From: a virus | Reading direction: 5' to 3' (one strand) | DNA: 37,242 bases | UHGV virus genome: UHGV-1405961 | In this document: positions 1 through 37,242 of the stretch, in pieces | How positions within the stretch are numbered: the stretch's first letter is position 1 | Layout of the letters: the number at the start of each line of letters is the position of its first letter | Made by a program: the position numbers and the translations under genes | Notes under the pieces: model-generated | Seen by the model: only the letters and a program-made list of their open reading frames with translations | Database searches by the model: none | Told to the model about the DNA's origin: nothing

Positions 1-152
1 CCTATCTCTTATCTGGAGATACAGCTACTGTCCGGTGTTTCAGGGGGCTACATCACTCCATTCGTGGGATATACAATCATGCTCAGTACATGGATAAGCG
101 CCGGGAAATGATGCAGTGGTGGGCTGACTGGATTGATGAGAAGGTGTCATAG
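1..152 (+). CDS. Partial CDS (3' end only, stop at 150-152); tail ...RGIYNHAQYMDKRREMMQWWADWIDEKVS resembles the C-terminus of P4-type tyrosine integrases
   Basis: Open frame runs from the window edge to TAG at 150-152, convergent with the tailspike gene. The MMQWWADWID tail and a Tyr in an R-x-x-Y context are recalled from P4-family integrase C-termini; not verified by search. Confidence 0.3.
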   Translation, partial: YLLSGDTATVRCFRGLHHSIRGIYNHAQYMDKRREMMQWWADWIDEKVS

Positions 153-240
153 GAAAGCAGCACAAAGCCTTGCAAACCGATGCAAAGCTTTGTGTGCCCC
201 ACTTTTGTCTCAAATAATCTTTCCGTCCTATGCTCGAAGG

Positions 241-2184
241 TTATGCTAGAGCCATTCTGGTATTTGCGAAAGCCATCGCCTCACTTTGTGATGCAAAACT
301 TGCAACAAAATAGTCAGCCAGATATAAAACACTCTCAGAAGAGGTGGTAACATATAACGACGCAGATTCTGATGCATCAGCCTGAGCCACTCCAAATGTA
401 CTGACCCATTCACCTTGCTTGAGATGAATACCACCCAAAGTGACCCCCCCTGTAATCCTCATATTCATATCACCTGAATTAAGTCTGGCATTGATACCCC
501 ACACATACCACAAGCCCTTGGTGATGGTGAAATTGGAGTCAGTTAATTCCAGAACAGCGTTAGCAGGGAATGTAAACGATTCGCAATTTTTTGAATGAAG
601 CCCCATACCTACTAAGGACCCTGTTACACTAGCATTCCCCCCCCATGTATGAGTTCCGCTATCAAAAGGTATTGCTGCTAACTTATTACCCGATGGAAGA
701 TTAAACAATCTACCTTTTGTAATAGAACCCCTCAAACACAGGTCAATGGTGTGAATCTTACCCGTCTGTGAAGCTATACTCTCAACAATAACATCTTTAC
801 CAGAAGAACCATTAAGATAAGTATCATAGGATTTAATAGTACTATCAGCATCTATCTCTATATTCTGATTTCCATCAGCATTATCGAAACGACAGCCATA
901 TGTTACAAGGTTTGACCGTTCTAATTTTATGCTGTTTATGTATGAATATTCAGCATAGAAAATGCTTGTGTCAATTAAATGTAAAGTTCTTGGTTCTATA
1001 GCAGCACCATCAACGTTTACTGCATCAGCGGTGGCTACAGCTTCAAACCAAACATTGGATATACCACATGGTGCAGATGGGCAATCCCCAGGCTTATTCT
1101 TAAGGTATATCCCCCCCCCTGCCGATCCTTCTATAATGGAGTCTTTTAACCACCAACCACCGATACCACCACCTGTAGATGATGCCCCTATCGTTGCATT
1201 CAGATAAACAGCATAAGTGCCAATACTGTTCATATGGAAGTTATACAGAGTGTCTGCTCCACAGTGCATCTCTGTACCACTGATGGCGTGATATCCCCAG
1301 TCACAATTGTTAATACCTATACTACGAAAAGTATTACCAATATTTCCAGAAGGTTTAGAAATTGCTTTATTAATGTGATGGATGTAGGTATCGCTTATAT
1401 TGTGACGACCCGAGTACTGGTCCGTAGGGTCATAACCAAAACCGACAGAACCAGTTGTACCGGTTCCGTCTATTTCAAAATTAGAACTATGCCTGAACTG
1501 CCAGTGCGGTGTTGATAATTTTGCCATCACGGCCGTTGAGAAATCACCCTGTGGTTTTATTACAACCGACCCCCCAACTCCTTTTAGTTGCGCATTACCT
1601 AGTGTTACATTCTCAGTATAAACACCAGGAGAAACCAGCAGGTCATTTTTTGGTAAAGAGGAATCTATGGCTTCTTGTAATGTTGAAAAATCTTTTGAAT
1701 GCCTAATATCATTAATATGATCAAGCAAAGTTCTTTCACCGCTACCTATATTCTTAGAGCCATCACTTGCTTGAAGGGCGGATCTGCTTTGCGCATCATC
1801 AACCAGATTCAAACCACCAGGAGCTGCGAGATCTTGCCTTAGTTGATCAGGGTCGTACTTAAGCACATTTGGATAATAAAACTGCTGCGCACCATACGCG
1901 TCATACACAGTCATAGAATGGCCTTGTACGGTAACAAACTTTGCAATTTGCCCGTTGTATACCGGATATCCAGCAGCGTTAATGATGATTGGTTGCGAAA
2001 CAGGAACGTGAGATCCGTCTTCGTTCTCCACATAAACCTGAATCTGGTTTTCAGGATTTACCGGGTCAGTGTCAATTTTACCGATATAAATTTTGCCATT
2101 GGCTACGGCTTTAAAAGAACGCGCCATAGTGAAGAGTTGCGAAGGCATACTCACTACAACATTGGCATTTATTGAATCTGTCAT
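241..2184 (-). CDS. Tailspike protein (P22 gp9-like N-terminal head-binding domain; divergent beta-helix receptor-binding domain)
   Basis: 647-aa ORF. First ~110 aa ([12 protein letters not shown]...[11 protein letters not shown]...[12 protein letters not shown]...NVLKYDPDQ) match the conserved P22-family head-binding domain; the remainder is Gly/Ser/Asn-rich, typical of a beta-helix. Last gene of the late operon; GGAG Shine-Dalgarno 8 nt upstream. Confidence 0.85.
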
Positions 2185-2240
2185 TTAATTTGCTCCAGAT
2201 ACAAGGAATCACCGAAGCATGGCTACGATGAATTTTGGGC

Positions 2241-2265
2241 ATAAAAAAACCCAGCCGAAGCTGGG
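2241..2265 (-). terminator. Rho-independent terminator between ant and the tailspike gene
   Basis: Minus-strand hairpin CCCAGCTTCGGCTGGG followed by TTTTTTTA, 20 nt downstream of the ant stop. Confidence 0.6.
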
Positions 2266-2284
2266 TTGTCGCGTTGGTTATCTG

Positions 2285-3163
2285 TCAGTAGTTATGTACT
2301 GAAGGAGGTAATTCTTTATTCTTAAGTCTCATCCATGCGGAAAGATTCGCTGGTCCGTCTGGCTCATTGATATCAACATCTCGTGTGTGATTGATTAAAA
2401 CGTCTCTCGCCATTCCGATAACATACGAGAATTCATGACCGTAGTCGTAGCATCTGCCGGAATAGTTCGATTGAACTTGTTTTAATGCCGGATACAGTTC
2501 GCGGAATAATGCCTGTGAACGGTTAGCATAATCCCATAGCCATACAAGGCTGTTTGCTTCTTTTGCAGAAAGCTCGTTTGCTTTCTTCTCTTGTTTGCCG
2601 ATAAACTCGCCTTCAAGCACTACCCTGTGGATGTACTCTACGGCCAGCGGGATTTGTTCAATTGAAAGTTCATCAATGCTGTCAATACCAAAACGCTGAT
2701 GAACCATATTGTATGCATCGTCATAGCGAAGTCCTTTCTTTCCTACCAGCATGTTTACTGCATCGCGTAGCGGCGTTCTTTCCTCAACAGTGGTTTTCTT
2801 GCCTTTCACATACTCGCCATGTTTGCGAATTGAAGGTAGAACTTCTGCTGTTACCCACTTGCGGAATTTGTGCGGGACCGAACCTTTATTGACAGCATCG
2901 CGGCAGCGCAGAACCAATGTATACATACCTGATTCGCTAACAATGCTTAGATTCTGCTCACCACCAAGGGTGTAACTTAAAGTTACTCCCTTTTCATCGT
3001 CATCAAGTGCAGTAAGCGCCTTGCGTGAGTTAGTCAGGGTTAAAGCATCACAAACATCTTTTGCTACAAACCACGGCTCACCGCATTTGTTGATGACGCG
3101 GATTTCACTGTCGCCGAATTTGAAGATGGTGAAATCGTTTTGTGCCTTTGCTATACTTTTCAT
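2285..3163 (-). CDS. ant: Antirepressor Ant (Bro-N/KilA-N-like N-terminal domain), immI region
   Basis: ORF downstream of arc in a P22-type immI arrangement; motif [26 protein letters not shown]. Start set at ATG 3163 (292 aa); the ORF track extends to an upstream TTG at 3229. Confidence 0.7.
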
Positions 3164-3231
3164 GTCAATATTTCCTAATCCGATTTGTTGATACCGAAGC
3201 CCTGACTGTTCCCGCAGTTGGGGCTTCAACT

Positions 3232-3393
3232 TTACGCGCCAATGCGCCCTTCCTTCTTAAAGCTTTCCATTACTCTCTGATAAATCTCAGAGTTAACAGA
3301 CCGACCATTCTCTTCCGCCACCTTGCGTACCAAATCCAATACTTCTTTAGGCCACCGCAAATTGAACTGCGGCATCTTGCTCATTCCTTTCAT
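3232..3393 (-). CDS. arc: Arc repressor (ribbon-helix-helix)
   Basis: 53-aa product [53 protein letters not shown], recognised as essentially P22 Arc; starts at an internal Met of the 74-aa track ORF. Confidence 0.85.
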
Positions 3394-3407
3394 ATTCACC
3401 TCACAAT

Positions 3408-3455
3408 ATAGGTCCACGGTGGACCTATTGAGAATATAGTAGAGTGCTTCTATCA
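3408..3455. promoter_or_regulatory. immI operators: Omnt-like perfect palindrome ATAGGTCCACGGTGGACCTAT and Oarc-like ATAGTAGAGTGCTTCTATCAT in the divergent arc/mnt control region
   Basis: Both palindromes read directly from the sequence in the 90-bp interval between the arc and mnt starts; they match the known P22 Mnt and Arc operators as recalled. Confidence 0.7.
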
Positions 3456-3483
3456 TGTCAATACACTAACTTGGAGTGATGGC

Positions 3484-3735
3484 ATGGCTAGAGATGATCC
3501 GCACTTTAACTTCCGTATGCCTATGGAAGTAAGGGAGAAATTAAAATTCAGGGCGAAGGCGAATGGGAGATCAATGAACTCCGAGTTGTTACAAATCGTC
3601 CAAGATGCTCTATCAAAACCATCGCCTGTGACTGGATATCGCGACGATGCAGAACGACTCGCTGATGAGCAGTCAGAGCTTGTTAAGAAGATGGTGTTTG
3701 ATACGCTGAAGTATTTGTACAAAAAACCCACCTGA
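3484..3735 (+). CDS. mnt: Mnt repressor (maintenance of lysogeny, represses ant)
   Basis: 83-aa product MARDDPHFNFRMPMEVREKLKFRAKANGRSMNSELLQIVQDALSKP..., near-identical to P22 Mnt as recalled; divergent from arc. Confidence 0.85.
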   Translation: MARDDPHFNFRMPMEVREKLKFRAKANGRSMNSELLQIVQDALSKPSPVTGYRDDAERLADEQSELVKKMVFDTLKYLYKKPT

Positions 3736-3745
3736 AGGTGGGTCC
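3721..3745. terminator. Bidirectional rho-independent terminator (strong on the minus strand)
   Basis: AAAAAA-CCCACCTGAAGGTGGG-TCCTATTTATT. The hairpin contains the mnt stop codon and gives a U6 tail on the minus strand after the lipoprotein gene. Confidence 0.6.
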
Positions 3746-3751
3746 TATTTA

Positions 3752-4171
3752 TTAGTCTTGCTTTGTTGATGGTATAAGAGATGCGTTTGCCTCTTTTGGC
3801 TTCAAGGTATACATCCCACCATTAAAAGGATCTACAGCAAGCCAACCAATTAACCCACCAAACACAAGGTTTCCACCAATATACCAACCATTAGCATTGG
3901 CTTTGATTGGCAGGGTAACTGGTTCGTACCCATCCTTTTCCATAGTGATCTGGTAGCTCTTTTTGCCAAAATAACTACCATCTGACTTGGCAAGAGTTAC
4001 TCCTTGCGGGGTCTTGCCTTGCGCAACAATCACGCCTGATTCGTCTTTTACTTTAAAGCTCGCACCGGAAGGATTGCTGTTCACTTGCACGAGCTGTGTT
4101 TCGTCACCAACAATAGTTGCGCACCCAGATAACAATATAGCGCCAGCAACAACGCCGATAATCCTCTTCAT
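3752..4171 (-). CDS. Putative lipoprotein with PEGA-like domain (moron in the P22 sieA slot)
   Basis: 139 aa from ATG 4169-4171. Signal peptide with lipobox (MKRIIGVVAGAILLSGC); motif NPSGASFKV..GKTPQGVTL..YQITMEKDGYEPVTL resembles PEGA domains; Gly/Trp-rich C-terminus. Confidence 0.6.
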   Translation of the reverse strand: MKRIIGVVAGAILLSGCATIVGDETQLVQVNSNPSGASFKVKDESGVIVAQGKTPQGVTLAKSDGSYFGKKSYQITMEKDGYEPVTLPIKANANGWYIGGNLVFGGLIGWLAVDPFNGGMYTLKPKEANASLIPSTKQD

Positions 4172-4289
4172 ATCAATTTCCATATTTGAAAAAACCGGAA
4201 ACATCCTAATGACAAACCATTCAAATGTGAAGTAGGCAAAAGATGTTTACTTTTTTCATGGTATCCTGCTCAAAACTAAGGAGGTTGGT

Positions 4290-4613
4290 GTGTATACAAC
4301 AGTTATCGTGATAGCTATCGCACTCATTGTGGTTCAGTACCAACTGGCATCTTTAAAACAAAAGATATCTGACCTCAAGACTGAGAACGAAGCACTTAAA
4401 AACTCAATAAAAGATGAGAAGAACAAACTATCATTCACTATATCTGATATTGAGCAATCCATTGAAATTATTGAGAATAATATTAACAGACTAAAAAAAG
4501 AAGATATTCATGAAATCAATGACAATATCAAGGATTTGAAATCTTGGCTTAGGAATGTAGGACAAATCGCCACATCAACACGAGATAAGCTCAATCCATC
4601 CATGGATGATTAA
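4290..4613 (+). CDS. Hypothetical small membrane protein (N-terminal TM helix plus coiled coil), AT-rich moron
   Basis: GTG start 5 nt after AAGGAGG; 107 aa; hydrophobic N-terminus YTTVIVIAIALIVVQY then heptad-like K/E/N/I-rich sequence. Markedly AT-rich relative to flanks; divergent from the lipoprotein gene and convergent with the gp16-like gene. Confidence 0.55.
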   Translation: MYTTVIVIAIALIVVQYQLASLKQKISDLKTENEALKNSIKDEKNKLSFTISDIEQSIEIIENNINRLKKEDIHEINDNIKDLKSWLRNVGQIATSTRDKLNPSMDD

Positions 4614-6773
4614 TTACTCCTGTGCTATTCCGCTTAGCGACGCTACAATGCCAGCCCTCGCTAAGCGATTGAACTCTTCGTTTCCAACTGCATCACGTAT
4701 TGCTTTTACGGCGGCTTTATTTGCCATAAATCTGCGTTCCGCCGCCGCTAATGCTTCTTTACTTCCGCCAGCTCTTACTGCTTTCGTGGCTTCCTGAACT
4801 GCTTTCTCTATCGCATATCGACCGCTACGCGTGGTGGCAATTTTAGATACAGCACCTTTTAACCCGGCGCCAACTAAAGCACCTACGGCCGCGCCTGCAA
4901 TGCCCCCACCTGCTCCACCAACAATGGCACCCGACGTTGAGTTTGCAATTGCATTTAATACTGTTGAGGTAACGTTGGATAAACCAGCGTCAAGATCACG
5001 TAGAACATTGGCTGTTCTCCCTGTTCTTTCAATATACTGCTGAGGCTTCACTGCCGCTCTTGCAAGAGTGCCATATGCATCAGCAATTCTTCCAAGTTCT
5101 GAGGAATATCTGCTAATGGCTTTTACATTTTGTGGGGTAAGTATCCCTGCGATATGGTTAATTCCTGCTGCATCAGATTTGCCACCACGTACACCATGCG
5201 AGATAGCATCCTGCAACATTGATGATATAGCAGGAACACGCTCTGATTCTGGCAGCGCGCGGATCATAGAATGGAATCCAGCAGGACCATTAAGACCTTT
5301 AGCTGACGATGATTGAAGAGATTTTACTCCATTCGTAATCAGTGCATCTGTTGCCAAATCACGCCCAAAAACAGACTCTGCACTCTCTTGTGCGGATAGC
5401 CTCGCTTTAGACAGATCATTAGCTTTTTGCCAGTCATCAAGAAATCCGCCGTTTTCCGCCATTGTGCGCATATCATCAGTAATTGCCCGGCGTATTTCCC
5501 CTGCTCTCCTTGCCGCATTTGCCTCTCCGCTACGCTTATATTTTTGCTCAGCATCAGCAAATTTCGCTCTCCATGCTTTCATGCCATCAAATGTTACTCC
5601 ACCTTGATTGTTTGCCTGAACAAACTGTTTCATTTCAGGAGTAAGCGGTATGCCAGCAGATCGCTCTGCCTGAATAACGGCATTACCATTTAGCATTCTT
5701 GCTTTTTGATTTGGCATTGTTGACCGCACGTCATCCCATGCCGCGCGCTCGGCATCCTTCATCTGATCAAGATTTTGAAGAATCCTTTGTTTTATAGCCG
5801 CACTTTTTTCTGATGCCGTTCCAGATGCGGCCCCAAATTCATCAAGGTTTCGACTTAACTTTGATGATATTTCGTTAAATGCTGCCTGATGGGCATCCTG
5901 AACAATTCCTGGTGTTGATGCCAATGCGCCTTCGGCTTGTGCAATTCCACGACTTCCAGATCGCATTCCTGGTGTTAATGCGTTTATATCAATTCCAGCA
6001 GACTCAGCCGCTTTTGCTACATCTTCGGACACATTAGCGGCCTGACTGGCAATTGACTGACGCCCAGCACCTGACTTTGCCATCCTAGAAACATCATTAG
6101 CAGAATTCAGTGCTGCACCACCAAGAGCCTGTGAAACTCTTGGCGCAATAACGCGCCCGACACCTGAAAGAACGCCTTGAGCACCAATATTGATACCACC
6201 GTTAATGGCAGCATTTTGTGCAAAGTCGCCCTCCTGATTTGCAGCATCAGCAAGAGAACCTGCAATCATGTTTCCTGCGGAACCGATATCTCCAGCGAGC
6301 TTTGCTGTCGCTCCAACAGCTTTTGCCGCTGTGCCAATTGGCAGGAGATACCCACCAATTGTTTCACCGGCTTGTGCGTAAGGGTCTGTCGGTCGATCGA
6401 CAGGGCGATAAACATCATCCAAAACCTTGGGGCCACCAAGCCCCTGACTGATTGCATTAATCAGACTTGCGCCACCCTGCAATACGTCAAATGGTATGTT
6501 TACCAGACCACGACCAGCCTGTTCTGCAATTTGCCCTGCACTTTGACCACCAGTGAGCCAATCGCCAGCTTGTTGCATCAATGATGGTTCTTCTTTCTGC
6601 TGCTGAGGCGGAGGGTATGCTGCATAAAACTGATCTCTTGCTTCAGCCCATTTGTCACCAGCCTTAGGGGCAACAACCTCATCAAAATATTGCGCTTGAG
6701 CCTGTGCTTTCTGTTCTTCAGTTAACGCCTGATACTGTGGAGAGGCGATAACATCTTTCCATGCTTTAGCCAT
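4614..6773 (-). CDS. DNA ejection (internal virion) protein, P22 gp16-like
   Basis: 719-aa Ala/Gly/Gln-rich ORF, last of the gp7/gp20/gp16 trio by synteny; start overlaps the upstream stop. Confidence 0.65.
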
Positions 6774-8161
6774 TAATCACCCCATAGTGAAGAAAAGTTA
6801 CTGCTGGCTGCTGGCTGTGATACCTGTGTAGGTTGAGATTGCTGCCGCTGAGATTTACCAACATTAACGTTATATTGTTGGTTGTAATTGTTGGTGTATT
6901 CCTGAATCTCACGAATAGACTGCTGCATAGCCTCCGGGCTTGAATAGTCAACCTGCGGCATCCCCTGAAAATACATCTTCGCTTCTGCAACGGTGTTAAT
7001 ACCACTGGCACCCATGTCCCTTGCTGCCGCCACCCCCTGATTCTGCATTCTGCCCTGAATACGTTGTGCTGAGTTATATAACTGGCGCTGCTCTTTTCCT
7101 GTTAATCGGCTGCGAACATCAGCACCAATTGCTGGATTACCTGCACCGCCTGTCATTCCTGTCATGAAATCGAGAGCAGAAGCGTCTGCATTTGCGATCG
7201 CGTCGATATCCTTCTTCATGGCATAGTTTTGTGCTGATGCAGACGATGTTGCAGGAGCTGCGATTGAACTGGCAGGAACGCGAACCATATTCCCCTCGTT
7301 GTCGATGCCTTCGTAGAACGCATTAGCCCCAGCGCCGTGAAGTTTCCCGCCTACCGTTACAGTTCTGCCATCTGATAACTGAACTGTACGCTCATCATTC
7401 CCAGCGGTTCCTCTTGTTGACGCTCGCTGCATTGCCAAATCCTGCCCGCGTCGCGCAGTAGAAGCAGATAAGTCCTGACCGCGCATCGTGATGTTCTGGC
7501 CTCGTGCTGTTAGCGCCTCGCCAGCCTGATTGCTGCGGATTGTCTCTGCAAGTTTTCCGCGATCAATCTCACGACCAGCCATCTTGTCCTGAACATTGAA
7601 GTAATCAATCGGACCAAGAGCAGCCATTCCAAGGTGATCAACAAACTCACCAAATCCTGAAGGATTCTGCTGATACATCTGAGCAACGTTATTAGGGTCA
7701 ACACCGACGCGCGCCAGCTCATTGGCGTTGTTTTGCAGCCATGATTGCATTGCTTCTGGAGACGATGACGCAAGGCGTGCGCCAGCCGCTAAGGTGCCGA
7801 TAGAATTACGCTGATCTTCATCAATGAATCCCATGCCTTTACGAACGGATTCAATCTGGTCTGGATATTGAGTAGCCAACTGACGCAAAGCTCCGCGATC
7901 ACCAGACGCATAAGCATTAGCGTACGCCTGCTGAAATTCTTTCTGCCGCTGAGCCTGCTTTTCCTGCTGAAACACCCCTGCAATACCTGAAAGACCTTGC
8001 AAAGCAGTCAGCCCAACATTGTTAGCGCCTGAACGCTCAATATCATTGTTCTGCCTGATAAGCTGAAGCGTATTGCCGATGTCATTTACGCTCGGAGCGT
8101 TTGAGTTGACGCCGCCGATACCAGCTAACAATCCGCCATTTGATCCTTGCCAAGTAGCCAT
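6773..8161 (-). CDS. DNA ejection protein, P22 gp20-like
   Basis: 462-aa ORF (P22 gp20 is about 470 aa) in the conserved position between gp7 and gp16 homologs. Confidence 0.65.
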
Positions 8162-8170
8162 GATTACCCC

Positions 8171-8863
8171 TTAAAACAACGAGCCAAGCAATCCGATACC
8201 AGCACCAATGCCAGCGCCCCAAGGTGTTGATGTTCCCAAAAGGCTGGCAAGACCTGCACCGGCAATCGCACCAGACGTTCCGCCACTAATTGCTGTCTGA
8301 AGGCCTGATGGTTTATTGGCGTTAGCAGCGGCAAGTGCTGCGCTTTGCTGCGCAATGCTGCTCATGTTGTTGGCGTATGTCTGCCCGGCGTTCGCCTGAC
8401 CTTGCAGCGCACCAAGGCCAATGTTTGCCAGATTGTTGTAGTTGCTCATCTGGTTCGACAACCACGACTGACCGAGAGTCGGGGCAATCGTGGCCAGTTG
8501 ATTGCTTGTAGCTGTCGAACCAAGTCCGCCAGTCGCCTCCGCAGCAGCAAGACTCTGGTAACGAGCCTGACCTGCAAGGTCTTTATACTGCTGAGAATTG
8601 TAATACTGATTAAGTGCCTGCCCCTGACCTTCTAAACTGGAAAGATTCTGAAGCTGGTTAACATACTGCTCCGCAAGCGGCGTGAACGGAGCAAGGTTTT
8701 TCATGATCGTCTGCCACTGCTGATTTTGCAGGTCTGCGGCATACTTCTGAGCTTCTGCTGCATACTTTGCGCTTTTATCAGAGCTGCCACCTTTCCCGCC
8801 TTTTTCAGGGCAATAAGGTTCCTCGCCGCGCAGCTTTCTGCCCAGCTTAAATGCATATAACAT
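8171..8863 (-). CDS. DNA ejection protein, P22 gp7-like
   Basis: 230-aa ORF beginning MLYAFKLGRKLRGEEPYCPEKGGKGGSS; size and position match P22 gp7. Confidence 0.7.
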   Translation of the reverse strand: MLYAFKLGRKLRGEEPYCPEKGGKGGSSDKSAKYAAEAQKYAADLQNQQWQTIMKNLAPFTPLAEQYVNQLQNLSSLEGQGQALNQYYNSQQYKDLAGQARYQSLAAAEATGGLGSTATSNQLATIAPTLGQSWLSNQMSNYNNLANIGLGALQGQANAGQTYANNMSSIAQQSAALAAANANKPSGLQTAISGGTSGAIAGAGLASLLGTSTPWGAGIGAGIGLLGSLF

Positions 8864-8865
8864 GG

Positions 8866-9321
8866 CTATCTCCCGTGATTCAGGAAGTCGATTAGTTCTT
8901 CGCGTGTGGCGCTGTAAAAAGTCACGTCATCCACGCCTTTGAAGTATTTCTTGATGGTTCCTACACGCTTAAGGCCAATCATTGCGCAGTACATCTGACC
9001 GTGGCGGAATTTGCGTGCAGCGAACGATGTTACGCACTGAACGGTGGTGTTAGTCAGAATGTATCGCCAGAACGCCAGCCCGATTTCCTTGCTGAAGCCG
9101 CGAATCTCTGGCAGGTACATGGCGTGGCAATCGAATGTCTGCGGCTGAATCTCCTGATAGTAAACAATGCCGCCGAACTGCCCGTGCACGTTCACCTCAA
9201 AGTAACGGCATTCAGGCTTGTAGTCGTATCCATCACCGTTGTTGCTCCCGGCAATAATGTCAGGGTGATTTCCGACAGCTTCGATCAGGTCGATGTTTCG
9301 CGTTGGTTTGAATGTAATCAT
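8866..9321 (-). CDS. Virion assembly/ejection accessory protein, P22 gp14-like
   Basis: 151-aa ORF between the tail-needle and gp7 homologs (synteny); start overlaps the gp26 stop. Confidence 0.6.
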   Translation of the reverse strand: MITFKPTRNIDLIEAVGNHPDIIAGSNNGDGYDYKPECRYFEVNVHGQFGGIVYYQEIQPQTFDCHAMYLPEIRGFSKEIGLAFWRYILTNTTVQCVTSFAARKFRHGQMYCAMIGLKRVGTIKKYFKGVDDVTFYSATREELIDFLNHGR

Positions 9322-10022
9322 CAGTCAATCAGCCCATGTAATCTAAGTGCCGTTTCAAGCGCCAGAATACGCTGCCGAGCCTGCTGCAAACCTGTAGCGA
9401 GAGCCGCGACTTCGGATTGTGTGTACGTAGTGCCGACCGTGTATGACTGGTTAGCGTTGAATGAGCCAAGAAGAGGTGTACCTGTGGCTGCAGTCCATCC
9501 GGTATTTCTTGCTCCAACAACCTGAATTCCATCAACTGAATATGATGTTTTTACATCCAGCGGTGACGCAAGAGACTGCGATTCGGTTACGGTTTTCGAT
9601 ACGTAATCACTCTTAATGTCAGATACATCGCTTTCTACGCCATCCAGTCTTTTGTCAACAGTGACCAGATGCGCCTGAATATCGATAACCTCATCCAGCA
9701 AGTAATCAACATCGCTACGCAGTACGACTATCTTCCCTTCGGCAGTTGTTAACCTGACCTCAAGTAGATTTATCGCTTTTGTGTTTGCGGTGATTCTTGC
9801 GTCGTGGTCAGCCAGTTCGACGTCCTGTTCATCGTTTTTCACCTGAGCATCGTAAGCGCCCTGTCCGGCCTCGTTGGCCTTGTTAGCCACGTTACCAACA
9901 TCAGTGCCCTGTGCGATAACGTAAAGCAGATACGACTGCGAGAAGATATTGCGTGGAAGGACTGATGTGTCGAGCCGTGTAGCCTGAATGATTACCGGCA
10001 CATTGAGATTCGAATCCGCCAT
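9321..10022 (-). CDS. Tail needle (plug) protein, P22 gp26-like
   Basis: 233 aa; N-terminus [43 protein letters not shown] and C-terminus [31 protein letters not shown] recalled as P22 gp26-like; heptad-rich middle. Confidence 0.8.
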
Positions 10023-11440
10023 TACTCAATCCTTATCTGAGCGCCAGACAGAGTGACAGGTGACTTCGTGATAACGCGCAATTTGAAACCAATGTTTTTC
10101 CTGATGCGCCCTACTTTCTTCCACAAAACGCGTTTGTCGTAAACGAACGGTTCATTCTGCTCAATCATCTGCTCACGTCCGTAATTGATGCCGTCAGTGG
10201 TTGCCGATAGGAACAGGCGGTCAGCGTACTGCGCAACGCCAGTTGAAGATTCAACCTCAAAGTCGAAAACTCTGGCGTTATCCGCTTTGAACAACGGAGT
10301 AAACAGCAGGTGTTCCTGTTGCTTGTCGTACTGGCTGCTGATGTCGAACTGCAATTTCCCGGTCACGGATTCCAGCTTATCGCCGCACGTTATCTGATTG
10401 CCTTCGTAAATGAAGTCGATAGCGCGGTACACATCGTCATACAGGCCTGTTTTCAACACACACCATTGCGGACCATTGGCGCTTGAAGATGCGTCGTAAA
10501 CAAGAACATGGCGCGGCAGGTGAATAATCAGCAACTCATGAGCATCAAACCGCAACGATTCCATCACGCCATCAGCCAGTTCATCAGCAGTGTAGGAGCG
10601 TAGTATTTTCTCAATGCTCGCGCTGGCGATTGGTGATACCTGACCGGAGCCGATGATATATACAGACGGCGCACCTGTTGCCGGATTGCTGATGAACGCA
10701 TAAGAATCAGCGAATGGCGTTTTGCAGTAAGTCCCGGCAATGCCTTTCTGCACCATCAGCGATGGCTGTGCGACATACAGAGCAGCACCAACGGTGGTTG
10801 CACCAGTCAGGGAGAAATATTCAATCGTCGATGAACCAAAGCAGACGATGAAGTCTCGCCATGTTCCGATGCCGATGATGCCGTCAGGCTGCGATTCTGC
10901 GCGATATTGTGCGCTGTATCGGTCAGGATGTGATTCGTCTTCAAGGTCAGTGATAAACCATGAATCAGTTCCGTCTTTTGACCACGCATAACGCCCACGT
11001 AAGCGCGTAATGTCACGAACCGAACCTAACTCATACTGCGTAAAACCGCTGTCTGTAGGCCAGTTTGAGACGGTTTTAACCGTGCCATCATAGCGATACT
11101 CGACCAGTTGACCATTAACGCCTACTGCCTGTGATGTCCTACCGTGTGCCATTGATACGCGACCACTTCCGGCAACATCACCGACCTCGCTTTCTCCTTT
11201 GTACAGCTTGCCACCACATACGCGATAAACAGCATTCTGCGCCATGTTGTACTCGACGCCGCGCGATACGCCGTTTACATCAGAGCGTTTGGCAATGCCC
11301 GGGAATGAGCGAAGATATCCGCTGCTGTTGAGGATTTCTTTGGGTGTAGCCAGCATATTCACTGGCAGATAGTCGATATAGTCGGCGTTTCGAAAGTCTT
11401 TGCCGACACCTTTCATAAGCGGAAGTTGCTGAATCGGCAT
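10022..11440 (-). CDS. Tail accessory (head-completion) protein, P22 gp10-like
   Basis: 472-aa ORF, the same length as P22 gp10, in the syntenic position between gp4 and gp26 homologs. Confidence 0.7.
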
Positions 11441-11449
11441 TTATTCACC

Positions 11450-11911
11450 TCAAGTACTCGGATCATCTTTCTCGATGTAAAAGCGATTCCACGTAAACGC
11501 GCTTTTGTTACCACTACCGCGAGGCATGTCATTTCGCCGCTCAAGTGGTGGTATTTTGGTTAAAGCGATACAGATTGTCTGATATGCACTGTCAGCAGCG
11601 GTAAGGAGAGCGTCTGACGGCTGAATGACGTTATCCATGCACACTTGCACAGCGAGTTTCAAAGCTACGCCATCATTTGCCCATGCAGGGATACCTGAAT
11701 CATCGTCCGGTAACGGCATGATGCCGTTTTCTGTATCAGCAAACTGATACCCAAGCTCGATACCTTTAGCCTGCCATGCTGCCATCATGTCTTCGAGGTC
11801 ATTAATGGCATCTTCAATTGCCTGAGGGTCAGCATCTGTCAACGTGGCATTGGAATACAGCCCAGCTTTTCGTAAAGCCTTTAGAACTAGATCACCCTTC
11901 GTTTTCGCCAT
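11450..11911 (-). CDS. Tail accessory (head-completion) protein, P22 gp4-like
   Basis: 153-aa ORF immediately downstream of coat (synteny with P22 gene 4). Confidence 0.65.
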   Translation of the reverse strand: MAKTKGDLVLKALRKAGLYSNATLTDADPQAIEDAINDLEDMMAAWQAKGIELGYQFADTENGIMPLPDDDSGIPAWANDGVALKLAVQVCMDNVIQPSDALLTAADSAYQTICIALTKIPPLERRNDMPRGSGNKSAFTWNRFYIEKDDPST

Positions 11912-12080
11912 CTTCTTCCGCCTTAGCCACTTTTTGCTTCGTTGCGGTTTCTTCAGGAGTTTTTACCCAACCTTTTTTCAGGTGAGATTTAACTTCTTCG
12001 TCATCAACAATGATGTAATCGACAGCAAACTGACCACAGGCGATCATGTTGCCAGGCTTATAGAGCATTGTTCGTGCCAT
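11892..12080 (-). CDS. Hypothetical small protein between coat and gp4-like genes
   Basis: 62-aa ORF from ATG 12078-12080 (MARTMLYKPGNMIACGQFAVDYIIVDDEE...), preceded by GGGAGAAG and located just after the coat terminator. Confidence 0.4.
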   Translation of the reverse strand: MARTMLYKPGNMIACGQFAVDYIIVDDEEVKSHLKKGWVKTPEETATKQKVAKAEEDGENEG

Positions 12081-12090
12081 TGTCTTCTCC

Positions 12091-12114
12091 CAATAAAAAT
12101 GGGGCCGAAGCCCC
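12091..12114 (-). terminator. Rho-independent terminator downstream of the coat gene
   Basis: Minus-strand GGGGCTTCGGCCCC followed by ATTTTTATTG, 8 nt after the coat stop. Confidence 0.6.
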
Positions 12115-12121
12115 ACCAAAA

Positions 12122-13375
12122 TTACTGCCCGGCAATAACGATGCCAGTATATTCAGGAACAAGTACAGAGCAACCATACAGAGTGGTGAAACGAGCAGTG
12201 GTTACGCCTTTGATGTGGTCGAAGGCGTAAGACATGATCAGCGTAGCGCCCTGCTCGGTGGTTGCTGTCATTACCTGTGGACCCTGACCAGTCGGGAACG
12301 CCAGTTTGCCGTACATCAGCTCAACAGAACCATCAGCCCAGAACAGGTTAGCAGGTGCTGCGTTCTTGTTGAGAATGGTGATTGCTGCTGATGCTGCCGG
12401 TTTCGCATCGACGTTTGCATATGGACGACTCGCAACATCGGCATTTTCAACAGGGAGAATCTTTGGAGAGATTGTTACGGTAGTTCCGCTAACAGCCAGA
12501 ACACGGAATACCTGCGGTTGCCCGGTGGTATCTTTTGTGATCTGGTGTACGGAATTCACACCGGCAATGGTGAACGCATCACCAACCTGCAAGCCAGATG
12601 CAGATACCGTAATAGTCCCCTGTCGGTTATCAACTGGCATACCATTTGAATCTTTCGCTTCAACCTTGTGTTCAGGTTGGCCTGATACTGTCAAGGATTC
12701 AACGCTTCCTTTCGGTAATCGACCAGAAATATCGGTCTTGTAGCTATCAAAGGAAGCAACCGGAGGGATCTGCGCTTTTTCGTATGCTGTCAGGGTTGCG
12801 CCCTGAGCGTAGGCACGGTGACCAAGCTCGCCAGCAAGGTCTTTGTAGTTGAAGGGGTTCCAGAAAGAGCGACGGTTGATACCCTGAGGTACACCAATCG
12901 CCGTCATGGTGGCATCAATATCTGCCGCACCATTCCACAAGGCAAGGCCCCGTGAGCCATTTTCTGAGGCAGGAATTGCGACCACGTTAGCAGCACGCTG
13001 CGTAACCATGGAAATCAGGTCAGAGTCAATCTGTGCAGCAAGGCGCATACCTGCGGCGCGACCAGCTTCAGTTTTATGTTCCGGGTCACGCATTTCACGC
13101 GCATCCAGAGTGTACAGAATGTTTTTCGGCTCCTTGAACACAGAAGGAACAAGGCGCTGAACCAGTGCTGTTGGCGTTTTGCCGCTGAGGTCTAGGCCTT
13201 CCTCAATGTTCATGTGGTAATGCTGCGGACGATACAGAACATCACCTGCTCGCTGCATTGCTGTATCACCGGGACGGAATTTTTTAGCGTTACGGGAAAC
13301 TACGCAGGCGGCCTCAAAGCCTTCAACGTAGTTTTCGAACATGATTTCAAGGTCTTTTGCTAATTGGTTAGCCAT
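12122..13375 (-). CDS. Major capsid (coat) protein, P22 gp5-like
   Basis: 417-aa ORF between scaffold and gp4 homologs; C-terminal region (NLFWADGSVELMYG...) resembles the P22 coat as recalled; GGAG Shine-Dalgarno. Confidence 0.8.
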   Translation of the reverse strand: MANQLAKDLEIMFENYVEGFEAACVVSRNAKKFRPGDTAMQRAGDVLYRPQHYHMNIEEGLDLSGKTPTALVQRLVPSVFKEPKNILYTLDAREMRDPEHKTEAGRAAGMRLAAQIDSDLISMVTQRAANVVAIPASENGSRGLALWNGAADIDATMTAIGVPQGINRRSFWNPFNYKDLAGELGHRAYAQGATLTAYEKAQIPPVASFDSYKTDISGRLPKGSVESLTVSGQPEHKVEAKDSNGMPVDNRQGTITVSASGLQVGDAFTIAGVNSVHQITKDTTGQPQVFRVLAVSGTTVTISPKILPVENADVASRPYANVDAKPAASAAITILNKNAAPANLFWADGSVELMYGKLAFPTGQGPQVMTATTEQGATLIMSYAFDHIKGVTTARFTTLYGCSVLVPEYTGIVIAGQ

Positions 13376-13393
13376 GCTTAATGCTCCGATAGG

Positions 13394-14287
13394 TTATTTT
13401 TTTGCCTTTTTAGCGGCGAAATACGGCGTCCAGTCACCAGTTTCCAGCGCCTTGGCTTTCAGTTTGTCGAGGTTGTTGATTACTGCGCCGTTGCTCCCCT
13501 TAACTGTCGGGGTTGTGGCTGCCGTGGTTTTTGCTTTTGGCATGATTCTGGCCTTCGATTCGATACGTTCCAGCAGACGACCAATTGCTACGGGGTTGGT
13601 AGCTTCTGCCAGTTGCTTGCGCAGTTCAGCGTTGCGGCCGAGTGCCAGAACAACGATTTCCGGCTTCTCTGACTCAAACAAGATCGCGTTTTGTGTCTCG
13701 ATGGGGATTTCCTCGAGTACGGCCTGCTCAGCTTCCTGATAGCCAGGAACTTTGAGAGCCTTAACACGTTGCTGATATTTGGATAATCGCTCTTGATAGG
13801 CAGCCTGAAGCTCCTGCTCCTTCTGCTTGCGAGCCATCTCCTGTTGCTGGTACTTGCCGTTATCCTCTGCCCACTTAGCCATGCGTTGCTGGTAGATTTC
13901 TTCATCGAAACCGATGTCCTCATCATCCAGTTTTGGCATTCGCGGTGGTTGAGTGATTACCGGCTGCTGCTCGACGGGTTTCTGAGACTGACGCATCAGC
14001 TCTTTCAGCTCACGGTCTTTCTCTTTAATCGTCTTGCGCAGGTGTTTTACCAGTCCATGCTCTGCGCCATCTTCGCTGGTTGGCGAATCCAGCTTTTCGT
14101 CACCAAAGTAGAATTCCTGTTCTGATTCGTCGTCATCAGTTTCAGTAGCTTCCTCTACATCATTGCCGGATGACTCACTGCCATCTTCTGTTTCGACTTC
14201 TTCAGCCAGTTCGACATCATCAGGAATCTGCTCTGACGCGTCGGTTTCGATTTCAACTTCTGGTGTGTTTTCTGCCATCTGGTCCAT
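13394..14287 (-). CDS. Scaffolding protein
   Basis: 297 aa; very acidic N-terminus, Gln/Glu-rich coiled-coil middle, basic C-terminus (KLKAKALETGDWTPYFAAKKAKK); sits between portal and coat. Confidence 0.7.
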   Translation of the reverse strand: MDQMAENTPEVEIETDASEQIPDDVELAEEVETEDGSESSGNDVEEATETDDDESEQEFYFGDEKLDSPTSEDGAEHGLVKHLRKTIKEKDRELKELMRQSQKPVEQQPVITQPPRMPKLDDEDIGFDEEIYQQRMAKWAEDNGKYQQQEMARKQKEQELQAAYQERLSKYQQRVKALKVPGYQEAEQAVLEEIPIETQNAILFESEKPEIVVLALGRNAELRKQLAEATNPVAIGRLLERIESKARIMPKAKTTAATTPTVKGSNGAVINNLDKLKAKALETGDWTPYFAAKKAKK

Positions 14288-14377
14288 TTGTTACCCCTGT
14301 TTACTCGATGTTCAGCCCATCGGAAGGCAATAGGGCGCCAGGCCTCATAAAGACAGCCATTGCACGTTATTGGTTAA

Positions 14378-16579
14378 TTACTGCTGTGGTTGTTGCTGAG
14401 TTGATTTTTGCAGGATGCTGCTGATGTCCATGCGCTGCGCATGGCCCTGTGCCTGACTTTTCAGGACAAGCTCTGCATCAGCACGGGCATTATCTCCTTG
14501 CTGTTGCTGGAACTGTCCGAGCAGTTTCAGAGCCTCGCGGATATCAGATTTCTGCTGACTATCGGCAGATGCGAGTATTTTCACAACATTTGCCGCTGCA
14601 ACCTGAGCATCAGTCTGTGCCTGGAATGCTTTAACCTGAATGGCTGCCTGTTCGTTCTGCGCTTTCTGCAATTCAGCCTGACCAGCAAGAAGCTGACCTT
14701 GCGCTGCAACCATAGCCGGATCTGGCTGACTGGCCTGTTGTTGTTTCGCCTGCTCAACCATCTGCTGTTCTTCTGGCGTTCTCGGCTTGATAACACCAGA
14801 CAGAAGCAACTGATTGCGGTTGTATTCTTTAAGGTCGTCCATCCCTTCGCCGTCCATATTGTCGAGAATCATCGACGATACAAGGTCGTGCTTCGGCGTT
14901 CCTGGTGGGATAAGTGCCAGCATGGAAAGTAACGACTTAACCGTTGCATCACGGCGAGTAGCGAACGACTGACCGACATCGACAGTCACTTCATAGTTAC
15001 CCTGCGAAAGGTCGTTAAGCGCGATAACCTGCCCTGTCTGACGGTCAACCACTTCACCAGTCATTAGCGCCACGTCATCGCTGCCGTCCTCATTAACGAT
15101 GCGCATCGGCGTATCACTGCCATAGACCTCACGCGCCATAGAAAGCCACACAACGCCAGCGCGACGCATGGATTTAGCCATGTTGTCCATGTAGATATAG
15201 GACTGCGTATCCATCCGGTTAAAGATGCTATCAACGGTATCGGTGGCGACGTTGCTCGGCATGTTCTCAAGCTGCGACGCACCTGTAATTTGCTGAATAG
15301 CCGTTCCGGTGTACTGCAATAGCCCGGCAAGAGCTGGAGGCATTTGTGTCGGAGGCGTATAACTGCTGACCTGAGCCTGCGCAGTAATATCTCCGTTTTT
15401 GTTTTTCAGACTGACCATCGGCAGGAACGCCGGGCGCTTTTTGTTGCGCTCCGCCCAATGAGTGGCGAGAGGACCAGGAATCATGTCAACATCAACTACA
15501 GGAATGCCATCACCGCCAGCCTGAGTAGCGTTATCTGCAATCATGGAAACCATCAGGTTCTCAAGACGCTGTGCATCCATCGCTTTTGCTGCGTGGCCTT
15601 CGATTCGCTCCTGATTATCAACAAATGAACGACGCCCATATACCGGGATGAGAGGAATATGTTCACCCGGAATACGCTTCGGTTCTTCCAGCCATTCAGC
15701 GCCAGACAGAAGACCGCAATAAACTCGGCGTTTCTTCACTGTCCGCTCGCCAATCAGTTCGAATGCGCCATCGGTCAGCTCGTCAACAATATCTTTGATT
15801 TGCTCTTCATCATAGATTGCCGTTTCTCCGCTGACAGGATTGCGCCACGCCGTGAGCTTCACCTTCTCTATGCGAACTTCGTAGTAGCGTCCAACATAGA
15901 TGGCATCAGGTGTTGACCAGTCATACTGAGTGCCAGTGTCATCACGAGGAAGACTTACCGCGATGGAATCAGGGTATTCAGCCTCGAACGCTTTAGGCGT
16001 CATGGAGAACATTTCCATAGCCCACATAGCATCAGAGCGGTCATATTGCTTGCTGTCCTGATCGAAGAAGACGCATGTCGCCGGGTCGTAAACAGGAAGA
16101 AGACTGATGCGTCGCTGCTCGTTACTCGGATCCATTTCATCTTCGTAATCGGCACACATGCGGAAACAACCGAATCCACCCGTTACGGCATCATCAAATG
16201 CGTTATCACACGCTTCGCCACCGGATGTTTCCTGATAGTCAGCGCGGAATTTGCCGTTCATTTTTTCGGCTAACGCTTCCGATGCCTTATCGTCCTTCGG
16301 CCTGAATTTAACGCTGATGCGATTCTGTCGATACTCGCCAATGATGCGATCACATTCACGGGCAATCTTATTCAGTTCAAAGCGCGGGTAATGCTCAAAC
16401 CTGCCTTCATCAAATGAGTAACCAGCGTTTGTGCTGCCTTCCCACTGTGCGCCGGATACCCGGACGAAACGTTGAGCCTCAATAATCTGCTCACGCATAT
16501 CCTGCGTTGCTGACCAGGCATTATCAAAGTTGCACAGCACCTTGCGATGCCAGTCAGTCATCTTTCTATCATCAGCCAT
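14378..16579 (-). CDS. Portal protein, P22 gp1-like
   Basis: 733 aa from ATG 16577-16579 ([10 protein letters not shown]...), overlapping the terminase stop; motif KKRRVY...GEHIPLIPVYG and a Gln-rich C-terminal barrel (QQASQPDPAMVAAQGQLLAGQAELQKAQNEQ) match the P22 portal as recalled. Confidence 0.85.
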   Translation of the reverse strand: MADDRKMTDWHRKVLCNFDNAWSATQDMREQIIEAQRFVRVSGAQWEGSTNAGYSFDEGRFEHYPRFELNKIARECDRIIGEYRQNRISVKFRPKDDKASEALAEKMNGKFRADYQETSGGEACDNAFDDAVTGGFGCFRMCADYEDEMDPSNEQRRISLLPVYDPATCVFFDQDSKQYDRSDAMWAMEMFSMTPKAFEAEYPDSIAVSLPRDDTGTQYDWSTPDAIYVGRYYEVRIEKVKLTAWRNPVSGETAIYDEEQIKDIVDELTDGAFELIGERTVKKRRVYCGLLSGAEWLEEPKRIPGEHIPLIPVYGRRSFVDNQERIEGHAAKAMDAQRLENLMVSMIADNATQAGGDGIPVVDVDMIPGPLATHWAERNKKRPAFLPMVSLKNKNGDITAQAQVSSYTPPTQMPPALAGLLQYTGTAIQQITGASQLENMPSNVATDTVDSIFNRMDTQSYIYMDNMAKSMRRAGVVWLSMAREVYGSDTPMRIVNEDGSDDVALMTGEVVDRQTGQVIALNDLSQGNYEVTVDVGQSFATRRDATVKSLLSMLALIPPGTPKHDLVSSMILDNMDGEGMDDLKEYNRNQLLLSGVIKPRTPEEQQMVEQAKQQQASQPDPAMVAAQGQLLAGQAELQKAQNEQAAIQVKAFQAQTDAQVAAANVVKILASADSQQKSDIREALKLLGQFQQQQGDNARADAELVLKSQAQGHAQRMDISSILQKSTQQQPQQ

Positions 16580-18075
16580 CATCCAACTCCGCAAGGTATG
16601 TTGTAGCTTGAGTAATCAATCTCTTTAGGATCTTTGATGTCTCGCATCTGTATTGCAAAACGCCTCATCATGTAGCCATAGCGAACAGCAGAAAGGATGT
16701 CGTCATTTAGCTTGACGATCTTCCCGTTCTCATCGCGGTGATACAGGCGAAACTCTTCAAAGAATGGCTCGCAGGTGTTAAATACCTTGAAACGACCGTC
16801 GAGCATCATGTCGCGTATCTCTGCTATCCCGGGTTCGACCGCATTACCTCCATCAGGCCATGTTGCATGATCTGGCAACATGTCGAACCCAGCGTCGGCG
16901 TATTGTTCCTTGAGCTGAGCGCCGCCTCCCTTTTCGTGCTGATGCCCGTCATGAGGCCAAGCCGTAGGGGTGTTTTTGCTCCATGCTTTAACAGCACTCC
17001 ATGCCTCTGTCGCCTTCTTCTGTTTGGCCTTCCAGACGCGAGAAAGATAAATCACGTCCTCGTCTTTATCCCACCAAAGCTGGATGTGTGCCTGTGGGTG
17101 ATCCCATCCGAAGTCCATTGCATTGATGACGTAGAAGTGATCAGGACACTCGAACGGCTGACACTTAATCGTCTCTTCCGGTATCTGGAAGATTCTACCG
17201 CTACCCATCGTAGGAATACCGCGAGCACGCGCCTCTCTCTCATGCTCGGGATAGGATGCGATGATTTGCTCTTTCTGCTCGTCGGTGTAGTGCTCAGCGT
17301 CATAGATGGTCATGTTGACCACTTTCTGCGACTTGCTGGGATTCTTCAGGAACTTGGTAACAACGTCAGACATCCCCATCAGCGGGGTAAACGTCAGAAT
17401 TGAGAATTGACCGTATTTGTTGGTACGGGTAAGCCCTTCGCTATAAATGCTGTATGGTGGCTCTTCGTCAAACCACACGCCGTGGATTGTGTCACCCTGC
17501 CAGCGAGCACGGCCTTGCGAGTATGGTTTGAAGTAGCAGATTGAAATGCCATCTTCAACGCCTTCAGCCGTGTGATGCTTAACCAGAAGATGATCAACAA
17601 GGTTCGGAAAGAAAGGAGACTTCTTCCAGCTAATGATGTCCTCTTTCGGTATGGAACCGTAGCCTGGCTCACCATTCTCTTCGATACGACCGCACAGGAT
17701 GCGTTGAGTCGTTTTGGTTACAGTCTCGTTTGTCTCGCCGCCAATCCAGAAGACAACAGGCTCATAGAAACGCTTACCTTTCCACTCACCGCCATATTTA
17801 CCATCAGCAGGATAGCCTTTTGTGCCCGGATAACGCCCGGTAAGGTGAAACGCGACTTCGGCAGCACCAGTAAATGACTTACCAAGCTGGTTACCAGCCA
17901 TAAAACAGCGCTCTGGATAGTCATGCCCGGCGTCGATGAACTCACGCTGTTTGCTGTATGGCGTAAATTCATATAGCAGGTGTGTGTTCCGGTAGTTCTC
18001 TTCTTCTTCGAGTAGCTCGAGCAATTCGATTTGCTCTTCGTCGCTCAGGTTATCAAGAATCGCGTCCAGTTCCAC
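16579..18075 (-). CDS. Terminase large subunit, P22 gp2-like
   Basis: 498 aa beginning [37 protein letters not shown] (recalled P22 gp2 N-terminus); overlaps the small-subunit gene by 23 nt. Confidence 0.85.
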
Positions 18076-18541
18076 GGTTGAATAGCTCCTTGATACGAGA
18101 GCGTCGCTTATCGCGATCTCCCTTATCAGGTGTCACGTCTTCAACTTGCGACTGCTCTTTGAGGCCCAAATCACGGGCGATGATGTTAGCGTTGAGAAGG
18201 TCAGCGGCTGCGCCAGAGAATTTCTGGTCGTAGATGATGTCTTCCGCTCGTGATGTGACGTCAGAAAAACCTTCCATTGACCGGAAGGTCCCCCATGTTT
18301 GCCTGGTGATATCAAGGAAGGTACACAATCCTGAAATAGTCATGGCTCGCATCTTAGGGACATTAGCCTTAATTATTTCTCCCTGATATGAAAATACCTT
18401 ACCCTCCCATAGCGGGTTATCATCAGCCCACTCGAAGTATTCACAACAAGCAGCCCACAGCGCCTCAGGCGATTCGAATTTAGGGTTTCGCCCATGACTA
18501 CTGCGGGCCTCCCAAAATCGGTTGCCCTTTGGTGCTGCCAT
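18053..18541 (-). CDS. Terminase small subunit, P22 gp3-like
   Basis: 162 aa from ATG 18539-18541 ([38 protein letters not shown]...), recalled as P22 gp3. Confidence 0.85.
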
Positions 18542-18576
18542 ATTCATCTCACTTAGTTGTTATTTCAGGTTGAGCA

Positions 18577-18819
18577 TCATGCTCCAGCAGTGAACAGGTC
18601 TAACGCTTCCTTCGATTTACGCACCGCTTCGATAGTGCGGGTCGTGATATCTGAATTAGCGCCGCCTGACTGGAAGTGAATTTTGAATAGCTCAAGCTTC
18701 AGCTCGTCAGTGCCAATGAATTGAAACGCTTCCTCTGCGGCTGCGTTCTGGTTCATGACCAGCTTGTAAATCTCTAACTGGAATTTCTGTTCTTCAGTCA
18801 TGGGAATAATCTCTGCCAT
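18577..18819 (-). CDS. Hypothetical protein
   Basis: 80-aa ORF between the lysis cassette and terminase genes, same strand as the late operon. Confidence 0.45.
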   Translation of the reverse strand: MAEIIPMTEEQKFQLEIYKLVMNQNAAAEEAFQFIGTDELKLELFKIHFQSGGANSDITTRTIEAVRKSKEALDLFTAGA

Positions 18820-18919
18820 TGTTGGCTCCGTTTATCCGTTAAAAGGGATATCAGTTAAGTTATCCCGTGTAGGGTATAAGCCATTATCAAGCCCACCCGT
18901 AGATAGGCTTTGTAATGAC

Positions 18920-19108
18920 TTACCCCAGCTTTGCTCGCACCAGTGCATCTTTAGCTTCGAGCAGCTTGCGGAGACCTGCTGACTTTTCAGCACTGTCAGG
19001 CAGTGATTCATCCATCAGTGTCGCAAGGTCACCGATTGGCTTACTTACTTCCTGCAGATGTGCGGGGAGGTGTTGATAAGCGAAATACTTCATGATTGGA
19101 GATGACAT
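18920..19108 (-). CDS. Hypothetical protein
   Basis: 62-aa ORF with a GAGGG Shine-Dalgarno, directly after the post-lysis terminator. Confidence 0.4.
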   Translation of the reverse strand: MSSPIMKYFAYQHLPAHLQEVSKPIGDLATLMDESLPDSAEKSAGLRKLLEAKDALVRAKLG

Positions 19109-19123
19109 TATTTACCCTCGGTT

Positions 19124-19150
19124 AGTAAAAAGCCTCGCTATTACGAGGCT
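19124..19150 (-). terminator. Rho-independent terminator downstream of Rz
   Basis: Minus-strand AGCCTCGTAATAGCGAGGCT followed by TTTTTACT. Confidence 0.55.
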
Positions 19151-19158
19151 ATGATTGT

Positions 19159-19620
19159 TCATTTCAGGCACTGCGTGTTGATATATTCCTGCAAGTAGTT
19201 AACCTGCGCGGTTATCTTGTCGATTCCACTTCGGAGACGGTAATAATTGAGTTCAGCATCTGCTGTAAGTCTTGGGCTTTCTCCATCGCCCATGCTGCTG
19301 GCTCCGGTCGTTGACTTTGCACAGGTGGCGGCGACTTGCAGGCGCTTACGACCAGCAGAAACATCAGCACGGAGACTTTCGATAGTCGCGTTAGCATCAG
19401 CAAGCTCCTTTGTATATCTGGCATCGAGTTCTGCTACGTCACGTTGACGCTTCTGCATATCAGAGATCGTCGCCATAGCCGAATCTAATGCCATAGCGTT
19501 TTCGTCGCGCTGTTTTTTGTATTCAATGGCTTTATTGTGGTAATGATTAGCTGACCAGACGAGAGAACCGAATAAAGTCAGGAGGAAAGCAGAAATAACC
19601 AGCTTATAGCGAAGTTTCAT
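19159..19620 (-). CDS. Rz: Spanin, inner-membrane subunit (Rz)
   Basis: 153 aa from ATG 19618-19620; N-terminal TM helix ([17 protein letters not shown]), coiled coil, C-terminal YINTQC; lambda Rz-like and immediately downstream of R. Confidence 0.8.
   Translation of the reverse strand: MKLRYKLVISAFLLTLFGSLVWSANHYHNKAIEYKKQRDENAMALDSAMATISDMQKRQRDVAELDARYTKELADANATIESLRADVSAGRKRLQVAATCAKSTTGASSMGDGESPRLTADAELNYYRLRSGIDKITAQVNYLQEYINTQCLK
19212..19397 (-). CDS. Rz1: Spanin, outer-membrane lipoprotein subunit (Rz1), embedded in Rz in the +1 frame
   Basis: 61 aa, MLTRLSKVSVLMFLLVVSACKSPPPVQSQRPEPAAW...; lipobox and Pro-rich segment, fully nested within Rz. Confidence 0.7.
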   Translation of the reverse strand: MLTRLSKVSVLMFLLVVSACKSPPPVQSQRPEPAAWAMEKAQDLQQMLNSIITVSEVESTR

Positions 19621-20080
19621 TAACCACCCCGCCAGCTTCTTTGAATTTGGCAATCAGACTATCGATCTTGTGTTCATACTGACCGTAGCCAGCACCGGGC
19701 AATGAAGCCCAAATATTGCTGCAACGATCAATAGCCTGACGAATATCACCCCGATCAATCATCGGTAAAGCGCCACGTTCTTTAATCTGCTGCAATGCCA
19801 CTGCGTCCTGGCTTTTGGGGGAGAAGTCTTTCAGGCCAAGCTGCTTACGATAGGAATCCCACCAACGGGAAAGAAGCTGGTAGCGCCCGGCGGCTGTTGA
19901 TTTGAGTTTGGGGTTTAGCGTGACAAGTTTGCGAGGGTGATCGGAGTAATCAGTGAATAGCTCTCCGCCAACAATGACGTCATAACCATGATTTCTGGTT
20001 TTCTGACGTCCGTCATCAGTTCCCTCTGACCACGCCAGCATATCGAGGAACGCCTTACGTTGATTATTGATTTCCACCAT
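19604..20080 (-). CDS. R: Endolysin (lambda R-type lytic transglycosylase)
   Basis: 158 aa, [61 protein letters not shown]...; near-identical to lambda R as recalled. Confidence 0.9.
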
Positions 20081-20387
20081 CTTCTACTCCGGCTTTTTTA
20101 GCAGCGAAGCGTTTGATAAGCGAACCAATCGAGTCAGTACCGATGTAGCCGATGAACACGCTCGTTATATAAGCGAGATTGCTACTTAGTCCGGCGAAGT
20201 CGAGAAGGTCACGAATGAACCAGGCGATAATGGCGCACATCGTTGCGTCGATTACTGTTTTTGTAAACGCACCGCCATTATATCTGCCGCGAAGGTACGC
20301 CATTGCAAACGCAAGGATTGCCCCGATGCCTTGTTCCTTTGCCGCGAGAATGGCGGCTAACAGGTCATGTTTTTCTGGCATCTTCAT
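20064..20387 (-). CDS. S: Holin (lambda S-type, class I) with dual-start MKM motif
   Basis: 107 aa, [67 protein letters not shown]...; near-identical to lambda S as recalled. The upstream DNA is also lambda-like. Confidence 0.9.
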
Positions 20388-20825
20388 GTCTTACCCCCAA
20401 TAAGGGGATTTGCTCTATTTAATTAGGAATAAGGTCGATTACTGATAGAACAAATCCAGGCTACTGTGTTTAGTAATCAGATTTGTTCGTGACCGATATG
20501 CACGAGCAAAACGGCAGGAGGTTGTTAGCGCAACCTCTTGCTACCCGCTTTCACGAAGGTCATGTGTAGAAGTCCGCAGCGTAACTATCACCGATGAATT
20601 CATGATAGCCAGTGGCTACGGCTCAGTTTGGATTGTGGCGACCGGTGCTGATCTCCGGTTTGCTGCAACTGCCTACAGCGGGCTACGTGGCCACACCGAA
20701 TCCAGCGAAAGATTCTTGCCCTTACACATCAGCCTGTGCATTCACCACAACGATAAGAGCACTGCGCGGCACCTTTCACCAATTCCGCGAGGTCTGCGGG
20801 TTCAATGCTCTTACCTGTTGTGCAA

Positions 20826-20908
20826 ATAAAAAAGCCACCGTTGCAACTTAAGAGTCACTAACGGCAGCTTACCTTCTAATTATGGCTAAATGGCTAATTG
20901 CATGTCAA
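20826..20908 (-). promoter_or_regulatory. Late promoter pR' (-35 TTGACA, -10 CATAAT, 18-bp spacer) with an immediately following short terminated leader (tR'-like)
   Basis: Minus strand reads TTGACA-N18-CATAAT (plus 20903-20908 and 20879-20884), then hairpin CCGTT...AACGG with palindromic GTTGCAAC and a U-run from plus AAAAAA 20826-20832. The -35 lies inside the 3' end of Q. Confidence 0.5.
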
Positions 20909-21404
20909 GGCTTTTAACAGCAACATGCTTAACTTTCTCAACACGTTTACGCATTTTGAAAGCATTTTGCATCGGCTGGTATAAAACAAATAATGACGCT
21001 TTCAGGATGTCGTCAATTTCGTTTCTACAGGTTGCCAGTGAAGGTTTTCTCCATCCCTCGCCACCACGTCCACACATCTTGCGTTGCTTTGCAGTCGCGT
21101 GATAGTAGGATGCAATTGCTCGCTTAGATGAACCATGAGCGTAGTAGCTGAGGAGGATGCTAAAGGCTTTCTTGTCAATGTACATGACGGAATCGACGAC
21201 CTGAGAAATCAACATTCCATCATCATCATTACACATTGGCCTTGTCATAACTCTTCCCGGCTCTACGCTCTCCATGAACTTCGCTATTACGCTGCTCATG
21301 CGCTTTTCCAGGCGGCCTGAATAAACCCATGCGCCCCACAGTTCAAGCCAGCCATTCAGCCAATCGTGCTGTTCTTTGGTGAGGTTTAGTTCTCTTATGC
21401 TCAT
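20886..21404 (-). CDS. Q: Late-gene antiterminator Q (Q933W/Q82-like family)
   Basis: 172 aa; WGAW...RPMCNDDDGMLIS...LLSYYAHG pattern resembles the short Q antiterminators of Stx-type lambdoid phages; located between ninH and pR'/S. Confidence 0.7.
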   Translation of the reverse strand: MSIRELNLTKEQHDWLNGWLELWGAWVYSGRLEKRMSSVIAKFMESVEPGRVMTRPMCNDDDGMLISQVVDSVMYIDKKAFSILLSYYAHGSSKRAIASYYHATAKQRKMCGRGGEGWRKPSLATCRNEIDDILKASLFVLYQPMQNAFKMRKRVEKVKHVAVKSLDMQLAI

Positions 21405-21589
21405 CGTCTTCCCCTCTTGCCCTGTTTGACCATCAGGACGCCGTTAACTATTACGTGACGCTCGCCTTTGCTGTCTCGGTTGTACTTGAGCACTGTTCCT
21501 CTTGCGCAGGAAAGCATCCTTGCCACTTCGGTCTGATTGCCTCGTGTCTGGATAAGAAGCTCTGGTATCGTTTGAATTGTGGCGTTCAT
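21401..21589 (-). CDS. ninH: NinH
   Basis: 62 aa; TIPELLIQTRGNQTEVARMLSCARGTVLKYNRDSKGERHVIVNGVLMV matches lambda NinH as recalled; overlaps Q start and rusA stop. Confidence 0.75.
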   Translation of the reverse strand: MNATIQTIPELLIQTRGNQTEVARMLSCARGTVLKYNRDSKGERHVIVNGVLMVKQGKRGRR

Positions 21590-21948
21590 ACGCTCTCCAG
21601 TTCGGTGATTTTTATTCCAAGCCTTCCGCCTGGTACTTTCACGCCACGAATTACGCGAATGTCATCGAATTGCTCGTCGTCTTCCGCAAATCCGGCGTGG
21701 ATAAGGGAGTCGAGTAAACCTTTCAGGATGTTGTCGAGGTCGCGGCGGCGGGAGTCTGGAACGTCTGCGATGACTTTGATGCGGAGTCGTGATTTGGTGA
21801 AAATGTCTAACTTAAGTTGGCGGATGATTTGCTGAACGTCTTTTCGGTATTTCTGGCCTTTATCGCTGATGTAGTATCGACTCCCCCGTCTTCGCCAGTA
21901 GGTATTCAGCGACGGCGGGTATGGAAGCACAAACTGATATTCGTTCAT
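21586..21948 (-). CDS. rusA: Holliday-junction resolvase RusA
   Basis: 120 aa; LPYPPSLNTYWRRRG...DVPDSRRRDLDNILKGLLDSLIHAGFAEDDEQ matches the RusA family. Confidence 0.85.
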   Translation of the reverse strand: MNEYQFVLPYPPSLNTYWRRRGSRYYISDKGQKYRKDVQQIIRQLKLDIFTKSRLRIKVIADVPDSRRRDLDNILKGLLDSLIHAGFAEDDEQFDDIRVIRGVKVPGGRLGIKITELESV

Positions 21949-22223
21949 TGGACAAACACCCTCCCATTGTTAACCAATTTTTTAAGGGTAAGCACAATGG
22001 CCCGATCCATTTCAGCCCTTCGCTCTTCCCTGCTCATATCTCTCCCATTATCAATTCTTGAATGACAATCAACACATAGCGCAGCAGTAAGGCAATCATC
22101 TACTTTAATCCCAACCCCCTTCCCTTCATTTCTGTGAGCGGCCTGAACTCCGTATCTTCCGCAAAGAACGCAAAATTCAATATCCCTGACTGCCTGAAGC
22201 CATTTTTTGCTTCTAAACATCAA
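21945..22223 (-). CDS. Cys-rich nin-region protein (DUF1364/YbcO-like, putative nuclease)
   Basis: 92 aa with a CVLCG...H...C..CH motif; position between rusA and ninF; family assignment from memory only. Confidence 0.5.
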   Translation of the reverse strand: MMFRSKKWLQAVRDIEFCVLCGRYGVQAAHRNEGKGVGIKVDDCLTAALCVDCHSRIDNGRDMSREERRAEMDRAIVLTLKKLVNNGRVFVQ

Positions 22224-22722
22224 TCCCCTCCAAAAAACGTCGGTACGCTGATTTGTTTTTTATGTTGCACACTGTCTGCGCACAAACACCAAATTCTTTG
22301 GCTATATCTCTGTATTTGCCTTTTGATTTATATATTGATTTCACTTGTTCTGGCGTTAGTTTGCAGAAGTGATGATTAAACCCATGAACAAGCAATCCGG
22401 AATCAAATCCATGTTTCGCATTTTCTGTTCGCGTTACCCACTCAAGATTTTCAACTTTATTATTAAGTTTATTTCCATCCTTGTGATTAACTTCCGGTTT
22501 GCCATCTGGGTTATCAATAAATACTTCTGCAACAATTCTGTGAACCATTTTATATGATGGTCTTTTCCCGCCACCTGGATACAGACCGACAAATGCATAT
22601 CCTCCTGGTTTAATGCCATGAGATAATTTTTTTGATTTACGGCATGAAATGATGTCTCCATTTTCATTTACTTTATATATACCCTCAAAGCCGGGGATAT
22701 CTTTTTCTTTAACATCATTCAT
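22213..22722 (-). CDS. HNH homing-endonuclease-like protein (NUMOD4-like N-terminus plus HNH motif)
   Basis: 169 aa; N-terminal IPGFEGIYKVNENGDIIS and downstream NHKDGNKLNNKVENLEW..TRTEN fit the phage HNH_3 homing-endonuclease architecture. AT-rich; start overlaps the ninF stop. Confidence 0.75.
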   Translation of the reverse strand: MNDVKEKDIPGFEGIYKVNENGDIISCRKSKKLSHGIKPGGYAFVGLYPGGGKRPSYKMVHRIVAEVFIDNPDGKPEVNHKDGNKLNNKVENLEWVTRTENAKHGFDSGLLVHGFNHHFCKLTPEQVKSIYKSKGKYRDIAKEFGVCAQTVCNIKNKSAYRRFLEGIDV

Positions 22723-22891
22723 CGTCTTCTTCCTCGTACATTGAGCTATTCGGATCGCTCATCAGTTCTGCGCAGCAATCTGAGCACACGTGAACTTCCA
22801 GCACATGCAGCTTCTGACCGCAGTTAGCGCACGTTAAAGCCCGCTCGACGCTTTCTTTCTGGTATTGAAGGGATTGGGATGGGCTAAGCAT
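22715..22891 (-). CDS. ninF: NinF
   Basis: 58-aa ORF not in the supplied track (<60 aa): MLSPSQSLQYQKESVERALTCANCGQKLHVLEVHVCSDCCAELMSDPNSSMYEEEDDE, translated by me from the minus strand; position and Cys motif fit lambda NinF. Confidence 0.55.
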   Translation of the reverse strand: MLSPSQSLQYQKESVERALTCANCGQKLHVLEVHVCSDCCAELMSDPNSSMYEEEDDE

Positions 22892-23294
22892 TATTGGCGT
22901 CCTGCATCATGAGAAAGACAATCATGGCGGCGCGGAGTGGATTAGACTGATACTGAATTCCGAACTTTTGACAAGATGAAATCGCATCACACCACTCGTG
23001 ATATTCGCCTTCATATCTCGTATCGGTACTATCAAACATTATGCTGATTTTGTTTTCAGTGATAATTGGCCACGCATATTCAGGATTATTGCAAGGATTG
23101 AAGCAATTTCCGTTTGAAGAACGGAAGCCATTAATATCCCTTTTTTGCGTCTGCCAAATAGGACCTCTTTCGTCAGTGGGGATCTCAGAATCGAAATCTG
23201 CTTCGTCATCAGGTATGAAGAAATGCTCCTCCATATCTAAAGCCTCACATACTCGCTTGTTAATTTCAAAATCACTTAACTGTGAATAATCCAT
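22884..23294 (-). CDS. NinX-like protein (DUF2591-like)
   Basis: 136 aa from ATG 23292-23294, 5 nt after GAGGAAG; sits between ninE and ninF as ninX does in P22-like nin regions. Confidence 0.5.
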   Translation of the reverse strand: MDYSQLSDFEINKRVCEALDMEEHFFIPDDEADFDSEIPTDERGPIWQTQKRDINGFRSSNGNCFNPCNNPEYAWPIITENKISIMFDSTDTRYEGEYHEWCDAISSCQKFGIQYQSNPLRAAMIVFLMMQDANNA

Positions 23295-23296
23295 TG

Positions 23297-23473
23297 TCAC
23301 TTCCTCGCACGATGTCTTAGCCACCGGATATCCCACAGGTGAGCCGTGTAGTTGAAGGTTTTTACGTCAGATTCTTTTGGGATTGGCTTGCGTTTATTTC
23401 TGGAGCGTTTCGTTGGAAGGTATTTGCAGTTTTCGCAGATGATGTCGGTGATACTTCGTCGCTGTCGTCTCAT
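23297..23473 (-). CDS. ninE: NinE
   Basis: 58 aa, [51 protein letters not shown]..., recalled as lambda NinE; ATG overlaps the ninB stop (ATGA). Confidence 0.7.
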
Positions 23474-23880
23474 TCGTACCTCCTGTCGGTAAATCTGACA
23501 CCCTGACCAATAGCCCATGCTGTCGTGTACTCAATCAGGCTTGCCATGCGCTTCACGCTCATCTGCGCGCTACTTTCGCGAATGTTGACGTATTCGCCTT
23601 CAAGCCCGGGCAAAACATCAGCTTCCTGCTTTGTTGCCACTGCATGACCGCTTATCAACAAAACCTTCCATTGTTCCGGTTTTAACCATTTGCCGCACCA
23701 TTGAACCTGACGAGCGATATCCGACAGCATCGCGTGAAATTTTGCGTTCTGGTCAAGGTTGCGCTTGTAGTCAGTAATGCGGATGGTGATTGGCTTGTCT
23801 TTATCGAGTGGTGTTGCGAGGATGGCATTTATTGCGGCTTGCTGTTGTTGCTTAGTTCGGAGGAAGATTGTTTGCTTCAT
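23470..23880 (-). CDS. ninB: NinB (Orf-family recombination mediator)
   Basis: 136 aa; pattern ...[30 protein letters not shown]... aligns with lambda NinB as recalled. Confidence 0.7.
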
Positions 23881-23882
23881 CG

Positions 23883-24260
23883 TTACTCCTTCACTTTGAT
23901 TCCAGCGGCGCGAAGAACCTCTTCAATTTCCCATCCAGCATGCACAGGATAGCGGTCTGAACCGTCGCAGCATTTATCCTTTTCGCTATATGACACCGCC
24001 ACATCATCCCAATAATCGTCAGGCGCATGACCAGCCTGAATCCATATAAGATGTGCATGAGGCTTTGGTAGCTCAATTTCTATTGCCGCCCTGCTATCTA
24101 TCCATGCTTGCCATGCATTATGTAAGTCTGGGTTGTGCAGGTAATCACCCAGCATTCGCTTATTAACAATTTCCTCTACTGAGATATTGAATTGCTTTGA
24201 TGCCCATTGCTCGAAAGACTTTCTTGATTCGTCCATATCAATCCCCGTTAATCGTTTCAC
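23883..24260 (-). CDS. Hypothetical nin-region protein
   Basis: 125-aa ORF co-directional with and tightly packed among nin genes. Confidence 0.5.
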   Translation of the reverse strand: MKRLTGIDMDESRKSFEQWASKQFNISVEEIVNKRMLGDYLHNPDLHNAWQAWIDSRAAIEIELPKPHAHLIWIQAGHAPDDYWDDVAVSYSEKDKCCDGSDRYPVHAGWEIEEVLRAAGIKVKE

Positions 24261-24459
24261 TCACGAATCTGACAAAACCAGCCATGTTAATTTGCATGAG
24301 TTTTTTCAACACCTTGTCTCTTCGACTACGTTTTGGTTTTGGCCTGTGGTTGAATCTTTCACAAACTGGAAGTCTCGATGATTTCCAGTACCTATTACGC
24401 CTTGCTCCATCTTCAGCCATATCGGCATGAATAAGGTCTGCGAGTGTGCTCATATTCAC
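24238..24459 (-). CDS. Hypothetical basic nin-region protein (possibly NinD-like)
   Basis: 73 aa; STLADLIHADMAEDGARRNRYWKSSRLPVCERFNHRPKPKRSRRDK; very basic C-terminal half. Confidence 0.45.
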   Translation of the reverse strand: MNMSTLADLIHADMAEDGARRNRYWKSSRLPVCERFNHRPKPKRSRRDKVLKKLMQINMAGFVRFVSETINGD

Positions 24460-24468
24460 CTCTTCCAG

Positions 24469-24651
24469 TTACATTGGTTTTGTAATGTTGCTAGTCATCG
24501 TTCGAATAACAAAATGCGTAAGTAACCTTGCTTTCCACATGTAAATCTCTTCAAGGCGAGATAAATCTACGAATACCGGACCTTTGTAATCTGGTCTTGA
24601 TGCCCTTATGTATGAGCTAATAGTTTGTGCATCTTGCTCGTCCAGATTCAT
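24469..24651 (-). CDS. Hypothetical protein
   Basis: 60 aa from ATG 24649-24651, preceded by GGGGAGAGGGAAG; first gene after the tR2-like terminator. Confidence 0.45.
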   Translation of the reverse strand: MNLDEQDAQTISSYIRASRPDYKGPVFVDLSRLEEIYMWKARLLTHFVIRTMTSNITKPM

Positions 24652-24667
24652 GACTTCCCTCTCCCCC

Positions 24668-24698
24668 AAATAAAAAGGCCTGCGATTACCAGCAGGCC
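24668..24698 (-). terminator. Rho-independent terminator between replication genes and the nin region (tR2-like)
   Basis: Minus-strand GGCCTGCTGGTAATCGCAGGCC followed by TTTTTATTTGGGGG. Confidence 0.6.
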
Positions 24699-24724
24699 TG
24701 TTACAAGCTCAGTGATGTAGATGG

Positions 24725-24994
24725 TCATTCCTTCATCTCCCTTTCCATTTCATCAATGTCAACGTCATCAGGAAGATGGGAGCAATACGCCGCTATACCA
24801 TGATGATTTATCTCATACCCTTTGAACGTTACCATCTGGCGCGTAATCTCAACTTCGTTCAGGAATCCGTCATCGCATAACTGCCTGGCTATTTTCGATT
24901 TGGTCTGGATTATTGGTAGTGCCTGTTCTTTCAAAGCGCATGATATTTGTGCATCCCATGCCTTTTCGAGAATGGCTAATTGTTTTTTATTCAT
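24725..24994 (-). CDS. Hypothetical protein
   Basis: 89-aa ORF immediately downstream of the helicase gene; its start overlaps the helicase stop. Confidence 0.5.
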   Translation of the reverse strand: MNKKQLAILEKAWDAQISCALKEQALPIIQTKSKIARQLCDDGFLNEVEITRQMVTFKGYEINHHGIAAYCSHLPDDVDIDEMEREMKE

Positions 24995-26430
24995 CAGAAT
25001 CCTCCTTTCTTCTTGGACTGCGGTTCCTCGCGTTCACGGCGGCGCATTTCAGCAGACTGTTGGTCTGTGTCATAAATAGCGCCATTTGCCTGAATGCAAT
25101 ACACCGTGCCGGTATTGCCATGACGATTGAGACGAAGGATTAGTTCAGTTTCACCAGGTGGAACACTGTCATCAAAAGCGCCTTCCCGATGGACCCCGAC
25201 CCAATAATCGCAATCCTGTTCAATCTGCCCTGTATCTCGTGAGTCACTTGGTAATGGGCGTTTATTGGTTCGGCTTTCCAGTGCGCGGTTAAGCTGCGTC
25301 AGAAGCACAACAACGCAATCAAGCTCTTTGGCAAGGTTCTTCAGTCCTTTGGTGATCATGCCGTAAGCAAGGTCGTTGCGATCGGCCTTCTCAGCAGTCA
25401 TTAGTGTCAGGTAATCGACCAGAATCATGCCAACACATCCTTTTTCTCGCTTGATTCGACGGCTTTCGCTGACGATTTGAGCCAGAGATAATCCCGGCGT
25501 GTCGTCGATGTAAAGCAGGTCGATTTCACTCAAGCGATTGGCTGTTTCGATCGCCCTGTTGAAGTCACCATCGTAATCACCCTGATAGCCGTCATCAGCG
25601 TCATTTGTCGCCGGAAGGTAAAAAATATTCGGGTTAACACCAGACTTCTGCCCTACCAGTTTTTCCAGTATCTGATCACCTGGCATTTCAAGGCTGAACA
25701 TCAGAGCGGGCTTTTTCTCATGCACTGCGCAGTTGATTGCCATCTGGCTGTATAGCGTCGTTTTCCCCATCTTAGGGCGAGCGCCAATGACGAACAGAGA
25801 GCCTTTCACCAGACCTTTCGGTGACAGCATCCTGTCCAGCGATGGTATTCCTGTGCTCATTCCTCGTTGTTCACCTGACGGGTCAAATCGCTTCTCAAGG
25901 TCGCTAACCCAGTCTTCCATGACCTCACCAAATGAGCGAAGGCCGCGACGCGATCCGGTTTTTGCATGGTCTGTCAGTTGCGTGAAAATCGACTGAATAG
26001 CTTCGTACTTCTGCGTTGCAGTCATTCCATTGCGGGAATAGAGCAATTCCGTCGCTTCAGTCATGCGGTTGATGGCGTAGCGTTCCATTGCGGTTTCACG
26101 AACCTGCATTGCATAGGCAACGATGTTTGCTGCGCTTGGCGTGTTCTTTGCGATCTCAGCGATATAAGCAAAACCGCCAACAGACGCCGTTAACGATTTA
26201 CGCTCCAGTTCATCGAAAAGCGTCAGGCCATCTACTGGCTTTTGCTCCCGGTGCATTCTGGTTATCTCTTCGAAAAGGATTTTGTGTGGTCGGCTGTAAA
26301 ATGAATCAGGCTTCAGCATCGCCAGAACTTTCTGGACGCGCTCACTGCTGTCATCATCCAGAAGCAATCCACCAATCACCGCCTGCTCTGCCTCGATGCT
26401 ATGGGGCGGCGCATAAAAATTATCGGTCAT
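24994..26430 (-). CDS. Replicative DNA helicase (DnaB-like, P22 gene 12-type)
   Basis: 478 aa from ATG 26428-26430; DnaB N-terminal motif (IEAEQAVIGGLLLD) and Walker A (GARPKMGKTT); start overlaps the O-like gene 3' end. Confidence 0.9.
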   Translation of the reverse strand: MTDNFYAPPHSIEAEQAVIGGLLLDDDSSERVQKVLAMLKPDSFYSRPHKILFEEITRMHREQKPVDGLTLFDELERKSLTASVGGFAYIAEIAKNTPSAANIVAYAMQVRETAMERYAINRMTEATELLYSRNGMTATQKYEAIQSIFTQLTDHAKTGSRRGLRSFGEVMEDWVSDLEKRFDPSGEQRGMSTGIPSLDRMLSPKGLVKGSLFVIGARPKMGKTTLYSQMAINCAVHEKKPALMFSLEMPGDQILEKLVGQKSGVNPNIFYLPATNDADDGYQGDYDGDFNRAIETANRLSEIDLLYIDDTPGLSLAQIVSESRRIKREKGCVGMILVDYLTLMTAEKADRNDLAYGMITKGLKNLAKELDCVVVLLTQLNRALESRTNKRPLPSDSRDTGQIEQDCDYWVGVHREGAFDDSVPPGETELILRLNRHGNTGTVYCIQANGAIYDTDQQSAEMRRREREEPQSKKKGGF

Positions 26431-27319
26431 CGTGTTCACCCTCACGAACTTTCAGGTAGGTATTATCGTTAAGCAGGAAATCAAATCCCTTTTTGTGCCA
26501 GACGGTTCCGCGTTGATGGTTTGGACGCTCTTCGAACATCCATCGGCAATTTTCGCCTACGTAGCTCAAATAATTTCTCCAGTCCTGCATCGTGAAACCA
26601 TGCCCGTCAAGCTGGCGGGTTATCACTCCGGCTTTGCGCCAGAACGTTCGGATCTGGTTTTTACGCTTGTCATTCAGTGCGCGGATTCTTGGCGCTTCAG
26701 GAAGGATTTCGTGGTAAGCATCGACAACATCCTGACAGCTAACGGAAGGTTTTTTCTTGTCAGACTTTTTGTCTGCTGCGGTACTCTCTAATACGTCAGT
26801 ATTAGAGATAATATTATTATATTCTTTATCTGTGGTAATTTGCTGGTAATCTGCTGGTACAGTATTGCTTGCAGGCATTGGTATTGCTGGCTTTGAGGTG
26901 GTAATTTGCTGGTAATCTGCTGGTACAAAATTTGACTGATAATCGTCATATTTCTCTACCGAGAAAACTGAGAATTTACCGTGTGAAACCCAGTCAATCA
27001 TGCCGAGTTTTTTGAACTTTCTAAGCAGGTACTGAACGCGATCTGGTTTGAGTCCTGTTTCAAACGCCAGAGAGTTTCTACCGCCAAGTAGCTTCCCTCT
27101 GCCTACCAGAATTTCTCCTGCGTCAGTCATTACATACTCAGGCGTATGCTTTGCTTTGAGGATTAAGTGAACCCACAGATGCGCAGCTTCTGCGTCCTTG
27201 TAAAACGGCACATCCATAATTTTACGGTGCAGCAAGGCATACCCCTTACCGCTGCTTTGATGCGGTTGTTGTAGCCTTCTGGCCTCTCTGGCTTCGGCTA
27301 GATTAGATATGTTACTCAT
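26420..27319 (-). CDS. Replication initiator (lambda O / P22 gp18-like), containing the origin
   Basis: 299 aa; position upstream of the helicase; encodes the duplicated peptide [10 protein letters not shown](S/D)K from the internal DNA iterons. Confidence 0.75.
26832..26927. repeat. Origin-of-replication iterons inside the initiator gene
   Basis: GTGGTAATTTGCTGGTAATCTGCTGGTACA occurs twice (26832-26861 and 26898-26927) with related GGTATTGCTGG copies between them and an AT-rich tract (AGAGATAATATTATTATATTC) alongside at ~26808-26830. Confidence 0.65.
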
Positions 27320-27458
27320 GACCTTTCTCCTTCTGCATCAGCTTCACTTTTTCCAACTCAGCCCGGAATCGACCAGGCTGCTTGAAGCTGGACAGGAAGC
27401 GATCACGTAGTATGTGTTTGTGAATTTTGTCCTGGTAAGGACTGAGTGGTTTTGTCAT
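27312..27458 (-). CDS. Hypothetical small basic protein (48 aa) between cII and O
   Basis: Not in the supplied track (<60 aa). Translated by me: [53 protein letters not shown] 4 nt upstream; ATG overlaps the upstream stop (TAATG) and its stop overlaps the O-like start. Confidence 0.45.
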
Positions 27459-27862
27459 TAAGCCTCCTCTACTTCGTAATCAGCGAAGTAACCAGTAGAC
27501 ATTTTTAAAAACCTTGATTCGGTGACTGTGTAAGCCTTCCTTCCTTTCCTCTCCTTGCCTTCAGGCTCTATGAGGTGGCACGAATAAATGATTCTGCGCT
27601 GCCAGTTGCCTGGCATTTCCACCACTGCCAGAACCTCAAGAATTCTCTTTCCTTCAGCATCAGCGGTGTAAAAACACTGATCACCATAACCACAATCGGC
27701 TGGCTCATAATTTTTGTGACAACCGCCAATCCAGCGCTCATCGGTATGCACGTTGCCGTCATAAGACTGATAATCTGTGCATACGAAGATAAATGGATAT
27801 ACGGTTTCGAACTTGTCACCGGCCTTTATGCCGGTGTTTACTTGCTTGGTTTGTCCTGGCAT
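27458..27862 (-). CDS. Hypothetical Cys-containing protein (134 aa) inserted between cII and O
   Basis: ATG 27860-27862 with AGGAG 7 nt upstream; [32 protein letters not shown]...[20 protein letters not shown]...SCHLIEPEG. The track ORF extends upstream into cII out of frame. Confidence 0.55.
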
Positions 27863-27871
27863 AATTACTCC

Positions 27872-27938
27872 TGTTACTTGGCGTAACACAGTGTGCTTAA
27901 GCGTCCAGACTGCTACCAACAGCTGGGCGTTTTTCTTT
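27872..27938 (+). ncRNA. Candidate oop-like antisense RNA (antisense to the cII 3' end)
   Basis: Plus-strand promoter-like TTTACT(27837-27842)-N17-CATAAT(27860-27865), then hairpin CGTCCAGACTGCTACCAACAGCTGGGCG and TTTTTCTTTT ending about 40 nt inside the cII 3' end; the same arrangement as lambda oop. Confidence 0.4.
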
Positions 27939-28175
27939 TGTGAGAATCGATGCCACCTGCTGAGCAAGTCTCGCCATCTCATCATCAACAACTCCCCATT
28001 CAAGAACAGCCAGAAGCATGGCCATCTTTGGGATAAAGCTGTCTTTCCATCGCGAAATTTGCGATTCATTAATCCCTAACGCGTCGGCAACCTTTCGCTG
28101 ACCACGTACAGCAATTCGATTCAGGATGTTGCTTGTAATTGCATTCGCTTTCTTGCGAGTACTTGTAAGTTGCAT
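27897..28175 (-). CDS. cII: Transcriptional activator CII
   Basis: 92 aa from ATG 28173-28175; ...ESQISRWKDSFIPKMAMLLAVLEWGVVDDEMARLAQQVASILT recalled as near-identical to lambda CII over the conserved core. Confidence 0.85.
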   Translation of the reverse strand: MQLTSTRKKANAITSNILNRIAVRGQRKVADALGINESQISRWKDSFIPKMAMLLAVLEWGVVDDEMARLAQQVASILTKEKRPAVGSSLDA

Positions 28176-28195
28176 ATGTAAGTATTTCCTTAGAT
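28150..28195 (+). promoter_or_regulatory. Candidate pRE with CII-binding repeat (TTGC-N6-TTGT) overlapping the cII start
   Basis: TTGCGAGTACTTGT at 28153-28166 followed by CATATGTAAGTATTTCC, as in the lambda pRE region; orientation points toward cro/cI antisense. Confidence 0.35.
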
Positions 28196-28254
28196 AACAA
28201 TTGATTGAATGTATGCAAATAAATGCATACACCATAGGTGTGGTTTAATTTGAT

Positions 28255-28286
28255 GCCCTTTTTCAGGGCTGGGATGTGTAAGAGCG
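28255..28286 (-). promoter_or_regulatory. nutR (boxA CGCTCTTACACA, boxB GCCCTGAAAAAGGGC)
   Basis: Minus strand reads CGCTCTTACACATCCCAGCCCTGAAAAAGGGC, matching lambda nutR boxA/boxB as recalled; between cro and cII. Confidence 0.8.
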
Positions 28287-28294
28287 TTGATAAC

Positions 28295-28525
28295 TTAAGC
28301 AGCCATTAATTCAGGCCAGATGCTTTCCCAATCAACCGGATGAAGGTCTTTGCGAGTCACTTCACCATTGCTGAACTTCTCAATCAGAACACAAAGTGCT
28401 GCGCCCAATTCATGATTACGGCTAAGTGCTTTCCTCAAATAGCCGATAGAAGTTCCGCACTTGGTGGCAAATTCTCTCTGCTCTTCCAGTGAAAGGGAGT
28501 TCAGATACAAGCGGAGTTCTTCCAT
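28295..28525 (-). CDS. cro: Cro-like repressor (HTH; YdaS/Cro family), not lambda Cro
   Basis: 76 aa, first gene rightward of OR and divergent from cI; HTH-like QREFATKCGTSIGYLRKALS; AAGGAG Shine-Dalgarno. Confidence 0.7.
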   Translation of the reverse strand: MEELRLYLNSLSLEEQREFATKCGTSIGYLRKALSRNHELGAALCVLIEKFSNGEVTRKDLHPVDWESIWPELMAA

Positions 28526-28556
28526 TTGCTATCTCCTTCCCGTTGTTGAATAAGGT

Positions 28557-28633
28557 AAGTTTACCTGCAGGTAAAAAACAAATCAATACCCACAGGTTAT
28601 TTACCAACAGGTAATCAAAGATAGAATTAAATC
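28557..28633. promoter_or_regulatory. OR region: CI/Cro operators (TTTACCTGCAGGTAAA and TTTACCAACAGGTAAT) with divergent pR (minus) and pRM (plus)
   Basis: Perfect 16-bp palindrome at ~28560-28575 and a related site at ~28600-28615. Minus-strand TTGATT-N17-TAAACT overlaps the first site (pR); plus-strand TAGAAT lies 8 nt before the cI ATG, implying a near-leaderless cI mRNA as in lambda. Confidence 0.6.
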
Positions 28634-29320
28634 ATGGATAAATACGAACAAAGACGACTAAGGCTGATAGAGATAAGAGACCGATTCTGTAATGGAAAGG
28701 CCTCAGAGTTGGCTCGTCGAATAGAAAGGGAACCATCATACGTTTCCAGAATGCTGTATCCGGAAGGAAAAAGCGGAAAAAAACGCATTGCTGACGATAT
28801 GATGGAACTAATTGAAAAATCTTTTAATCTCCCACGCGGATGGATGGACATGCTTGCAGATAGCAAAGTTGGATCTGCAGACCATCTTGAGTTTGCGGGT
28901 AACGTTCGTGCGGGTTTTGTTCCGGTAATTGGTGAAGCCGTTTTGGGAGTTGATGGCTCAGTGGATATGATTGAATTCAGATCCGGTTGGTTAAGCATCT
29001 ACAGTGGCGATAAAGATGCTTACGGTCTGAAGGTTAAGGGTGACAGCATGTGGCCAAGGATTCAGTCAGGAGAATATGTTGTTATTGAACCAAATACGCC
29101 AGTACATCCAGGTGATGAAGTCTTTGTAAGGACCAAAGATGGTCATAACATGATAAAGATCATGAACAAAACAAGAGACGGAGACTATCAGTTTAGTAGT
29201 ATAAACAGCGATCACCGTCCAATCACTCTTCCTGTTGAAGAAGTTGATAAAATGCATTTTGTTTCAGCTATTGTGAAACACACTAGGTACGTAGACCAGG
29301 ACGATCTGCCAAAATTTTGA
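28634..29320 (+). CDS. cI: CI repressor (N-terminal HTH, C-terminal S24 LexA-like autopeptidase)
   Basis: 228 aa; S24-type C-terminal domain motifs (VKGDSMWPRIQSGEYVVIEP, Ser-Lys dyad context) and divergent position from cro. Confidence 0.85.
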   Translation: MDKYEQRRLRLIEIRDRFCNGKASELARRIEREPSYVSRMLYPEGKSGKKRIADDMMELIEKSFNLPRGWMDMLADSKVGSADHLEFAGNVRAGFVPVIGEAVLGVDGSVDMIEFRSGWLSIYSGDKDAYGLKVKGDSMWPRIQSGEYVVIEPNTPVHPGDEVFVRTKDGHNMIKIMNKTRDGDYQFSSINSDHRPITLPVEEVDKMHFVSAIVKHTRYVDQDDLPKF

Positions 29321-29334
29321 GGATAAAGCAGCAA

Positions 29335-29631
29335 ATGTTTATACCAGGTATAGTGGTCGCTGTTGTAATCATCTGCTTCATATGGGCAAAGTTATCTCCT
29401 GTAAGCTCTAAGCATACAGCTGAACTCATGAAGAAGAAGCATCTTATACATGAGGCAGAAACGATAATTAAGAAGTTCAAAGGCATGTCATATGACGACA
29501 TGTCATCAGATCAGATTGCTATATATAAATGCGCCATTGAGCGTCTTGACTACTTAAACGGACTCAAACCCAAACACACCCCGGTAGAATCAAAATTGCC
29601 GCAATGGCCAAGCAATCCAAATAGCTTCTGA
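29335..29631 (+). CDS. Hypothetical small membrane protein co-transcribed with cI (rex-slot moron)
   Basis: 98 aa from ATG 29335 (track ORF starts at TTG 29317); N-terminal TM helix MFIPGIVVAVVIICFIWAKL; AT-rich; followed 12 nt later by a strong terminator. Confidence 0.55.
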   Translation: MFIPGIVVAVVIICFIWAKLSPVSSKHTAELMKKKHLIHEAETIIKKFKGMSYDDMSSDQIAIYKCAIERLDYLNGLKPKHTPVESKLPQWPSNPNSF

Positions 29632-29642
29632 CATCTCCTTTC

Positions 29643-29667
29643 AGCCCGCAAAGCGGGCTTTTTTATA
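29643..29667 (+). terminator. Rho-independent terminator ending the cI operon
   Basis: AGCCCGCAAAGCGGGCT followed by TTTTTTAT. Confidence 0.75.
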
Positions 29668-29683
29668 TCAATCCAAAAAATTA

Positions 29684-29770
29684 ATTACCTGAAAATTCAA
29701 ACAGGTAAACTCTCACACCAATTTTATTTACCTGCAGGTATAGACAACAGTTTTACCTGTAGGTATATTT
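29684..29770 (+). promoter_or_regulatory. OL operators and pL promoter
   Basis: Operator copies TTTACCTGCAGGTATA (29727-29742) and TTTACCTGTAGGTATA (29752-29767) plus a split site at ~29686-29710; pL -35 TAGACA (29741-29746), 17-bp spacer, -10 TATATT (29764-29769). Confidence 0.65.
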
Positions 29771-29809
29771 TAAGCCATCAGCAGGACGCACTAACCACCA
29801 TGAAGGTGA

Positions 29810-29840
29810 TGCTCTTAAAAATTTAGCCCTGAAGAAGGGC
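29810..29840 (+). promoter_or_regulatory. nutL (boxA-like GCTCTTAA, boxB GCCCTGAAGAAGGGC)
   Basis: The string TGAAGGTGATGCTCTTAAAAATTTAGCCCTGAAGAAGGGCAGC matches lambda nutL as recalled. Confidence 0.8.
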
Positions 29841-30108
29841 AGCATTCAAAGCAGAAGGCTTTGGGGTGTGGTGAAGCCAGCTAGTCACTGGCAAGTGCTT
29901 ACCTACTGTTGAGCGGTGAAGCGCTCCCAACGCTAGCAATAGCGTGGACGAGATGGGGAGCCGCGGGCGATAAGGCCGCCATAACGCGCACGTTGTCGCA
30001 TGGAAAAATCGCTGGGGTGCCGGTTATACCCCTCCGAATGAGACTCAACAAGCTGGAGCTAGACTACCAGCCACCACACCACCAAAGCTAACTGACAGGA
30101 GAATCCAG

Positions 30109-30435
30109 ATGGATGCACAAACACGCCGCCGCGAACGTCGCGCAGAGAAACAGGCTCAATGGAAAGCAGCAAATCCCCTGTTGGTTGGGGTAAGCGCAAA
30201 ACCAGTTAACCGCCCTATTCTCTCGCTGAATCGCAAACCGAAATCACGAGTAGAAAGCGCACTGAATCCGATAGACCTTACGGTGCTGGCTGAATACCAC
30301 GAACAGATTGAAAGCAACCTGCAACGTATTGAGCGCAAGAATCAGCGCACATGGTACAGCAAGCCACGCAGTGAAATGGGTGTGACTTGTGTTGGTCGCC
30401 AGAAAATGAAATTAGGCAGCAAACCACTTATTTGA
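30109..30435 (+). CDS. N: Antitermination protein N
   Basis: 108 aa, MDAQTRRRERRAEKQAQWKAANPLLVGVSAKPVNRPILSLNRKPKSRVESALNPIDLTVLAEYH.QIESNLQRIERKNQRTWYSKP, recalled as lambda N (Arg-rich boxB-binding motif); AGGAG Shine-Dalgarno. Confidence 0.9.
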   Translation: MDAQTRRRERRAEKQAQWKAANPLLVGVSAKPVNRPILSLNRKPKSRVESALNPIDLTVLAEYHEQIESNLQRIERKNQRTWYSKPRSEMGVTCVGRQKMKLGSKPLI

Positions 30436-30443
30436 GGTGAGAT

Positions 30444-30767
30444 ATGGAAGCATTAGTAGTAGAGCGAAGCGAGGATGGCTACTGGACGCACCCAGAATAC
30501 GCCAACCTGTTTGGGGATAGAGAGGCAATTTCAGCTGATGAGTTCAGATCTTTCTGCAAGCAGCATGGCATTGAATCATCAATTGTTGAAATGGAAAACG
30601 ACAACAATCAAACGGTAATTGACGCGTATTTTGAAGATGGGAATCCAAACATCAGTGGATGGGAGCCAAGCATGCCAGATGGAGAAGGATGGTTTGTCGG
30701 TTCGATTCACGATACAGAAGACGGTCCGATCTGCGTTTGGTTCAGGAATGTAGATAAGGCCGCATAG
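30444..30767 (+). CDS. Hypothetical acidic protein (early-left operon)
   Basis: 107-aa ORF with GAGGTGA Shine-Dalgarno immediately after N. Confidence 0.5.
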   Translation: MEALVVERSEDGYWTHPEYANLFGDREAISADEFRSFCKQHGIESSIVEMENDNNQTVIDAYFEDGNPNISGWEPSMPDGEGWFVGSIHDTEDGPICVWFRNVDKAA

Positions 30768-30804
30768 TCGGCCTTTATTTTGGGCATAAACAACAGAGGT
30801 GAAT

Positions 30805-31092
30805 ATGAAAGAGTTTAAGGGTACGCCTGGTAAATGGAAGTACACGGTTAGAAACGTCAACGAGATGATGACTACGTTCCATGGTGTGACGATTGGTGAC
30901 ACATACATTGAAGCAGCAACAAGAAATGAAAGGGAGGATGCGCTACTGATAGCGGCAGCACCTGACCTTCTCGAAGCACTTCAGTTATTACTTAAGCAAA
31001 CCAAAAATAGAACAACGACAACATATCCAGAATGGTATGAAGCTGTTAATAAAGGTCTTGCAGCAATCAGAAAAGCTCTTGGGGATAAGTAA
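30805..31092 (+). CDS. Hypothetical protein (early-left operon)
   Basis: 95 aa from ATG 30805, 5 nt after AGAGGTGA; the track ORF begins at an upstream GTG (30799). Confidence 0.5.
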   Translation: MKEFKGTPGKWKYTVRNVNEMMTTFHGVTIGDTYIEAATRNEREDALLIAAAPDLLEALQLLLKQTKNRTTTTYPEWYEAVNKGLAAIRKALGDK

Positions 31093-31280
31093 TGAAAGTA
31101 AAAATAACTGCTTCTAATACCAGTTTTGTTAGTGTTGGTGATATTACAGAAGTAATAACAAACCATGATGGAACACAAGTTATGTGGTCTGATTTTTGTA
31201 AAAGATATGAGCGAGTCACTTGGTGTAAACTCGTATGGGGAGTCGAATACGAAGAATTACCTGAAATGCATGACGAATAA
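31092..31280 (+). CDS. Hypothetical protein, AT-rich
   Basis: 62-aa ORF whose ATG overlaps the upstream stop (TAATG). Confidence 0.4.
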   Translation: MKVKITASNTSFVSVGDITEVITNHDGTQVMWSDFCKRYERVTWCKLVWGVEYEELPEMHDE

Positions 31281-31375
31281 GCACTGTGTATTCATTCCAA
31301 CGAGTGAATACACGGAGCAATGTCGCTCGTAACTAAACAGGAGCCGACTTGTTCTGATTATTGGAAATCTTCTTT

Positions 31376-31402
31376 GCCCTCCAGTGTGAGGGCAATTTTT
31401 TT
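31376..31402 (+). terminator. Rho-independent terminator inside the pL operon (tL-like, N-antiterminated)
   Basis: GCCCTCCAGTGTGAGGGC followed by AATTTTTTT, immediately before the GGAGG Shine-Dalgarno of the next gene. Confidence 0.65.
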
Positions 31403-31414
31403 GACGGAGGATAT

Positions 31415-32383
31415 ATGAGTGAAGTAACAGATTTAGTTGTTATTGAAAAAGCAAATGCAATGACTGTATTTCAGTCTGCCGACCAGATTGAAGAAATTCT
31501 CCAAAAGGTTGAACGTGAAGTTATGTCCTTTGTGCCTGATATCACAACGGCAAAGGGCAGAAAGGAGATCGCTTCTCTGGCGTATAAAGTTGCGCAGACG
31601 AAAACATATCTCGATGGTCTTGGCAAAGACCTTGTTGCTGAACTGAAGGAAATTCCAAAGCTAATTGATGCTAACCGCAAGACAGTGCGTGATCGCCTTG
31701 ATGAACTGAAAGCCAAGGCGCGCCAGCCTCTTACTGATTATGAGGAGGAACAGGCACGGATTAAAGCCGAAGAAGAAGCTAAGTCAGCAGCTGAAGCTCT
31801 CGCAAAGCAAATTGAGTCTGACCATGAAATAGCGATTTTGATGGATCGCGAATTTGACCGCCAAAGAGAAGAGGCAAGACTCAAAGCGGAGCAGGAAAAG
31901 CGAGAGCATGAAGAACGCTTAAAAAGAGAAGCTGAAGAGAAAGCCAGAGCTGAAGCCGAAGCAAAGGCAAAAGCCGAAATTGAAGCAGCAGCAAGGCGAG
32001 AAGCAGAAGCTAAGGCCGCAGCGGAACGTGCAGAGCGTGAACGCATTGAAGCCGAGCAACGAGCACAGCGCGAAGCAAAAGAGGCAGCAGAACGAGCTGA
32101 AAGAGAAAAGCAGGCAGCAATTGAAGCAGAACGCAGAAAAGCACAGGAGGAGGCTGAACGAATCCGGCGCGAGGCTGAAGCAAAAGAGCAAGCCAGAATA
32201 GCAGAAGAAAAAAGAATCAAGGAAGAAGAAGAGCGTAGAGCAAAGGATAAAGCTCACCGGAAAGAAGTAAATAACAAAATACTTGCTGACCTTATCAAGG
32301 TTGGCGCATCAGAAGATGTTGCTAAAAATATCATAACAGCCATCGTAAAAGGCGAAGTATTCGCAACAAAAATAACCTACTAA
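31415..32383 (+). CDS. Hypothetical coiled-coil protein with a long Glu/Ala/Arg/Lys-rich low-complexity region
   Basis: 322 aa from ATG 31415 (GGAGG 5 nt upstream); globular N-terminal ~100 aa, then ~180 aa of EAKAKAEIEAAARREAEAKAAAERAERERIEAEQRAQREAKE-type repeats. Confidence 0.6.
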   Translation: MSEVTDLVVIEKANAMTVFQSADQIEEILQKVEREVMSFVPDITTAKGRKEIASLAYKVAQTKTYLDGLGKDLVAELKEIPKLIDANRKTVRDRLDELKAKARQPLTDYEEEQARIKAEEEAKSAAEALAKQIESDHEIAILMDREFDRQREEARLKAEQEKREHEERLKREAEEKARAEAEAKAKAEIEAAARREAEAKAAAERAERERIEAEQRAQREAKEAAERAEREKQAAIEAERRKAQEEAERIRREAEAKEQARIAEEKRIKEEEERRAKDKAHRKEVNNKILADLIKVGASEDVAKNIITAIVKGEVFATKITY

Positions 32384-32407
32384 TAAAACCAACATAAGGA
32401 ACCACCC

Positions 32408-32539
32408 ATGATTTACGCAATCGCGGGAGGCGCTCGCATGGGTGCCTTCCAATTAAATGAATCTTTACTTGAACGAATCACCCGTAAATTACGTGACGGA
32501 TGGAAAAGAGTTGAGGCCTTATTATGCGCAATGAAATAG
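32408..32539 (+). CDS. cIII: CIII (protects CII by inhibiting FtsH)
   Basis: 43-aa ORF absent from the track (<60 aa): MIYAIAGGARMGAFQLNESLLERITRKLRDGWKRVEALLCAMK. The core ESLLERITRKLRDGWKR matches lambda CIII as recalled; AAGGAA Shine-Dalgarno. Confidence 0.6.
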   Translation: MIYAIAGGARMGAFQLNESLLERITRKLRDGWKRVEALLCAMK

Positions 32540-32676
32540 CCATCAATCACCAGATGCTTCGTGCAGCACAGAACAAAGCAGTAATAGCCAGATTTATTGG
32601 TGATTCAAAAATGTGGATTGAAGCAAATAAAGCGATGAAATCAGCTATCAACCTTCCGTGGTATCGCAGGAAATGA
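32524..32676 (+). CDS. kil: Kil-like small protein (position of lambda kil)
   Basis: 50-aa ORF, MRNEIAINHQMLRAAQNKAVIARFIGDSKMWIEANKAMKSAINLPWYRRK, immediately after cIII and overlapping its 3' end. Assigned by position and size; the sequence is not verified. Confidence 0.35.
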   Translation: MRNEIAINHQMLRAAQNKAVIARFIGDSKMWIEANKAMKSAINLPWYRRK

Positions 32677-32751
32677 GTTTTACAGATAACTGGTCAGACG
32701 AAGAATTCATTCGTCAGATGAAAGAATTAATCGGTAACGAAGGAGATATTC

Positions 32752-32922
32752 ATGTCACTTGCAACCACAGTGAAGGAGAGCAAGTTACAGAGGCGCATGT
32801 ACACGCAGCAGGCGTTAATGTATCGCCAGAAGGGCGATCGTGAAGGTGTTCGCGTCTTTTTAAATGCGGCAAAGACCGAAGTATTAAATCAGCGTTATTT
32901 CCTTGGTCCATGTCCATTCTGA
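32752..32922 (+). CDS. Hypothetical small protein (56 aa); an alternative overlapping frame exists at 32673-32843
   Basis: MSLATTVKESKLQRRMYTQQALMYRQKGDREGVRVFLNAAKTEVLNQRYFLGPCPF, GGAG 7 nt upstream, stop 10 nt before erf. The competing frame (MSFTDNWSDEEF...) is translationally coupled to kil; both cannot be fully coding. Confidence 0.3.
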   Translation: MSLATTVKESKLQRRMYTQQALMYRQKGDREGVRVFLNAAKTEVLNQRYFLGPCPF

Positions 32923-32932
32923 GAACAATCAT

Positions 32933-33538
32933 ATGAGCAAAGAATTTTACGCAAGACTGGCAGCTATTCAGGAGAATCTGAACGCGCCAAAGAATCAGTA
33001 CAACTCATTCGGCAAATATAAATACAGAAGCTGCGAAGACATTCTTGAAGGCGTTAAGCCGCTACTGAATGGCCTGTTTTTATCAATCAGCGATGAAGTT
33101 GTGTTGATTGGTGATCGGTATTACGTGAAAGCCACGGCAACTATTACCGATGGCGAAAACAGTCATACGGCAACCGCCCTTGCACGAGAGGAAGAAAGCA
33201 AGAAAGGAATGGATTCTGCACAAGTTACGGGAGCTACAAGCTCTTATGCACGCAAGTATTGCCTCAATGGTTTGTTCGGCATTGATGATGCGAAAGATGC
33301 AGATACAGACGAGCATAAACATCAGCAGAACGCAGCAGCAAAGCAATCAAAACCATCACCTACACCTGAACAGGTTCTAAAAGCATTCACTGACGCAGCA
33401 ATGCAGAAAAACACCGTAGAAGAGCTTAAACAGGCGTTCGCCAAAGCGTGGAAGATGCTCGAAGGCACACCGGAGCAGCACAAAGCGCAGGACGTTTACA
33501 ACATCAGACGAGACGAATTAGAAGGAGCGGCTGCTTAA
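32933..33538 (+). CDS. erf: ERF-family single-strand annealing recombinase
   Basis: 201 aa from ATG 32933; N-terminal region KNQYNSFGKYKYRSCEDILEGVKPLL fits the ERF annealing domain; coupled (TAATG) to the SSB gene. Confidence 0.65.
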   Translation: MSKEFYARLAAIQENLNAPKNQYNSFGKYKYRSCEDILEGVKPLLNGLFLSISDEVVLIGDRYYVKATATITDGENSHTATALAREEESKKGMDSAQVTGATSSYARKYCLNGLFGIDDAKDADTDEHKHQQNAAAKQSKPSPTPEQVLKAFTDAAMQKNTVEELKQAFAKAWKMLEGTPEQHKAQDVYNIRRDELEGAAA

Positions 33539-33918
33539 TGGCACATTCGATTACTGTAAGACTAAACAAGCCCGCAAGAGAGTTTCAGGCCGGGGAAAAT
33601 ATCGGATTCAACATCCGTGCTGGCGTTCAGTATTACGATCGCCAGACAAAAAAGAAAGAATGGACAAACTACAGCGCCGTTGTATTTGCCAAGCCGGGAG
33701 CGCAAGCGGATTACTACCGTAGTGTTCTTGTTGAAGGTGGCATTGTGGAAATTACCGGAGAAAACATCAGGGTTGATGTTTATCAGGGGCAAAATGGTCA
33801 ATCAATCACCCTTGAATTACTGAATGCAAAGATTGGATTTGCAGCTTCAGGAAATGGCCAGCAGCAAAGTAGTAACCAGCAGAACACTCCTGAATACGAA
33901 GATTCCATCCCCTTCTGA
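33538..33918 (+). CDS. ssb: Phage single-stranded DNA-binding protein (short SSB with acidic DSIPF tail)
   Basis: 126 aa from ATG 33538; OB-fold-like N-terminus, Gln/Gly/Asn-rich linker, C-terminal ...PEYEDSIPF resembling the SSB acidic tip. Confidence 0.6.
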   Translation: MAHSITVRLNKPAREFQAGENIGFNIRAGVQYYDRQTKKKEWTNYSAVVFAKPGAQADYYRSVLVEGGIVEITGENIRVDVYQGQNGQSITLELLNAKIGFAASGNGQQQSSNQQNTPEYEDSIPF

Positions 33919-33941
33919 TTTAGAAAAATAAGGATTTAATT

Positions 33942-34238
33942 ATGCCAGCGCCTCTGTATGGTGCGGATGACCCGCGCCGCTGTTCCGGCAAATCCGTATC
34001 GGAGGTGCTGGATAAATTCAGAAAAAACTACGACCTGATAATGTCGCTACCGCAGGAAACGAAAGAGGAAAAGGAATTTCGCCACTGTATATGGCTTGCA
34101 GAGAAAGAAGAACGCGAGCGAATTTACCAGACATCAATCCGACCATTCCGCAAAGCCACATATACCCACTTCCCTGAATATATCGACCCGCGCCTGCGTA
34201 ATTACCGCTCACGCTATGGCGCTATCAGTAATGACTGA
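33942..34238 (+). CDS. Hypothetical protein (possibly Abc/anti-RecBCD-like; unverified)
   Basis: 98-aa ORF with AAGGA Shine-Dalgarno directly after ssb. Confidence 0.5.
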   Translation: MPAPLYGADDPRRCSGKSVSEVLDKFRKNYDLIMSLPQETKEEKEFRHCIWLAEKEERERIYQTSIRPFRKATYTHFPEYIDPRLRNYRSRYGAISND

Positions 34239-34248
34239 GGAATTAACA

Positions 34249-34539
34249 ATGAAAACAATGAAGCTAAACATCGACCTCGGCAAATACGTTATTACCGGAA
34301 CCAAACACGACCTGATTCTTAGTGAAAGAGGAATTATCAAAGAAGGTGAGAATGCAGGGAAAGAAACACTAAGCCGTATCGGTTATTACAGCAAGTTTGA
34401 GCATCTGGTTAAAGAGTTATGTAACCGTGAAATCCTGTTATCTCAGGCGCAGACGCTACAGGATATTCAGCAGCATATCGAAACTTTAGGTATGTCACTT
34501 AGCATGGCTATTGACCAGTTCGTGGAGAGTAAATCATGA
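34249..34539 (+). CDS. Hypothetical protein
   Basis: 96 aa from ATG 34249 (GAGGA 8 nt upstream): [62 protein letters not shown]... Confidence 0.5.
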
Positions 34540-34703
34540 GAGGACTTGCATACAATCCCGGCATTCTTCCGGCAGAAATGATTATTCGCCAACGCGTAAA
34601 GCCAATGCCATCGAGAGAGGAATTGCTTAAGAGAAAGAGTTTCGGTTCTGTTAATGACAACAAATATCTGAATGCGATGTGGCGCAAAGGAGGCAACCAG
34701 TGA
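34536..34703 (+). CDS. Hypothetical small protein (55 aa)
   Basis: Not in the track; ATG overlaps the upstream stop (ATGA): [55 protein letters not shown]. Confidence 0.35.
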
Positions 34704-35365
34704 GCAAGATTGACTATCAGGTACTGCGTGAGGCAGCAGTAGCAATTGAAACAGTAGCAACACCTCAAAAATTGCTGGCATTTCGTATGAAAGTAACACC
34801 TCAGGTTGTGCTGGCTCTACTGGATGAACGAGATGCATTAAATGAACGCCTAGCCGAACTGGAGGCTGATTTAGCAGGGCTGGCCGAAGACCACCAGAAA
34901 GCGACTGAGTCAATTAAGCAGGCTGATGCAGCTGTTAAGTTGGCACACGAGAAGTTTTCGGCGCTGGCGGCGGAGAATGCGGGGCTGAAAGACACTCTAT
35001 CAGCAGTGATTGACCGCAGTAACGAGCCTGATTATCAAAGCATCGGAATGGGCTGTGGTGTTGAGGATAACGGTCTTCAGACTGACGGTTATAACGCCTG
35101 TGAATATGGATGGCGCGAAGCAATGGATCGCATTTACTCAGAAGTTATTCCAGACACTATTCCTGAAACCCCGGCGACAGACGCCTTCCTGGCTGAAGTG
35201 CGGGCGCATGACCTCAACGCTTTCATTCGGCATCACAGTGCAGAACTGGATGCGCATATTAAAAACGGTGGTGAGCAGTTCGACGAAAAATCAGTACGCA
35301 TCAGAGACATCATCGTCTCAGCCCGCTTGTTCAGGGAGCAGATTCGCAAGGAGGCCGCCCAATGA
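34700..35365 (+). CDS. Hypothetical protein
   Basis: 221 aa from GTG 34700, 6 nt after AAAGGAGG (the track start at 34679 is an upstream in-frame GTG); internal coiled-coil segment. Confidence 0.55.
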
Positions 35366-35706
35366 GCAACATCGACAAACAGGCGTTAAATCAAGAAAAA
35401 ATTGAATGGCTCAATAAATTAGCTGATATGGAGTATTGCAAAAGCAATCCTGGGCATTGGCTGATGAGCTTGAAGGATACAAACATGCTTGCGAAATTGG
35501 CTCTGCGCTCAGTGGCGCTACTGGATGAACTGGAAGCCGCAGAGAAGCGAATCGCTGAACTGGAAGCGAAGCTCGATAGCGCAGATAAATTGCAAGATAG
35601 CGCATTTCGTCATGGTCTTCAGCATGGCTTCAGTTTAGGTCAAACGGATAATCAGGCTGGATTTGAAGAGTGCTTATCTGCCTATGGCACCGGTAAAGGA
35701 GAGTGA
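35362..35706 (+). CDS. Hypothetical protein
   Basis: 114 aa; AAGGAGG Shine-Dalgarno; ATG overlaps the upstream stop. Confidence 0.5.
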   Translation: MSNIDKQALNQEKIEWLNKLADMEYCKSNPGHWLMSLKDTNMLAKLALRSVALLDELEAAEKRIAELEAKLDSADKLQDSAFRHGLQHGFSLGQTDNQAGFEECLSAYGTGKGE

Positions 35707-35981
35707 ATGTGAAAAATTATCTCAGCAATTTAGCCAGCATGCTTCAGGGGATTGCAGGTGTCATTTCAGACGGCGAGCGGGTGCAGAAAGAGTGCCCTGC
35801 GCACTTAAAGTCAGCACTACTCGAGGCTTCTCACGCGCTAGATGGTCAATCGGTCAGGGTCAATTATCCGCCTAATGGAAAGCCTGAAATTGTTAATGCC
35901 CGCGGACACCATCGACCGCTTACCTTCCGGGAACGAGTGGCAATCCGCTTACTTGGTGGCAGGACGGAGATTCGCCCATGA
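35703..35981 (+). CDS. Hypothetical protein
   Basis: ~90-aa ORF with GTG start (35703 or 35709) overlapping the upstream stop. Confidence 0.45.
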   Translation: MNVKNYLSNLASMLQGIAGVISDGERVQKECPAHLKSALLEASHALDGQSVRVNYPPNGKPEIVNARGHHRPLTFRERVAIRLLGGRTEIRP

Positions 35982-36673
35982 GCACTATTACCAGAGAACT
36001 GGCAAAGCTGTTCAGAAAAATTACGAATTCTGAAATTGATGCGGAGGGTAACGCTCATGTTGTTTTATCTCCTGCTGATAGCCTCCTGATTAATAATGCG
36101 CGTATCGCGCTGGCATCGCTCGAAGCGGAGCCTGTGGCGTGGGCGCACAGATTAATCAACAAGCGTAACGGAGTCGTTCACCCTTGGGTTTACGGTAGCG
36201 CAGAGGCGTGTCCAAGCGAGGGGGATATCTTCAATATTGAGGTAATGCCGCTCTACACCGCCCCTCCAGCGCCGGTAGCTGTGCCTGAGTGTTTCAAGCG
36301 CCTTCTCCACCATGCTTACGGCATGACAATGGGGCATGACTGGAACAAAGGGACTATGGCTGGACATCACCGCGCCAAGCTGTGTCAGGCTGTTGATGAG
36401 TGCCGGGCAGCCATGCTTCAGGGTGCCGAACCTGTAAGTAATCGTGATGAGTTGCCAGATGGCTGGGTGGCTTGCAGTGATCGGATGCCAGAGAACAAGC
36501 CAGGTAGCTATGAGTATTTGGTATTCGAGTCGCTCAATAATGGGGTGCATCACGATTACTGGAATGTGCCTGATGTAGGTGATAATTGTCAGTTCACACC
36601 ATTCTGGAATCATTACGACCGCTATGTAACCCACTGGATGCCACTGCCAGCAGCACCGCAGCAGGAGGCATGA
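35978..36673 (+). CDS. DUF551-domain protein
   Basis: 231 aa; C-terminal DGWVACSDRMPE...YLVF...HWMPLP pattern typical of DUF551 proteins found in lambdoid early-left regions. Confidence 0.65.
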   Translation: MSTITRELAKLFRKITNSEIDAEGNAHVVLSPADSLLINNARIALASLEAEPVAWAHRLINKRNGVVHPWVYGSAEACPSEGDIFNIEVMPLYTAPPAPVAVPECFKRLLHHAYGMTMGHDWNKGTMAGHHRAKLCQAVDECRAAMLQGAEPVSNRDELPDGWVACSDRMPENKPGSYEYLVFESLNNGVHHDYWNVPDVGDNCQFTPFWNHYDRYVTHWMPLPAAPQQEA

Positions 36674-36912
36674 TGTACGACAAATATCACCTTAGCCGAT
36701 GCGATGCCATGGAATGGCTTGCTGAGCACTATCCTGTATTTCCTGCGTCAATGCCTGATGTTCCGATGCGTATCGAATGGTGCAGCGAAAACCTGTTTAA
36801 GGGGTGGAGTTTCGTTATCTTGCTCGATGGTTCACTGGTCTTTGCTGACTGCCTGTCACCTCCCATCCGGGCAGAAGACATGGCTGGCTTCAAACTGCCT
36901 GAGTTGACATAG
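36670..36912 (+). CDS. Hypothetical protein
   Basis: ~80-aa ORF from ATGATG at 36670/36673 with AGGAGG just upstream (the track ORF begins further upstream at 36586). Confidence 0.45.
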   Translation: MMYDKYHLSRCDAMEWLAEHYPVFPASMPDVPMRIEWCSENLFKGWSFVILLDGSLVFADCLSPPIRAEDMAGFKLPELT

Positions 36913-36955
36913 CTACCATACAAGCGATATGGGGATTCACATATCGACCCGCCCA

Positions 36956-36980
36956 GGGCCTCTTCGGAGGCCTTTCTCTT
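36956..36980 (+). terminator. Rho-independent terminator ending the DUF551 gene block
   Basis: GGGCCTCTTCGGAGGCC followed by TTTCTCTT. Confidence 0.6.
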
Positions 36981-37162
36981 GAGTTGATTTTGTTGAATCA
37001 ACCGTCCATACTTTCTTTGCTGACGGCCTGAACACCCGGCGGTGACTTCTGCGCATTTAAGGGGACTTAAATGCGACCACAATCTGAACTCCTCACCTTG
37101 TCACAGATGCAGAAATGCACCTGCGATTTTCTGCATTCTGCGTTACCTCTCGGAGGTGGCGT

Positions 37163-37242
37163 ATGAAACAGCCTGTTTTCTACCTCCGCGACGAACGCGT
37201 TCGCGATAACCTCATCGACTACATCAGGAAGCTGCCTGTTAA
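37163..37242 (+). CDS. 5' end of an ORF running off the window (MKQPVFYLRDERVRDNLIDYIRKLPV...)
   Basis: ATG at 37163 preceded by GGAGGTGG; open to the window edge; function not recognisable from 26 aa. Confidence 0.3.
   Translation, partial: MKQPVFYLRDERVRDNLIDYIRKLPV

Follow-up and report, generated by a model that had tools for sequence, protein, structure and literature searches.

Features at the left edge of the window

The DNA analyzed here (37,242 nucleotides of the virus genome UHGV-1405961, referred to as the window) begins with a short open frame that converges on a tailspike gene. On the plus strand frame 3 is open from nt 3, reads YLLSGDTATVRCFRGLHHSIRGIYNHAQYMDKRREMMQWWADWIDEKVS and ends with the stop codon at 150–152. 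Its integrase-derived residues (SIRGIYNH...KVS) are only the last 31 codons and the stop of an intS-type (P4-like) tyrosine integrase gene, i.e., the 3′-terminal 97 nt located at 56–152 (plus strand) with the codons SIRGIYNHAQYMDKRREMMQWWADWIDEKVS followed by the stop. The preceding nucleotides 1–55 represent the end of an insertion sequence (IS), and the junction between IS and int lies exactly at 55|56. On sequence grounds the left-edge frame is a chimera, in which the first 18 codons (nt 1–55) are read-through of the IS end and the remainder is int. The preliminary description, which had seen in this frame the 3′ end of an integrase gene, was correct for nt 56–152 and mistaken for the 55 nt in front of them. 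The IS junction, which it missed, is the real cause of the truncated appearance of the gene.

Identity of the integrase end was established by several comparisons. In pairwise alignment the window region 56–258 is 100% identical to the 3′ end of intS and the downstream spacer of Escherichia coli ET734, and nothing upstream of nt 56 aligned to the integrase locus of this strain. In a megablast search of complete E. coli genomes dozens of matches annotated as intS covered window positions 63–146 with 89–90% DNA identity, and a single match, again from ET734, spanned 56–840 (97.6%). Alignment to integrase families, which had been proposed in the preliminary description, was equally positive: positions 368–394 of the 413 in NCBIfam NF007246 (integrase) match residues 19–45 of the 49-aa window read (E=1.3e-6), and the full-length homologue from ET734 contains PF00589. 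Stubs of 31 aa and 49 aa are too short for Pfam, where neither obtained a meaningful match. The integrase family and its boundary are therefore supported independently by the ET734 identity and by the NF007246 match. As judged from this similarity, which is far beyond chance, the stub is the C-terminus of a P4-type (IntS) tyrosine integrase. It retains the motif RGIY with the catalytic Tyr nucleophile, and the other catalytic residues are absent; neither a complete catalytic domain (R-K-H-R-H plus Tyr; PF00589) nor the N-terminal arm-binding domain PF13356 is found in it. A stub of 31 codons with this content cannot encode an active recombinase. No other integrase was found in the 37 kb of the window.

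The integrase stop (150–152, plus strand) is separated from the tailspike gene (241–2184, minus strand) by a spacer of 88 nt (153–240), so that the two genes are indeed convergent as had been noticed from the beginning. The spacer contains a stable hairpin at ~160–195, for which RNA folding energies of −23.7 kcal/mol (z −2.8; plus strand) and −31.6 kcal/mol (z −3.5; minus strand) were calculated. A scan for consensus terminators did not flag this hairpin because its T tracts are weak; we regard it as a likely transcription stop for both convergent genes. The 3′ end of int together with the hairpin, up to ~nt 212, is conserved across many P22-like and lambdoid phages. Genes of the gtr, oac or neuO type are absent from the spacer 153–240, in agreement with the earlier observation that no gtr or oac conversion genes lie between int and the tailspike gene. 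The latter encodes a P22-type tailspike of 647 aa (PF09008 Head_binding, E=5e-65). Its N-terminal part shows 88–94% identity to the tailspike genes of HK620, Sf6 and CUS-3, and its closest overall relatives are those of the prophages of ET734 and PSJ-07.

The insertion sequence in front of the integrase end

The first 55 nt of the window are the terminal nucleotides (minus strand, the end upstream of orfA) of a 1336-bp insertion sequence of the IS3 family. In a sensitive search with nt 1–75, nt 1–55/57 had counterparts in 879 E. coli records, in many cases with 95–100% identity, and this end occurs at up to 26 places per E. coli genome, on chromosomes as well as on plasmids. Its neighbors are unrelated to each other and include fliC, ydeE, an oxidoreductase gene and integrase fragments. 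At four loci inspected (L003, L004, L012 and L013) the matching stretch forms one end of an element of 1336 bp annotated as “IS3 family transposase, programmed frameshift”, whose transposase strand points away from the side corresponding to the window. The transposase of the copy described here is accordingly predicted to lie on the minus strand to the left of the window, and the element is clipped by the window edge. Its two ends read TGATCTTGACCC... and ...GGGGGCTACATCA. Affiliation with the IS3 family follows from the terminus in ...CA, from its identity with the terminus of OrfAB-encoding copies and from its multi-copy occurrence at unrelated loci. An explanation of nt 1–55 as a frameshifted and divergent part of int was considered and dropped, since these nucleotides are a multi-copy IS end.

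Within the IS3 family the element resembles IS2 (IS2 group) in its terminal sequence (..CCCCCTGAA..C..GACA..), in the programmed frameshift and in the length of ~1.33 kb, and we take the translation of its OrfA to be IS2-like. It differs from IS2 in the target-site duplications. In the IS3 family these are normally 3–5 bp long, and 5 bp in IS2, whereas in complete genomes all five independent copies examined (L001 6786–8121, L003 2720–4055, L004 1220–2555, L012 520–1855 and L013 520–1855) are simple insertions flanked by duplications of 15–16 bp; the short duplications of 3–5 bp were seen in none of the five. A literature search for IS3-family elements with 16-bp duplications returned nothing relevant.

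The same junction between IS and int is present in the metagenome contig UMJI01080884.1 (7.7 kb), which matches window positions 15–7673 at 100% and also stops inside the IS. As this is a second, independent contig, the junction is real and represents a position at which short-read assemblies break. The left edge of the window is thus probably such a short-read assembly break inside the IS. In viral_contigs and genome_contigs the exact junction pattern was absent, UMJI01080884.1 being the only contig, and a metagenomic one, in which it was found. The reciprocal junction that is predicted for the other side of the IS, CTCCATTCGTGGGAT N0-3 TGATCTTGACCC, had no match in viral_contigs or genome_contigs.

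Prophage context and related int–tailspike arrangements

The window is a P22-like (Lederbergvirus) prophage. Besides the PF09008 tailspike it encodes Ant (Bro-N and P22_AR_C), an ERF protein, Anti-RecBCD_p2 and gp16 (PF26808 P22_gp16), and it carries the sar RNA. The genes for the tailspike, Ant and gp16 are located on the minus strand near the left end. In this region also lies the sar antisense RNA (3165–3231, plus strand; RF00262, 71.6 bits, E=3.7e-13), which overlaps the start of ant (2285–3229, minus strand) and is followed by Arc/Mnt-like ORFs at 3232–3456 and 3484–3735; a P22-type immI region composed of ant, the Arc/Mnt-like ORFs and the sar RNA is hence present. A DnaB-type helicase, NinB and NinX are encoded on the minus strand at ~23–26 kb, and cI (S24), N, Erf and Abc2 on the plus strand. 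Beside NinX the nin region includes a gene for an HNH endonuclease with a NUMOD4 motif (22213–22722, minus strand; PF13392 E=6e-11, PF07463 E=1e-5), which is probably an insertion of the homing-endonuclease type.

At the right end (35349–37242) the PL (early-left) operon runs into a module with ead-like, DUF551, hypothetical and NinB genes. From ~nt 35349 on the sequence agrees at 100% with the nin region in the PR operon of another lambdoid prophage, the one at thrW in E. coli 2021CK-01361. The window stops 78 nt inside this second NinB gene (37163 onward, plus strand). The NinB gene that belongs to the P22-like prophage itself (23470–23880, minus strand) is not related to it in sequence. In comparison with ET734 the PL operon of the window does not reach Eag, torI and attR. 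This join results either from recombination between two prophages or from the assembly. Taken along with the IS in int, it points to a prophage that may be defective and would not be able to excise.

The most informative relative is found in ET734 (NZ_CP100922.1), where a complete P22-like prophage is located between argW and dsdC in the order yfdC, tRNA-Arg, intS (plus strand), tailspike (minus strand), ant, arc ... cI ... Erf, Abc2, Ead, Eag, torI, dsdC. Its intS lies 160 nt downstream of the tRNA-Arg gene (argW), and intS and torI occupy opposite ends of the prophage. The full-length ET734 IntS has 385 codons, ends with ...IEKQLAHANSGSIRGIYNHAQYMDKRREMMQWWADWIDEKVS before the stop and shows P4-like architecture, its domains (residues 2–365) being the arm-binding PF13356, PF22022 and PF00589 (199–365). 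The joint composed of the 3′ end of int, the 88-nt spacer and the 3′ end of the tailspike gene is identical in both prophages (56–258), their tailspikes are 95–99% identical, and ET734 also holds a copy of the same 1336-bp IS. The element is inserted in the tailspike gene there and in int here, and the tailspike gene of the window is intact. Otherwise the ET734 locus (L001 4940–6097, 6186–8826) is degraded: intS contains an internal stop, and two insertions, the 1336-bp element just named and an IS1, split the tailspike gene.

A second relative, PSJ-07 (NZ_AP027619.1; L002 5990–6150, L015 8326–9676), has its P22-like prophage in the 5′ end of sbcB and possesses an own, intact and different int together with an HTH/xis gene as a pair at the PL end. 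Beside its tailspike gene, which is of the same type as in the window (94%), a 58-nt relic of the IntS 3′ end and the identical hairpin spacer are retained. This remnant is shorter than the stub described here (its breakpoint corresponds to window nt 95), and it is bounded by unrelated phage DNA instead of an IS. PSJ-07 indicates that int 3′ end, spacer and tailspike 3′ end travel together, as a single mosaic block, among phages whose integration modules differ.

The position of an integrase gene next to the tailspike gene deserves comment. The preliminary description had started from the premise, modelled on P22 itself, that in P22-like prophages the end of the tailspike gene abuts attR or conversion genes and not an integrase. 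For the sub-family considered here the annotations of CUS-3, Sf6 and ET734 contradict this premise, as does the description of the KplE1/HK620/Sf6/CUS-3 recombination module (PMC2951348). In that module attL and the promoter of intS overlap, and transcription of int is uncoupled from that of the gene for the recombination directionality factor (RDF; torI) (Panis et al., PMC2951348). The record of the CUS-3 prophage lists an attL core at 1–16, int at 192–1349 (plus strand), neuO, the tailspike gene at 2526–5471 (minus strand) and ant, and in Sf6 the tailspike gene is followed by oac and int, with the attP core located upstream of int. Since attP lies upstream of int in this module, the order in the integrated state is attL (in argW), int, an optional O-antigen gene and the tailspike gene, with xis (torI) at the far end. 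An int gene adjoining the tailspike gene is therefore the normal and already described position for this module.

The window shares with the module of KplE1 (CPS-53), HK620, Sf6 and CUS-3 the integrase family (its 3′ end being 100% identical to an annotated intS), the orientation of int and its convergence on the end of a P22-like tailspike gene, and the conserved block of int 3′ end and hairpin. As in CUS-3, Sf6 and ET734, int (plus strand) leads away from the attL side and its 3′ end faces the tailspike gene (minus strand), here across 88 nt. It differs in that int is cut down to 31 codons by the IS. Moreover, int and the tailspike gene are not separated by a gene for O-antigen modification, a role played by oac in Sf6 and by neuO in CUS-3; in HK620, too, such a gene comes after the tailspike gene. 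Its absence is the one mild variation, and it is common to ET734 and PSJ-07. The attL/argW and torI/attR parts of the module are not inside the window. In a tblastn search with ET734 TorI no torI/xis match was obtained in the window and an RDF of the TorI type next to attR was likewise not seen there; the RDF may be encoded beyond the window or may have been lost. The landmarks of an integration site for which the preliminary description had proposed to look were absent as well: a tRNA scan of the whole window detected no tRNA gene, the 16-nt argW-type att core had no match in the window when up to 3 mismatches were allowed, and self-BLAST revealed no direct repeat common to its left and right ends.

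Origin of the truncated integrase gene

We consider it well supported, with some room for doubt, that an IS2-like element of the IS3 family interrupts or truncates the IntS/KplE1-type integrase gene of a P22-like (Lederbergvirus-type) E. coli prophage. The stub would then most likely be the prophage's own int, the IS a simple insertion and the integration site argW. According to this scheme integration into argW would have produced the order attL, int, converging tailspike gene, late genes, PR, cI, PL operon, xis (torI) and attR. The IS would later have landed in int and left the stub of 31 codons, so that the integrase would be inactivated irrespective of what lies beyond the IS. Given a simple insertion, the remaining ~355 codons should be located ~1.3 kb leftward, with attL and argW beyond them. 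On the far side of the IS a duplicated CTCCATTCGTGGGAT(A) would be expected next to intS codons, and further on argW, carrying the attL core CTGCAGGGGACACCAT at its 3′ end, at least 2.5 kb to the left of nt 1. That the gene is the prophage's own is favored by ET734, the closest relative at this joint, which has full intS at argW within a single prophage. Points against this scheme are that neither the 5′ part of int nor attL or argW is seen, that the junction is known from one equally short metagenome contig only, that its predicted counterpart on the other side of the IS had no match in viral_contigs or genome_contigs, that an argW-type att core, a tRNA gene and torI/xis are all missing from the window, and that PSJ-07 keeps an IntS 3′ relic beside the same tailspike type in a prophage with a different integrase and site.

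The last observation is the basis of the main rival explanation, according to which recombination transferred an IntS-type int as a passenger together with the tailspike module, and the stub is what survives of it as a fossil; the prophage would use another integrase and att site, and the IS would have landed in or beside the relic. PSJ-07, with its prophage in sbcB, its own int and HTH/xis pair at the PL end, and the 58-nt relic followed by the identical spacer and the same tailspike type, demonstrates that such a constellation exists. In the window, however, int reaches the IS terminus directly and without an independent breakpoint, ET734 with 100% identity over 56–258 has its full int at argW, and no other integrase is encoded within 37 kb. 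We regard this passenger origin as rather improbable. The same low probability is given to its more general form, in which the block of int 3′ end, hairpin and tailspike 3′ end would serve recurrently as a recombination joint for the transfer of tailspike (host-range) modules. The stub would then be a passenger relic, and the prophage, its int bounded by an IS and its PL arm joined to the nin region of another prophage, a grounded hybrid of two lambdoid elements. It is also unlikely, to a slightly smaller degree, that the gene is the prophage's own int and that the IS now abuts unrelated DNA because an IS-mediated adjacent deletion removed the 5′ part of int along with attL and the neighboring host DNA. 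The junction alone fits an insertion and an insertion followed by deletion equally well, and the run of the PL operon into a foreign NinB gene at the right end testifies to a second rearrangement; on the other hand, all five IS copies examined are simple insertions with target duplications of 15–16 bp, which makes a simple insertion the likeliest event here too.

Two further possibilities had been put forward in the preliminary description. It had suggested that the gene could be the phage's own int if the source molecule was circular or permuted, with int continuing from the right end of the window. Own int is indeed the most plausible assignment, and int faces the end of the tailspike gene in the circular genomes of Sf6 and HK620 too, but the window begins with an IS end and not with int, its right edge lies 78 nt inside the NinB gene of a different lambdoid element and not in xis or int, and the two ends have no sequence overlap. 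A circular or permuted source, to which we ascribe a barely perceptible probability, is excluded on this evidence. The alternative that int belongs to a separate, second integrated element or integrase remnant marking an integration hotspot is very improbable as well. The locus argW is a known hotspot that is also home to KplE1/CPS-53 (PMC2951348). Yet in ET734 a single P22-like prophage spans the whole distance from argW–intS to torI–dsdC, including the same joint and no extra element, and the equivalent int in CUS-3 and Sf6 is the phage's own, so that a separate element found no support.

If the preferred interpretation, an IS inserted in the prophage's own int, is correct, the prophage is predicted to be unable to excise or integrate on its own, which is relevant only to the annotation of the prophage of this strain as defective. 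The arrangement itself is already known, and in P22-like prophages of the argW/IntS type the adjacency of int and the tailspike gene carries no information on hotspots or permutation. Should the block of int 3′ end, hairpin and tailspike 3′ end prove to be a recurrent recombination joint, it would mean that tailspike modules pass between P22-like prophages with different integrases and att sites.

Follow-up and report, generated by a model that had tools for sequence, protein, structure and literature searches.

A P22-type tailspike with an exchangeable receptor domain related to those of virulent siphoviruses and a probable O25-type O-antigen specificity

The viral DNA analysed here (UHGV virus genome UHGV-1405961, a stretch of 37,242 nucleotides referred to as the window) encodes a mosaic tailspike in which a P22-type head-binding domain is fused to an unrelated receptor-binding domain. 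This architecture had been proposed in a sequence-only reading of the window, and sequence and structure searches agree on it. We consider it quite probable that the protein is the tailspike of a P22-like (Lederbergvirus-type) temperate podovirus, present as an E. coli prophage, with an exchangeable O-antigen-cleaving cassette, whose target is most plausibly an O25-type O-antigen, possibly O25a. According to this model, the spike, presumably a trimer, would attach to the tail hub of the virion through residues 1-116. Residues 117-647 form the exchangeable cassette, in which a short helical neck precedes a right-handed parallel beta-helix and a beta-sandwich follows at the C terminus. The cassette would bind a polysaccharide of the host surface (most likely the O-antigen of the LPS) and would most likely cleave it, with a pair of acidic residues (candidates D348 and E381) hydrolyzing the O-antigen so that the virion can reach the outer membrane. 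Recombination directly after the conserved sequence KYDPDQ fused the cassette to the P22 anchor, and the same cassette circulates among virulent siphoviruses, with more diverged forms in T7-like and other podoviruses.

The tailspike gene, the equivalent of P22 gene 9, is located at 241..2184 on the minus strand and encodes 647 amino acids followed by a stop codon (ORF list); the earlier reading had the coordinates right and left the strand unstated. The ORF starts with ATG and is preceded by a GGAG ribosome-binding site 8-9 nt upstream. The order of the surrounding genes (gp16, Mnt/Arc, Ant, tailspike, int), as seen in the ORFs of the window and in identical contigs, is that of P22-like prophages, and the tailspike gene follows the immI region (mnt/arc/ant) where the late region ends, which is the location of gene 9 in Lederbergvirus genomes. 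CUS-3 is 95% identical to the window over 62% of the window's first 25 kb. The upstream neighbor, given for context only, is the antirepressor (Ant) gene (2285..3229, minus strand; ORF list), whose counterpart on a contig with identical arrangement (L007) carries Bro-N and P22_AR_C domains. A terminator scan detected a terminator-like hairpin followed by a T-run (2248..2267, minus strand) in the gap separating ant from the start codon of the tailspike gene, and in HK620 a terminator is annotated at the same relative position (tANT of P22/HK620). In the two lysogenic strains discussed below, PSJ-07 (L002 19404-19913) and ET734 (L009 5345-5833), the space from ant to the tailspike gene holds an HNH endonuclease gene, which is encoded on the opposite strand; this gene is absent from the window, where the gap between ant and tailspike measures only ~100 nt.

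Downstream, an IntS-type integrase gene, represented by its 31 final codons (57..152, plus strand), converges with the tailspike gene, and the translation of these codons equals the C terminus of the integrase that accompanies a 98% identical tailspike allele (P0001) at the argW/yfdC site. Positions 1..55 represent the end of an IS3-family element, with 54 of 55 nt equal to the sequence beside the IS3 transposase found within the tailspike gene of ET734. At this boundary (nt 55/56), either the integrase was disrupted or the contig was broken at a repeat. Seroconversion genes (gtr, oac) were not found beside the tailspike gene, as the 240 nt downstream contain only the integrase 3' end and the IS end. 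Farther upstream, a 150-aa ORF between gp16 and the Mnt/Arc region (3752-4204, minus strand) starts with a lipoprotein-like signal (MKRIIGVVAGAILLSGC...) and adjoins a stretch of low GC content (4200-4650, 33% versus ~44%); it may be a moron or a superinfection-exclusion gene.

The P22-family head-binding (particle-attachment) domain covers residues 1-116 (1837..2184, minus strand). Pfam identifies Head_binding (PF09008), the N-terminal domain of Lederbergvirus tailspikes, at residues 4-114 (E 5.3e-65) and no other family in the 647-aa protein. In BLASTP, residues 1-115 are ~97% identical to HK620 gp9, and the similarity collapses after KYDPDQ. Sequence matches in the PDB, including Sf6 gp14 (residues 1-119, E 6.6e-64), P22 gp9 (E 1e-47), and related chains, all stop at query residue 116-120, and DNA matches to P22-like phages (HK620, E212, EC.P3, CUS-3, Sf6, and others) are confined to gene nt 1 to ~345. 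The mosaic border is real and sharp at residue 116/117. The assignment of the N-terminal ~110 residues to the P22 family, made earlier from the sequence, is thus well founded, and the predicted departure after about residue 115 corresponds to a sharp break, although the border lies slightly later than the ~110-115 given at the time. The description of what follows as Gly/Ser/Asn-rich is correct for Gly (11.3%) and Ser (10.9%) but not for Asn, which makes up 6.6% of the C-terminal part and 7.8% of the N-terminal domain.

The characterized tailspikes HK620 gp9, Sf6 gp14, and P22 gp9 share this head-binding domain (97% identity for HK620 in BLASTP; 85-89% for Sf6 and 71-74% for P22 in Foldseek), the position of the gene, the general plan (anchor, neck, beta-helix, and C-terminal beta domain), and the break after KYDPDQ. 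Past residue 116-120, however, their resemblance to the window protein is one of fold only, at ~10-12% identity. HK620 recognizes the O18A1 antigen of E. coli, Sf6 that of S. flexneri Y, and P22 the Salmonella O:4, O:9, and O:1 antigens. Because there is no sequence similarity after residue 116, these substrates are uninformative for the window protein. A search of the PDB with the C-terminal 530 residues, either as a single sequence or as a 50-sequence profile, gave no match, and a characterized tailspike that aligns from end to end, which would have spoken against a mosaic, was found neither among 50,697 phage records nor in the PDB.

The receptor domain has its relatives elsewhere. Residues 116-647 (aa 16-531 of the 532-aa query) match the PHROGs family phrog_27367, annotated as "tail fiber protein", with an E value of 4.5e-218, and a tblastn search of the C-terminal domain against the 50,697 phage records returned 42 records with relatives. 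The closest is the tailspike of the Kagunavirus fFiEco03 (MT711524, QNO11669.1), with 87.7% amino acid identity over the whole C-terminal query in tblastn. In direct comparison, the similarity begins at residue 141 and amounts to ~92% protein identity from there to the end, and to 89.4% DNA identity over gene nt 421-1932 in megablast. Unlike the window protein, the fFiEco03 tailspike is anchored by an N-terminal siphovirus baseplate adaptor and lacks PF09008; the phage that carries it is virulent, and its tail is long and non-contractile. The receptor domain had been called divergent; it is indeed unrelated to those of P22-like spikes, but it has close kin (88-92% amino acid identity) in virulent siphoviruses.

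More distant relatives are spread over several phage groups. Identities of ~61% were found for the T7-like Kayfunaviruses LM33_P1, 101118UKE1, 22664BS1, 101136BS1, and HC12/13, of ~60-61% for the Kagunaviruses Golestan, phiEc3/4, 22664BS2, and SCS44, and of 57% for ES17, myPSH1131, and myPSH2311, which are podoviruses of 69-76 kb. Identity drops to 48% in the 48-kb phages ES and AN_ECEAS, to 38% in the ~72-kb phages Bp4 and PD38, and to 29% in the Pseudoalteromonas phage pYD6-A. In the LM33_P1/ES17/Golestan family, the homology extends over the full receptor domain (57-61% over 97-100% of its length). LM33_P1 Gp17 and the tailspikes of Golestan, phiEc3, and 22664BS2 belong to the same PHROG family and have the same neck motif as the window protein, whereas their anchors are either T7-type (PF03906 plus PF18668) or Kagunavirus-type. 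The 39% of residues that differ would be enough for a changed sub-specificity, for example O25a versus O25b, and the specificity of this group is known at the phage or host level only. The ES17 tail fiber (MN508615.2, 11562-13136) is also the best structural match in BFVD (TM 0.74), but it is 1,021 aa long with a long unrelated N terminus, and the phage, which is an ST131 phage and which we take to be a Kuravirus, is a podovirus of ~75 kb. A 59%-identical copy of the receptor domain is also present in MZ417522.1 (15791-16990), a 24,953-bp record labeled "Mycolicibacterium phage J1"; either its host assignment or its assembly seems questionable.

A collection of 5.8 billion proteins contained 72 relatives. 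In a sample of 50 of these sequences, the N termini that precede the receptor domain comprised 15 P22 head-binding domains, 21 TSP1/Gp66-type domains (PF18668), and one T7 tail-fiber N-domain (PF03906) combined with PF18668, the others having no recognized domain. Judged from their genome contexts, relatives with 83-92% identity (P0009, P0005) represent two siphovirus backbones in addition to Kagunavirus. No relative was found in the GTDB species-representative genomes, and IMG/VR held only Kagunavirus-type relatives with 61-62% identity.

In all P22-anchored members of the family, the alignment places the cassette at the same joint, KYDPDQ/LR, and three receptor-domain clades have been fused to the P22 anchor at exactly this one position. 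The cassette opens with the neck motif LRxDLA...G..LV...DG(A/S)KxIGSGxR, which is common to tailspikes with non-P22 anchors (50 homologues), and the linker or neck itself (residues 117-180, short helices; 1645..1836, minus strand) has the 5' recombination junction at its start. The junction had been suspected of being a recombination hotspot, and it does act as a recombination point: in addition to the three clades joined there, the anchor DNA is present in 1,122 of 5,426 complete E. coli genomes and the receptor domain in only two, even with sensitive blastn.

The alleles were compared by means of a 150-nt identity profile, the last interval of which ends at gene nt 1800. The window and PSJ-07 alleles are 100% identical across the junction (nt 301-900) and therefore descend from one fusion event. 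Between PSJ-07 (L002 20001-21944) and fFiEco03 (L001 5533-7524), DNA identity is 99-100% over gene nt 751-1800, whereas the window allele is 86-99% identical to fFiEco03 over the same interval. At nt 301-450, an allele from a Citrobacter context (P0008) does not differ from the window allele (100% identity), but elsewhere the identity is only 62-94%. Given these patchy identities, the receptor domain is itself a patchwork that is still being swapped between temperate podoviruses and virulent siphoviruses. The near-identity of PSJ-07 and fFiEco03 indicates that a temperate podovirus and a lytic siphovirus exchanged this DNA very recently. PSJ-07 originates from human feces in Ecuador, and fFiEco03 is a Finnish virulent Kagunavirus. 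Tailspike domain swapping is known from earlier work on phages of E. coli, Lederberg-, Kaguna-, and Kayfunaviruses among them (PMC10408124), and mosaicism of this type is the ordinary textbook route by which phages change their host range.

An AlphaFold2 model based on the 50-sequence alignment reached a mean pLDDT of 84.8, with values above 90 for nearly all of residues 160-647. Although the spike is presumably a trimer, it was modeled as a monomer, to which we attribute the poorly defined N-terminal domain (pLDDT 33-85), as this domain forms a trimeric dome in solved structures. Short helices are predicted at residues 112-120, 134-138, 142-145, 153-157, and 169-175. They are followed by a run of short strands that forms a right-handed parallel beta-helix (residues ~181-500; 685..1644, minus strand), presumably the polysaccharide-binding and catalytic domain, and by an all-beta C-terminal beta-sandwich with approximate boundaries (residues ~501-647; 244..684, minus strand; pLDDT 93-98). 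Foldseek reported a match to CBM22 xylan-binding modules (160 columns, TM 0.60 on target, E 1e-4), which we assign tentatively to the C-terminal beta-sandwich, as the output does not give the aligned query residues. The structure prediction that had been suggested for the C-terminal part thus yielded a classical tailspike depolymerase fold, with a beta-helix receptor domain as in Lederbergvirus tailspikes, and no close solved structure.

Residues D348, E381, and D434 are invariant and D311, E352, and E412 nearly so in the 50 homologues, in an alignment that includes the window protein. D348 and E381 are 33 residues apart. The catalytic acid pairs of HK620 (D339/E372), Sf6 (E366/D399), and P22 (E359/D392) have the same spacing, which makes D348/E381 the candidate catalytic pair of the presumed hydrolase.

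A distinct specificity for an O-antigen or a capsule is a reasonable prediction for the receptor domain, and for the clade of the window the available data point to an O25-type O-antigen, perhaps O25a, based on one intact lysogen and on family resemblance. The only intact lysogen among the 5,426 complete E. coli genomes, PSJ-07, has its copy, with 95.5% amino acid identity, in a P22-like prophage between sbcB and dacD. Its O-antigen cluster, of O25(a) type, contains O25-family wzx and wzy together with fnlA-wbjC-wecB genes, and its glycosyltransferase is shared at 100% identity with strains named O25:H16, O25:NM, and O25:H1, an allele that occurs at an identity of at least 99% in only 35 of the 5,426 genomes. 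O25b-positive strains served as isolation hosts for four phages of the 61% clade (PMC8614997 Table 1). LM33_P1, also from this clade, was reportedly described by Dufour and colleagues in 2016 as targeting ST131-O25b:H4. The O25a and O25b repeat units are distinguished mainly by a single backbone sugar, which is l-FucNAc in O25a and O-acetylated l-Rha in O25b. Neither has a uronic acid, and a hydrolase would fit this better than a lyase.

Some observations count against an O25 specificity. In the second genome, ET734, the O-antigen cluster is of the O96 family, although the tailspike copy is split by IS1 and IS3 elements and lies beside a pseudogenized intS at argW. Furthermore, a P22-anchored copy with 82% identity (L016 10001-11941) adjoins the hut operon and bioA/bioB on a chromosome of Citrobacter type, from which it follows that the cassette is not restricted to E. 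coli; one source names the host Citrobacter freundii. It was also considered whether PSJ-07 and ET734 could be a single clone that had switched its O-antigen, which was rejected since the two strains share only 97.9% identity in the his region and carry their prophages at different sites. The host serotype of fFiEco03 was not found in a literature search. For a sister P22-anchored clade (P0020), 80% identical to the LM33-like domain, a link to the serotype of the host was sought, and its DNA matched none of the 5,426 complete E. coli genomes.

A more specific proposal is that the clade of the window is the O25a-specific counterpart of the O25b-associated LM33_P1-type depolymerase and moves nearly unchanged between P22-like prophages and virulent siphoviruses. 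We put this forward tentatively, as a possibility that has somewhat less than an even chance of being correct.

Other targets and activities were weighed against O-antigen cleavage. The domain might act on a capsule or another exopolysaccharide (a K antigen, colanic acid, or a heparosan-like polymer), possibly as a lyase. Binding of mammalian heparan sulfate has been reported for the ES17 fiber, a member of the receptor-domain family with 57% identity to the window domain, and this fiber was modeled on K5 lyase (PMC7885116), which leaves room for a capsule-like or non-O-antigen ligand. We nevertheless regard this as unlikely, as the characterized P22-like tailspikes of E. coli, Shigella, and Salmonella are O-antigen enzymes with the exception of the CUS-3 K1 endosialidase, prophage tailspike types follow the O type of the host (PMC10408124), and the 61% relatives come from O25b hosts. 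The fold similarity, at an identity of 16% or less, cannot separate hydrolases from lyases, and the ET734 tailspike copy from the O96 lysogen is a pseudogene. Rather less probable is a domain that binds or modifies the glycan, for example as an esterase or a deacetylase, without cleaving its backbone. The conserved acids D348, E381, E412, and D434 argue against it, and their spacing of 31-33 residues suggests that they lie on successive rungs of the beta-helix. In addition, podovirus tailspikes must clear a path through the O-antigen, and to our knowledge essentially all P22-type spikes studied are endoglycosidases.

The gene could also be a decaying remnant of a defective prophage that yields no functional product. 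The adjacent integrase is cut by the IS3-family end, and the ET734 copy of the tailspike gene is itself broken by IS elements; the IS boundary in the window may nevertheless be a mere assembly break. The gene retains 647 intact codons and a good ribosome-binding site, an identical protein is encoded on an independent contig, the 98% relative stands for a cluster with 53 members, and all family-invariant residues are present (in an alignment that included the window sequence). Decay is therefore very improbable, and a functional O-antigen-cleaving tailspike remains the preferred reading.

Tailspike receptor domains set the host range of phages and are used as serotype-specific reagents and antivirulence enzymes. 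O25 is absent from the 14 validated serogroup subtypes of PMC10408124. If the window protein is O25(a)-specific, it would extend the map from E. coli tailspikes to serogroups and offer a closely related protein (61% identity) with which the O25b-associated enzymes from ST131 phages could be compared. If it is indeed the O25a counterpart of the LM33_P1-type enzymes, the two would constitute a natural matched enzyme pair that discriminates O25a from O25b, together with a documented recent transfer across lifestyles. The receptor DNA that a prophage and a virulent siphovirus share almost unchanged illustrates cleanly how genes continue to flow between phage lifestyles and morphotypes, although gene flow of this kind is already well documented. 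The added value is thus modest and lies in the probable O25-type specificity, with kinship to the tail fibers of LM33_P1 and of phages from O25b strains, and in the signs of a very recent exchange with a virulent siphovirus. In addition, both lysogens carry damaged O-antigen genes, with a frameshift in wzy, the O25-family polymerase gene of PSJ-07 (L004 20448-21510), and an internal stop in wzzB, the chain-length regulator gene of ET734 (L008 11535-12512), which could reflect selection for an altered O-antigen under phage pressure.

Follow-up and report, generated by a model that had tools for sequence, protein, structure and literature searches.

Organization of the Interval Between Gene 16 and mnt

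The stretch of DNA under study (37,242 nt; UHGV-1405961), referred to as the window, is a mosaic prophage of E. coli, CUS-3-like and of the P22 type. Between the homolog of the ejection-protein gene 16 (4614–6773, minus strand; phrog_770, “DNA transfer protein,” E 1e-229) and mnt (3484–3735; Pfam Arc and Repressor_Mnt), it carries two genes arranged head to head: a lipoprotein gene (3752–4171, minus strand, 139 aa) and a homolog of hkcB (4290–4613, plus strand, 107 aa, GTG start). The 118 bp that separate them (4172–4289; GC 0.339) form a divergent control region with both promoter-like elements inside. These coordinates, the orientation and the spacer length, which had been given in an earlier note on this DNA, were all confirmed from the open reading frames (ORFs). 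The 3′ end of gene 16, which adjoins hkcB (4614–4832, minus strand), comprises the stop codon and the last 72 codons, with the product ending in ...LSGIAQE. Both ORFs are real genes, as judged by dN/dS for hkcB, and by conservation and published transcription for the lipoprotein gene; both appear to encode envelope proteins, with a membrane location predicted from their sequences.

P22-like prophages are among the commonest of E. coli and Salmonella, and we know of no characterized cargo of the gene-16-to-mnt hot-spot other than SieA. The two genes are accessory cargo of this variable region, the “ant moron” hot-spot, for which ten moron types have been counted among sixteen genomes (PMC2629481), and as such they are unsurprising in kind: further dark-matter cargo of a known moron hot-spot. 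The earlier note had placed both genes in the “sieA slot” and had taken sieA to be its normal content. The latter does not hold, as sieA has been reported in only 22 of 66 P22-like phages (PMC10883804). The slot assignment is borne out for hkcB, which is placed and oriented as sieA is in P22, but not for the lipoprotein gene, which travels with mnt.

Both genes are already catalogued, hkcB having first been noted in HK620 and the lipoprotein gene in epsilon34: as epsilon34 genes 14 and 15, and as hkcB in the HK620 genome record. The region of the pair is 97.5% identical at the DNA level, over 1.5 kb, to Salmonella phage epsilon34 (EU570103), with the same gene order and orientation; the genes do not differ in structure from their epsilon34 counterparts, and the window has a different tailspike. 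The lipoprotein gene corresponds to epsilon34 gene 15, phrog_6823 (full-length match, E 6e-86) and GALLYPH_14 (LF82_139) of strain LF82. The 107-aa gene corresponds to epsilon34 gene 14, hkcB of CUS-3 and phrog_5962 (full-length match, residues 1–107, E 1.4e-58), and is homologous to hkcB of HK620; the gene is also present in SEN22. At the protein level, HkcB of the window is 99% identical to epsilon34 gp14, 97% to CUS-3 HkcB and 56% to HK620 HkcB. Both genes were entered in 2008 as unknown-function members of the “ant moron” (PMC2629481), and neither has an assigned function in the searchable records and literature. A literature search for “hkcB” and “ant moron” matched the epsilon34 genome paper alone, and the protein accessions and PHROG identifiers were absent from the literature searched.

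The Lipoprotein Cassette and Its Expression

The lipoprotein gene fits the moron concept in textbook fashion: its sigma-70-type promoter is conserved, and it has a terminator of its own. The promoter, identified by scan and by conservation (4203–4231, minus strand), consists of a -35 element TTCACA (4231–4226), a 17-bp spacer and a -10 element TAGGAT (4208–4203). The hexamers and their spacing are kept in every context examined, including those with gene 16 directly upstream, and Gally, a prophage of LF82, has a diverged version (TTCACG/TAAGAT). At some loci the same promoter fronts a different lipoprotein, with the element retained; an alternative 96-aa lipoprotein with the same promoter and signal peptide belongs to phrog_5685 and is not Cor. 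Because homologs begin with MKK or MKR and the conserved -10 element lies at 4208–4203, the ATG at 4171 is preferred as the start codon over those at 4204 or 4183. At the other end lies a bidirectional intrinsic terminator (3719–3745; stem 3726–3743), which was matched by the scan on the plus strand, where it is downstream of mnt. On the minus strand it reads ACCCACC-TTCA-GGTGGGT-TTTTTG and begins 8 nt past the lipoprotein stop codon. The RNA folds at -14.5 kcal/mol (z = -2.96), and a Rho-independent terminator is annotated at the same place in epsilon34.

Expression can be read from published RNA-seq of the Crohn’s-associated strain LF82, as the product of GALLYPH_14 of prophage Gally is 100% identical to the lipoprotein of the window. 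In log2(fpkm+5), the GALLYPH_14 transcript stands at 6.2/4.8 in LB, at 9.8–10.5 in culture medium and, after 1 h in macrophages, at 11.0, whereas that of the adjoining gene-16 homolog is flat at 3.6–4.2 (PMC9928086, tables S1 and S4). For macrophages at 6 h versus LB, the log2 fold change is 3.84 (q = 1.4e-31); overall, GALLYPH_14 is low in LB stationary phase and at least 14-fold up in cell-culture medium and macrophages, with late genes flat (PMC9928086). The lipoprotein is therefore transcribed from a repressed prophage, uncoupled from the late operon, a conclusion that rests on the identical LF82 gene. Gally has been reported to carry no morons, and GALLYPH_14 went unscored as one in LB, where its level was 3.3-fold over background, versus the authors’ 5-fold cutoff (PMC9928086). 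The lipoprotein gene ranks among the genes of this prophage with the strongest induction in macrophages and medium, and its recognition as a regulated moron revises that picture.

Lipoprotein Architecture and Family

The protein has a signal peptide with the lipobox LLSG|C17, and the Ala at +2 is of the outer-membrane sorting type. The mature part is a predicted transthyretin/PEGA-like beta-sandwich (residues about 25–93 and 121–131) interrupted by an invariant glycine-zipper hydrophobic insert, NGWYIGGN..FGGLIGW..VDPFNGGMY (residues 94–121). This insert recalls outer-membrane lipoproteins such as SlyB and TraT, although there was no HMM match. Searches recovered 728 homologous clusters, and 28 residues, including C17 and those of the motif, are invariant among 42 sequences at 55–81% identity. 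The wider family (5233 clusters at 50% identity) is mostly bacterial and includes one member fused to an OmpA-like beta-barrel, and others with long Pro/Ala-rich tails. The lipoprotein points to a widespread, unnamed family of outer-membrane lipoproteins.

Bacteria that carry the phage-borne clade include symbionts of insects and nematodes, plant-associated bacteria and gut bacteria. In HK97-like and lambda-like siphovirus prophages, homologs lie either in the gap that separates the tail chaperone gene T from the tape measure gene or in the one between genes I and J. The former is the slot of the HK97 gp15 exclusion moron (PMC3594210), and in HK97-like E. coli prophages it holds a homolog 68% identical to the lipoprotein of the window. 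The likeness to HK97 gp15 extends to the slot and to the self-contained moron within a virion gene cluster; gp15 itself is a YebO-like inner-membrane protein rather than a lipoprotein, and the two are not homologous. Cor (phi80, N15), Llp (T5) and lambda Bor are likewise small outer-membrane-type lipoproteins of phages and prophages, expressed independently of late genes, but they have another fold and lack the glycine-zipper motif. The Cor-type models (NF047972, phrog_1119) aligned with the signal peptide alone (residues 1–30 for NCBIfam, 1–20 for PHROG; 11.7 bits vs. a cutoff of 31). Profile searches (Pfam, PHROG, NCBIfam) yielded no homology of the lipoprotein to Bor, Lom, TraT or SlyB, and no PADLOC defense model matched it.

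hkcB: Leader, Protein and Junction With Gene 16

The 34 nt directly upstream of hkcB (4256–4289, plus strand), TCATGGTATCCTGCTCAAAACTAAGGAGGTTGGT, contain an extended -10-like element TGgTATCCT (4259–4267) and, 5 nt before the GTG, the Shine–Dalgarno sequence AAGGAGG (4278–4284), which the earlier note had rightly described as strong. Comparison among loci identifies this leader as a portable unit: these 34 nt recur in front of hkcB with at least 10 unrelated sequences lying further upstream, and where hkcB follows a gene on the same strand, the Shine–Dalgarno part alone is retained. In one type of prophage (L006-type), the leader precedes a different ORF, of 62 aa with two transmembrane (TM) helices. 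We infer from this pattern that the leader acts as a promoter. The GTG start is conserved across divergent homologs, one of which has ATG at the same position.

Because the conserved promoter-like leader travels with hkcB, expression of the gene in the lysogen is plausible. The earlier note had proposed independent lysogen expression for both genes; this stands for the lipoprotein gene, through the LF82 RNA-seq of the identical gene, and is plausible for hkcB. The Gally gene in the hkcB slot is likewise expressed in the lysogen (PMC9928086). The control elements of hkcB match the moron plan in part, with a promoter-like leader but without a terminator before gene 16. A hairpin inside gene 16 just past the hkcB stop codon (4631–4667) is stable relative to shuffled sequences (z = -3.06), but shows no compensatory change among 13 divergent sequences, several of which, including HK620, have stem mismatches.

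HkcB is modeled by structure prediction as one helix (residues 2–101). Hydropathy (19-residue window) peaks at residues 4–22, the single hydrophobic segment, so that an N-terminal TM helix (approximately residues 2–22) would run into a helix or coiled coil of approximately 80 residues, followed by a conserved C-terminal tail (W86–S104). One TM helix and a coiled coil had also been the reading of the earlier note. The charge distribution predicts an N-terminus outside and a C-terminus in the cytoplasm. Conservation is highest in the C-terminal tail, encoded by the gene end next to the gp16 junction. The gene is under purifying selection (dN/dS 0.1–0.3 at saturated synonymous sites), and its product is invariably 107 aa long. 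The AT-richness that had been remarked on is real: GC content is 0.333 in hkcB and 0.473 across the window as a whole, and a value this low is reached in only 0.3% of 324-bp windows. Third codon positions, however, are not poorer in GC (0.343) than those of gene 16 (0.318). The overall low value thus stems from the K/N/I/E/D-rich composition of the coiled coil rather than from foreign codon usage, and we reject the reading of hkcB as a foreign AT-rich island.

Searches with HkcB retrieved coiled-coil similarity. The PDB profile search gave generic coiled coils only, and PADLOC gave SMC/Rad50-like coiled-coil noise only; this result, together with the Cor models that match the signal peptide only of the lipoprotein, agrees with the earlier statement that neither protein belongs to a characterized exclusion or defense family. 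A sub-threshold Pfam DivIC match and a shared Q-Y motif in the TM helix were also seen. Mimicry of FtsB/DivIC (PF04977) was rejected, with 21.5 bits versus a cutoff of 28.9 for Pfam, and a probability of 0.9% for hhalign against E. coli FtsB.

As had been noted, hkcB opposes the late operon, being on the plus strand and convergent to gene 16 on the minus strand. The two stop codons abut (TAATTA). At 10 of 10 hand-checked loci, hkcB lies stop to stop with the same gp16 C-terminal domain, and this C-terminus accompanies hkcB at 62 of 62 IMG/VR loci, with zero spacer at 61 of them. The gp16 C-terminal domain has a dN/dS of 0.02–0.12 with saturated dS. As both modules are saturated in synonymous divergence and under strong purifying selection, their linkage is ancient. 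The gp16 proteins of P22 and Gally have different C-terminal ends.

Two Separate Cassettes

The lipoprotein gene and hkcB are two separate portable moron cassettes and do not form a functional pair, since each is common without the other. Among 78 IMG/VR loci that share the same gp16 type, the two assort independently (contingency 11/39/6/22; odds ratio 1.03, p = 1). Among 5426 complete E. coli genomes, the lipoprotein gene was found in 126 (∼2%) and hkcB in 155 (∼3%), with both in only 10. The “pair” of the earlier note is therefore not a functional one. A Salmonella locus (L023) combines a lipoprotein 99% identical to that of the window with an HkcB only 60% identical, and the hkcB homologs recovered are all in a P22-like context, whereas the lipoprotein also occurs in siphovirus prophages. 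As is characteristic of morons, the genes are present in some and absent from other relatives that are otherwise syntenic.

Possible Functions

Phage exclusion is our leading guess for function. On this reading, which we put forward tentatively and with rather less than even confidence, the two independent moron cassettes each encode a lysogenic-conversion envelope protein that protects the lysogen from incoming phages. The first cassette (4231 to 3719, minus strand) consists of the promoter, the gene for the 139-aa outer-membrane-type lipoprotein and the intrinsic terminator. The beta-sandwich would be held near the lipid anchor, with the glycine-zipper insert probably dipping into the outer membrane, and the protein would block incoming phage at an outer-membrane or periplasmic stage. 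The second cassette (4256 to 4613, plus strand) is hkcB, whose product would be anchored in the inner membrane by the N-terminal helix that runs into the long coiled-coil helix. From there, HkcB may interfere with how the gp16/gp20 DNA-delivery conduit is assembled or works, in a SieA-like manner.

P22 SieA acts on the C-terminal regions of gp16 and gp20 (PMC10883804), and hkcB is linked to a gp16 C-terminal domain. Set beside the P22 map, the window has hkcB where P22 has sieA, in the interval from gene 16 to gene 9, immediately beyond gene 16 and in convergent orientation; each gene has its own promoter region, that of hkcB being promoter-like. SieA is a small inner-membrane protein and HkcB is predicted to be one; SieA, however, is polytopic, with several TM helices, whereas HkcB has one TM helix and a coiled coil. 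BLASTP of HkcB against P22 SieA (type A) gave only an 18-residue chance match (E 0.047), and the SieA motif FxRYPxEAxxFNK is absent from the HkcB sequence.

A bolder form of the exclusion reading, which we consider rather unlikely, is that P22-like phages have a second class of superinfection-exclusion protein at the inner membrane, represented by HkcB and without relation to SieA, and that HkcB recognizes the conserved 72-aa C-terminal domain of gp16. In that case, the interval from gene 16 to mnt would act as a plug-and-play platform: two conserved, portable promoter/leader cassettes would receive interchangeable small envelope proteins that tune the entry of competing phages. If HkcB does exclude phages through this domain, it would offer a second genetic handle on the ejection-protein conduit across the inner membrane, and would help to account for the hypervariability of genes 16 and 20. 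The cargo repertoire of the interval numbers at least three families of lipoproteins, three bitopic proteins and one two-TM protein, and at the loci compared, every alternative occupant of the slot is a small envelope protein. Elsewhere, the same hot-spots hold a YafO-family toxin (toxin–antitoxin) beside hkcB in UTI89, porins, and cytoplasmic ORFs such as hkcC of HK620. Because of such toxin–antitoxin genes, porins and cytoplasmic ORFs, inference from the slot is weak.

The lipoprotein may instead serve host adaptation, a possible although on balance doubtful alternative. It would be a lysogenic-conversion factor for in-host life or envelope stress, of the lambda Bor, Lom or PagC type, that stabilizes or modifies the outer membrane and is not anti-phage, with hkcB as an unrelated inner-membrane moron of other function. 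The rise of GALLYPH_14 in culture medium and macrophages while late genes stay flat speaks for this, and Bor of Perceval, another LF82 prophage, is also induced in DMEM (PMC9928086); because of this resemblance, the induction pattern points to host adaptation rather than to phage defense. The very large and mainly bacterial family counts in the same direction, as do its OmpA-like barrel fusion and Pro/Ala-rich tails and the likeness of the glycine zipper to SlyB and TraT, although the size of the family is equally compatible with a general envelope role and with exclusion. On the other side, the lipoprotein gene is always found inside virion or DNA-delivery gene clusters, across three different phage architectures, and the searches that yielded no homology to Bor, Lom, TraT or SlyB also weigh against host adaptation. 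A mammal-specific role, in particular, is unlikely, as the phage-borne clade spans insect, plant, nematode and gut associates.

For hkcB, the strict junction with gene 16 raises the alternative that the two are functionally coupled, with HkcB serving the phage’s own gp16 C-terminal domain as a membrane “immunity” or chaperone factor that renders freshly synthesized, membrane-active gp16 harmless, or as an ejection helper. The junction persists even though the rest of gp16 is only ∼26% identical between HK620 and CUS-3 (PMC10883804), and the conservation maximum of HkcB falls at the tail by that junction. Nevertheless, we regard this coupling as improbable. The same gp16 C-terminus occurs without hkcB at 28 of the 78 loci, and because hkcB is oriented against the late operon, the late promoter cannot drive it together with gene 16. 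Furthermore, P22 hybrids in which genes 7, 20 and 16 alone came from CUS-3 or HK620, and which presumably lacked hkcB, gave an essentially normal infectious yield (PMC10883804). The association could be one of simple physical linkage.

That the two products form an envelope-spanning system, in which the outer-membrane lipoprotein binds the inner-membrane coiled-coil protein across the periplasm as in Rz/Rz1 spanins, is very improbable. The architecture is superficially that of an i-spanin and an o-spanin, as both systems comprise an inner-membrane coiled-coil protein and an outer-membrane lipoprotein; there were weak matches of hkcB to Rz-like spanin PHROGs (E 0.001–0.002), and the divergent genes share control DNA. 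Unlike Rz/Rz1, the two genes lie outside the lysis cassette and are neither embedded nor overlapping, and we reject a spanin-like pair because they assort independently and the window has its own lambda-type Rz, in a complete lysis cassette elsewhere (19159–20387). The unequal divergence at the Salmonella locus and the confinement of the recovered hkcB homologs to P22-like contexts, with the lipoprotein also in siphovirus prophages, are likewise at odds with a co-evolving pair, and the charge distribution of HkcB predicts a cytoplasmic rather than a periplasm-spanning coiled coil.

It is equally hard to credit that one or both ORFs are decaying or functionless passengers of the recombination hot-spot: their function is still unassigned, with both on record since 2008 (PMC2629481) and hkcB since the HK620 genome, and cargo at the hot-spot turns over rapidly, but this is countered by the low dN/dS and fixed length of hkcB, the 28 invariant residues of the lipoprotein, the conserved control elements of both cassettes, and the strong and regulated transcription of the lipoprotein gene in LF82.

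Gene content and organization of the locus

Both genes are ordinary-looking prophage morons for envelope proteins in a known hot-spot, and they do not constitute a new two-gene system. The window represents a mosaic Lederbergvirus prophage of E. coli that resembles CUS-3, and its late operon runs on the minus strand. The elements that the earlier note had described for a divergent gene pair were all recovered where it placed them. In the order of the late operon, the features are the gene-16 ejection-protein homolog (6773-4614, minus), a 107-aa ORF (hkcB; 4290-4613, plus), a 118-bp spacer (4172-4289), and a 139-aa lipoprotein ORF (4171-3752, minus). Beyond these lie a hairpin terminator on both strands (about 3719-3745), mnt (3484-3735, plus), arc and ant (both minus), and the tailspike gene (2184-241, minus). 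The assignment to the sieA slot holds for hkcB, which, like P22 sieA, directly follows gene 16, is convergent to it, and has its own promoter region. Third-position GC is very low in gene 16 (4614-6773; 0.318, vs. an overall GC of 0.482) and similar in hkcB (0.343), so that overall GC says little about whether a gene here is foreign.

The arrangement is genuine and was accurately described, and both genes had been catalogued before. Over 1.5 kb, the region shares 97.5% identity with Salmonella phage epsilon34, in which the lipoprotein ORF and hkcB are genes 15 and 14; both are annotated as "conserved hypothetical protein," gene 14 as similar to HK620 hkcB, and CUS-3 and SEN22 also carry hkcB homologs. 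The gene-16-to-gene-9 interval was named the "ant moron" in the epsilon34 genome paper, which distinguished ten different versions among sixteen genomes and listed genes 14 and 15 under unknown function (PMC2629481). Each protein has its own PHROG of unknown function (6823 for the lipoprotein, 5962 for HkcB), and neither gave a match above threshold in Pfam, NCBIfam, or PADLOC, in agreement with the earlier statement that neither resembles a characterized factor. The two belong to the epsilon34-gp15 and hkcB families, respectively; SieA, Cor, spanin, and FtsB/DivIC membership was tested in each case and rejected, and for PEGA the score was sub-threshold and the fold compatible. The lipoprotein cassette is a moron in the full sense, and hkcB, which lacks a terminator, in part. 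Three points are new: the lipoprotein is recognized as a strongly regulated moron that is expressed in the lysogen and belongs to a very large family without a name; the promoter/leader cassettes are portable; and hkcB is joined without exception to one C-terminus of the gene-16 product (gp16).

The two genes are self-contained accessory cassettes that assort independently. Of 5426 complete E. coli genomes, 126 carry the lipoprotein gene and 155 carry hkcB, and just 10 have the entire 878-bp pair. The reading of the two as a pair thus fails: across 78 IMG/VR loci that have the gp16 C-terminus in common, 11 carry both genes, 39 hkcB only, six the lipoprotein gene only, and 22 neither (odds ratio 1.03, p = 1.0). 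The lipoprotein gene occurs without hkcB in phages Gally and vB_EcoP-720R6, and the reverse is true of CUS-3, SEN22, and HK620; at a Salmonella locus (L023), the lipoprotein is 99% identical to that of the window and HkcB only 60%.

The lipoprotein

The signal peptide of the lipoprotein ends in LLSG, followed by the Cys, with Ala at +2, which under the Lol sorting rule is of the outer-membrane type. An outer-membrane location, which we infer, is further supported by a distant family member (P0164, 365 aa) in which an OmpA-like beta-barrel domain of eight strands (Pfam E 2e-15) is fused to the C-terminus. In the AF2 model (mean pLDDT 77), a confident beta-sandwich spans residues 25-93 (pLDDT 83-95 in most ten-residue blocks, 79 for 61-70), followed by two short low-confidence helices (95-112) and then by two strands that return into the sandwich. 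The helices overlap the most conserved motif of the family, NGWYIGGN..FGGLIGW..VDPFNGGMY, a hydrophobic insert resembling a glycine zipper. The only matches in fold searches were generic transthyretin/PEGA/CnaB sandwiches. The family comprises 728 clusters by word search and 5233 clusters (50% identity, E up to 1e-3) by full HMM scan, and some members bear Pro/Ala-rich tails of 150-200 aa; the lipoprotein domain itself, a widespread module, has no Pfam family in the copy searched.

The enterobacterial clade is found in temperate phages of several unrelated kinds, and invariably within virion gene clusters. In HK97-like E. coli prophages and Proteus prophages, the homolog lies between tail chaperone gene T and the tape measure gene, the slot occupied in HK97 by gene 15, the original "moron" (PMC3594210), and in one Pseudescherichia prophage it lies between tail genes I and J. 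HK97-like E. coli prophages with the homolog (L010, L012-L014) also have a porin gene (Porin_1) inserted between tail genes M and L (about 10261-11424), so that their tail cluster carries two outer-membrane morons. The control elements are conserved: the promoter (4231-4203, minus; -35 TTCACA, 17-bp spacer, -10 TAGGAT) retains its hexamers and spacing in every context examined, including where gene 16 is directly upstream, and a canonical terminator begins 8 nt past the stop codon. The promoter, leader, and first ~8 codons (MKRII..LLSGCAT; window 4203-4231, 4150-4171) also precede an unrelated 96-aa lipoprotein (phrog_5685) in other P22-like prophages (L046, L049, L063; about 2740-3105); one promoter-plus-signal-peptide cassette appears to be common to different mature domains.

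Expression in the lysogen, expected in the earlier note for both genes, is borne out for the lipoprotein gene by RNA-seq of E. coli LF82, the prophage Gally of which encodes an identical protein (GALLYPH_14, LF82_139). Expressed as log2(fpkm+5) in two replicates, values were 6.2/4.8 in LB stationary phase, 9.8/10.2 and 10.5/10.2 after 1 and 6 h in culture medium, and 11.0/11.0 and 9.4/9.5 after 1 and 6 h in macrophages (log2FC 3.84, q = 1.4e-31 for macrophages at 6 h vs. LB); the neighboring gene-16 homolog remained at 3.6-4.2 in all conditions (PMC9928086, tables S1 and S4). These data show that the gene is regulated, lysogen-expressed, and uncoupled from the late operon. Gally was reported to lack morons because the LB level of this gene, 3.3-fold over background, fell below the authors' 5-fold cutoff (PMC9928086).

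HkcB and its leader

HkcB is modeled as a single continuous helix (residues 2-101), with a transmembrane segment by hydropathy at about residues 2-22. No basic residue precedes this segment and K23, K25, K30, and K37 follow it, so that by the positive-inside rule the N-terminus is predicted to lie outside and the coiled coil in the cytoplasm; the protein probably resides in the inner membrane. The family is small (21 clusters), and all members with examined context are in P22-like prophages or phages. Most are 107 aa in length (109 aa in the HK620 type). Pairwise dN/dS of 0.1-0.3 over saturated synonymous sites indicates purifying selection, and hence a real, constrained gene.

A 34-nt leader, TCATGGTATCCTGCnCAAAACTAAGGAGGTTGGT, followed by GTG, is conserved behind at least 10 unrelated upstream sequences and includes an extended -10-like TGgTATCCT; where hkcB follows a same-strand gene, the leader is reduced to its Shine-Dalgarno part. 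The full leader presumably has promoter activity. In many E. coli prophages, the leader and GTG start (window 4256-4292) precede a different 62-aa two-TM ORF (MKKKFVNVAKCAIFIFF...) and then gp16 with another C-terminus, as in E. coli HCP6S3_I2 (L006, 5437-5760).

Junction of hkcB with gene 16

The most striking regularity is the linkage of hkcB to the gp16 C-terminus. The hkcB stop abuts the gene-16 stop (TAATTA and variants) at 10/10 hand-checked loci and 61/62 IMG/VR loci, and the gp16 adjoining every hkcB ends in the same 72-aa domain (...LSGIAQE), even though gp16 of HK620 and CUS-3 are otherwise only about 26% identical (PMC10883804). This domain has a dN/dS of 0.02-0.12 with saturated dS; its conservation is therefore one of protein sequence, and its association with hkcB is old. 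The gp16 of P22 and of Gally have a different C-terminal end. The converse fails, hkcB being absent from 28 of 78 loci with an LSGIAQE-type C-terminus. The junction offers a sharp, cheap experimental hypothesis.

Just past the hkcB stop, in the 3' end of gene 16 (4631-4667), is a 10-bp inverted repeat, CGCTTAGCGA...TCGCTAAGCG, which folds better than 200/200 shuffles (z = -3.06). Its 5' arm is near-invariant across divergent loci, synonymous sites included; compensatory changes were not found across these loci, and the stem is broken in HK620. The repeat might terminate or stabilize an hkcB transcript, or might instead serve as a site at the level of the DNA. The gp16 homolog itself matches a "transglycosylase" PHROG in its N-terminal part (residues 64-246, E 7e-26) and has a Gly/Ala-rich, glycine-zipper-like hydrophobic stretch immediately before the 72-aa domain; it had no match in the Pfam copy searched, and related proteins carry PF26808 in precomputed tables.

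Putative functions

For each protein, phage exclusion is tentatively the single most likely role, with roughly one chance in three. HkcB would be the counterpart of SieA in position and architecture, and the lipoprotein would act at the outer-membrane or periplasmic stage. For the lipoprotein, the chief alternative is a Bor-like role in host or stress adaptation, which its induction pattern and the size of the bacterial family favor; the host range, from insect symbionts to plant-associated bacteria, and the consistent position of the gene within DNA-delivery gene clusters argue against it. For HkcB, the main rival is that it serves the gp16 of its own phage. Two points make this less likely: P22 hybrids with only genes 7, 20, and 16 of CUS-3 or HK620 are fully viable (PMC10883804), and transcription of hkcB runs opposite to the late operon. 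Resemblance to spanins is superficial, since the window holds a complete lysis cassette including a lambda-type Rz.

Alternative cargo of the slot

The gene-16-to-mnt slot serves as a platform for cassettes. Next to the gp16 C-terminus that accompanies hkcB, the convergent position may be taken instead by a 149-aa bitopic protein or a Q-rich 161-aa lipoprotein (phrog_6067), the gene for which is stop-to-stop with gene 16. The latter was found at 2725-3210 in L066, L069, and L082, at 3182-3667 in L026, and at 3640-4155 in Gally (L004); in LF82 it is GALLYPH_13, which is lysogen-expressed and macrophage-induced (log2 6.3 to 10.3). Adjoining hkcB are a 110-aa protein with an N-terminal TM helix and coiled coil (phrog_8100; L025, 4645-4977) and a 148-aa tail-anchored coiled-coil protein (phrog_3556; L023, 1691-2137). 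Further neighboring cargo includes a 77-aa two-TM protein, other lipoproteins, a YafO-family toxin gene, and cytoplasmic HkcC. Most alternative and neighboring cargo consists of small envelope proteins. In CUS-3 (L002, 3311-4314) and UTI89 (L170, 1475-2478), hkcB is last in a same-strand run behind two mnt-like genes; the run includes a gene annotated in RefSeq as a YafO-family type II toxin, overlapped upstream by a 199-aa ORF. This may represent a toxin-antitoxin module within the ant moron.

Follow-up and report, generated by a model that had tools for sequence, protein, structure and literature searches.

A conserved antisense RNA gene of the oop/M3 type is predicted opposite the 3′ end of cII in a prophage

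Does the short region between cII and the gene that follows it in this prophage carry, on the opposite strand, an antisense RNA gene of the class to which lambda oop belongs? An earlier note, made from the letters alone, had placed an oop-like antisense RNA on the strand across from the end of cII, and that claim is now backed by homology, by a covariance-model match and by covariation. The sequence considered is UHGV virus genome UHGV-1405961, a stretch of 37,242 nucleotides referred to here as the window. Its early right operon, with a nutR region that we take to be lambda-like, lies on the minus strand and includes a cro-like gene (28295-28525), cII (27897..28175), a gene for a 134-aa protein of PHROG 30464 (27458..27862), a 48-aa DUF2740/hkaW-like gene (27312..27458), an O-like gene (26420-27319) and a gene for a phage DnaB-type helicase (24994-26445). 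The 92-aa cII product belongs to the lambda CII family (Pfam PF05269 Phage_CII, E 4.5e-43). The DUF2740 gene, which overlaps the end of the 134-aa gene in a TAATG stop/start, was identified by Pfam PF10872 (E 9e-29) and by the annotation of phage HK620, in which the DUF2740/hkaW gene directly follows pO. An identical cII is annotated by RefSeq in E. coli MS 115-1, and that record carries an identical copy of the RNA locus, with the RNA unannotated there too. The copy, at 3244832-3245352 of NZ_CP146665, has 100% identity to 27440-27960 of the window.

The element TTTACT-N17-CATAAT, which the earlier note had read on the plus strand, was recovered by a promoter scan that places the predicted promoter pO at 27837..27865. 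The -35 hexamer TTTACT (27837..27842) falls within the 134-aa gene at codons 7-9 (Q-V-N), and the extended -10 TGgCATAAT (27857..27865) includes a CAT (27860-62) that is the ATG of the same gene. Together the hexamers match the consensus at nine of 12 positions, with a 17-nt spacer and a TG one base 5′ of the -10. The Shine-Dalgarno sequence of the 134-aa gene, AGGAG, was read directly from the minus strand (27868..27872) and adjoins the predicted RNA +1. The -10 thus does overlap the start codon of the 134-aa gene, as had been proposed, but the overlap is no peculiarity of that gene, since lambda is arranged alike with O, phi80 with gene 15, HK620 with hkaW and Sf6 with gene 42. Because the lambda CATAAT likewise contains the ATG of O, sequence comparison identifies the overlap as the ancestral pO/O layout, owing nothing to an insertion.

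Transcription is predicted to start at G27873, 7 nt past the -10, a placement based on the match of 27873-27895 to the first 23 nt of the 60-nt phi80 M3 RNA at 22 of 23 positions, and to end within the T-run, giving an RNA of ∼60-64 nt (27873..27934, plus strand). The earlier note had proposed a transcript of 65-70 nt from 27870; the site itself stands, and homology corrects its start and length to these values. Folding with RNAfold gave a 5′ hairpin, GUUAC-UUGGC-GUAAC (27873..27887), and a second hairpin of 13 pairs and one bulge (27899..27932), the equivalent of the tO terminator, which is encoded in the cII codons KRPAVGSSLDA. It runs into the T-run TTTTTCTTTT (27930..27939), which on the opposite strand forms K-E-K codons of cII, is kept in all variants examined below and coincides with a mosaic-block junction. 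The proposed hairpin and U-run ending within the 3′ end of cII are therefore both present. The plus strand folds at -21.2 kcal/mol and the minus strand at -16.5, G-U pairs making the terminator stem more stable on the plus strand; taken by itself, the window RNA has a modest fold z-score (-1.6 to -1.8). The cII stop codon occupies 27897-99, so that the first 24 nt of the RNA fall inside the 34-nt spacer between cII and the 134-aa gene and the remaining ∼36-38 nt are antisense to the final ∼12 cII codons. No part of the RNA reaches the 134-aa ORF, and pairing stops one base short of that ORF's Shine-Dalgarno sequence. A simple terminator scan did not report the oop terminator, owing to the bulge in its stem. 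What it flagged instead was a plus-strand hairpin at 27817-27836, with a perfect 7-bp stem (CACCGGC-CTTTAT-GCCGGTG), inside the 134-aa ORF and just 5′ of the -35; neither HK639-type nor L025-type homologs conserve this hairpin, which was set aside as probably due to chance.

Taken on its own, a 9/12 promoter match is no more than chance: four promoter-like sites of pO quality were found in the 3 kb scanned, against 5.0 ± 2.3 expected. The combination of a promoter-like site with a stable hairpin and T-run 45-95 nt from it was then counted over both strands of the 37 kb, and two such pairs occurred in the window versus 0.7 in dinucleotide shuffles. One is the pO site and the other is pR′/tR′, both being places where lambda makes its classical short RNAs. 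The second pair, at 20833-20908 on the minus strand, consists of TTGACA-N17-CATAAT, followed ∼46 nt on by the hairpin GCUGCCGUU...AACGGUGGC and then UUUUUUAUUU. A Q-like antiterminator ORF (20886-21404, minus strand) immediately precedes it and holin and lysozyme genes come after it, and from that location we read it as the late promoter pR′ with its first terminator tR′, the analogue of lambda 6S RNA. For the antisense RNA at pO, the evidence that carries decisive weight is comparative.

A covariance model (R1) was built from seven phi80-type sequences, none of them from the lineage of the window; L021, which MAFFT mis-registered, was left out of the alignment. The model matches 27873-27938 on the plus strand over its full length with 53.1 bits (E 3.1e-11), and its next-best match in the window reaches 18 bits. 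Taken with the M3 match, this identifies the feature, at the level of sequence, as a homolog of lambda oop and phi80 M3 RNA. An oop/M3 model seems to be absent from Rfam 15: scanning 26000-30000 at E ≤ 10 returned no oop/M3 family and no match in 27800-27950, and a scan of the whole window at the gathering threshold returned no oop/M3 family and only sar, at 3165-3231. Because no such model exists in Rfam, automatic pipelines miss RNAs of this class.

The sar match is to the P22-type antisense RNA (plus strand; RF00262, 71.6 bits), in an immI region with Mnt (3484-3735, plus strand), Arc (3232-3456, minus strand) and an Ant-like antirepressor (2285 to ∼3163, minus strand). It is also the 18-bit second match of R1, found because it shares the design of M3-type RNAs, with a 5′ hairpin and a terminator bearing a GUUCCCGC loop. 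The arrangement of sar is analogous, its promoter lying where the downstream gene (ant) begins and its terminator in the upstream gene; sar is not homologous to the RNA at pO, however, for its locus is immI and its target is the ant ribosome-binding site.

Homologs of the 134-aa gene were collected from 30 viral contigs and one Citrobacter chromosome, 31 loci in all; the scan of genome contigs contributed only the Citrobacter locus. The gene follows a cII-type gene in 27 of the 31, and these 27 loci comprise about 20 distinct variants adjacent to pO. All of these variants, and likewise lambda, phi80, HK620 and Sf6, have the full set of pO-oop features: a -35, a spacer of 17 or 18 nt, a -10 of CATAAT, CATACT or TATAAT, a G as first base of the RNA, a hairpin at the 5′ end, and a GC-rich hairpin that leads into a T-run. 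Across the variants the RNA varies from 60 to 84 nt and the terminator has at least eight different stem sequences, and in nearly all variants scored the fold is more stable on the oop strand. The -35 TTTACT is unchanged wherever the 134-aa gene is downstream of pO, in the distinct variants scored and in the raw sequence of L034 too. It persists even where the protein has diverged to as little as 62% identity, and disappears only where the gene does not adjoin cII. Such is the case in L030-L033, where the homolog occurs in another context with neither an adjoining pO nor TTTACT; these homologs also do not have the N-terminal "xxQTKQVN" segment whose codons hold the -35. Residues 1-9 of the 134-aa protein are modelled as disordered. 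L033 does contain a strong M3-type RNA (126-190, minus strand; 70.6 bits) ∼2.3 kb upstream of its 134-aa homolog, which suggests that the gene can sit further along what may be the same operon.

Conservation extends through the -10 and start region. The sequence TGnCATAAT[T/G]ACTCC[T/C]GT is common to lambda, HK620, Sf6 and the window, with AATCC in HK639 and CATACT in phi80. Within it, CATAAT-N7-G, whose CAT supplies the start codon of the next gene, is common to lambda, HK620, Sf6, HK639 and the window (the phi80 -10 again being CATACT), and ACTCC, the complement of the Shine-Dalgarno sequence, is kept in lambda, HK620, Sf6 and phi80 and reads AATCC in HK639. Part of this conservation at the -10 and Shine-Dalgarno sequence has other causes, namely a translation initiation region and a mosaic boundary annotated in Sf6. 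In the gene that follows pO the second codon is CCA (27857-59) in the window, ACA in lambda O, TCA in phi80 gene 15, ACA in HK620 hkaW and GCA in HK639_53; being NCA in each of these five unrelated genes, it preserves the TGn of the extended -10 on the oop strand. In the L025-L029 group this codon is CCT and the TG of the extended -10 is missing.

The pairing itself was evaluated in an alignment of 11 M3-type variants: of the cells that belong to the proposed structure, 98.8% are paired. Among the 10 terminator pairs, seven vary on both sides yet stay paired. Column shuffling never reproduced the observed percentage paired, double-change cells, pair types or covariation score (0 of 500 shuffles), and the count of pairs with double changes was reached in one shuffle of 500; sliding the partner by 1-3 columns lowered pairing to 33-56%. 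G-U pairs are frequent, which shows that it is the oop-strand helix that is under selection. Since the stem at the 5′ end never varies among the 11 sequences, only its loop differing in L020 and phi80, covariation neither supports nor contradicts the 5′ hairpin. Loci with an 85-nt gap, phi80 and HK639 among them, keep the terminator even though it is non-coding there. Among the terminator loops compared, L026 included, a UU(N)CCGC-like motif is shared: UUGCCG in lambda, UUACCG in phi80, UUCCCG in P22 and L027, and CUACCAA (27913-19) in the window. The loop ACC is invariant across the 11 M3-type sequences, in the non-coding context as well.

The sequence elements, their homology to known RNAs, the conservation of the promoter and the covariation of the terminator are thus matters of direct observation. 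On this comparative evidence the feature is identified as a real and conserved oop/M3-type antisense RNA gene with its pO, unannotated in this genome, and the copy in this prophage is probably functional.

The loci differ in how the RNA is fitted to cII. Where cII is of the lambda type (92-100 aa), its stop codon is 26-42 nt (mostly 32-36 nt) from the next ATG and the codons of the protein's C-terminal tail (…T-K-E-K-R-P-A…) contain the terminator; where it is of the phi80 type (∼180 aa), an 85-nt gap separates the two and the RNA is wholly intergenic. By this comparison the window RNA is a chimera, with an M3-type 5′ half and a terminator embedded in a lambda-type cII. Segment-wise identities delimit a mosaic block, 27459..27934, that comprises the 134-aa gene, pO, the whole RNA and the C-terminal tail of cII. 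The block is 89-100% identical in L011, L012 and L013 (about 2425-2905 there), in which the sequence outside it is unrelated to the window (56-66% in the cII bodies and 53-57% in the downstream genes). HK620 is the converse, with 99% identity in the DUF2740 gene and 89% in the cII body to the window and with the block absent. The joints of the block are the T-run of the RNA and the TAATG in which stop and start codons overlap. The final ∼12 cII codons (KEKRPAVGSSLDA) move together with the RNA and the 134-aa gene, apart from the cII body; the same tail is borne by four different cII bodies, with the recombination joint at the RNA T-run. In the Sf6 annotation the spot at the pO -10 and Shine-Dalgarno sequence is listed as boundary sequence bsq5. 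That the 134-aa gene was inserted beside the RNA, as the earlier note supposed, is not borne out: gene, pO, RNA and cII tail have been inherited as one block, and the block identities argue that the RNA and the gene arrived together, the RNA not having been there beforehand.

The C-terminal tail of lambda CII is a proteolysis tag, so that swapping the RNA would also swap the tail. We raise tentatively the possibility that 27459-27934 is a portable cassette that recombines at the T-run (T-K-E-K codons) and at TAATG, in which the CII tail is exchanged together with its antisense RNA and in which the 9-residue N-terminal extension of the 134-aa protein mainly serves to carry the pO -35, the cassette gene being built to be gated by pO firing.

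As to function, the locus is very probably the pO-oop unit of this phage, of the phi80 M3 sequence type, and would act as lambda oop does. A sigma-70 promoter, pO, directed against the early rightward operon, would start the ∼60-64-nt RNA at G27873, and the RNA would fold into the 5′ hairpin and the intrinsic terminator hairpin and end in the T-run inside cII. It would be fully complementary to the pR transcript, from the base beside the Shine-Dalgarno sequence of the 134-aa gene, through the spacer, into the 3′ end of cII. Lambda oop forms a duplex with the cII-O transcript; RNase III cuts outside cII, in the spacer by report, and the cII mRNA then decays. By analogy the duplex of ∼60 bp would be cut by RNase III, the cII mRNA would be destabilised, less CII would be made and the decision would tilt to lytic growth. 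Firing of pO against pR would in addition damp read-through into the 134-aa, DUF2740, O-like and DnaB-like genes, as it does in lambda, where pO firing against pR lowers pR read-through and affects replication (PMC3985674). We infer from these parallels that this phage transcribes the RNA, that the duplex is a substrate of RNase III and that CII and the downstream genes respond. An effect on cII is plausible despite an overlap shorter than the 52 nt of lambda. Because the RNA stops short of the Shine-Dalgarno sequence of the 134-aa gene, an effect on that gene would have to come through promoter interference or through cutting in the spacer; we speculate that it would be by RNase III cutting in the spacer or, most likely, by interference.

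It might instead be that the RNA is made but that its chief role is the interference of pO transcription with pR, tuning the 134-aa and replication genes, with cII little affected owing to the short overlap. Lambda with a pO- mutation shows more pR read-through and replicates less well, and oop supplied in trans has no effect on the O-P mRNA, whose stability is unchanged (PMC3985674). The RNA of phi80 and HK639 lies entirely in the spacer between cII and the next gene and pO moves with the 134-aa gene as one block; with the homologous RNA clear of the cII ORF there and the overlap short here, the antisense target may be the spacer and not cII proper. Against a mainly interfering role, expression of lambda oop abolishes CII activities, the terminator stays inside cII in all lambda-type cII layouts, and the antisense and interference roles are compatible with each other, and we consider it rather unlikely that interference is the chief role. 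It is improbable that the RNA is an M3-type RNase P substrate that is cut to a shorter species with a function other than that of oop, for example in trans: M3 is a known hairpin-type RNase P substrate and the window has its 5′ half almost exactly, but the window 3′ hairpin differs in sequence, is bulged and has another loop, and no trans target is known for M3. Finally, the view that there is no functional RNA at all, the conserved CATAATTACTCC being only start codon, ribosome-binding site and recombination linker and the hairpin and T-run a by-product of cII tail codons, can draw on the bsq5 boundary in Sf6, the mosaic junctions at the T-run and ATG and the chance-level promoter score, but is very hard to reconcile with a hairpin and T-run kept over at least eight stems with compensatory changes and oop-strand G-U pairs, also in non-coding loci, with a TTTACT that persists to 62% protein identity and is lost only away from cII, and with homologs detected experimentally in lambda and P22 and characterised as an RNase P substrate in phi80 (M3).

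The preferred reading, an RNA of the phi80 M3 type that would act as lambda oop does, adds little to biology, the class having been known since the 1970s and HK639 already annotating an M3-like RNA beside the same 134-aa gene, but the RNA gene deserves annotation. Minor points of interest are its nature as a chimera of M3 and lambda types, the absence of a LexA-box core and its travelling with the 134-aa gene. The block shared with that uncharacterised gene offers a handle on the gene's role and on its gating by pO.

Among known systems, lambda oop is like the window RNA in position and strand, in being antisense to the 3′ end of cII and in starting just before the next gene, which is O in lambda and the 134-aa gene in the window. 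Two base pairs separate the lambda pO -10 from the first O codon (PMC3985674). On the oop strand lambda reads TTGAGT-N17-CATAAT-GACTCCT-G, compared with TTTACT-N17-CATAAT-TACTCCT-G in the window, and both have the TGn extension, a 7-nt discriminator, a G start and two hairpins, the second being an intrinsic terminator in the cII tail codons (K-K/E-K-R-P-A). Lambda oop is 77 nt long and overlaps cII by 52 nt, whereas the window RNA is predicted at ∼60-64 nt with an overlap of ∼36-38 nt. The RNA bodies are unrelated in sequence, the M3-type model having no match to lambda oop at E ≤ 1. In lambda a LexA-box core, CTG-N10-CAG (CTGTTGATAGATCCAG), spans +1; a search of 27830-27940 for this core pattern found none, so that LexA control of the window pO was rejected at the level of the core pattern and SOS control is not predicted.

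The phi80 M3 RNA (GenBank JX871397, ncRNA PHI80_R1, 60 nt) lies between cII and gene 15, is described in its record as "M3 RNA; homolog of lambda oop RNA", and is a phage-induced small RNA and hairpin-type substrate of RNase P. It shares with the window the 5′ hairpin GUUAC-N5-GUAAC and the ACACAGUGUG linker. Its terminator is a perfect 15-pair stem with a UACC loop, compared with 13 pairs, a bulge and a 7-nt loop in the window. The phi80 RNA is wholly intergenic (cII of the 180-aa type, 85-nt gap), whereas the window terminator is inside cII; its -10 is CATACT and its -35 is inside gene 15. In HK639 a 60-nt "M3-like RNA" (HM208537, 37910..37969), annotated without a strand, lies directly upstream of HK639_53 (L015), a homolog of the 134-aa protein with 91% identity. 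HK639 and the window are alike in the -35 TTTACT, the -10 CATAAT and the 5′ half of the RNA, but the terminator and cII of HK639 are of the phi80 type, unlike those of the window, and as in phi80 the RNA does not overlap the cII ORF.

The oop RNAs of P22, HK620, Sf6 and BTP1 have the same locus and architecture as the window RNA, and P22-like phages are otherwise related to the window prophage through an immI region with sar and through the DUF2740-O-DnaB genes. Their RNA body differs (GUGGAUUGAUCCAGUC...), R1 scoring only 14 bits on HK620 and Sf6, and in P22-type phages, unlike the window, pO directly abuts the start codon of DUF2740/gene 42. The P22 oop was detected experimentally at 63 nt and the OOP of BTP1 by transcriptomics; RNAs homologous to the one predicted here have been detected in lambda, phi80, P22 and BTP1.

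Follow-up and report, generated by a model that had tools for sequence, protein, structure and literature searches.

A probable lambda-type tR1 stem-loop between nutR and cII in a mosaic lambdoid phage genome

Organization of the early-right region

The window analysed here is the whole 37,242-nucleotide stretch of the UHGV virus genome UHGV-1405961, numbered from its first letter. It carries a LexA/S24-like repressor gene on the + strand (28634-29320, 228 amino acids). On the minus strand are found a gene of 76 codons in the position of cro (28295-28525, from the list of open reading frames), with its TAA stop codon at 28295-28297, and a cII-type activator gene (27897-28175, 92 amino acids) starting with the ATG at 28173-28175. 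This arrangement of the repressor, cro-position and CII-type genes assigns the early-right operon to the minus strand, where the cro stop codon, boxA, boxB, a hairpin and the cII ATG are met in this order. For annotation purposes the orientation of the operon is thereby fixed, and nutR, the rut segments, tR1, an IHF-like site, the cII ribosome-binding site and pRE can be placed to the base.

The cro-position gene is not the lambda Cro allele, and phage mEp043 carries the same gene in the cro position. The equivalent gene of mEp043 is annotated as 'prophage antirepressor'. The cII-type protein is 57% identical to lambda CII; within the aligned part of its gene, the first ~40 nucleotides match the Sf6/HK542 allele exactly.

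Several elements of the leader between the two minus-strand genes were assigned from sequence and alignment. The nutR boxA CGCTCTTA (28279-28286, minus strand) is identical in lambda and in the annotated boxA of HK542, and is followed by the nutR boxB GCCCTGAAAAAGGGC (28255-28269, minus strand). Alignment to the lambda annotation (J02459) gives the equivalents of rutA (lambda 38249-38266) at 28269-28286 and of rutB (lambda 38282-38301) at 28234-28253, both on the minus strand. The tR1 RNA hairpin is assigned to 28208-28233 of the same strand on the basis of its fold, of the Sf6 annotation and of covariation. It has the 5' arm GGUGUAUGCA (28233-28224), the loop UUUAUU (28223-28218) and the 3' arm UGCAUACAUU (28217-28208). 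An IHF core-like site, ATTCAATCAATTG (28198-28210, minus strand), which adjoins the palindrome's 3' arm, was found by a script scan with 12 of 13 matches to WATCAANNNNTTR. The cII Shine-Dalgarno sequence TAAGGA (28187-28192, minus strand) corresponds to lambda 38343-38348, the ribosome-binding site named in PMC5869508.

On the opposite strand, the pRE promoter (28153-28185, +) was identified from its sequence and from the pRE annotations of Sf6 and HK542 at aligned positions. It has CII boxes TTGC-N6-TTGT at 28153-28166 and a -10 element AAGTAT at 28180-28185, and its + strand transcript passes through the palindrome. The lambda CII boxes read TTGC-N6-TTGC; the 13-nt spacing to the -10 element AAGTAT is kept in the window, and Sf6 and HK542 have the same box sequence as the window.

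The partners for N action are also present, on the far side of the repressor gene from cII. A lambda-type N antiterminator gene (30109-30435, +, 108 amino acids, from the list of open reading frames) codes for the N-terminal arginine-rich motif MDAQTRRRERRAEKQAQWKAAN, which we take to be that of lambda N. The nutL boxB GCCCTGAAGAAGGGC was recognized by sequence at 29826-29840 (+). The best matches, phiv205-1, mEp043, HK633 and IME10, cover only 38-46% of a 22-kb query with 95.5-97.5% identity. Taken in full, the window is a mosaic lambdoid phage or prophage. Non-lambda immunity genes lie here beside a lambda-identical nutR/tR1 segment and a lambda-type N gene, with a mosaic junction right after the cro stop codon.

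The palindrome and its identity with the lambda tR1 region

Read on the + strand, the palindrome consists of GTATGCA (28211-28217), the spacer AATAAA (28218-28223) and TGCATAC (28224-28230). The first-pass annotation had described a perfect 7-bp inverted repeat with a 6-bp AT-rich spacer in the segment 28205-28235, lying between nutR and the cII start, and both its letters and its location are found as described, between boxB (28255-28269, minus strand) and the cII ATG (28173-28175, minus strand). By an inverted-repeat search, the arms are perfect over 8 bp (28210-28217 and 28224-28231). The first-pass annotation left out the strand of the relevant transcript, which is the minus strand, with UUUAUU as the loop.

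The exact pattern occurs once in the window and in 0 of 100 shuffled sequences, a count that is specific to one sequence and hence a weak gauge of chance. When all repeats of the same geometry are counted, the window has 12 with perfect 7-bp arms and a 6-nt spacer where dinucleotide shuffles have 2.6; for perfect 8-bp arms with this spacer the figures are 4 and 0.7. When spacers of 3-8 nt are allowed, perfect inverted repeats with 8-bp arms number 14 against 4.4 expected. An inverted repeat of such size is not improbable by itself; the palindrome is significant because of its position, its identity with lambda and the covariation observed in relatives. Besides the palindrome, three repeats have perfect 8-bp arms spaced by 6 nt; they start at 26786, 31374 and 37053 on the + strand. 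The one near 26786 is located within the open reading frame of an O-like replication protein (26420-27319), where iteron or origin repeats are expected.

Comparison with the tR1 region of lambda, which had been proposed as a check, establishes that the palindrome is base for base that of lambda, at 38305-38324, the full stem-loop corresponding to lambda 38302-38327 (lambda coordinates are obtained as 66535 minus the window coordinate). The identity extends over the whole leader. From boxA to the cII ATG the minus strand reproduces lambda J02459 38249-38362 except for one T-to-C change between boxA and boxB, which gives 99.1% identity over the 114-nt leader and 100% over the palindrome. Similarity to lambda stops at the cII start codon, beyond which the sequence is that of the Sf6/HK542 allele. 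In the lambda record, the features in this segment just upstream are rutA (38249-38266), nutR (38265-38281) and rutB (38282-38301), while cII is at 38360. The C-rich, G-poor rut site around boxB, upstream of the release sites, is covered by this identity, so that rutA and rutB transfer to an identical sequence.

Megablast of a 151-nt region matched 64 phage records, among which Sf6, HK446 and others are 100% identical and lambda and 434 are 99.1% identical. The 114-nt leader is found in 760 of 5,426 complete E. coli genomes. In Sf6 (AF547987), positions 27481-27509 are annotated as 'terminator; similar to phage lambda; tR1', and this feature aligns to exactly GGTGTATGCATTTATTTGCATACATTCAA, the hairpin plus its tail. 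The match to Sf6 is 100% over 137 nt, its annotation resting on similarity to lambda, not on experiment. The HK542-type records have boxA, boxB and pRE annotated at the aligned positions.

At the level of sequence, the palindrome is the long-known RNA stem-loop of the Rho-dependent terminator tR1 of lambda, an ordinary element that is already described. Gene and site order is the same as in the lambda nutR-rut-tR1 segment (38249-38370), with the same opposing pRE, and the N gene and nutL are present. The flanking cro-position and cII genes are other alleles, whereas the element itself does not differ. Its discovery value is small: a mosaic lambdoid phage carries the lambda leader unchanged, and with it the textbook tR1 hairpin.

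RNA folding and terminator class

In the sense of the pR transcript, the 32-nt segment on the minus strand folds into a 10-bp stem formed by the two arms described above, with two terminal G·U pairs and the loop UUUAUU. Its predicted energy is -12 kcal/mol (z -4.2), and none of 200 shuffled sequences of 32 nt folds as well. The first-pass annotation had considered an RNA hairpin as one of two possible forms of the palindrome, and this reading agrees with the stable stem-loop predicted for the pR-sense strand. On the + strand the same 32 nt form 8 Watson-Crick pairs only (-9.3 kcal/mol, z -3.5). With 46 nt of context, z is -2.5 on the minus strand and -1.2 on the + strand. When the 114-nt leader is folded, boxB and the tR1 hairpin are the two main helices.

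Like intrinsic terminators, the hairpin is a stem-loop that closes a transcription unit, but it has few G-C pairs and lacks their U-tract. A scan with the intrinsic-terminator consensus did not call the palindrome on the minus strand, and no U-tract follows the stem. We rejected an intrinsic terminator: 3 of the 10 pairs are G-C, the tail AUUCAAUCAAUUGUU has no U-run and the scan is negative. An Rfam scan of positions 27500-29500 with E<=1 gave no family over the hairpin; a chance snoRNA match elsewhere in the segment was its only hit. The terminator scan did find a weak stem on the + strand, TACACC-ATA-GGTGTG (28228-28242) followed by GTTTAATTTG, which overlaps the edge of the palindrome on the strand of the pRE transcript. 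This stem is the complement of a small ACACCUAUGGUGU helix in the fold of the pR leader, and the call is probably due to chance (2 found against 1.0 expected).

Covariation in diverged leaders

About 46 phage records show hardly any variation in the lambda-type leader, so conservation within this type is uninformative on function. The variants in mEp332, ev099, Chlobot and 683R2 have substitutions outside the 7-bp arms; in 683R2 the base directly after the 3' arm is changed. Diverged leaders were gathered by anchoring on cII homologues in IMG/VR.

At the same position, mEp043 and Sf101 have UGGUUUUGCG-UUUCUU-UGCGAAGCCA, which forms a 10-bp stem on the sense strand (-12.8 kcal/mol, z -4.3); the values for the antisense strand are -3.6 kcal/mol and a z of +0.8. 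P22-type leaders have a different boxB, ACCGCCGACAACGCGGU, and the hairpin GGAUUUGCG-UGUAUU-UGCGAAUCC. The lambda, mEp043 and P22 types align without gaps in MAFFT, all with 6-nt loops, and the end of the stem lies 15 nt from TAAGGA for the 10-bp stems and 16 nt for the 9-bp stem of P22.

In the cross-family alignment 91.7% of the cells pair, as compared to at most 58% when the 3' partner is slid, and two-sided changes are found in 4 of the 10 stem pairs. The covariation score reaches 0.513, whereas shuffles give 0.271 and none of 500 is as high, in a small sample of six distinct rows that represent three independent sequence types. G·U pairs account for 14 of the 55 paired cells and would become A·C mismatches on the opposite strand.

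HK620, mEpX2, HK630, HK140 and some Stx phages share a fourth type of leader. Its boxB is unrelated, and it forms a hairpin of its own, GCGCAU-AAGUUG-AUGCGC, which ends 16 nt before the same ribosome-binding site in a register shifted by ~3 nt. A common variant of this type, GCGCAUC-AGUU-GGUGCGU, again uses G·U pairs. No two-sided changes occur within the HK620-type family, where shuffles equal the observed value and the count is uninformative. In the HK620 record, a 7-nt 'tR1' feature is annotated directly before the hairpin and touches its first base.

Since pairing through the compensatory and G·U changes is possible on the rightward transcript alone, what is conserved is an RNA hairpin of the pR transcript, and neither a DNA palindrome for a dimeric protein nor a hairpin of the pRE leader. 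The comparison adds to the lambda description that the hairpin is kept as RNA on the pR strand across diverged lambdoid leaders, and it supports a selected role for a stem-loop hitherto ranked secondary to rut in tR1.

Alternative readings of the palindrome

The hairpin could chiefly control translation of cII, its fixed distance to the Shine-Dalgarno sequence shaping the folding of the leader or the loading of ribosomes. The spacing of 15-16 nt between the stem end and TAAGGA in the three in-register types, and of 16 nt in the HK620 type, is in line with such a role, although common descent free of insertions and deletions can also account for it. What has been reported to limit cII translation is, however, a separate stem-loop at the ribosome-binding site, from lambda 38339 onward (PMC5869508), and in the fold of the 114-nt leader the tR1 hairpin and the helix at the ribosome-binding site are independent. 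We regard a role chiefly in cII translation as unlikely.

An element acting at the DNA level has a lower probability, and we find it quite unlikely. It would be the site of a dimeric protein, as the first-pass annotation had also envisaged, or the AT-rich upstream half of an IHF site, bending the DNA for cII or tR1. We are aware of no protein that binds the palindrome as such. The IHF core-like site with its 12 of 13 matches (28198-28210) starts beside the 3' arm, and the T-rich loop sits where IHF sites often have an A/T tract. Lambda has an IHF site ahead of the cII ribosome-binding site (PMC5869508), and a passage of that paper citing Peacock 1984 and Mahajna 1986 relays the suggestion of two effects for this site, suppression of termination at tR1 and help to cII translation. 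Against this, an equally good match to the IHF core arises in 25% of shuffled leaders, and two leader types, P22 and HK620, lack the consensus, while in the mEp043 type its position is shifted. The IHF site was hence rejected as a conserved feature, given its absence from 2 of the 4 families and the chance rate of 25%. The symmetry of the DNA is itself lost in the mEp043/Sf101 and P22 types, in which pairing needs G·U and thus RNA made from one strand; the idea of a dimeric protein-binding site does not survive in these relatives, which lose the DNA palindrome and keep the RNA stem.

A third reading has the hairpin work in the leftward pRE transcript, at ~+19 to +39 of the + strand RNA, where it could, for instance, stabilise the 5' end of the message that establishes cI. 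The pRE -10 element (28180-28185, +) is placed such that the pRE RNA must cross the palindrome, which is perfect in the lambda type and folds on the + strand in the 32-nt context (-9.3 kcal/mol, z -3.5). This signal drops to a z of only -1.2 in the 46-nt context, the antisense RNA of mEp043/Sf101 forms no hairpin (-3.6 kcal/mol, z +0.8), and the G·U cells, 14 of 55, turn into A·C mismatches in pRE-sense RNA. We hold this reading to be very unlikely. Both the dimeric operator and the pRE leader hairpin were rejected as the conserved function because the pairing is strand-specific.

Least probable of all, in our estimate, is that the palindrome lacks a selected function of its own and is merely kept within a recently shared mosaic nutR-cII module: the module is indeed nearly invariant (about 46 phage records, 760 of 5,426 E. 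coli genomes) and repeats of this size arise by chance ~2.6 times per window, but pairing is kept in register in three diverged types through four two-sided changes, and the fourth type, that of HK620, forms a hairpin of its own close to this position.

Rho-dependent release and proposed role of the stem-loop

We privilege the reading, which we consider probable, that the palindrome is the lambda-type tR1 stem-loop, transcribed from pR on the minus strand within the cro-nutR-tR1-cII leader. The stem-loop ahead of the tR1 release sites is said to have been described first by Rosenberg et al. in 1978, and three clusters of release at tR1 were reportedly mapped by Lau, Roberts and Wu in 1982-83. 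Deletions in lambda tR1 made by Hart and Roberts in 1994 reportedly indicated that termination depends mainly on the upstream rut, the sequences near the release sites modulating where release occurs.

The positions of release can be transferred to the window from published experiments. On a lambda cro-tR1 template, Rho-dependent termination takes place in an early region at transcript positions 237-259 and in a late region at 259-298 (Zhu et al. 2022, PMC8940904). We counted this template by script from the +1 of T7A1; the A29 halt and the 389-nt run-off were reproduced, which validates the mapping of transcript onto lambda. The early region corresponds to lambda 38309-38331, or 28226-28204 of the window, and the late one to lambda 38331-38370, or 28204-28165, both on the minus strand. 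The palindrome falls inside the early release zone, and the late zone runs from 7 nt beyond the palindrome to codon 4 of cII. The earlier placement of the palindrome where tR1 acts in lambda is borne out, the leader being identical in sequence to the lambda nutR-tR1-cII segment and overlapping the early zone of Rho release.

Release sites have further been located ~13, 35 and 68 nt past the end of rut (Gocheva et al. 2015, PMC4344519). Counted from the end of rutB at 38301, they lie at ~lambda 38314, 38336 and 38369, equivalent to ~28221, ~28199 and ~28166 of the window. Site I (~28221) falls within the loop of the hairpin, which can therefore play no part in release there. The middle site, a U followed by a G, lies 12 nt beyond the stem if only the perfect 7 bp are counted and 9 nt beyond it if the extended stem is taken. 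NusA raises pausing in the tR1 terminator regions, and NusA with NusG raises termination in the early region (PMC8940904). Clustered Rho-dependent release within and after the hairpin of this phage would be a property carried over from these lambda experiments on an identical sequence.

Within this frame, the most likely role of the hairpin is to support a pause, to protect the 3' end, or both, in an N-suppressible tR1. It would act as RNA in the nascent pR transcript. When RNA polymerase has extruded the core of the hairpin, the 3' end of the RNA would stand ~9-12 nt farther downstream, at U28199/G28198, the equivalent of tR1 site II in lambda. Hairpin-stabilised pauses, the his leader pause among them, have this same spacing between stem and 3' end. 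At the equivalent of site II the hairpin may thus favour a NusA-responsive pause from which Rho gains time. The likeness to class I pauses of the his and trp leaders, which are enhanced by NusA, lies in a hairpin that ends ~9-12 nt upstream of the position of pause or release; this is a functional resemblance rather than membership of the class, and the consensus pause element lacks its -11/-10 GG here.

After release farther downstream, the hairpin would be the first stable stem-loop to halt 3'-exonucleases and could so form the 3' end of the cro message. Transcripts terminated by Rho end at steady state just past stable stem-loops devoid of a U-tract, which protect them against PNPase and RNase II (Dar & Sorek 2018, PMC6061677). 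The tR1 hairpin is like these protective 3' stem-loops in being stable, in having no U-tract and in the location of Rho release downstream; it differs in that their rut lies downstream of the stem-loop, whereas the rut of tR1 is upstream. N acting at nutR would override the terminator and permit expression of cII, O and P.

More tentatively, the tR1 stem-loop could itself be the selected RNA module, at least three diverged families keeping it through compensatory change, with a constant 15-16 nt from the stem end to the cII Shine-Dalgarno sequence, and the HK620 type substituting an unrelated hairpin at a comparable distance; this is a possibility to which we give less than even weight. If true, it would give the stem-loop a role beyond the rut-centred view of tR1. 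The hairpin might then set a stable 3' end for the cro mRNA. Alternatively, it might time a polymerase pause to the loading of ribosomes on cII, which would tune the choice between lysis and lysogeny.

Insertions and unusual records of the leader

Two leaders gathered in the survey are interrupted by insertion sequences. In the Stx-type prophage CP-1639 (AJ304858.2; positions 278-320 of leader L010), an IS629 end adjoins TTCATACATTCAATCA inside the 3' arm of the palindrome, so that IS629 splits nutR and rut from the cII leader. In IMGVR_UViG_2547132127_000009 (leader L029, positions ~300-440), the end of an IS4 element (InsG), not nutR, precedes the lambda-type hairpin and the cII leader. We rejected this record as a put-type leader like that of HK022, as BLAST identifies the IS4 end. 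The stretch is 100% identical to the IS4 of Lambda_4B5, with the junction just before ACACCTATGG, inside rutB; with it, two independent IS insertions are seen in so short a leader.

Two records stand out by their assigned hosts. The 48,361-bp record of Campylobacter phage CJLB-4 (MW057783.1) has the lambda leader at lambda-like coordinates, 38169-38282, and the 254-kb record of Aeromonas phage AP1 (MT713136.1) carries a leader of the HK620 type at its extreme end. In both cases the public record seems to have been contaminated or misassembled with E. coli lambdoid sequence.

What the first reader, a model, noticed from the sequence alone, without database searches (positions are those of the whole stretch)
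29317..29667. Small membrane protein co-transcribed with cI in the rex position
A 98-aa ORF with one N-terminal TM helix follows the cI stop within 15 nt and is closed by a strong terminator just before OL. Lambda carries rexAB and HK022 carries nun at exactly this pRM-expressed position. The gene is AT-rich relative to cI, which suggests horizontal acquisition. A lysogen-expressed single-pass membrane protein here is a candidate exclusion or abortive-infection factor of unknown type.
Basis: partly seen in the sequence, partly recalled or inferred. Interest (0 to 1): 0.6.

Follow-up and report, generated by a model that had tools for sequence, protein, structure and literature searches.

The report
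Prophage small membrane protein after cI
A real, conserved 98-residue single-pass membrane protein is made together with the prophage repressor; its function is untested. In related P22-like prophages a homologue takes the exact place of a proven superinfection-exclusion gene, sieA, so it is a good but unproven candidate for a new exclusion protein family.

Summary
The ORF is real. It runs from ATG 29335 to the stop at 29631 and encodes 98 aa. It starts 14 nt after the cI stop and is closed by a -12.6 kcal/mol terminator just before OL/pL. The window is a P22-like prophage carrying the immunity module of phage mEp043, where the gene is gp49, a "hypothetical protein" (PHROG 10450, function unknown).

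All 52 complete E. coli genomes and all 26 viral contigs with this cI also carry the ORF. It is under purifying selection (pN/pS 0.20). Every homologue has the same build: a hydrophobic helix from residue 1-3, then a basic helical hairpin predicted to face the cytoplasm, then a C-terminal W-P motif.

The family is tiny, about 13 clusters among 1.84 billion representatives. With one exception it sits in two slots, both in prophage-maintenance operons: right after cI, or in immI abutting gene 16, which is P22's sieA slot. In prophages with a 99.5%-identical immI repressor, promoter leader and Shine-Dalgarno, the cargo is either the experimentally proven sieA type B or this family.

No homology or fold match to any known defence protein was found.

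The ORF is not meaningfully AT-richer than cI, and HK022 nun is not in this slot.

Best guess, unproven: an inner-membrane superinfection-exclusion factor.

The parts
28295..28525 (-). cro-like repressor gene (76 aa), divergent from cI
   Evidence: ORF list. PHROG 35, transcriptional repressor, E 7.5e-16. Annotated Cro in mEp043.
28561..28627 (+). OR region: operator palindromes at 28561-28574 and 28601-28614, and a pRM-like promoter TTTACC-16-TAGAAT at 28600-28627 whose -10 ends 6 nt before the cI ATG, implying a leaderless cI mRNA as in lambda
   Evidence: Pattern search found 5 matches against 1.42 expected. Promoter scan. Sequence.
28634..29320 (+). cI repressor, 228 aa, LexA/S24 type
   Evidence: Pfam Peptidase_S24, E 1.4e-17. 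PHROG 4, transcriptional repressor. 98% identical to mEp043 cI.
29319..29323 (+). GAGGA Shine-Dalgarno-like motif overlapping the cI stop, 11 nt before the ATG; invariant in all 11 alleles
   Evidence: Sequence. Allele comparison.
29335..29631 (+). The target gene: 98 aa, PHROG 10450, equal to mEp043 gp49. Residues 1-18 form the membrane anchor, helices span about 21-47 and 58-76, and W91-P92 are conserved.
29335..29388 (+). Codons for the N-terminal transmembrane helix (MFIPGIVVAVVIICFIWA)
   Evidence: Kyte-Doolittle mean 2.84 over 17 residues and no charged residue before K19. AF2 helix 5-19.
29643..29664 (+). Intrinsic terminator closing the cI-ORF transcript (7-bp stem with 6 GC pairs, 3-nt loop, T-run)
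   Evidence: -12.6 kcal/mol, z -4.1. Identical in all 11 alleles.
29728..29769 (+). OL operators (29728-29741, 29753-29766) and a pL-like promoter TAGACA-17-TATATT (29741-29769). The immunity-module homology ends at about 29763-29773, where lambda-type pL-transcript homology begins.
30109..30435 (+). Antiterminator N (108 aa), first gene of the pL operon
   Evidence: Pfam N36, E 1.5e-26. PHROG 271.

Best explanation
The ORF at 29335-29631 is a genuine protein-coding gene and a fixed part of the mEp043-type immunity module.

Expression (inferred from anatomy): it is transcribed with cI from pRM in the lysogen. No promoter or terminator separates the two genes, and the transcript ends at the terminator at 29643-29664, before OL. 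Translation starts at the ATG, either by re-initiation after the cI stop 14 nt upstream or from the GAGGA motif.

Product (inferred from sequence rules and an AF2 model): a 98-aa inner-membrane protein. Its first ~18 residues form the only transmembrane helix. By the positive-inside rule the N-terminus faces the periplasm. The basic helical hairpin, with conserved K34, L37-I38, E40-A41, A67, R70-L71 and W91-P92, faces the cytoplasm close to the membrane.

Function (inferred from genomic position only): a prophage-expressed superinfection-exclusion factor. It would act at the inner membrane against DNA entry by incoming phages, most plausibly P22-like phages. The target would be either their gp16/gp20 ejection-protein conduit or a host inner-membrane factor that the conduit needs. 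This would make it an analogue of SieA, not a homologue.
For: Real gene:
- PHROG 10450, full length, E 2.7e-55.
- pN/pS is 0.20 among 11 alleles, against about 0.12 for cI.
- Homologues at 27-40% identity keep the length, the N-terminal helix and the motifs.

Start codon:
- Homologues begin M/V-[YF]-I-[SP] 3-4 nt after the cI stop, or 6-11 nt after a strong Shine-Dalgarno.
- In 7 loci the ATG is GTG, still a start codon.

Lysogen expression:
- 14-nt gap, no intervening signals, terminator before OL.
- Apart from one odd context, the family occurs in only two slots, both downstream of maintenance repressors.
- The first slot is after S24 cI: the window, mEp043, 26 IMG/VR contigs, 52 E. coli genomes, L055 and L056.
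- The second slot is in immI, after mnt or after a second cI-like repressor, abutting gene 16.

Link to exclusion:
- The immI slot is P22's sieA slot.
- No locus carrying the family carries sieA type A or B.
- In E. coli HS prophage HS1, the proven sieA type B (PMC10883804) follows a repressor 99.5% identical to the one in L029 and L034.
- Nucleotide homology is 98% to L034 and 94% to L029. It runs through the leader and the Shine-Dalgarno CTAAGGAG and breaks exactly there. After the break HS1 has sieA-B, while L029 and L034 have this family.
- Leavitt et al. showed that 106 bp upstream of HS1 sieA is enough for exclusion, so the same signals drive the family gene in those prophages.
- The cI-to-N interval is a known defence hotspot (rexAB, bstA).

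Fast divergence typical of conflict genes:
- Between the window and L055/L056, the region from cro through cI is 50-92% nt identical per 60-nt block (mostly 70-85%, one block near 50%), and OL is 67-82% identical. The ORF is only 40-62% identical.
- At the protein level cI is 84% identical and the ORF 39-40%.

Topology:
- 13 of 14 members have no charge before the helix, and 12 of 14 have net positive charge after it.
Against: - No functional data exist for any family member. Literature searches on mEp043 and its relatives, on exclusion and membrane proteins of lambdoid prophages, and on the P22 immI region found no paper dealing with this gene.
- The protein is unrelated to SieA: hhalign probability 0.6%, one TM helix against three or four, and no FxRYPxEAxxFNK motif.
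- Almost none of the protein would face the periplasm, where SieA is thought to meet gp20. Any block would have to act through the TM helix or from the cytoplasmic face.
- Positional replacement shows a shared expression niche, not a shared activity. The same slots also hold unrelated genes, such as a Rap1a-like gene in L059 and a coiled-coil protein and a lipoprotein in this window.
- mEp043 is a siphovirus, so the family is not tied to P22-type virions.
- pN/pS cannot separate the sense frame from the antisense frame that shares wobble positions (0.17). Only the distant homologues settle which frame is coding.
- PGAP leaves the ORF unannotated in 50 of 52 genomes.
Confidence: 0.4

Rival explanations
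1. Abortive-infection or post-entry defence factor. The membrane-anchored protein stays inert until a phage product or a membrane perturbation activates it. It then collapses membrane function or blocks phage development, as proposed for lambda RexB or other small membrane effectors.
For: It occupies the same slot as lambda rexAB and BTP1 bstA, both abortive-infection systems expressed with the repressor. It is a small membrane protein made constitutively in the lysogen.
Against: It is a single gene with no conserved partner or sensor. Its neighbours differ in every context. It has one TM helix and no pore-like features. It has no PADLOC hit. Its positional equivalent in immI is an entry blocker, not an abortive-infection system.
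Confidence: 0.2
2. Lysogenic-conversion or lysogeny-tuning factor unrelated to phage defence. The cytoplasmic domain binds a host inner-membrane protein such as a transporter, sensor kinase or FtsH-type protease. This would change host physiology or stabilise the prophage, like small regulators such as MgrB or SgrT, lambda CIII, or 434 Hex acting on induction.
For: It is always co-expressed with a maintenance repressor, in two different immunity systems. Its size and build are typical of small inner-membrane regulators. Other non-defence cargo occurs in the same immI operons (Rap1a-like gene).
Against: The family is confined to lambdoid and P22-like phages and is very rare: 15 hits in 1.84 billion representatives and 1 of 185,579 species genomes. 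It diverges much faster than the flanking immunity genes. That pattern fits a phage-phage conflict better than a conserved host target. It also cleanly replaces sieA-B.
Confidence: 0.2
3. Not a functional protein. The ORF would be a chance reading frame in the spacer and terminator region between cI and OL.
For: PGAP does not call it in 50 of 52 RefSeq genomes. The Shine-Dalgarno spacing of 11 nt is long. ORFs of this size are common in 40%-GC DNA.
Against: Purifying selection, pN/pS 0.20. Homologues at 27-40% identity in other phages keep the frame, length, TM helix and motifs, including copies with strong Shine-Dalgarno sites at another locus. AF2 gives a confident helical core, pLDDT 87-92 for residues 31-70.
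Confidence: 0.03

Closest known systems
Phage P22 SieA (types A, B and C), inner-membrane superinfection-exclusion protein
   Same: It is prophage-expressed and predicted to sit in the inner membrane. Family members occupy the identical slot, convergent with and abutting gene 16. In L029 and L034 they use the same repressor, leader and Shine-Dalgarno as the proven sieA type B of prophage HS1. The family and sieA do not co-occur in the loci examined.
   Different: No sequence relationship (hhalign probability 0.6%). It has 98-114 aa and one TM helix, against 162-212 aa and three or four. The FxRYPxEAxxFNK motif is absent. The copy in this window is in immC after cI, not in immI. Function is untested.
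Lambda RexA/RexB
   Same: Same map position, between cI and OL, and the same co-transcription with cI, ending at a terminator before OL. RexB is also an inner-membrane protein. This rests on established lambda biology and on PMC8585504.
   Different: One gene instead of two. One TM helix against four in RexB. No homology: no Pfam or PADLOC hit. No RexA-like sensor.
BstA of Salmonella prophage BTP1
   Same: It is encoded directly downstream of the repressor of a P22-like prophage and is highly expressed in lysogeny, so it shares the hotspot.
   Different: [quoted passage not shown] The protein here is small and membrane-anchored, and has no PADLOC hit.
Small single-pass or few-pass injection blockers (HK97 gp15, T4 Imm, lactococcal Sie2009); comparison from my own knowledge, not tested here
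   Same: They are small membrane-anchored proteins made by a prophage or early in infection that block DNA entry. Sie2009-type genes also sit next to the repressor gene in the lysogeny module.
   Different: No sequence or fold comparison with these proteins was run here. The phage lineages differ. The topology and targets of those proteins differ, or are periplasm-facing.
HK022 Nun
   Same: It is a prophage-expressed exclusion function of a lambdoid phage.
   Different: It is not in this slot. nun lies downstream of pL and putL with its own promoter. Nun is a soluble RNA-polymerase-arresting protein.

Membership tests
PHROG 10450 (phage protein family of unknown function; includes mEp043 gp49) | Full-length match to the family profile HMM | tested here: met
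   E 2.7e-55, residues 1-98 against profile 1-98 of 98. All nine divergent homologues tested also match, with E from 2e-50 to 1e-16.
PHROG 10450 | Shared architecture: hydrophobic helix from residue 1-3, helix-loop-helix, C-terminal W-P | tested here: met
   Alignments A1 and A2. Invariant residues are K34, I38, E40, A41, A67, L71, W91 and P92. Hydropathy and charge analysis of 14 members. AF2 model.
P22 SieA family | Sequence homology to SieA types A, B or C | tested here: not met
   hhalign of the family profile against P22 SieA gives probability 0.6%. tblastn with SieA-A and SieA-B hits only P22 and HS1 themselves.
P22 SieA family | Three or four transmembrane helices and the cytoplasmic motif FxRYPxEAxxFNK (PMC10883804) | tested here: not met
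   The protein has one hydrophobic segment. The motif is present in P22 SieA and HS1 SieA-B but absent from the 98-aa sequence.
P22 SieA family | Location between genes 16 and 9 of a P22-like prophage | tested here: inconclusive
   Met by the immI-type paralogues. Not met by the copy in this window, which is in immC.
P22 SieA family | Blocks DNA injection of P22-like phages | not testable with these tools
   Needs plating, K+ efflux or transduction assays.
Lambda Rex system | Gene pair rexA and rexB downstream of cI, co-transcribed from pRM | tested here: not met
   The position is met. However, there is only one gene, with no Pfam or PADLOC match to RexA or RexB.
Known anti-phage defence systems (PADLOC-DB v2) | Match to any defence-protein HMM | tested here: not met
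   No families matched the window protein or four of the five homologues at E <= 1. One homologue (P0018) gave only two sub-threshold chance-level hits, E 0.025 and 0.037.
Moron (independent transcription unit) | Own promoter and own terminator | tested here: inconclusive
   A terminator is present. No promoter-like site lies between cI and the ORF in the consensus scan. It looks like a cI-operon gene rather than an autonomous moron. The scan is only a consensus match.

The most novel reading that the evidence does not exclude
PHROG 10450 would be a previously unrecognised family of single-pass inner-membrane superinfection-exclusion proteins. Lambdoid and P22-like prophages would deploy it from either of their two immunity operons, in place of SieA. 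It would block phage DNA entry from the membrane or cytoplasmic side. Possible routes are capping or mis-assembling the gp16 inner-membrane channel, or occluding a host factor such as YajC, which Leavitt et al. raised as a possible required host inner-membrane component. That is a different geometry from SieA. Its rapid divergence would reflect an arms race with ejection proteins.
Probability: 0.35. Interest if true: 0.6.

Novelty: new variant of a known kind. Interest (0 to 1): 0.4.

Why it matters
- Only 22 of 66 sequenced P22-like phages carry sieA (PMC10883804). What fills that slot in the others is unknown.
- This family is a concrete, very small and easily cloned candidate. It comes with a natural control: in HS1 versus L034 the two cassettes are swapped behind the same repressor, promoter leader and Shine-Dalgarno.
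- If it excludes phages, it would add a new protein family and a new geometry to the few understood DNA-entry blocks. It would also give a handle on the cytoplasmic end of the P22 ejection conduit.
- RefSeq leaves this gene unannotated in 50 of 52 E. coli genomes.
- If it does not exclude phages, it is one more repressor-linked prophage accessory gene, of ordinary interest.

Tried and rejected
- Homology searches led nowhere beyond the family itself: Pfam, NCBIfam, PADLOC and PDB sequences. The word-indexed protein search returned only near-identical proteins. The exhaustive profile search found 15 hits in all.
- A Rfam scan of 28200-30200 found nothing better than E 0.06.
- I looked at a published sRNA at the 3' end of cI in another lambdoid prophage (svsR, PMC12803456). 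I dropped it because nothing links it to this cI type.
- The species-representative genome scan returned one locus only. An earlier attempt with the wider alignment failed for lack of a conserved stretch.
- Co-occurrence of the two paralogue types in complete E. coli genomes was 0 genomes shared between the 52 and the 57. About 0.5 is expected by chance, so this is uninformative.
- Rejected: a cI C-terminal extension. The frame differs and the TGA is conserved.
- Rejected: the 104-aa TTG start. Homologues leave no room for it, and the SieA-swap junction fixes the N-terminus at M/V-Y-I.
- Rejected: the antisense 72-aa ORF at 29283-29501. Its low pN/pS is the wobble-sharing artefact. The family's conservation (PHROG 10450 and homologues at 27-40% identity) lies in the sense frame.
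- Rejected: separate horizontal acquisition inferred from base composition.

Full report
**What is in the window**

The window is a P22-like prophage. It has:
- a tailspike gene at 241-2184;
- ant, arc and mnt at 2285-3735;
- ejection-protein genes, including gene 16 at 4614-6773.

Its immC region is inverted relative to the usual lambda map. The features, in order, are:
- cro at 28295-28525, on the - strand;
- OR;
- cI at 28634-29320, on the + strand (S24 peptidase type; Pfam E 1.4e-17);
- the target ORF;
- a terminator;
- OL and pL;
- a lambda-type N gene at 30109-30435.

Operator-like palindromes related to TTACCTGCAGGTAA flank the cI-ORF pair, at 28561 and 28601 on one side and at 29728 and 29753 on the other. 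The whole window has 5 matches against 1.4 expected. A pRM-like promoter at 28600-28627 ends 6 nt before the cI ATG, which implies a leaderless cI mRNA as in lambda. A pL-like promoter lies at 29741-29769.

**Checking the observation**

The 98-codon ORF starts at ATG 29335, 14 nt after the cI stop. A GAGGA at 29319-29323 overlaps that stop. The ORF ends at 29631. A hairpin at 29643-29659 followed by a T-run comes next; it folds at -12.6 kcal/mol, z -4.1.

Three observations favour the ATG:
- In L055 and L056 the homologue begins 3-4 nt after the cI stop.
- In N7, L029 and L034 it begins M/V-Y-I-S-L a few nucleotides after a strong Shine-Dalgarno.
- In 7 loci the ATG has become GTG, which is still a start codon.

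- The ORF is not meaningfully AT-richer than cI. GC is 40.4% against 42.2%, and GC3 is 44% against 36%. It is the whole immunity module that is AT-rich relative to the phage.
- HK022 nun is not at this position. In the annotated hybrid O276 it lies beyond pL and putL with its own promoter.

**Is it a gene?**

Yes.
- It matches PHROG 10450 over its full length, E 2.7e-55.
- Eleven nucleotide alleles from 29 loci give pN/pS 0.20 in this frame. cI in the same loci gives about 0.12.
- The antisense frame that shares wobble positions also scores low (0.17). That is an expected artefact, and the distant homologues settle which frame is coding.
- Proteins only 27-40% identical keep the length (97-114 aa), the N-terminal hydrophobic helix and a set of invariant residues: K34, I38, E40, A41, A67, L71, W91 and P92.
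- RefSeq annotates the ORF in only 2 of 52 complete E. coli genomes.

**Distribution**

The 351-nt region occurs at 96.9% identity in phage mEp043, a lambda-like siphovirus in which it is gp49, a hypothetical protein. It occurs at 95.6-99.7% identity in 52 of 5,426 complete E. coli genomes.

A query spanning cro to N shows that the same 52 genomes carry the whole module. Homology to other lambdoid phages begins only at about 29763-29773. All 26 IMG/VR contigs with this cI have the ORF directly after it. So among near-identical immunity regions the slot does not vary.

The family as a whole is tiny:
- An exhaustive profile search of 1.84 billion representatives returned 15 proteins, about 13 of them convincing.
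- One of 185,579 species-representative genomes holds a copy.

**Genomic contexts**

With one exception, family members sit in two slots.

1. immC, immediately after an S24 cI and before OL and N. This covers the window, mEp043, L055 and L056.
2. immI of P22-like prophages, as the last gene after mnt or after a second cI-like repressor, convergent with and abutting the 3' end of gene 16. This covers N7, L029-L052 and L057-L060.

The exception is L054, which looks like a rearranged prophage remnant. One viral contig carries both a cI-linked copy and an immI copy (L011 and L035).

The immI slot is exactly where P22 has sieA. None of the loci that carry the family has sieA type A or B.

**The cassette swap**

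E. coli HS prophage HS1 carries sieA type B, which Leavitt et al. showed to exclude P22-like phages when cloned with 106 bp of upstream DNA (PMC10883804). In HS1, sieA-B (motif FNRYPGEARKFNK) follows a 213-aa cI-like repressor.

The repressor in L029 is 99.5% identical to it. Nucleotide homology to HS1 is 98% for L034 and 94% for L029. It runs through the repressor gene, the intergenic leader and the Shine-Dalgarno CTAAGGAG, and stops there. After that point HS1 has sieA-B, while L029 and L034 have a PHROG 10450 gene starting GTG-TAT-ATA.

The family gene therefore inherits the expression signals of a proven exclusion gene and replaces it at the start codon. This is the strongest functional clue available. 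It is positional evidence, not biochemical evidence.

**Evolutionary behaviour**

I compared the window with L055 and L056. Their cI is 84% identical in protein, and their operators are similar.
- Nucleotide identity from cro through cI is 50-92% per 60-nt block. Most blocks are 70-85%, and one is near 50%.
- It falls to 40-62% over the ORF.
- It returns to 67-82% at OL.
- The ORF proteins are only 39-40% identical.

So the gene is under purifying selection in the short term, yet it diverges, or is exchanged among alleles, much faster than its neighbours. That pattern is common in genes involved in conflict.

**The protein**

In 13 of 14 members no charged residue precedes the hydrophobic segment. 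In 12 of 14 the 15 residues after it carry net positive charge. The C-terminal part has net charge +1 to +6. By the positive-inside rule the N-terminus faces the periplasm and the remaining ~80 residues face the cytoplasm.

AF2, run with a 10-sequence alignment, gives mean pLDDT 77 and 87-92 for residues 31-70. The predicted helices are 5-19, 21-47 and 58-76, followed by a tail that carries W91-P92.

There is no informative fold or sequence match:
- BFVD Foldseek gives E > 0.9.
- No PDB sequence match was found.
- Pfam, NCBIfam and PADLOC give nothing above chance.
- The family is unrelated to SieA (hhalign probability 0.6%).

**Interpretation**

Shown:
- The gene is real and conserved.
- It is placed so that the cI transcript must include it.
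- It is a fixed part of the mEp043-type immunity module.
- It belongs to a rare family confined to repressor operons of lambdoid and P22-like prophages.
- The family is interchangeable with sieA-B in one operon.

Inferred:
- Expression in the lysogen.
- Inner-membrane location with N-out, C-in topology.
- A role in superinfection exclusion at DNA entry.

My estimates are about 0.4 for exclusion, 0.2 for an abortive-infection type of defence, 0.2 for a non-defence conversion or lysogeny-tuning role, and about 0.03 for no function.

The cI-to-N interval is already known as a hotspot that holds rexAB and bstA (PMC8585504). A lysogen-expressed accessory gene there is therefore expected rather than surprising. 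What this analysis adds is the two-slot distribution and the clean swap with sieA.

**Novelty and score**

The gene is already annotated as hypothetical (mEp043 gp49, PHROG 10450). Literature searches on mEp043 and its relatives, on exclusion and membrane proteins of lambdoid prophages, and on the P22 immI region found no paper dealing with it. If it is an exclusion factor, it is a new protein family doing a known kind of job, which makes it a new variant of a known kind. Interest is 0.4: a sound, cheap-to-test candidate, but not a surprise to a phage biologist.

Noticed in passing
window 4290-4613 (+) and 3752-4204 (-): The window's own sieA slot, between mnt and gene 16, has no sieA and no PHROG 10450 gene. 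It holds a 107-aa protein with an N-terminal TM helix and a coiled coil (PHROG 5962, unknown function) abutting gene 16. It also holds an oppositely oriented 150-aa lipoprotein with lipobox LSGC and a weak PEGA hit.
   Followed up: partly
L066 (E. coli HS, NC_009800 325462-326806) versus L029 and L034: There is a clean cassette swap behind a 99.5%-identical immI repressor and a shared leader and Shine-Dalgarno. HS1 carries the proven sieA type B, while L029 and L034 carry PHROG 10450 genes. The adjacent gene 16 also differs, so cargo and gene 16 may travel together.
   Followed up: yes
window 28600-28634: The pRM-like promoter TTTACC-16-TAGAAT ends 6 nt before the cI ATG. This suggests a leaderless cI mRNA as in lambda. 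An operator overlaps the -35.
   Followed up: partly
52 complete E. coli genomes (for example NZ_CP026399 5272859-5273155): PGAP/RefSeq leaves this ORF unannotated in 50 of 52 genomes. The immI-type paralogue, by contrast, is annotated as a hypothetical protein in all 60 records that carry it (57 genomes).
   Followed up: partly
IMGVR_UViG_2563366933_000009 (L011 and L035): One P22-like viral contig carries both the cI-linked and the immI-linked paralogue (about 37% identical). No complete E. coli genome among the 52 and the 57 carries both, against about 0.5 expected by chance.
   Followed up: partly
window 27458-27862 (-): An extra ORF of about 134 aa lies between cII and the DUF2740-like gene in the pR operon. 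It has no Pfam hit, and mEp043 has no such gene at that place.
   Followed up: no
L055 and L056 versus window 28295-29800: Three related immunity modules share similar operators and 84%-identical cI, but their post-cI genes are only 39-40% identical. L056 has no obvious terminator hairpin after the gene, whereas L055 and the window do.
   Followed up: partly
window 29240-29320 (3' end of cI): A 2026 paper (PMC12803456) reports a phage-limiting sRNA, svsR, at the 3' end of the cI gene of another lambdoid prophage. No Rfam family matched here (best E 0.06). Whether that cI is related to this one was not checked.
   Followed up: no

Follow-up and report, generated by a model that had tools for sequence, protein, structure and literature searches.

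Genes and features of the locus

The sequence analysed in this work (hereafter the window) is the whole stretch of 37,242 nucleotides of the virus genome UHGV-1405961, and the features of the region under study are collected in Table 1. Since a lambda-type antiterminator N gene is encoded on the + strand, this strand is read in the direction of transcription from pL. After the N gene there are three small ORFs, the last of which stops at 31280. The TAA stop codon of the 62-aa ORF (31278-31280) adjoins the base of the hairpin described below, and between this stop and the next ATG (31415) there are 134 nt. At the other end of the window, a match to sar RNA (Rfam, 71.6 bits) at 3165-3231 indicates a P22-type immI/ant region and, hence, a P22-like phage.

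The original prediction placed a 9-bp-stem inverted repeat with a 10-nt spacer at 31286-31313, just 5' of an internal terminator of the pL operon at 31376-31402, within a non-coding gap of about 130 bp. The repeat was found in the sequence exactly as described, with the spacer TTCCAACGAG between its arms, and so was its position in the operon, the terminator being the homologue of lambda tL2a. The limits given for the terminator were nearly exact, as its stem covers 31374-31395 and the T-run extends to 31402. In Sf6 this element carries the label 'terminator, homology to phage lambda; tL2A'. The term non-coding did not stand, because the gap holds the gene of an sRNA. A further terminator-like hairpin was observed at 30756-30785, after a 107-aa ORF (AAGGCCGCATAGTCGGCCTT and then TATTTTGGGC). 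A motif resembling it, GGCCTTTATTTTTGG, is located upstream of the lambda hairpin and is maybe another shared boundary or terminator element.

Table 1. Features of the pL operon region, in window coordinates
Feature	Position	Strand	Basis or remarks
Lambda-type antiterminator N gene, MDAQTRRRERRAEKQAQW...	30109..30435	+	PHROG 271, N-like, E 8.7e-27
62-aa ORF, pL operon	31092..31280	+	PHROG 10407, E 1.5e-45, function unknown
Full RNA hairpin	31281..31318	+	Repeat finder, folding, in-register conservation over four stem families
Lower stem GCAC/GAGC, four positions		+	Fold; G-C, C-G, A.A (conserved mismatch), C-G
13-pair helix of the hairpin	5' arm 31285-31297, 3' arm 31302-31314	+	Fold
5' arm of perfect 9-bp inverted repeat, GTGTATTCA	31286..31294	+	Sequence read
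Stem top and loop	31295..31304	+	U31295.G31304, U31296-A31303; C31297-G31302 closes the CAAC loop
CAAC loop	31298-31301	+	Fold
3' arm of perfect 9-bp inverted repeat, TGAATACAC	31305..31313	+	Sequence read
Homologue of lambda sRNA PreS/LPR1, ~88 nt	31315..31402	+	Identity to lambda ral-ea10 gap; clone start GAGCAATGTCGCTCG
PreS seed core TGTTCTGATTATTGGAAA, the 18 nt deleted in the published lpr1 seed deletion	31350..31367	+	Primers P970, P971
Intrinsic terminator, lambda tL2a homologue; doubles as PreS 3' hairpin and U-tail	31374..31402	+	Terminator scan
Next operon gene, Sf6 gene 33 homologue ('TolA' in some records)	31415..32383	+	ORF list, homology

The intergenic region and the sRNA PreS/LPR1

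From 31281 to 31402 the window is identical to the ral-ea10 intergenic region of lambda and to Sf6, the three-way alignment covering 31281-31395. With respect to lambda the identity is 100% from the hairpin base to the terminator stem, and hairpin, sRNA and terminator follow each other in the same order. Mapped by alignment, the hairpin corresponds to lambda 34,008-34,045 and the 5' end of PreS to about 34,011. The neighbours are different: in lambda they are ral and ea10, while here the 62-aa ORF is found upstream and the homologue of Sf6 gene 33 downstream.

Judged by this identity, the gap contains a homologue of the Hfq-dependent sRNA PreS/LPR1 together with tL2a. In lambda, PreS/LPR1 is an Hfq-bound RNA of ~88 nt located between ea10 and ral, whose 3' end is tL2a; it is present only in lytic growth and absent in lysogens, and is processed to ~68 nt (bioRxiv 10.1101/2024.10.31.621285). 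It activates the translation of dnaN, its targets being dnaN and alaS (Silverman et al., bioRxiv 10.1101/2024.10.31.621285), and in this way it raises host DnaN and aids lytic replication. These are lambda data, and from the sequence identity we infer a similar Hfq-bound RNA of ~88/68 nt during the lytic growth of the phage analysed here.

The LPR1 clones and the T7 template of the lambda study start at GAGCAATGTCGCTCG / GAGCAATG (primers P810, P1103 and P969, Table S5; bioRxiv 10.1101/2024.10.31.621285). The published clone start GAGCAATG maps to position 31315 of the window, and the homology arm used for the full deletion ends in ...GAATACACG, that is, at 31314. By homology, the 5' end of PreS would thus be at 31315, separated by one base from the 9-bp repeat, a position accurate to a few nt as it was taken from cloning primers and from the ~88-nt northern band. 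The 9-bp repeat ends at 31313, so that the hairpin lies immediately on the 5' border of the sRNA, and the lower-stem GAGC (31315-31318) corresponds to the first four bases of PreS. The remaining parts of the module are also present, namely the seed TGTTCTGATTATTGGAAA at 31350-31367 and the terminator with its U-tail at 31374-31402.

The ~68-nt form, judging from its size alone, would start near 31335. In the predicted fold of the 88-nt RNA, the 5' GAGCAA (31315-31320) pairs with UUGUUC (31350-31355), overlapping the start of the seed. In this model, the seed would become accessible once the RNA is trimmed to ~68 nt, a sign that PreS may be activated by processing.

The + strand promoter scan did not show any sigma-70-like site in 30000-32500, the surroundings of 31315 included. 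A sigma-70 promoter for PreS is considered unlikely, as the scan was negative, the would-be -10 is the variable 3' arm of the hairpin, with completely different sequences in the different families, and PreS is absent in lysogens. Taken together, these three points indicate that the 5' end of PreS most likely derives from processing of the pL transcript at the hairpin foot. The preprint and its supplements (bioRxiv 10.1101/2024.10.31.621285) do not mention the hairpin, a promoter or an RNase for the 5' end, and the supplementary tables are without coordinates for read starts at the hairpin.

Other assignments for this region were discarded. The EHEC anti-sRNAs AgvB/AsxR are located in the late region downstream of PR', so they were rejected as the identity of the RNA, and the sRNA of the Pas preprint is unrelated to PreS. 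A 32-aa ORF (31320-31418, ATG at 31320) spans PreS and the terminator; it is probably no gene, since its ATG is ATA in the Salmonella-type homologues.

The inverted repeat is part of a stable RNA hairpin

Perfect 9-bp repeats with spacers of 3-20 nt gave 11 k-mer matches at 8 loci of the window (3.1 +/- 2.2 in shuffles), and a perfect 9-bp inverted repeat is by itself within chance expectation. The repeat finder lengthened the arms to 17 nt (31281-31297 and 31302-31318), which at the DNA level are 82% complementary; of their three mismatches, two are U.G wobbles in RNA. The resulting RNA hairpin (31281-31318) has 38 nt, with 16 pairs, a single A.A mismatch and a CAAC loop. Its predicted dG is -21.7 kcal/mol (z of -8.55 against dinucleotide shuffles), a stability that 0/200 shuffles equalled, and the identical hairpin was predicted inside a context of 136 nt. 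When 24,802 windows of 42 nt, taken from both strands, were compared (mean energy -6.5, sd 3.3), the hairpin ranked 5th, and its energy is, therefore, unusual within the window. Further very stable 42-nt hairpins, of -20 to -25 kcal/mol, are located at 157-198, 4627-4668, 27352-27393 (- strand), 29725-29766 (+ strand) and 32410-32451 (+ strand).

As regards termination, the A/U-rich stem runs into GGAGCAAUG, without a U-run, and the terminator scan did not call the hairpin on either strand. For these reasons the reading as an intrinsic terminator was rejected, as had been anticipated in the original prediction from the missing U-run. The search of the whole window against Rfam 15 at the gathering score gave the sar RNA as its sole match, with no family for the hairpin or for PreS. 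At E values up to 10, the segment 31200-31480 gave nothing credible, the weak matches to RyhB and STnc280 being terminator-like noise.

Conservation of the pairing among related phages

The module is widespread, with at least 95% identity in 325 phage records that include lambda, HK and mEp phages and Stx converting phages. The segment 31275-31405, used as query, was covered to at least 80% in 318 of 385 phage records, and among the matches listed most start at 31281, upstream of which the genes are typically unrelated among phages. In a minority of phages the match to the window begins only at 31315; when aligned, these phages show another inverted repeat at the same place. Directly 5' of the hairpin, the motif (C)GAATAA (31270-31280, and the equivalent positions in loci L003-L006) is kept despite the different upstream genes; as a result, many unrelated upstream ORFs end with Glu-stop at the hairpin base. 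A ribosome terminating at this Glu-stop would cover the 5' arm of the hairpin.

From IMG/VR, GenBank phages and genomes, 219 loci with the conserved PreS 5' motif were gathered. Each of these PreS-type loci carries a hairpin at this place, and the 41 distinct upstream sequences fold without exception (41/41). The stems belong to four families that share one register, without indels outside the loop: family A (the window, lambda and Sf6), family B (mEp043, L, Oslo and P22), family C (SEN22) and family D (IMG/VR contigs). The repeat is, therefore, conserved in relatives as a pairing and not as a sequence.

An alignment of 30 distinct sequences (A3), with gaps only in the loop, was used for the analysis of covariation; its column n corresponds to window position 31280+n. 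With the 17-pair structure, 89.5% of the cells are paired by standard pairs, a share that falls to 21-50% if the 3' partner is displaced by 1-3 columns. In each of eight successive pairs (columns 6-13 with 26-33) both partners have changed and the pairing is maintained. The covariation score is 0.491, while slid partners reach at most 0.115 and shuffles at most 0.141, so that 0/500 shuffles attained the observed value. It should be noted that the four stem families behind this score represent only few independent evolutionary events. The same helix was found independently by RNAalifold. A coding explanation for the variation was rejected, as the changes are pairwise and not codon-like.

Besides the pairs, certain irregularities are conserved in A3. 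The A.A mismatch at 3:36 is present in 28/30 sequences, the position 5:34 is a mismatch or a wobble, and the C-G pair at 4:35 (C31284-G31315) is kept in 29/30. The stem is invariant at its top, with A-U followed by U.G (15:24, U31295.G31304, 27/30) and U-A (16:23, U31296-A31303, 30/30). Rare variants of the lower stem were observed in rows A6, A12 and D3. In two family-A variants (GCTCC..., ...ACAGTGC), A.A and U.G became Watson-Crick pairs, giving a perfect 17-bp stem of -26 to -28 kcal/mol, and in one family-D variant both sides of a pair are changed to give A.A.

The + strand fold is more stable than the - strand fold in the four families (4/4), because the conserved U.G pairs become C.A on the - strand. 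These observations favour a structure that belongs to the pL transcript, and not to the DNA or to an antisense RNA. The covarying pairs, together with this strand asymmetry of the U.G pairs, argue for a structure formed by the RNA and against a DNA site recognised by its sequence.

Over 29500-33500 the window is closest to mEp043 (98.5%), in which a family B hairpin is joined to a window-type PreS exactly at 31314/31315. This joint indicates that the hairpin behaves as an autonomous cassette, with no need of a matching PreS sequence. In P22 a diverged copy of PreS, of the longer Salmonella type, was observed between orf87 and gene 17. The scan of genome contigs added no hairpin family to the four; most of its matches were due to chance or to lambda contamination of unrelated assemblies. 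Exact copies of lambda ral-ea10 were seen on short, low-coverage contigs of assemblies such as those of Pseudoxanthomonas, Shewanella, Pseudomonas, Kitasatospora and Arthrobacter (loci L133, L142, L146, L150, L162, L171, L177, L183, L188, L192, L193 and L204, among others), and their presence in unrelated bacterial assemblies is most likely due to contamination or spike-in.

Comparison with RNase III substrates

An RNase III-type processing site was one of the two functions suggested in the original prediction. According to the published rules, RNase III requires a helix of at least 11 bp between the cut and the loop; a distal box of 2 bp, UA and then UG, is located beside the loop with the U on the 5' arm, and a proximal box of 4 bp is located beside the cut, with G-C at position 1, A-U/U-A at positions 2 and 4 and A-U at position 3 (PMC1540722). 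In the proximal box, G-C/C-G at positions 2 and 4 are antideterminants of binding and catalysis, and internal loops can limit the enzyme to one strand, leaving a protective 3' hairpin (PMC1540722). Data obtained in vivo indicate, in addition, that a G-C or C-G pair is preferred between the two cuts.

Above the published 5' end, the hairpin has 12 pairs (31286-31297 with 31302-31313) and, in addition, U31285.G31314, in agreement with the required length of the helix. U31296-A31303 and U31295.G31304 form a distal box in the right orientation over the four families, family A having one extra C-G pair between this box and the loop. Counting 11 bp from the distal box, the predicted cut on the 3' arm is between 31315 and 31316, 1 nt off the published 5' end of PreS, and C31284-G31315 sits between the predicted cuts, in accordance with the preference observed in vivo. 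The proximal box of the window and lambda stem departs from the rules, with U-A at positions 1 and 3 and G-C at positions 2 (31288:31311) and 4 (31286:31313). Families B-D fit this box better, as they have U-A or A-U at position 2 and A-U at position 3; their position 4 is U.G. Below the predicted cut the helix has only 3-4 positions, including the A.A mismatch.

The suggestion of an RNase III-type site is thus strengthened circumstantially by the selection at the RNA level in the pL sense, by the 5' end of PreS at the 3' foot and by the match to the distal box and the 11-bp distance, and it is weakened by the G-C pairs at two antideterminant positions of the window stem. On these sequence features RNase III is a plausible leading candidate for the nuclease. 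Neither end-mapping in RNase mutants for this site nor usable work on pL processing around tL2 was found in the literature searched.

Among known systems, RNase III processing signals of the T7 R1.1 type and the minimal substrate uR1.1 (PMC1540722) resemble the hairpin in several details. Both kinds of hairpin belong to a polycistronic early phage transcript, have 11-12 bp from the predicted cut to the loop and a UA/UG doublet beside the loop, and are irregular (A.A, mismatch or wobble) where the cut is predicted. If cut on one side only, both would leave the upstream RNA with a hairpin at its 3' end. Unlike T7 R1.1, the stem of the window has G-C at positions 2 and 4 of the proximal box and a very short lower stem, and its cleavage is only predicted. 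In the lambda pL transcript, RNase III is known to act at the N leader and at sib, whose hairpins are much longer and whose sequences are different. DicF of the Qin prophage, likewise different in sequence, is reportedly an sRNA cut from an operon transcript (Faubladier et al. 1990). By their description, the N leader, sib and DicF offer earlier examples of RNase III at work on the early-left transcripts of lambdoid phages.

Proposed role of the hairpin and alternative explanations

In our best reading, the site is a hairpin that bounds the PreS sRNA module on its 5' side and serves in its processing, with a structure that is real and selected at the RNA level. It is probably a signal for the processing or stability of RNA and not a site for the binding of a protein, so that the interpretation in the original prediction is partly supported. 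We propose tentatively, and with slightly more doubt than confidence, that the repeat is the core of a stem-loop of the pL transcript that acts as a processing signal, defining the 5' end of PreS and capping the upstream mRNA. The stem-loop would form in the pL transcript between the upstream stop codon and PreS/LPR1, and an endonuclease would cut at its 3' foot, at about 31314-31316. The best candidate would be RNase III, with a cut on the 3' side in the style of T7 R1.1, directed by the U-A/U.G distal box near the loop. Such a cut would release the 5' end of a PreS precursor of ~88 nt ending at tL2a, which would later be trimmed to ~68 nt, and the upstream message would retain the hairpin as its 3' cap. 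The structure, its covarying conservation, its strand and its fixed register to PreS were observed directly, as was the homology that places the 5' end of PreS; we infer from them the cut in this phage, its nuclease and the protection of the upstream mRNA.

A more elaborate version of this proposal appears possible but rather improbable to us. The hairpin would be an exchangeable RNase III 'gate' needed to free PreS from the N-antiterminated pL transcript, the 5'-monophosphate end would license a trimming by RNase E that frees the seed, and the cut would stabilise the N-proximal mRNA. If this RNase III gate were true, a single structure would link the output of the sRNA to the dosage of the early genes in lambda, P22, Sf6 and Stx phages.

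The main rival of the processing signal is a structural role in the pL transcript, in which the hairpin would act as a barrier to 3'-to-5' exonucleases and/or as an insulator of PreS folding, the 5' end being produced by another enzyme such as RNase E. This role is conceivable, although we consider it rather unlikely. The covariation and the strand data apply to it equally, and the G-C pairs at positions 2 and 4 of the proximal box disfavour an efficient cut by RNase III in the window stem. RNase E prefers A/U-rich single strands, and the processing from 88 to 68 nt falls in a single-stranded A/U-rich stretch typical of this enzyme. The published 5' end, between CACG and GAGCAAU, is unlike the preference of RNase E, whose motif, in the work of Chao and co-workers of 2017, is reportedly an A/U-rich single strand with U at +2. 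In favour of the structural role, 3' hairpins shield processed RNAs from exonucleases (PMC1540722). A simple barrier leaves unexplained the invariant U-A/U.G doublet, the conserved A.A mismatch and the irregularities of position 5.

The stretch could also act at the DNA level only, as a 'boundary sequence' for the recombination that exchanges modules among lambdoid phages, without any function as RNA. The concept of boundary sequences reportedly comes from the HK620 and Sf6 genome papers. Sf6 labels exactly this stretch 'bsq4; boundary sequence' (AF547987); the annotated 113 bp start at the hairpin base, run into tL2A and are identical to the window. In that annotation bsq4 is a recombination landmark, while here the same stretch is an sRNA gene with a covarying RNA hairpin. 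The similarity that starts at 31281 in most of the phage matches listed, with unrelated genes upstream, and the mosaic joint with mEp043 at 31314/31315 are in line with a boundary. Recombination, however, needs sequence identity, yet the sequence of the stem varies while the pairing stays, and the conserved U.G pairs would turn into C.A on the opposite strand, while in DNA they would amount to G.T mismatches. We therefore regard an exclusive role in DNA as quite doubtful, whereas the roles as mosaic boundary and as RNA element are mutually compatible.

It is very improbable that the hairpin is a weak intrinsic terminator of antisense (- strand) transcription: the conserved GAATAA would be read as UUAUUC after the - strand hairpin, TTATTC follows it in most contexts and the - strand RNA still folds with -10 to -15 kcal/mol, but this fold is weaker in all four families (U.G to C.A), the scan did not call it and there is no known or predicted - strand promoter downstream that would need a stop here. 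A palindromic DNA site for a dimeric regulator, in line with the protein-binding site offered as the second function in the original prediction, is the least credible reading and is already largely refuted by the replacement of its half-sites: the perfect 9-bp half-sites have dyad symmetry, but relatives carry three unrelated sequences in their place (ATAGCAGA, AATGCGGA and AATGACCA) and keep the pairing, the half-site shows no excess over the window (12 matches with at most 1 mismatch, 8.1 expected), and the location is inside a transcription unit, far from any promoter.

Implications for lambdoid phages

The sequence in lambda, the boundary annotation in Sf6 and, since 2024, the adjacent sRNA were already known. 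No account of the hairpin as a covarying RNA element that borders PreS on its 5' side and has RNase III-like features was found in the searchable literature. Processing and stabilising hairpins are well known in operon transcripts of phages, and in this sense the present finding is a useful detail for phage RNA biology and no new principle. With the processing and boundary hairpin as the best reading of the site, a classic 'boundary sequence' of lambdoid mosaicism is reinterpreted as a functional RNA module. A hairpin at the 5' border of PreS is common to lambda, P22, Sf6 and Shiga-toxin phages, and, as the way in which PreS leaves the long pL transcript is unexplained in the preprint, this border hairpin provides a concrete candidate for the excision step.
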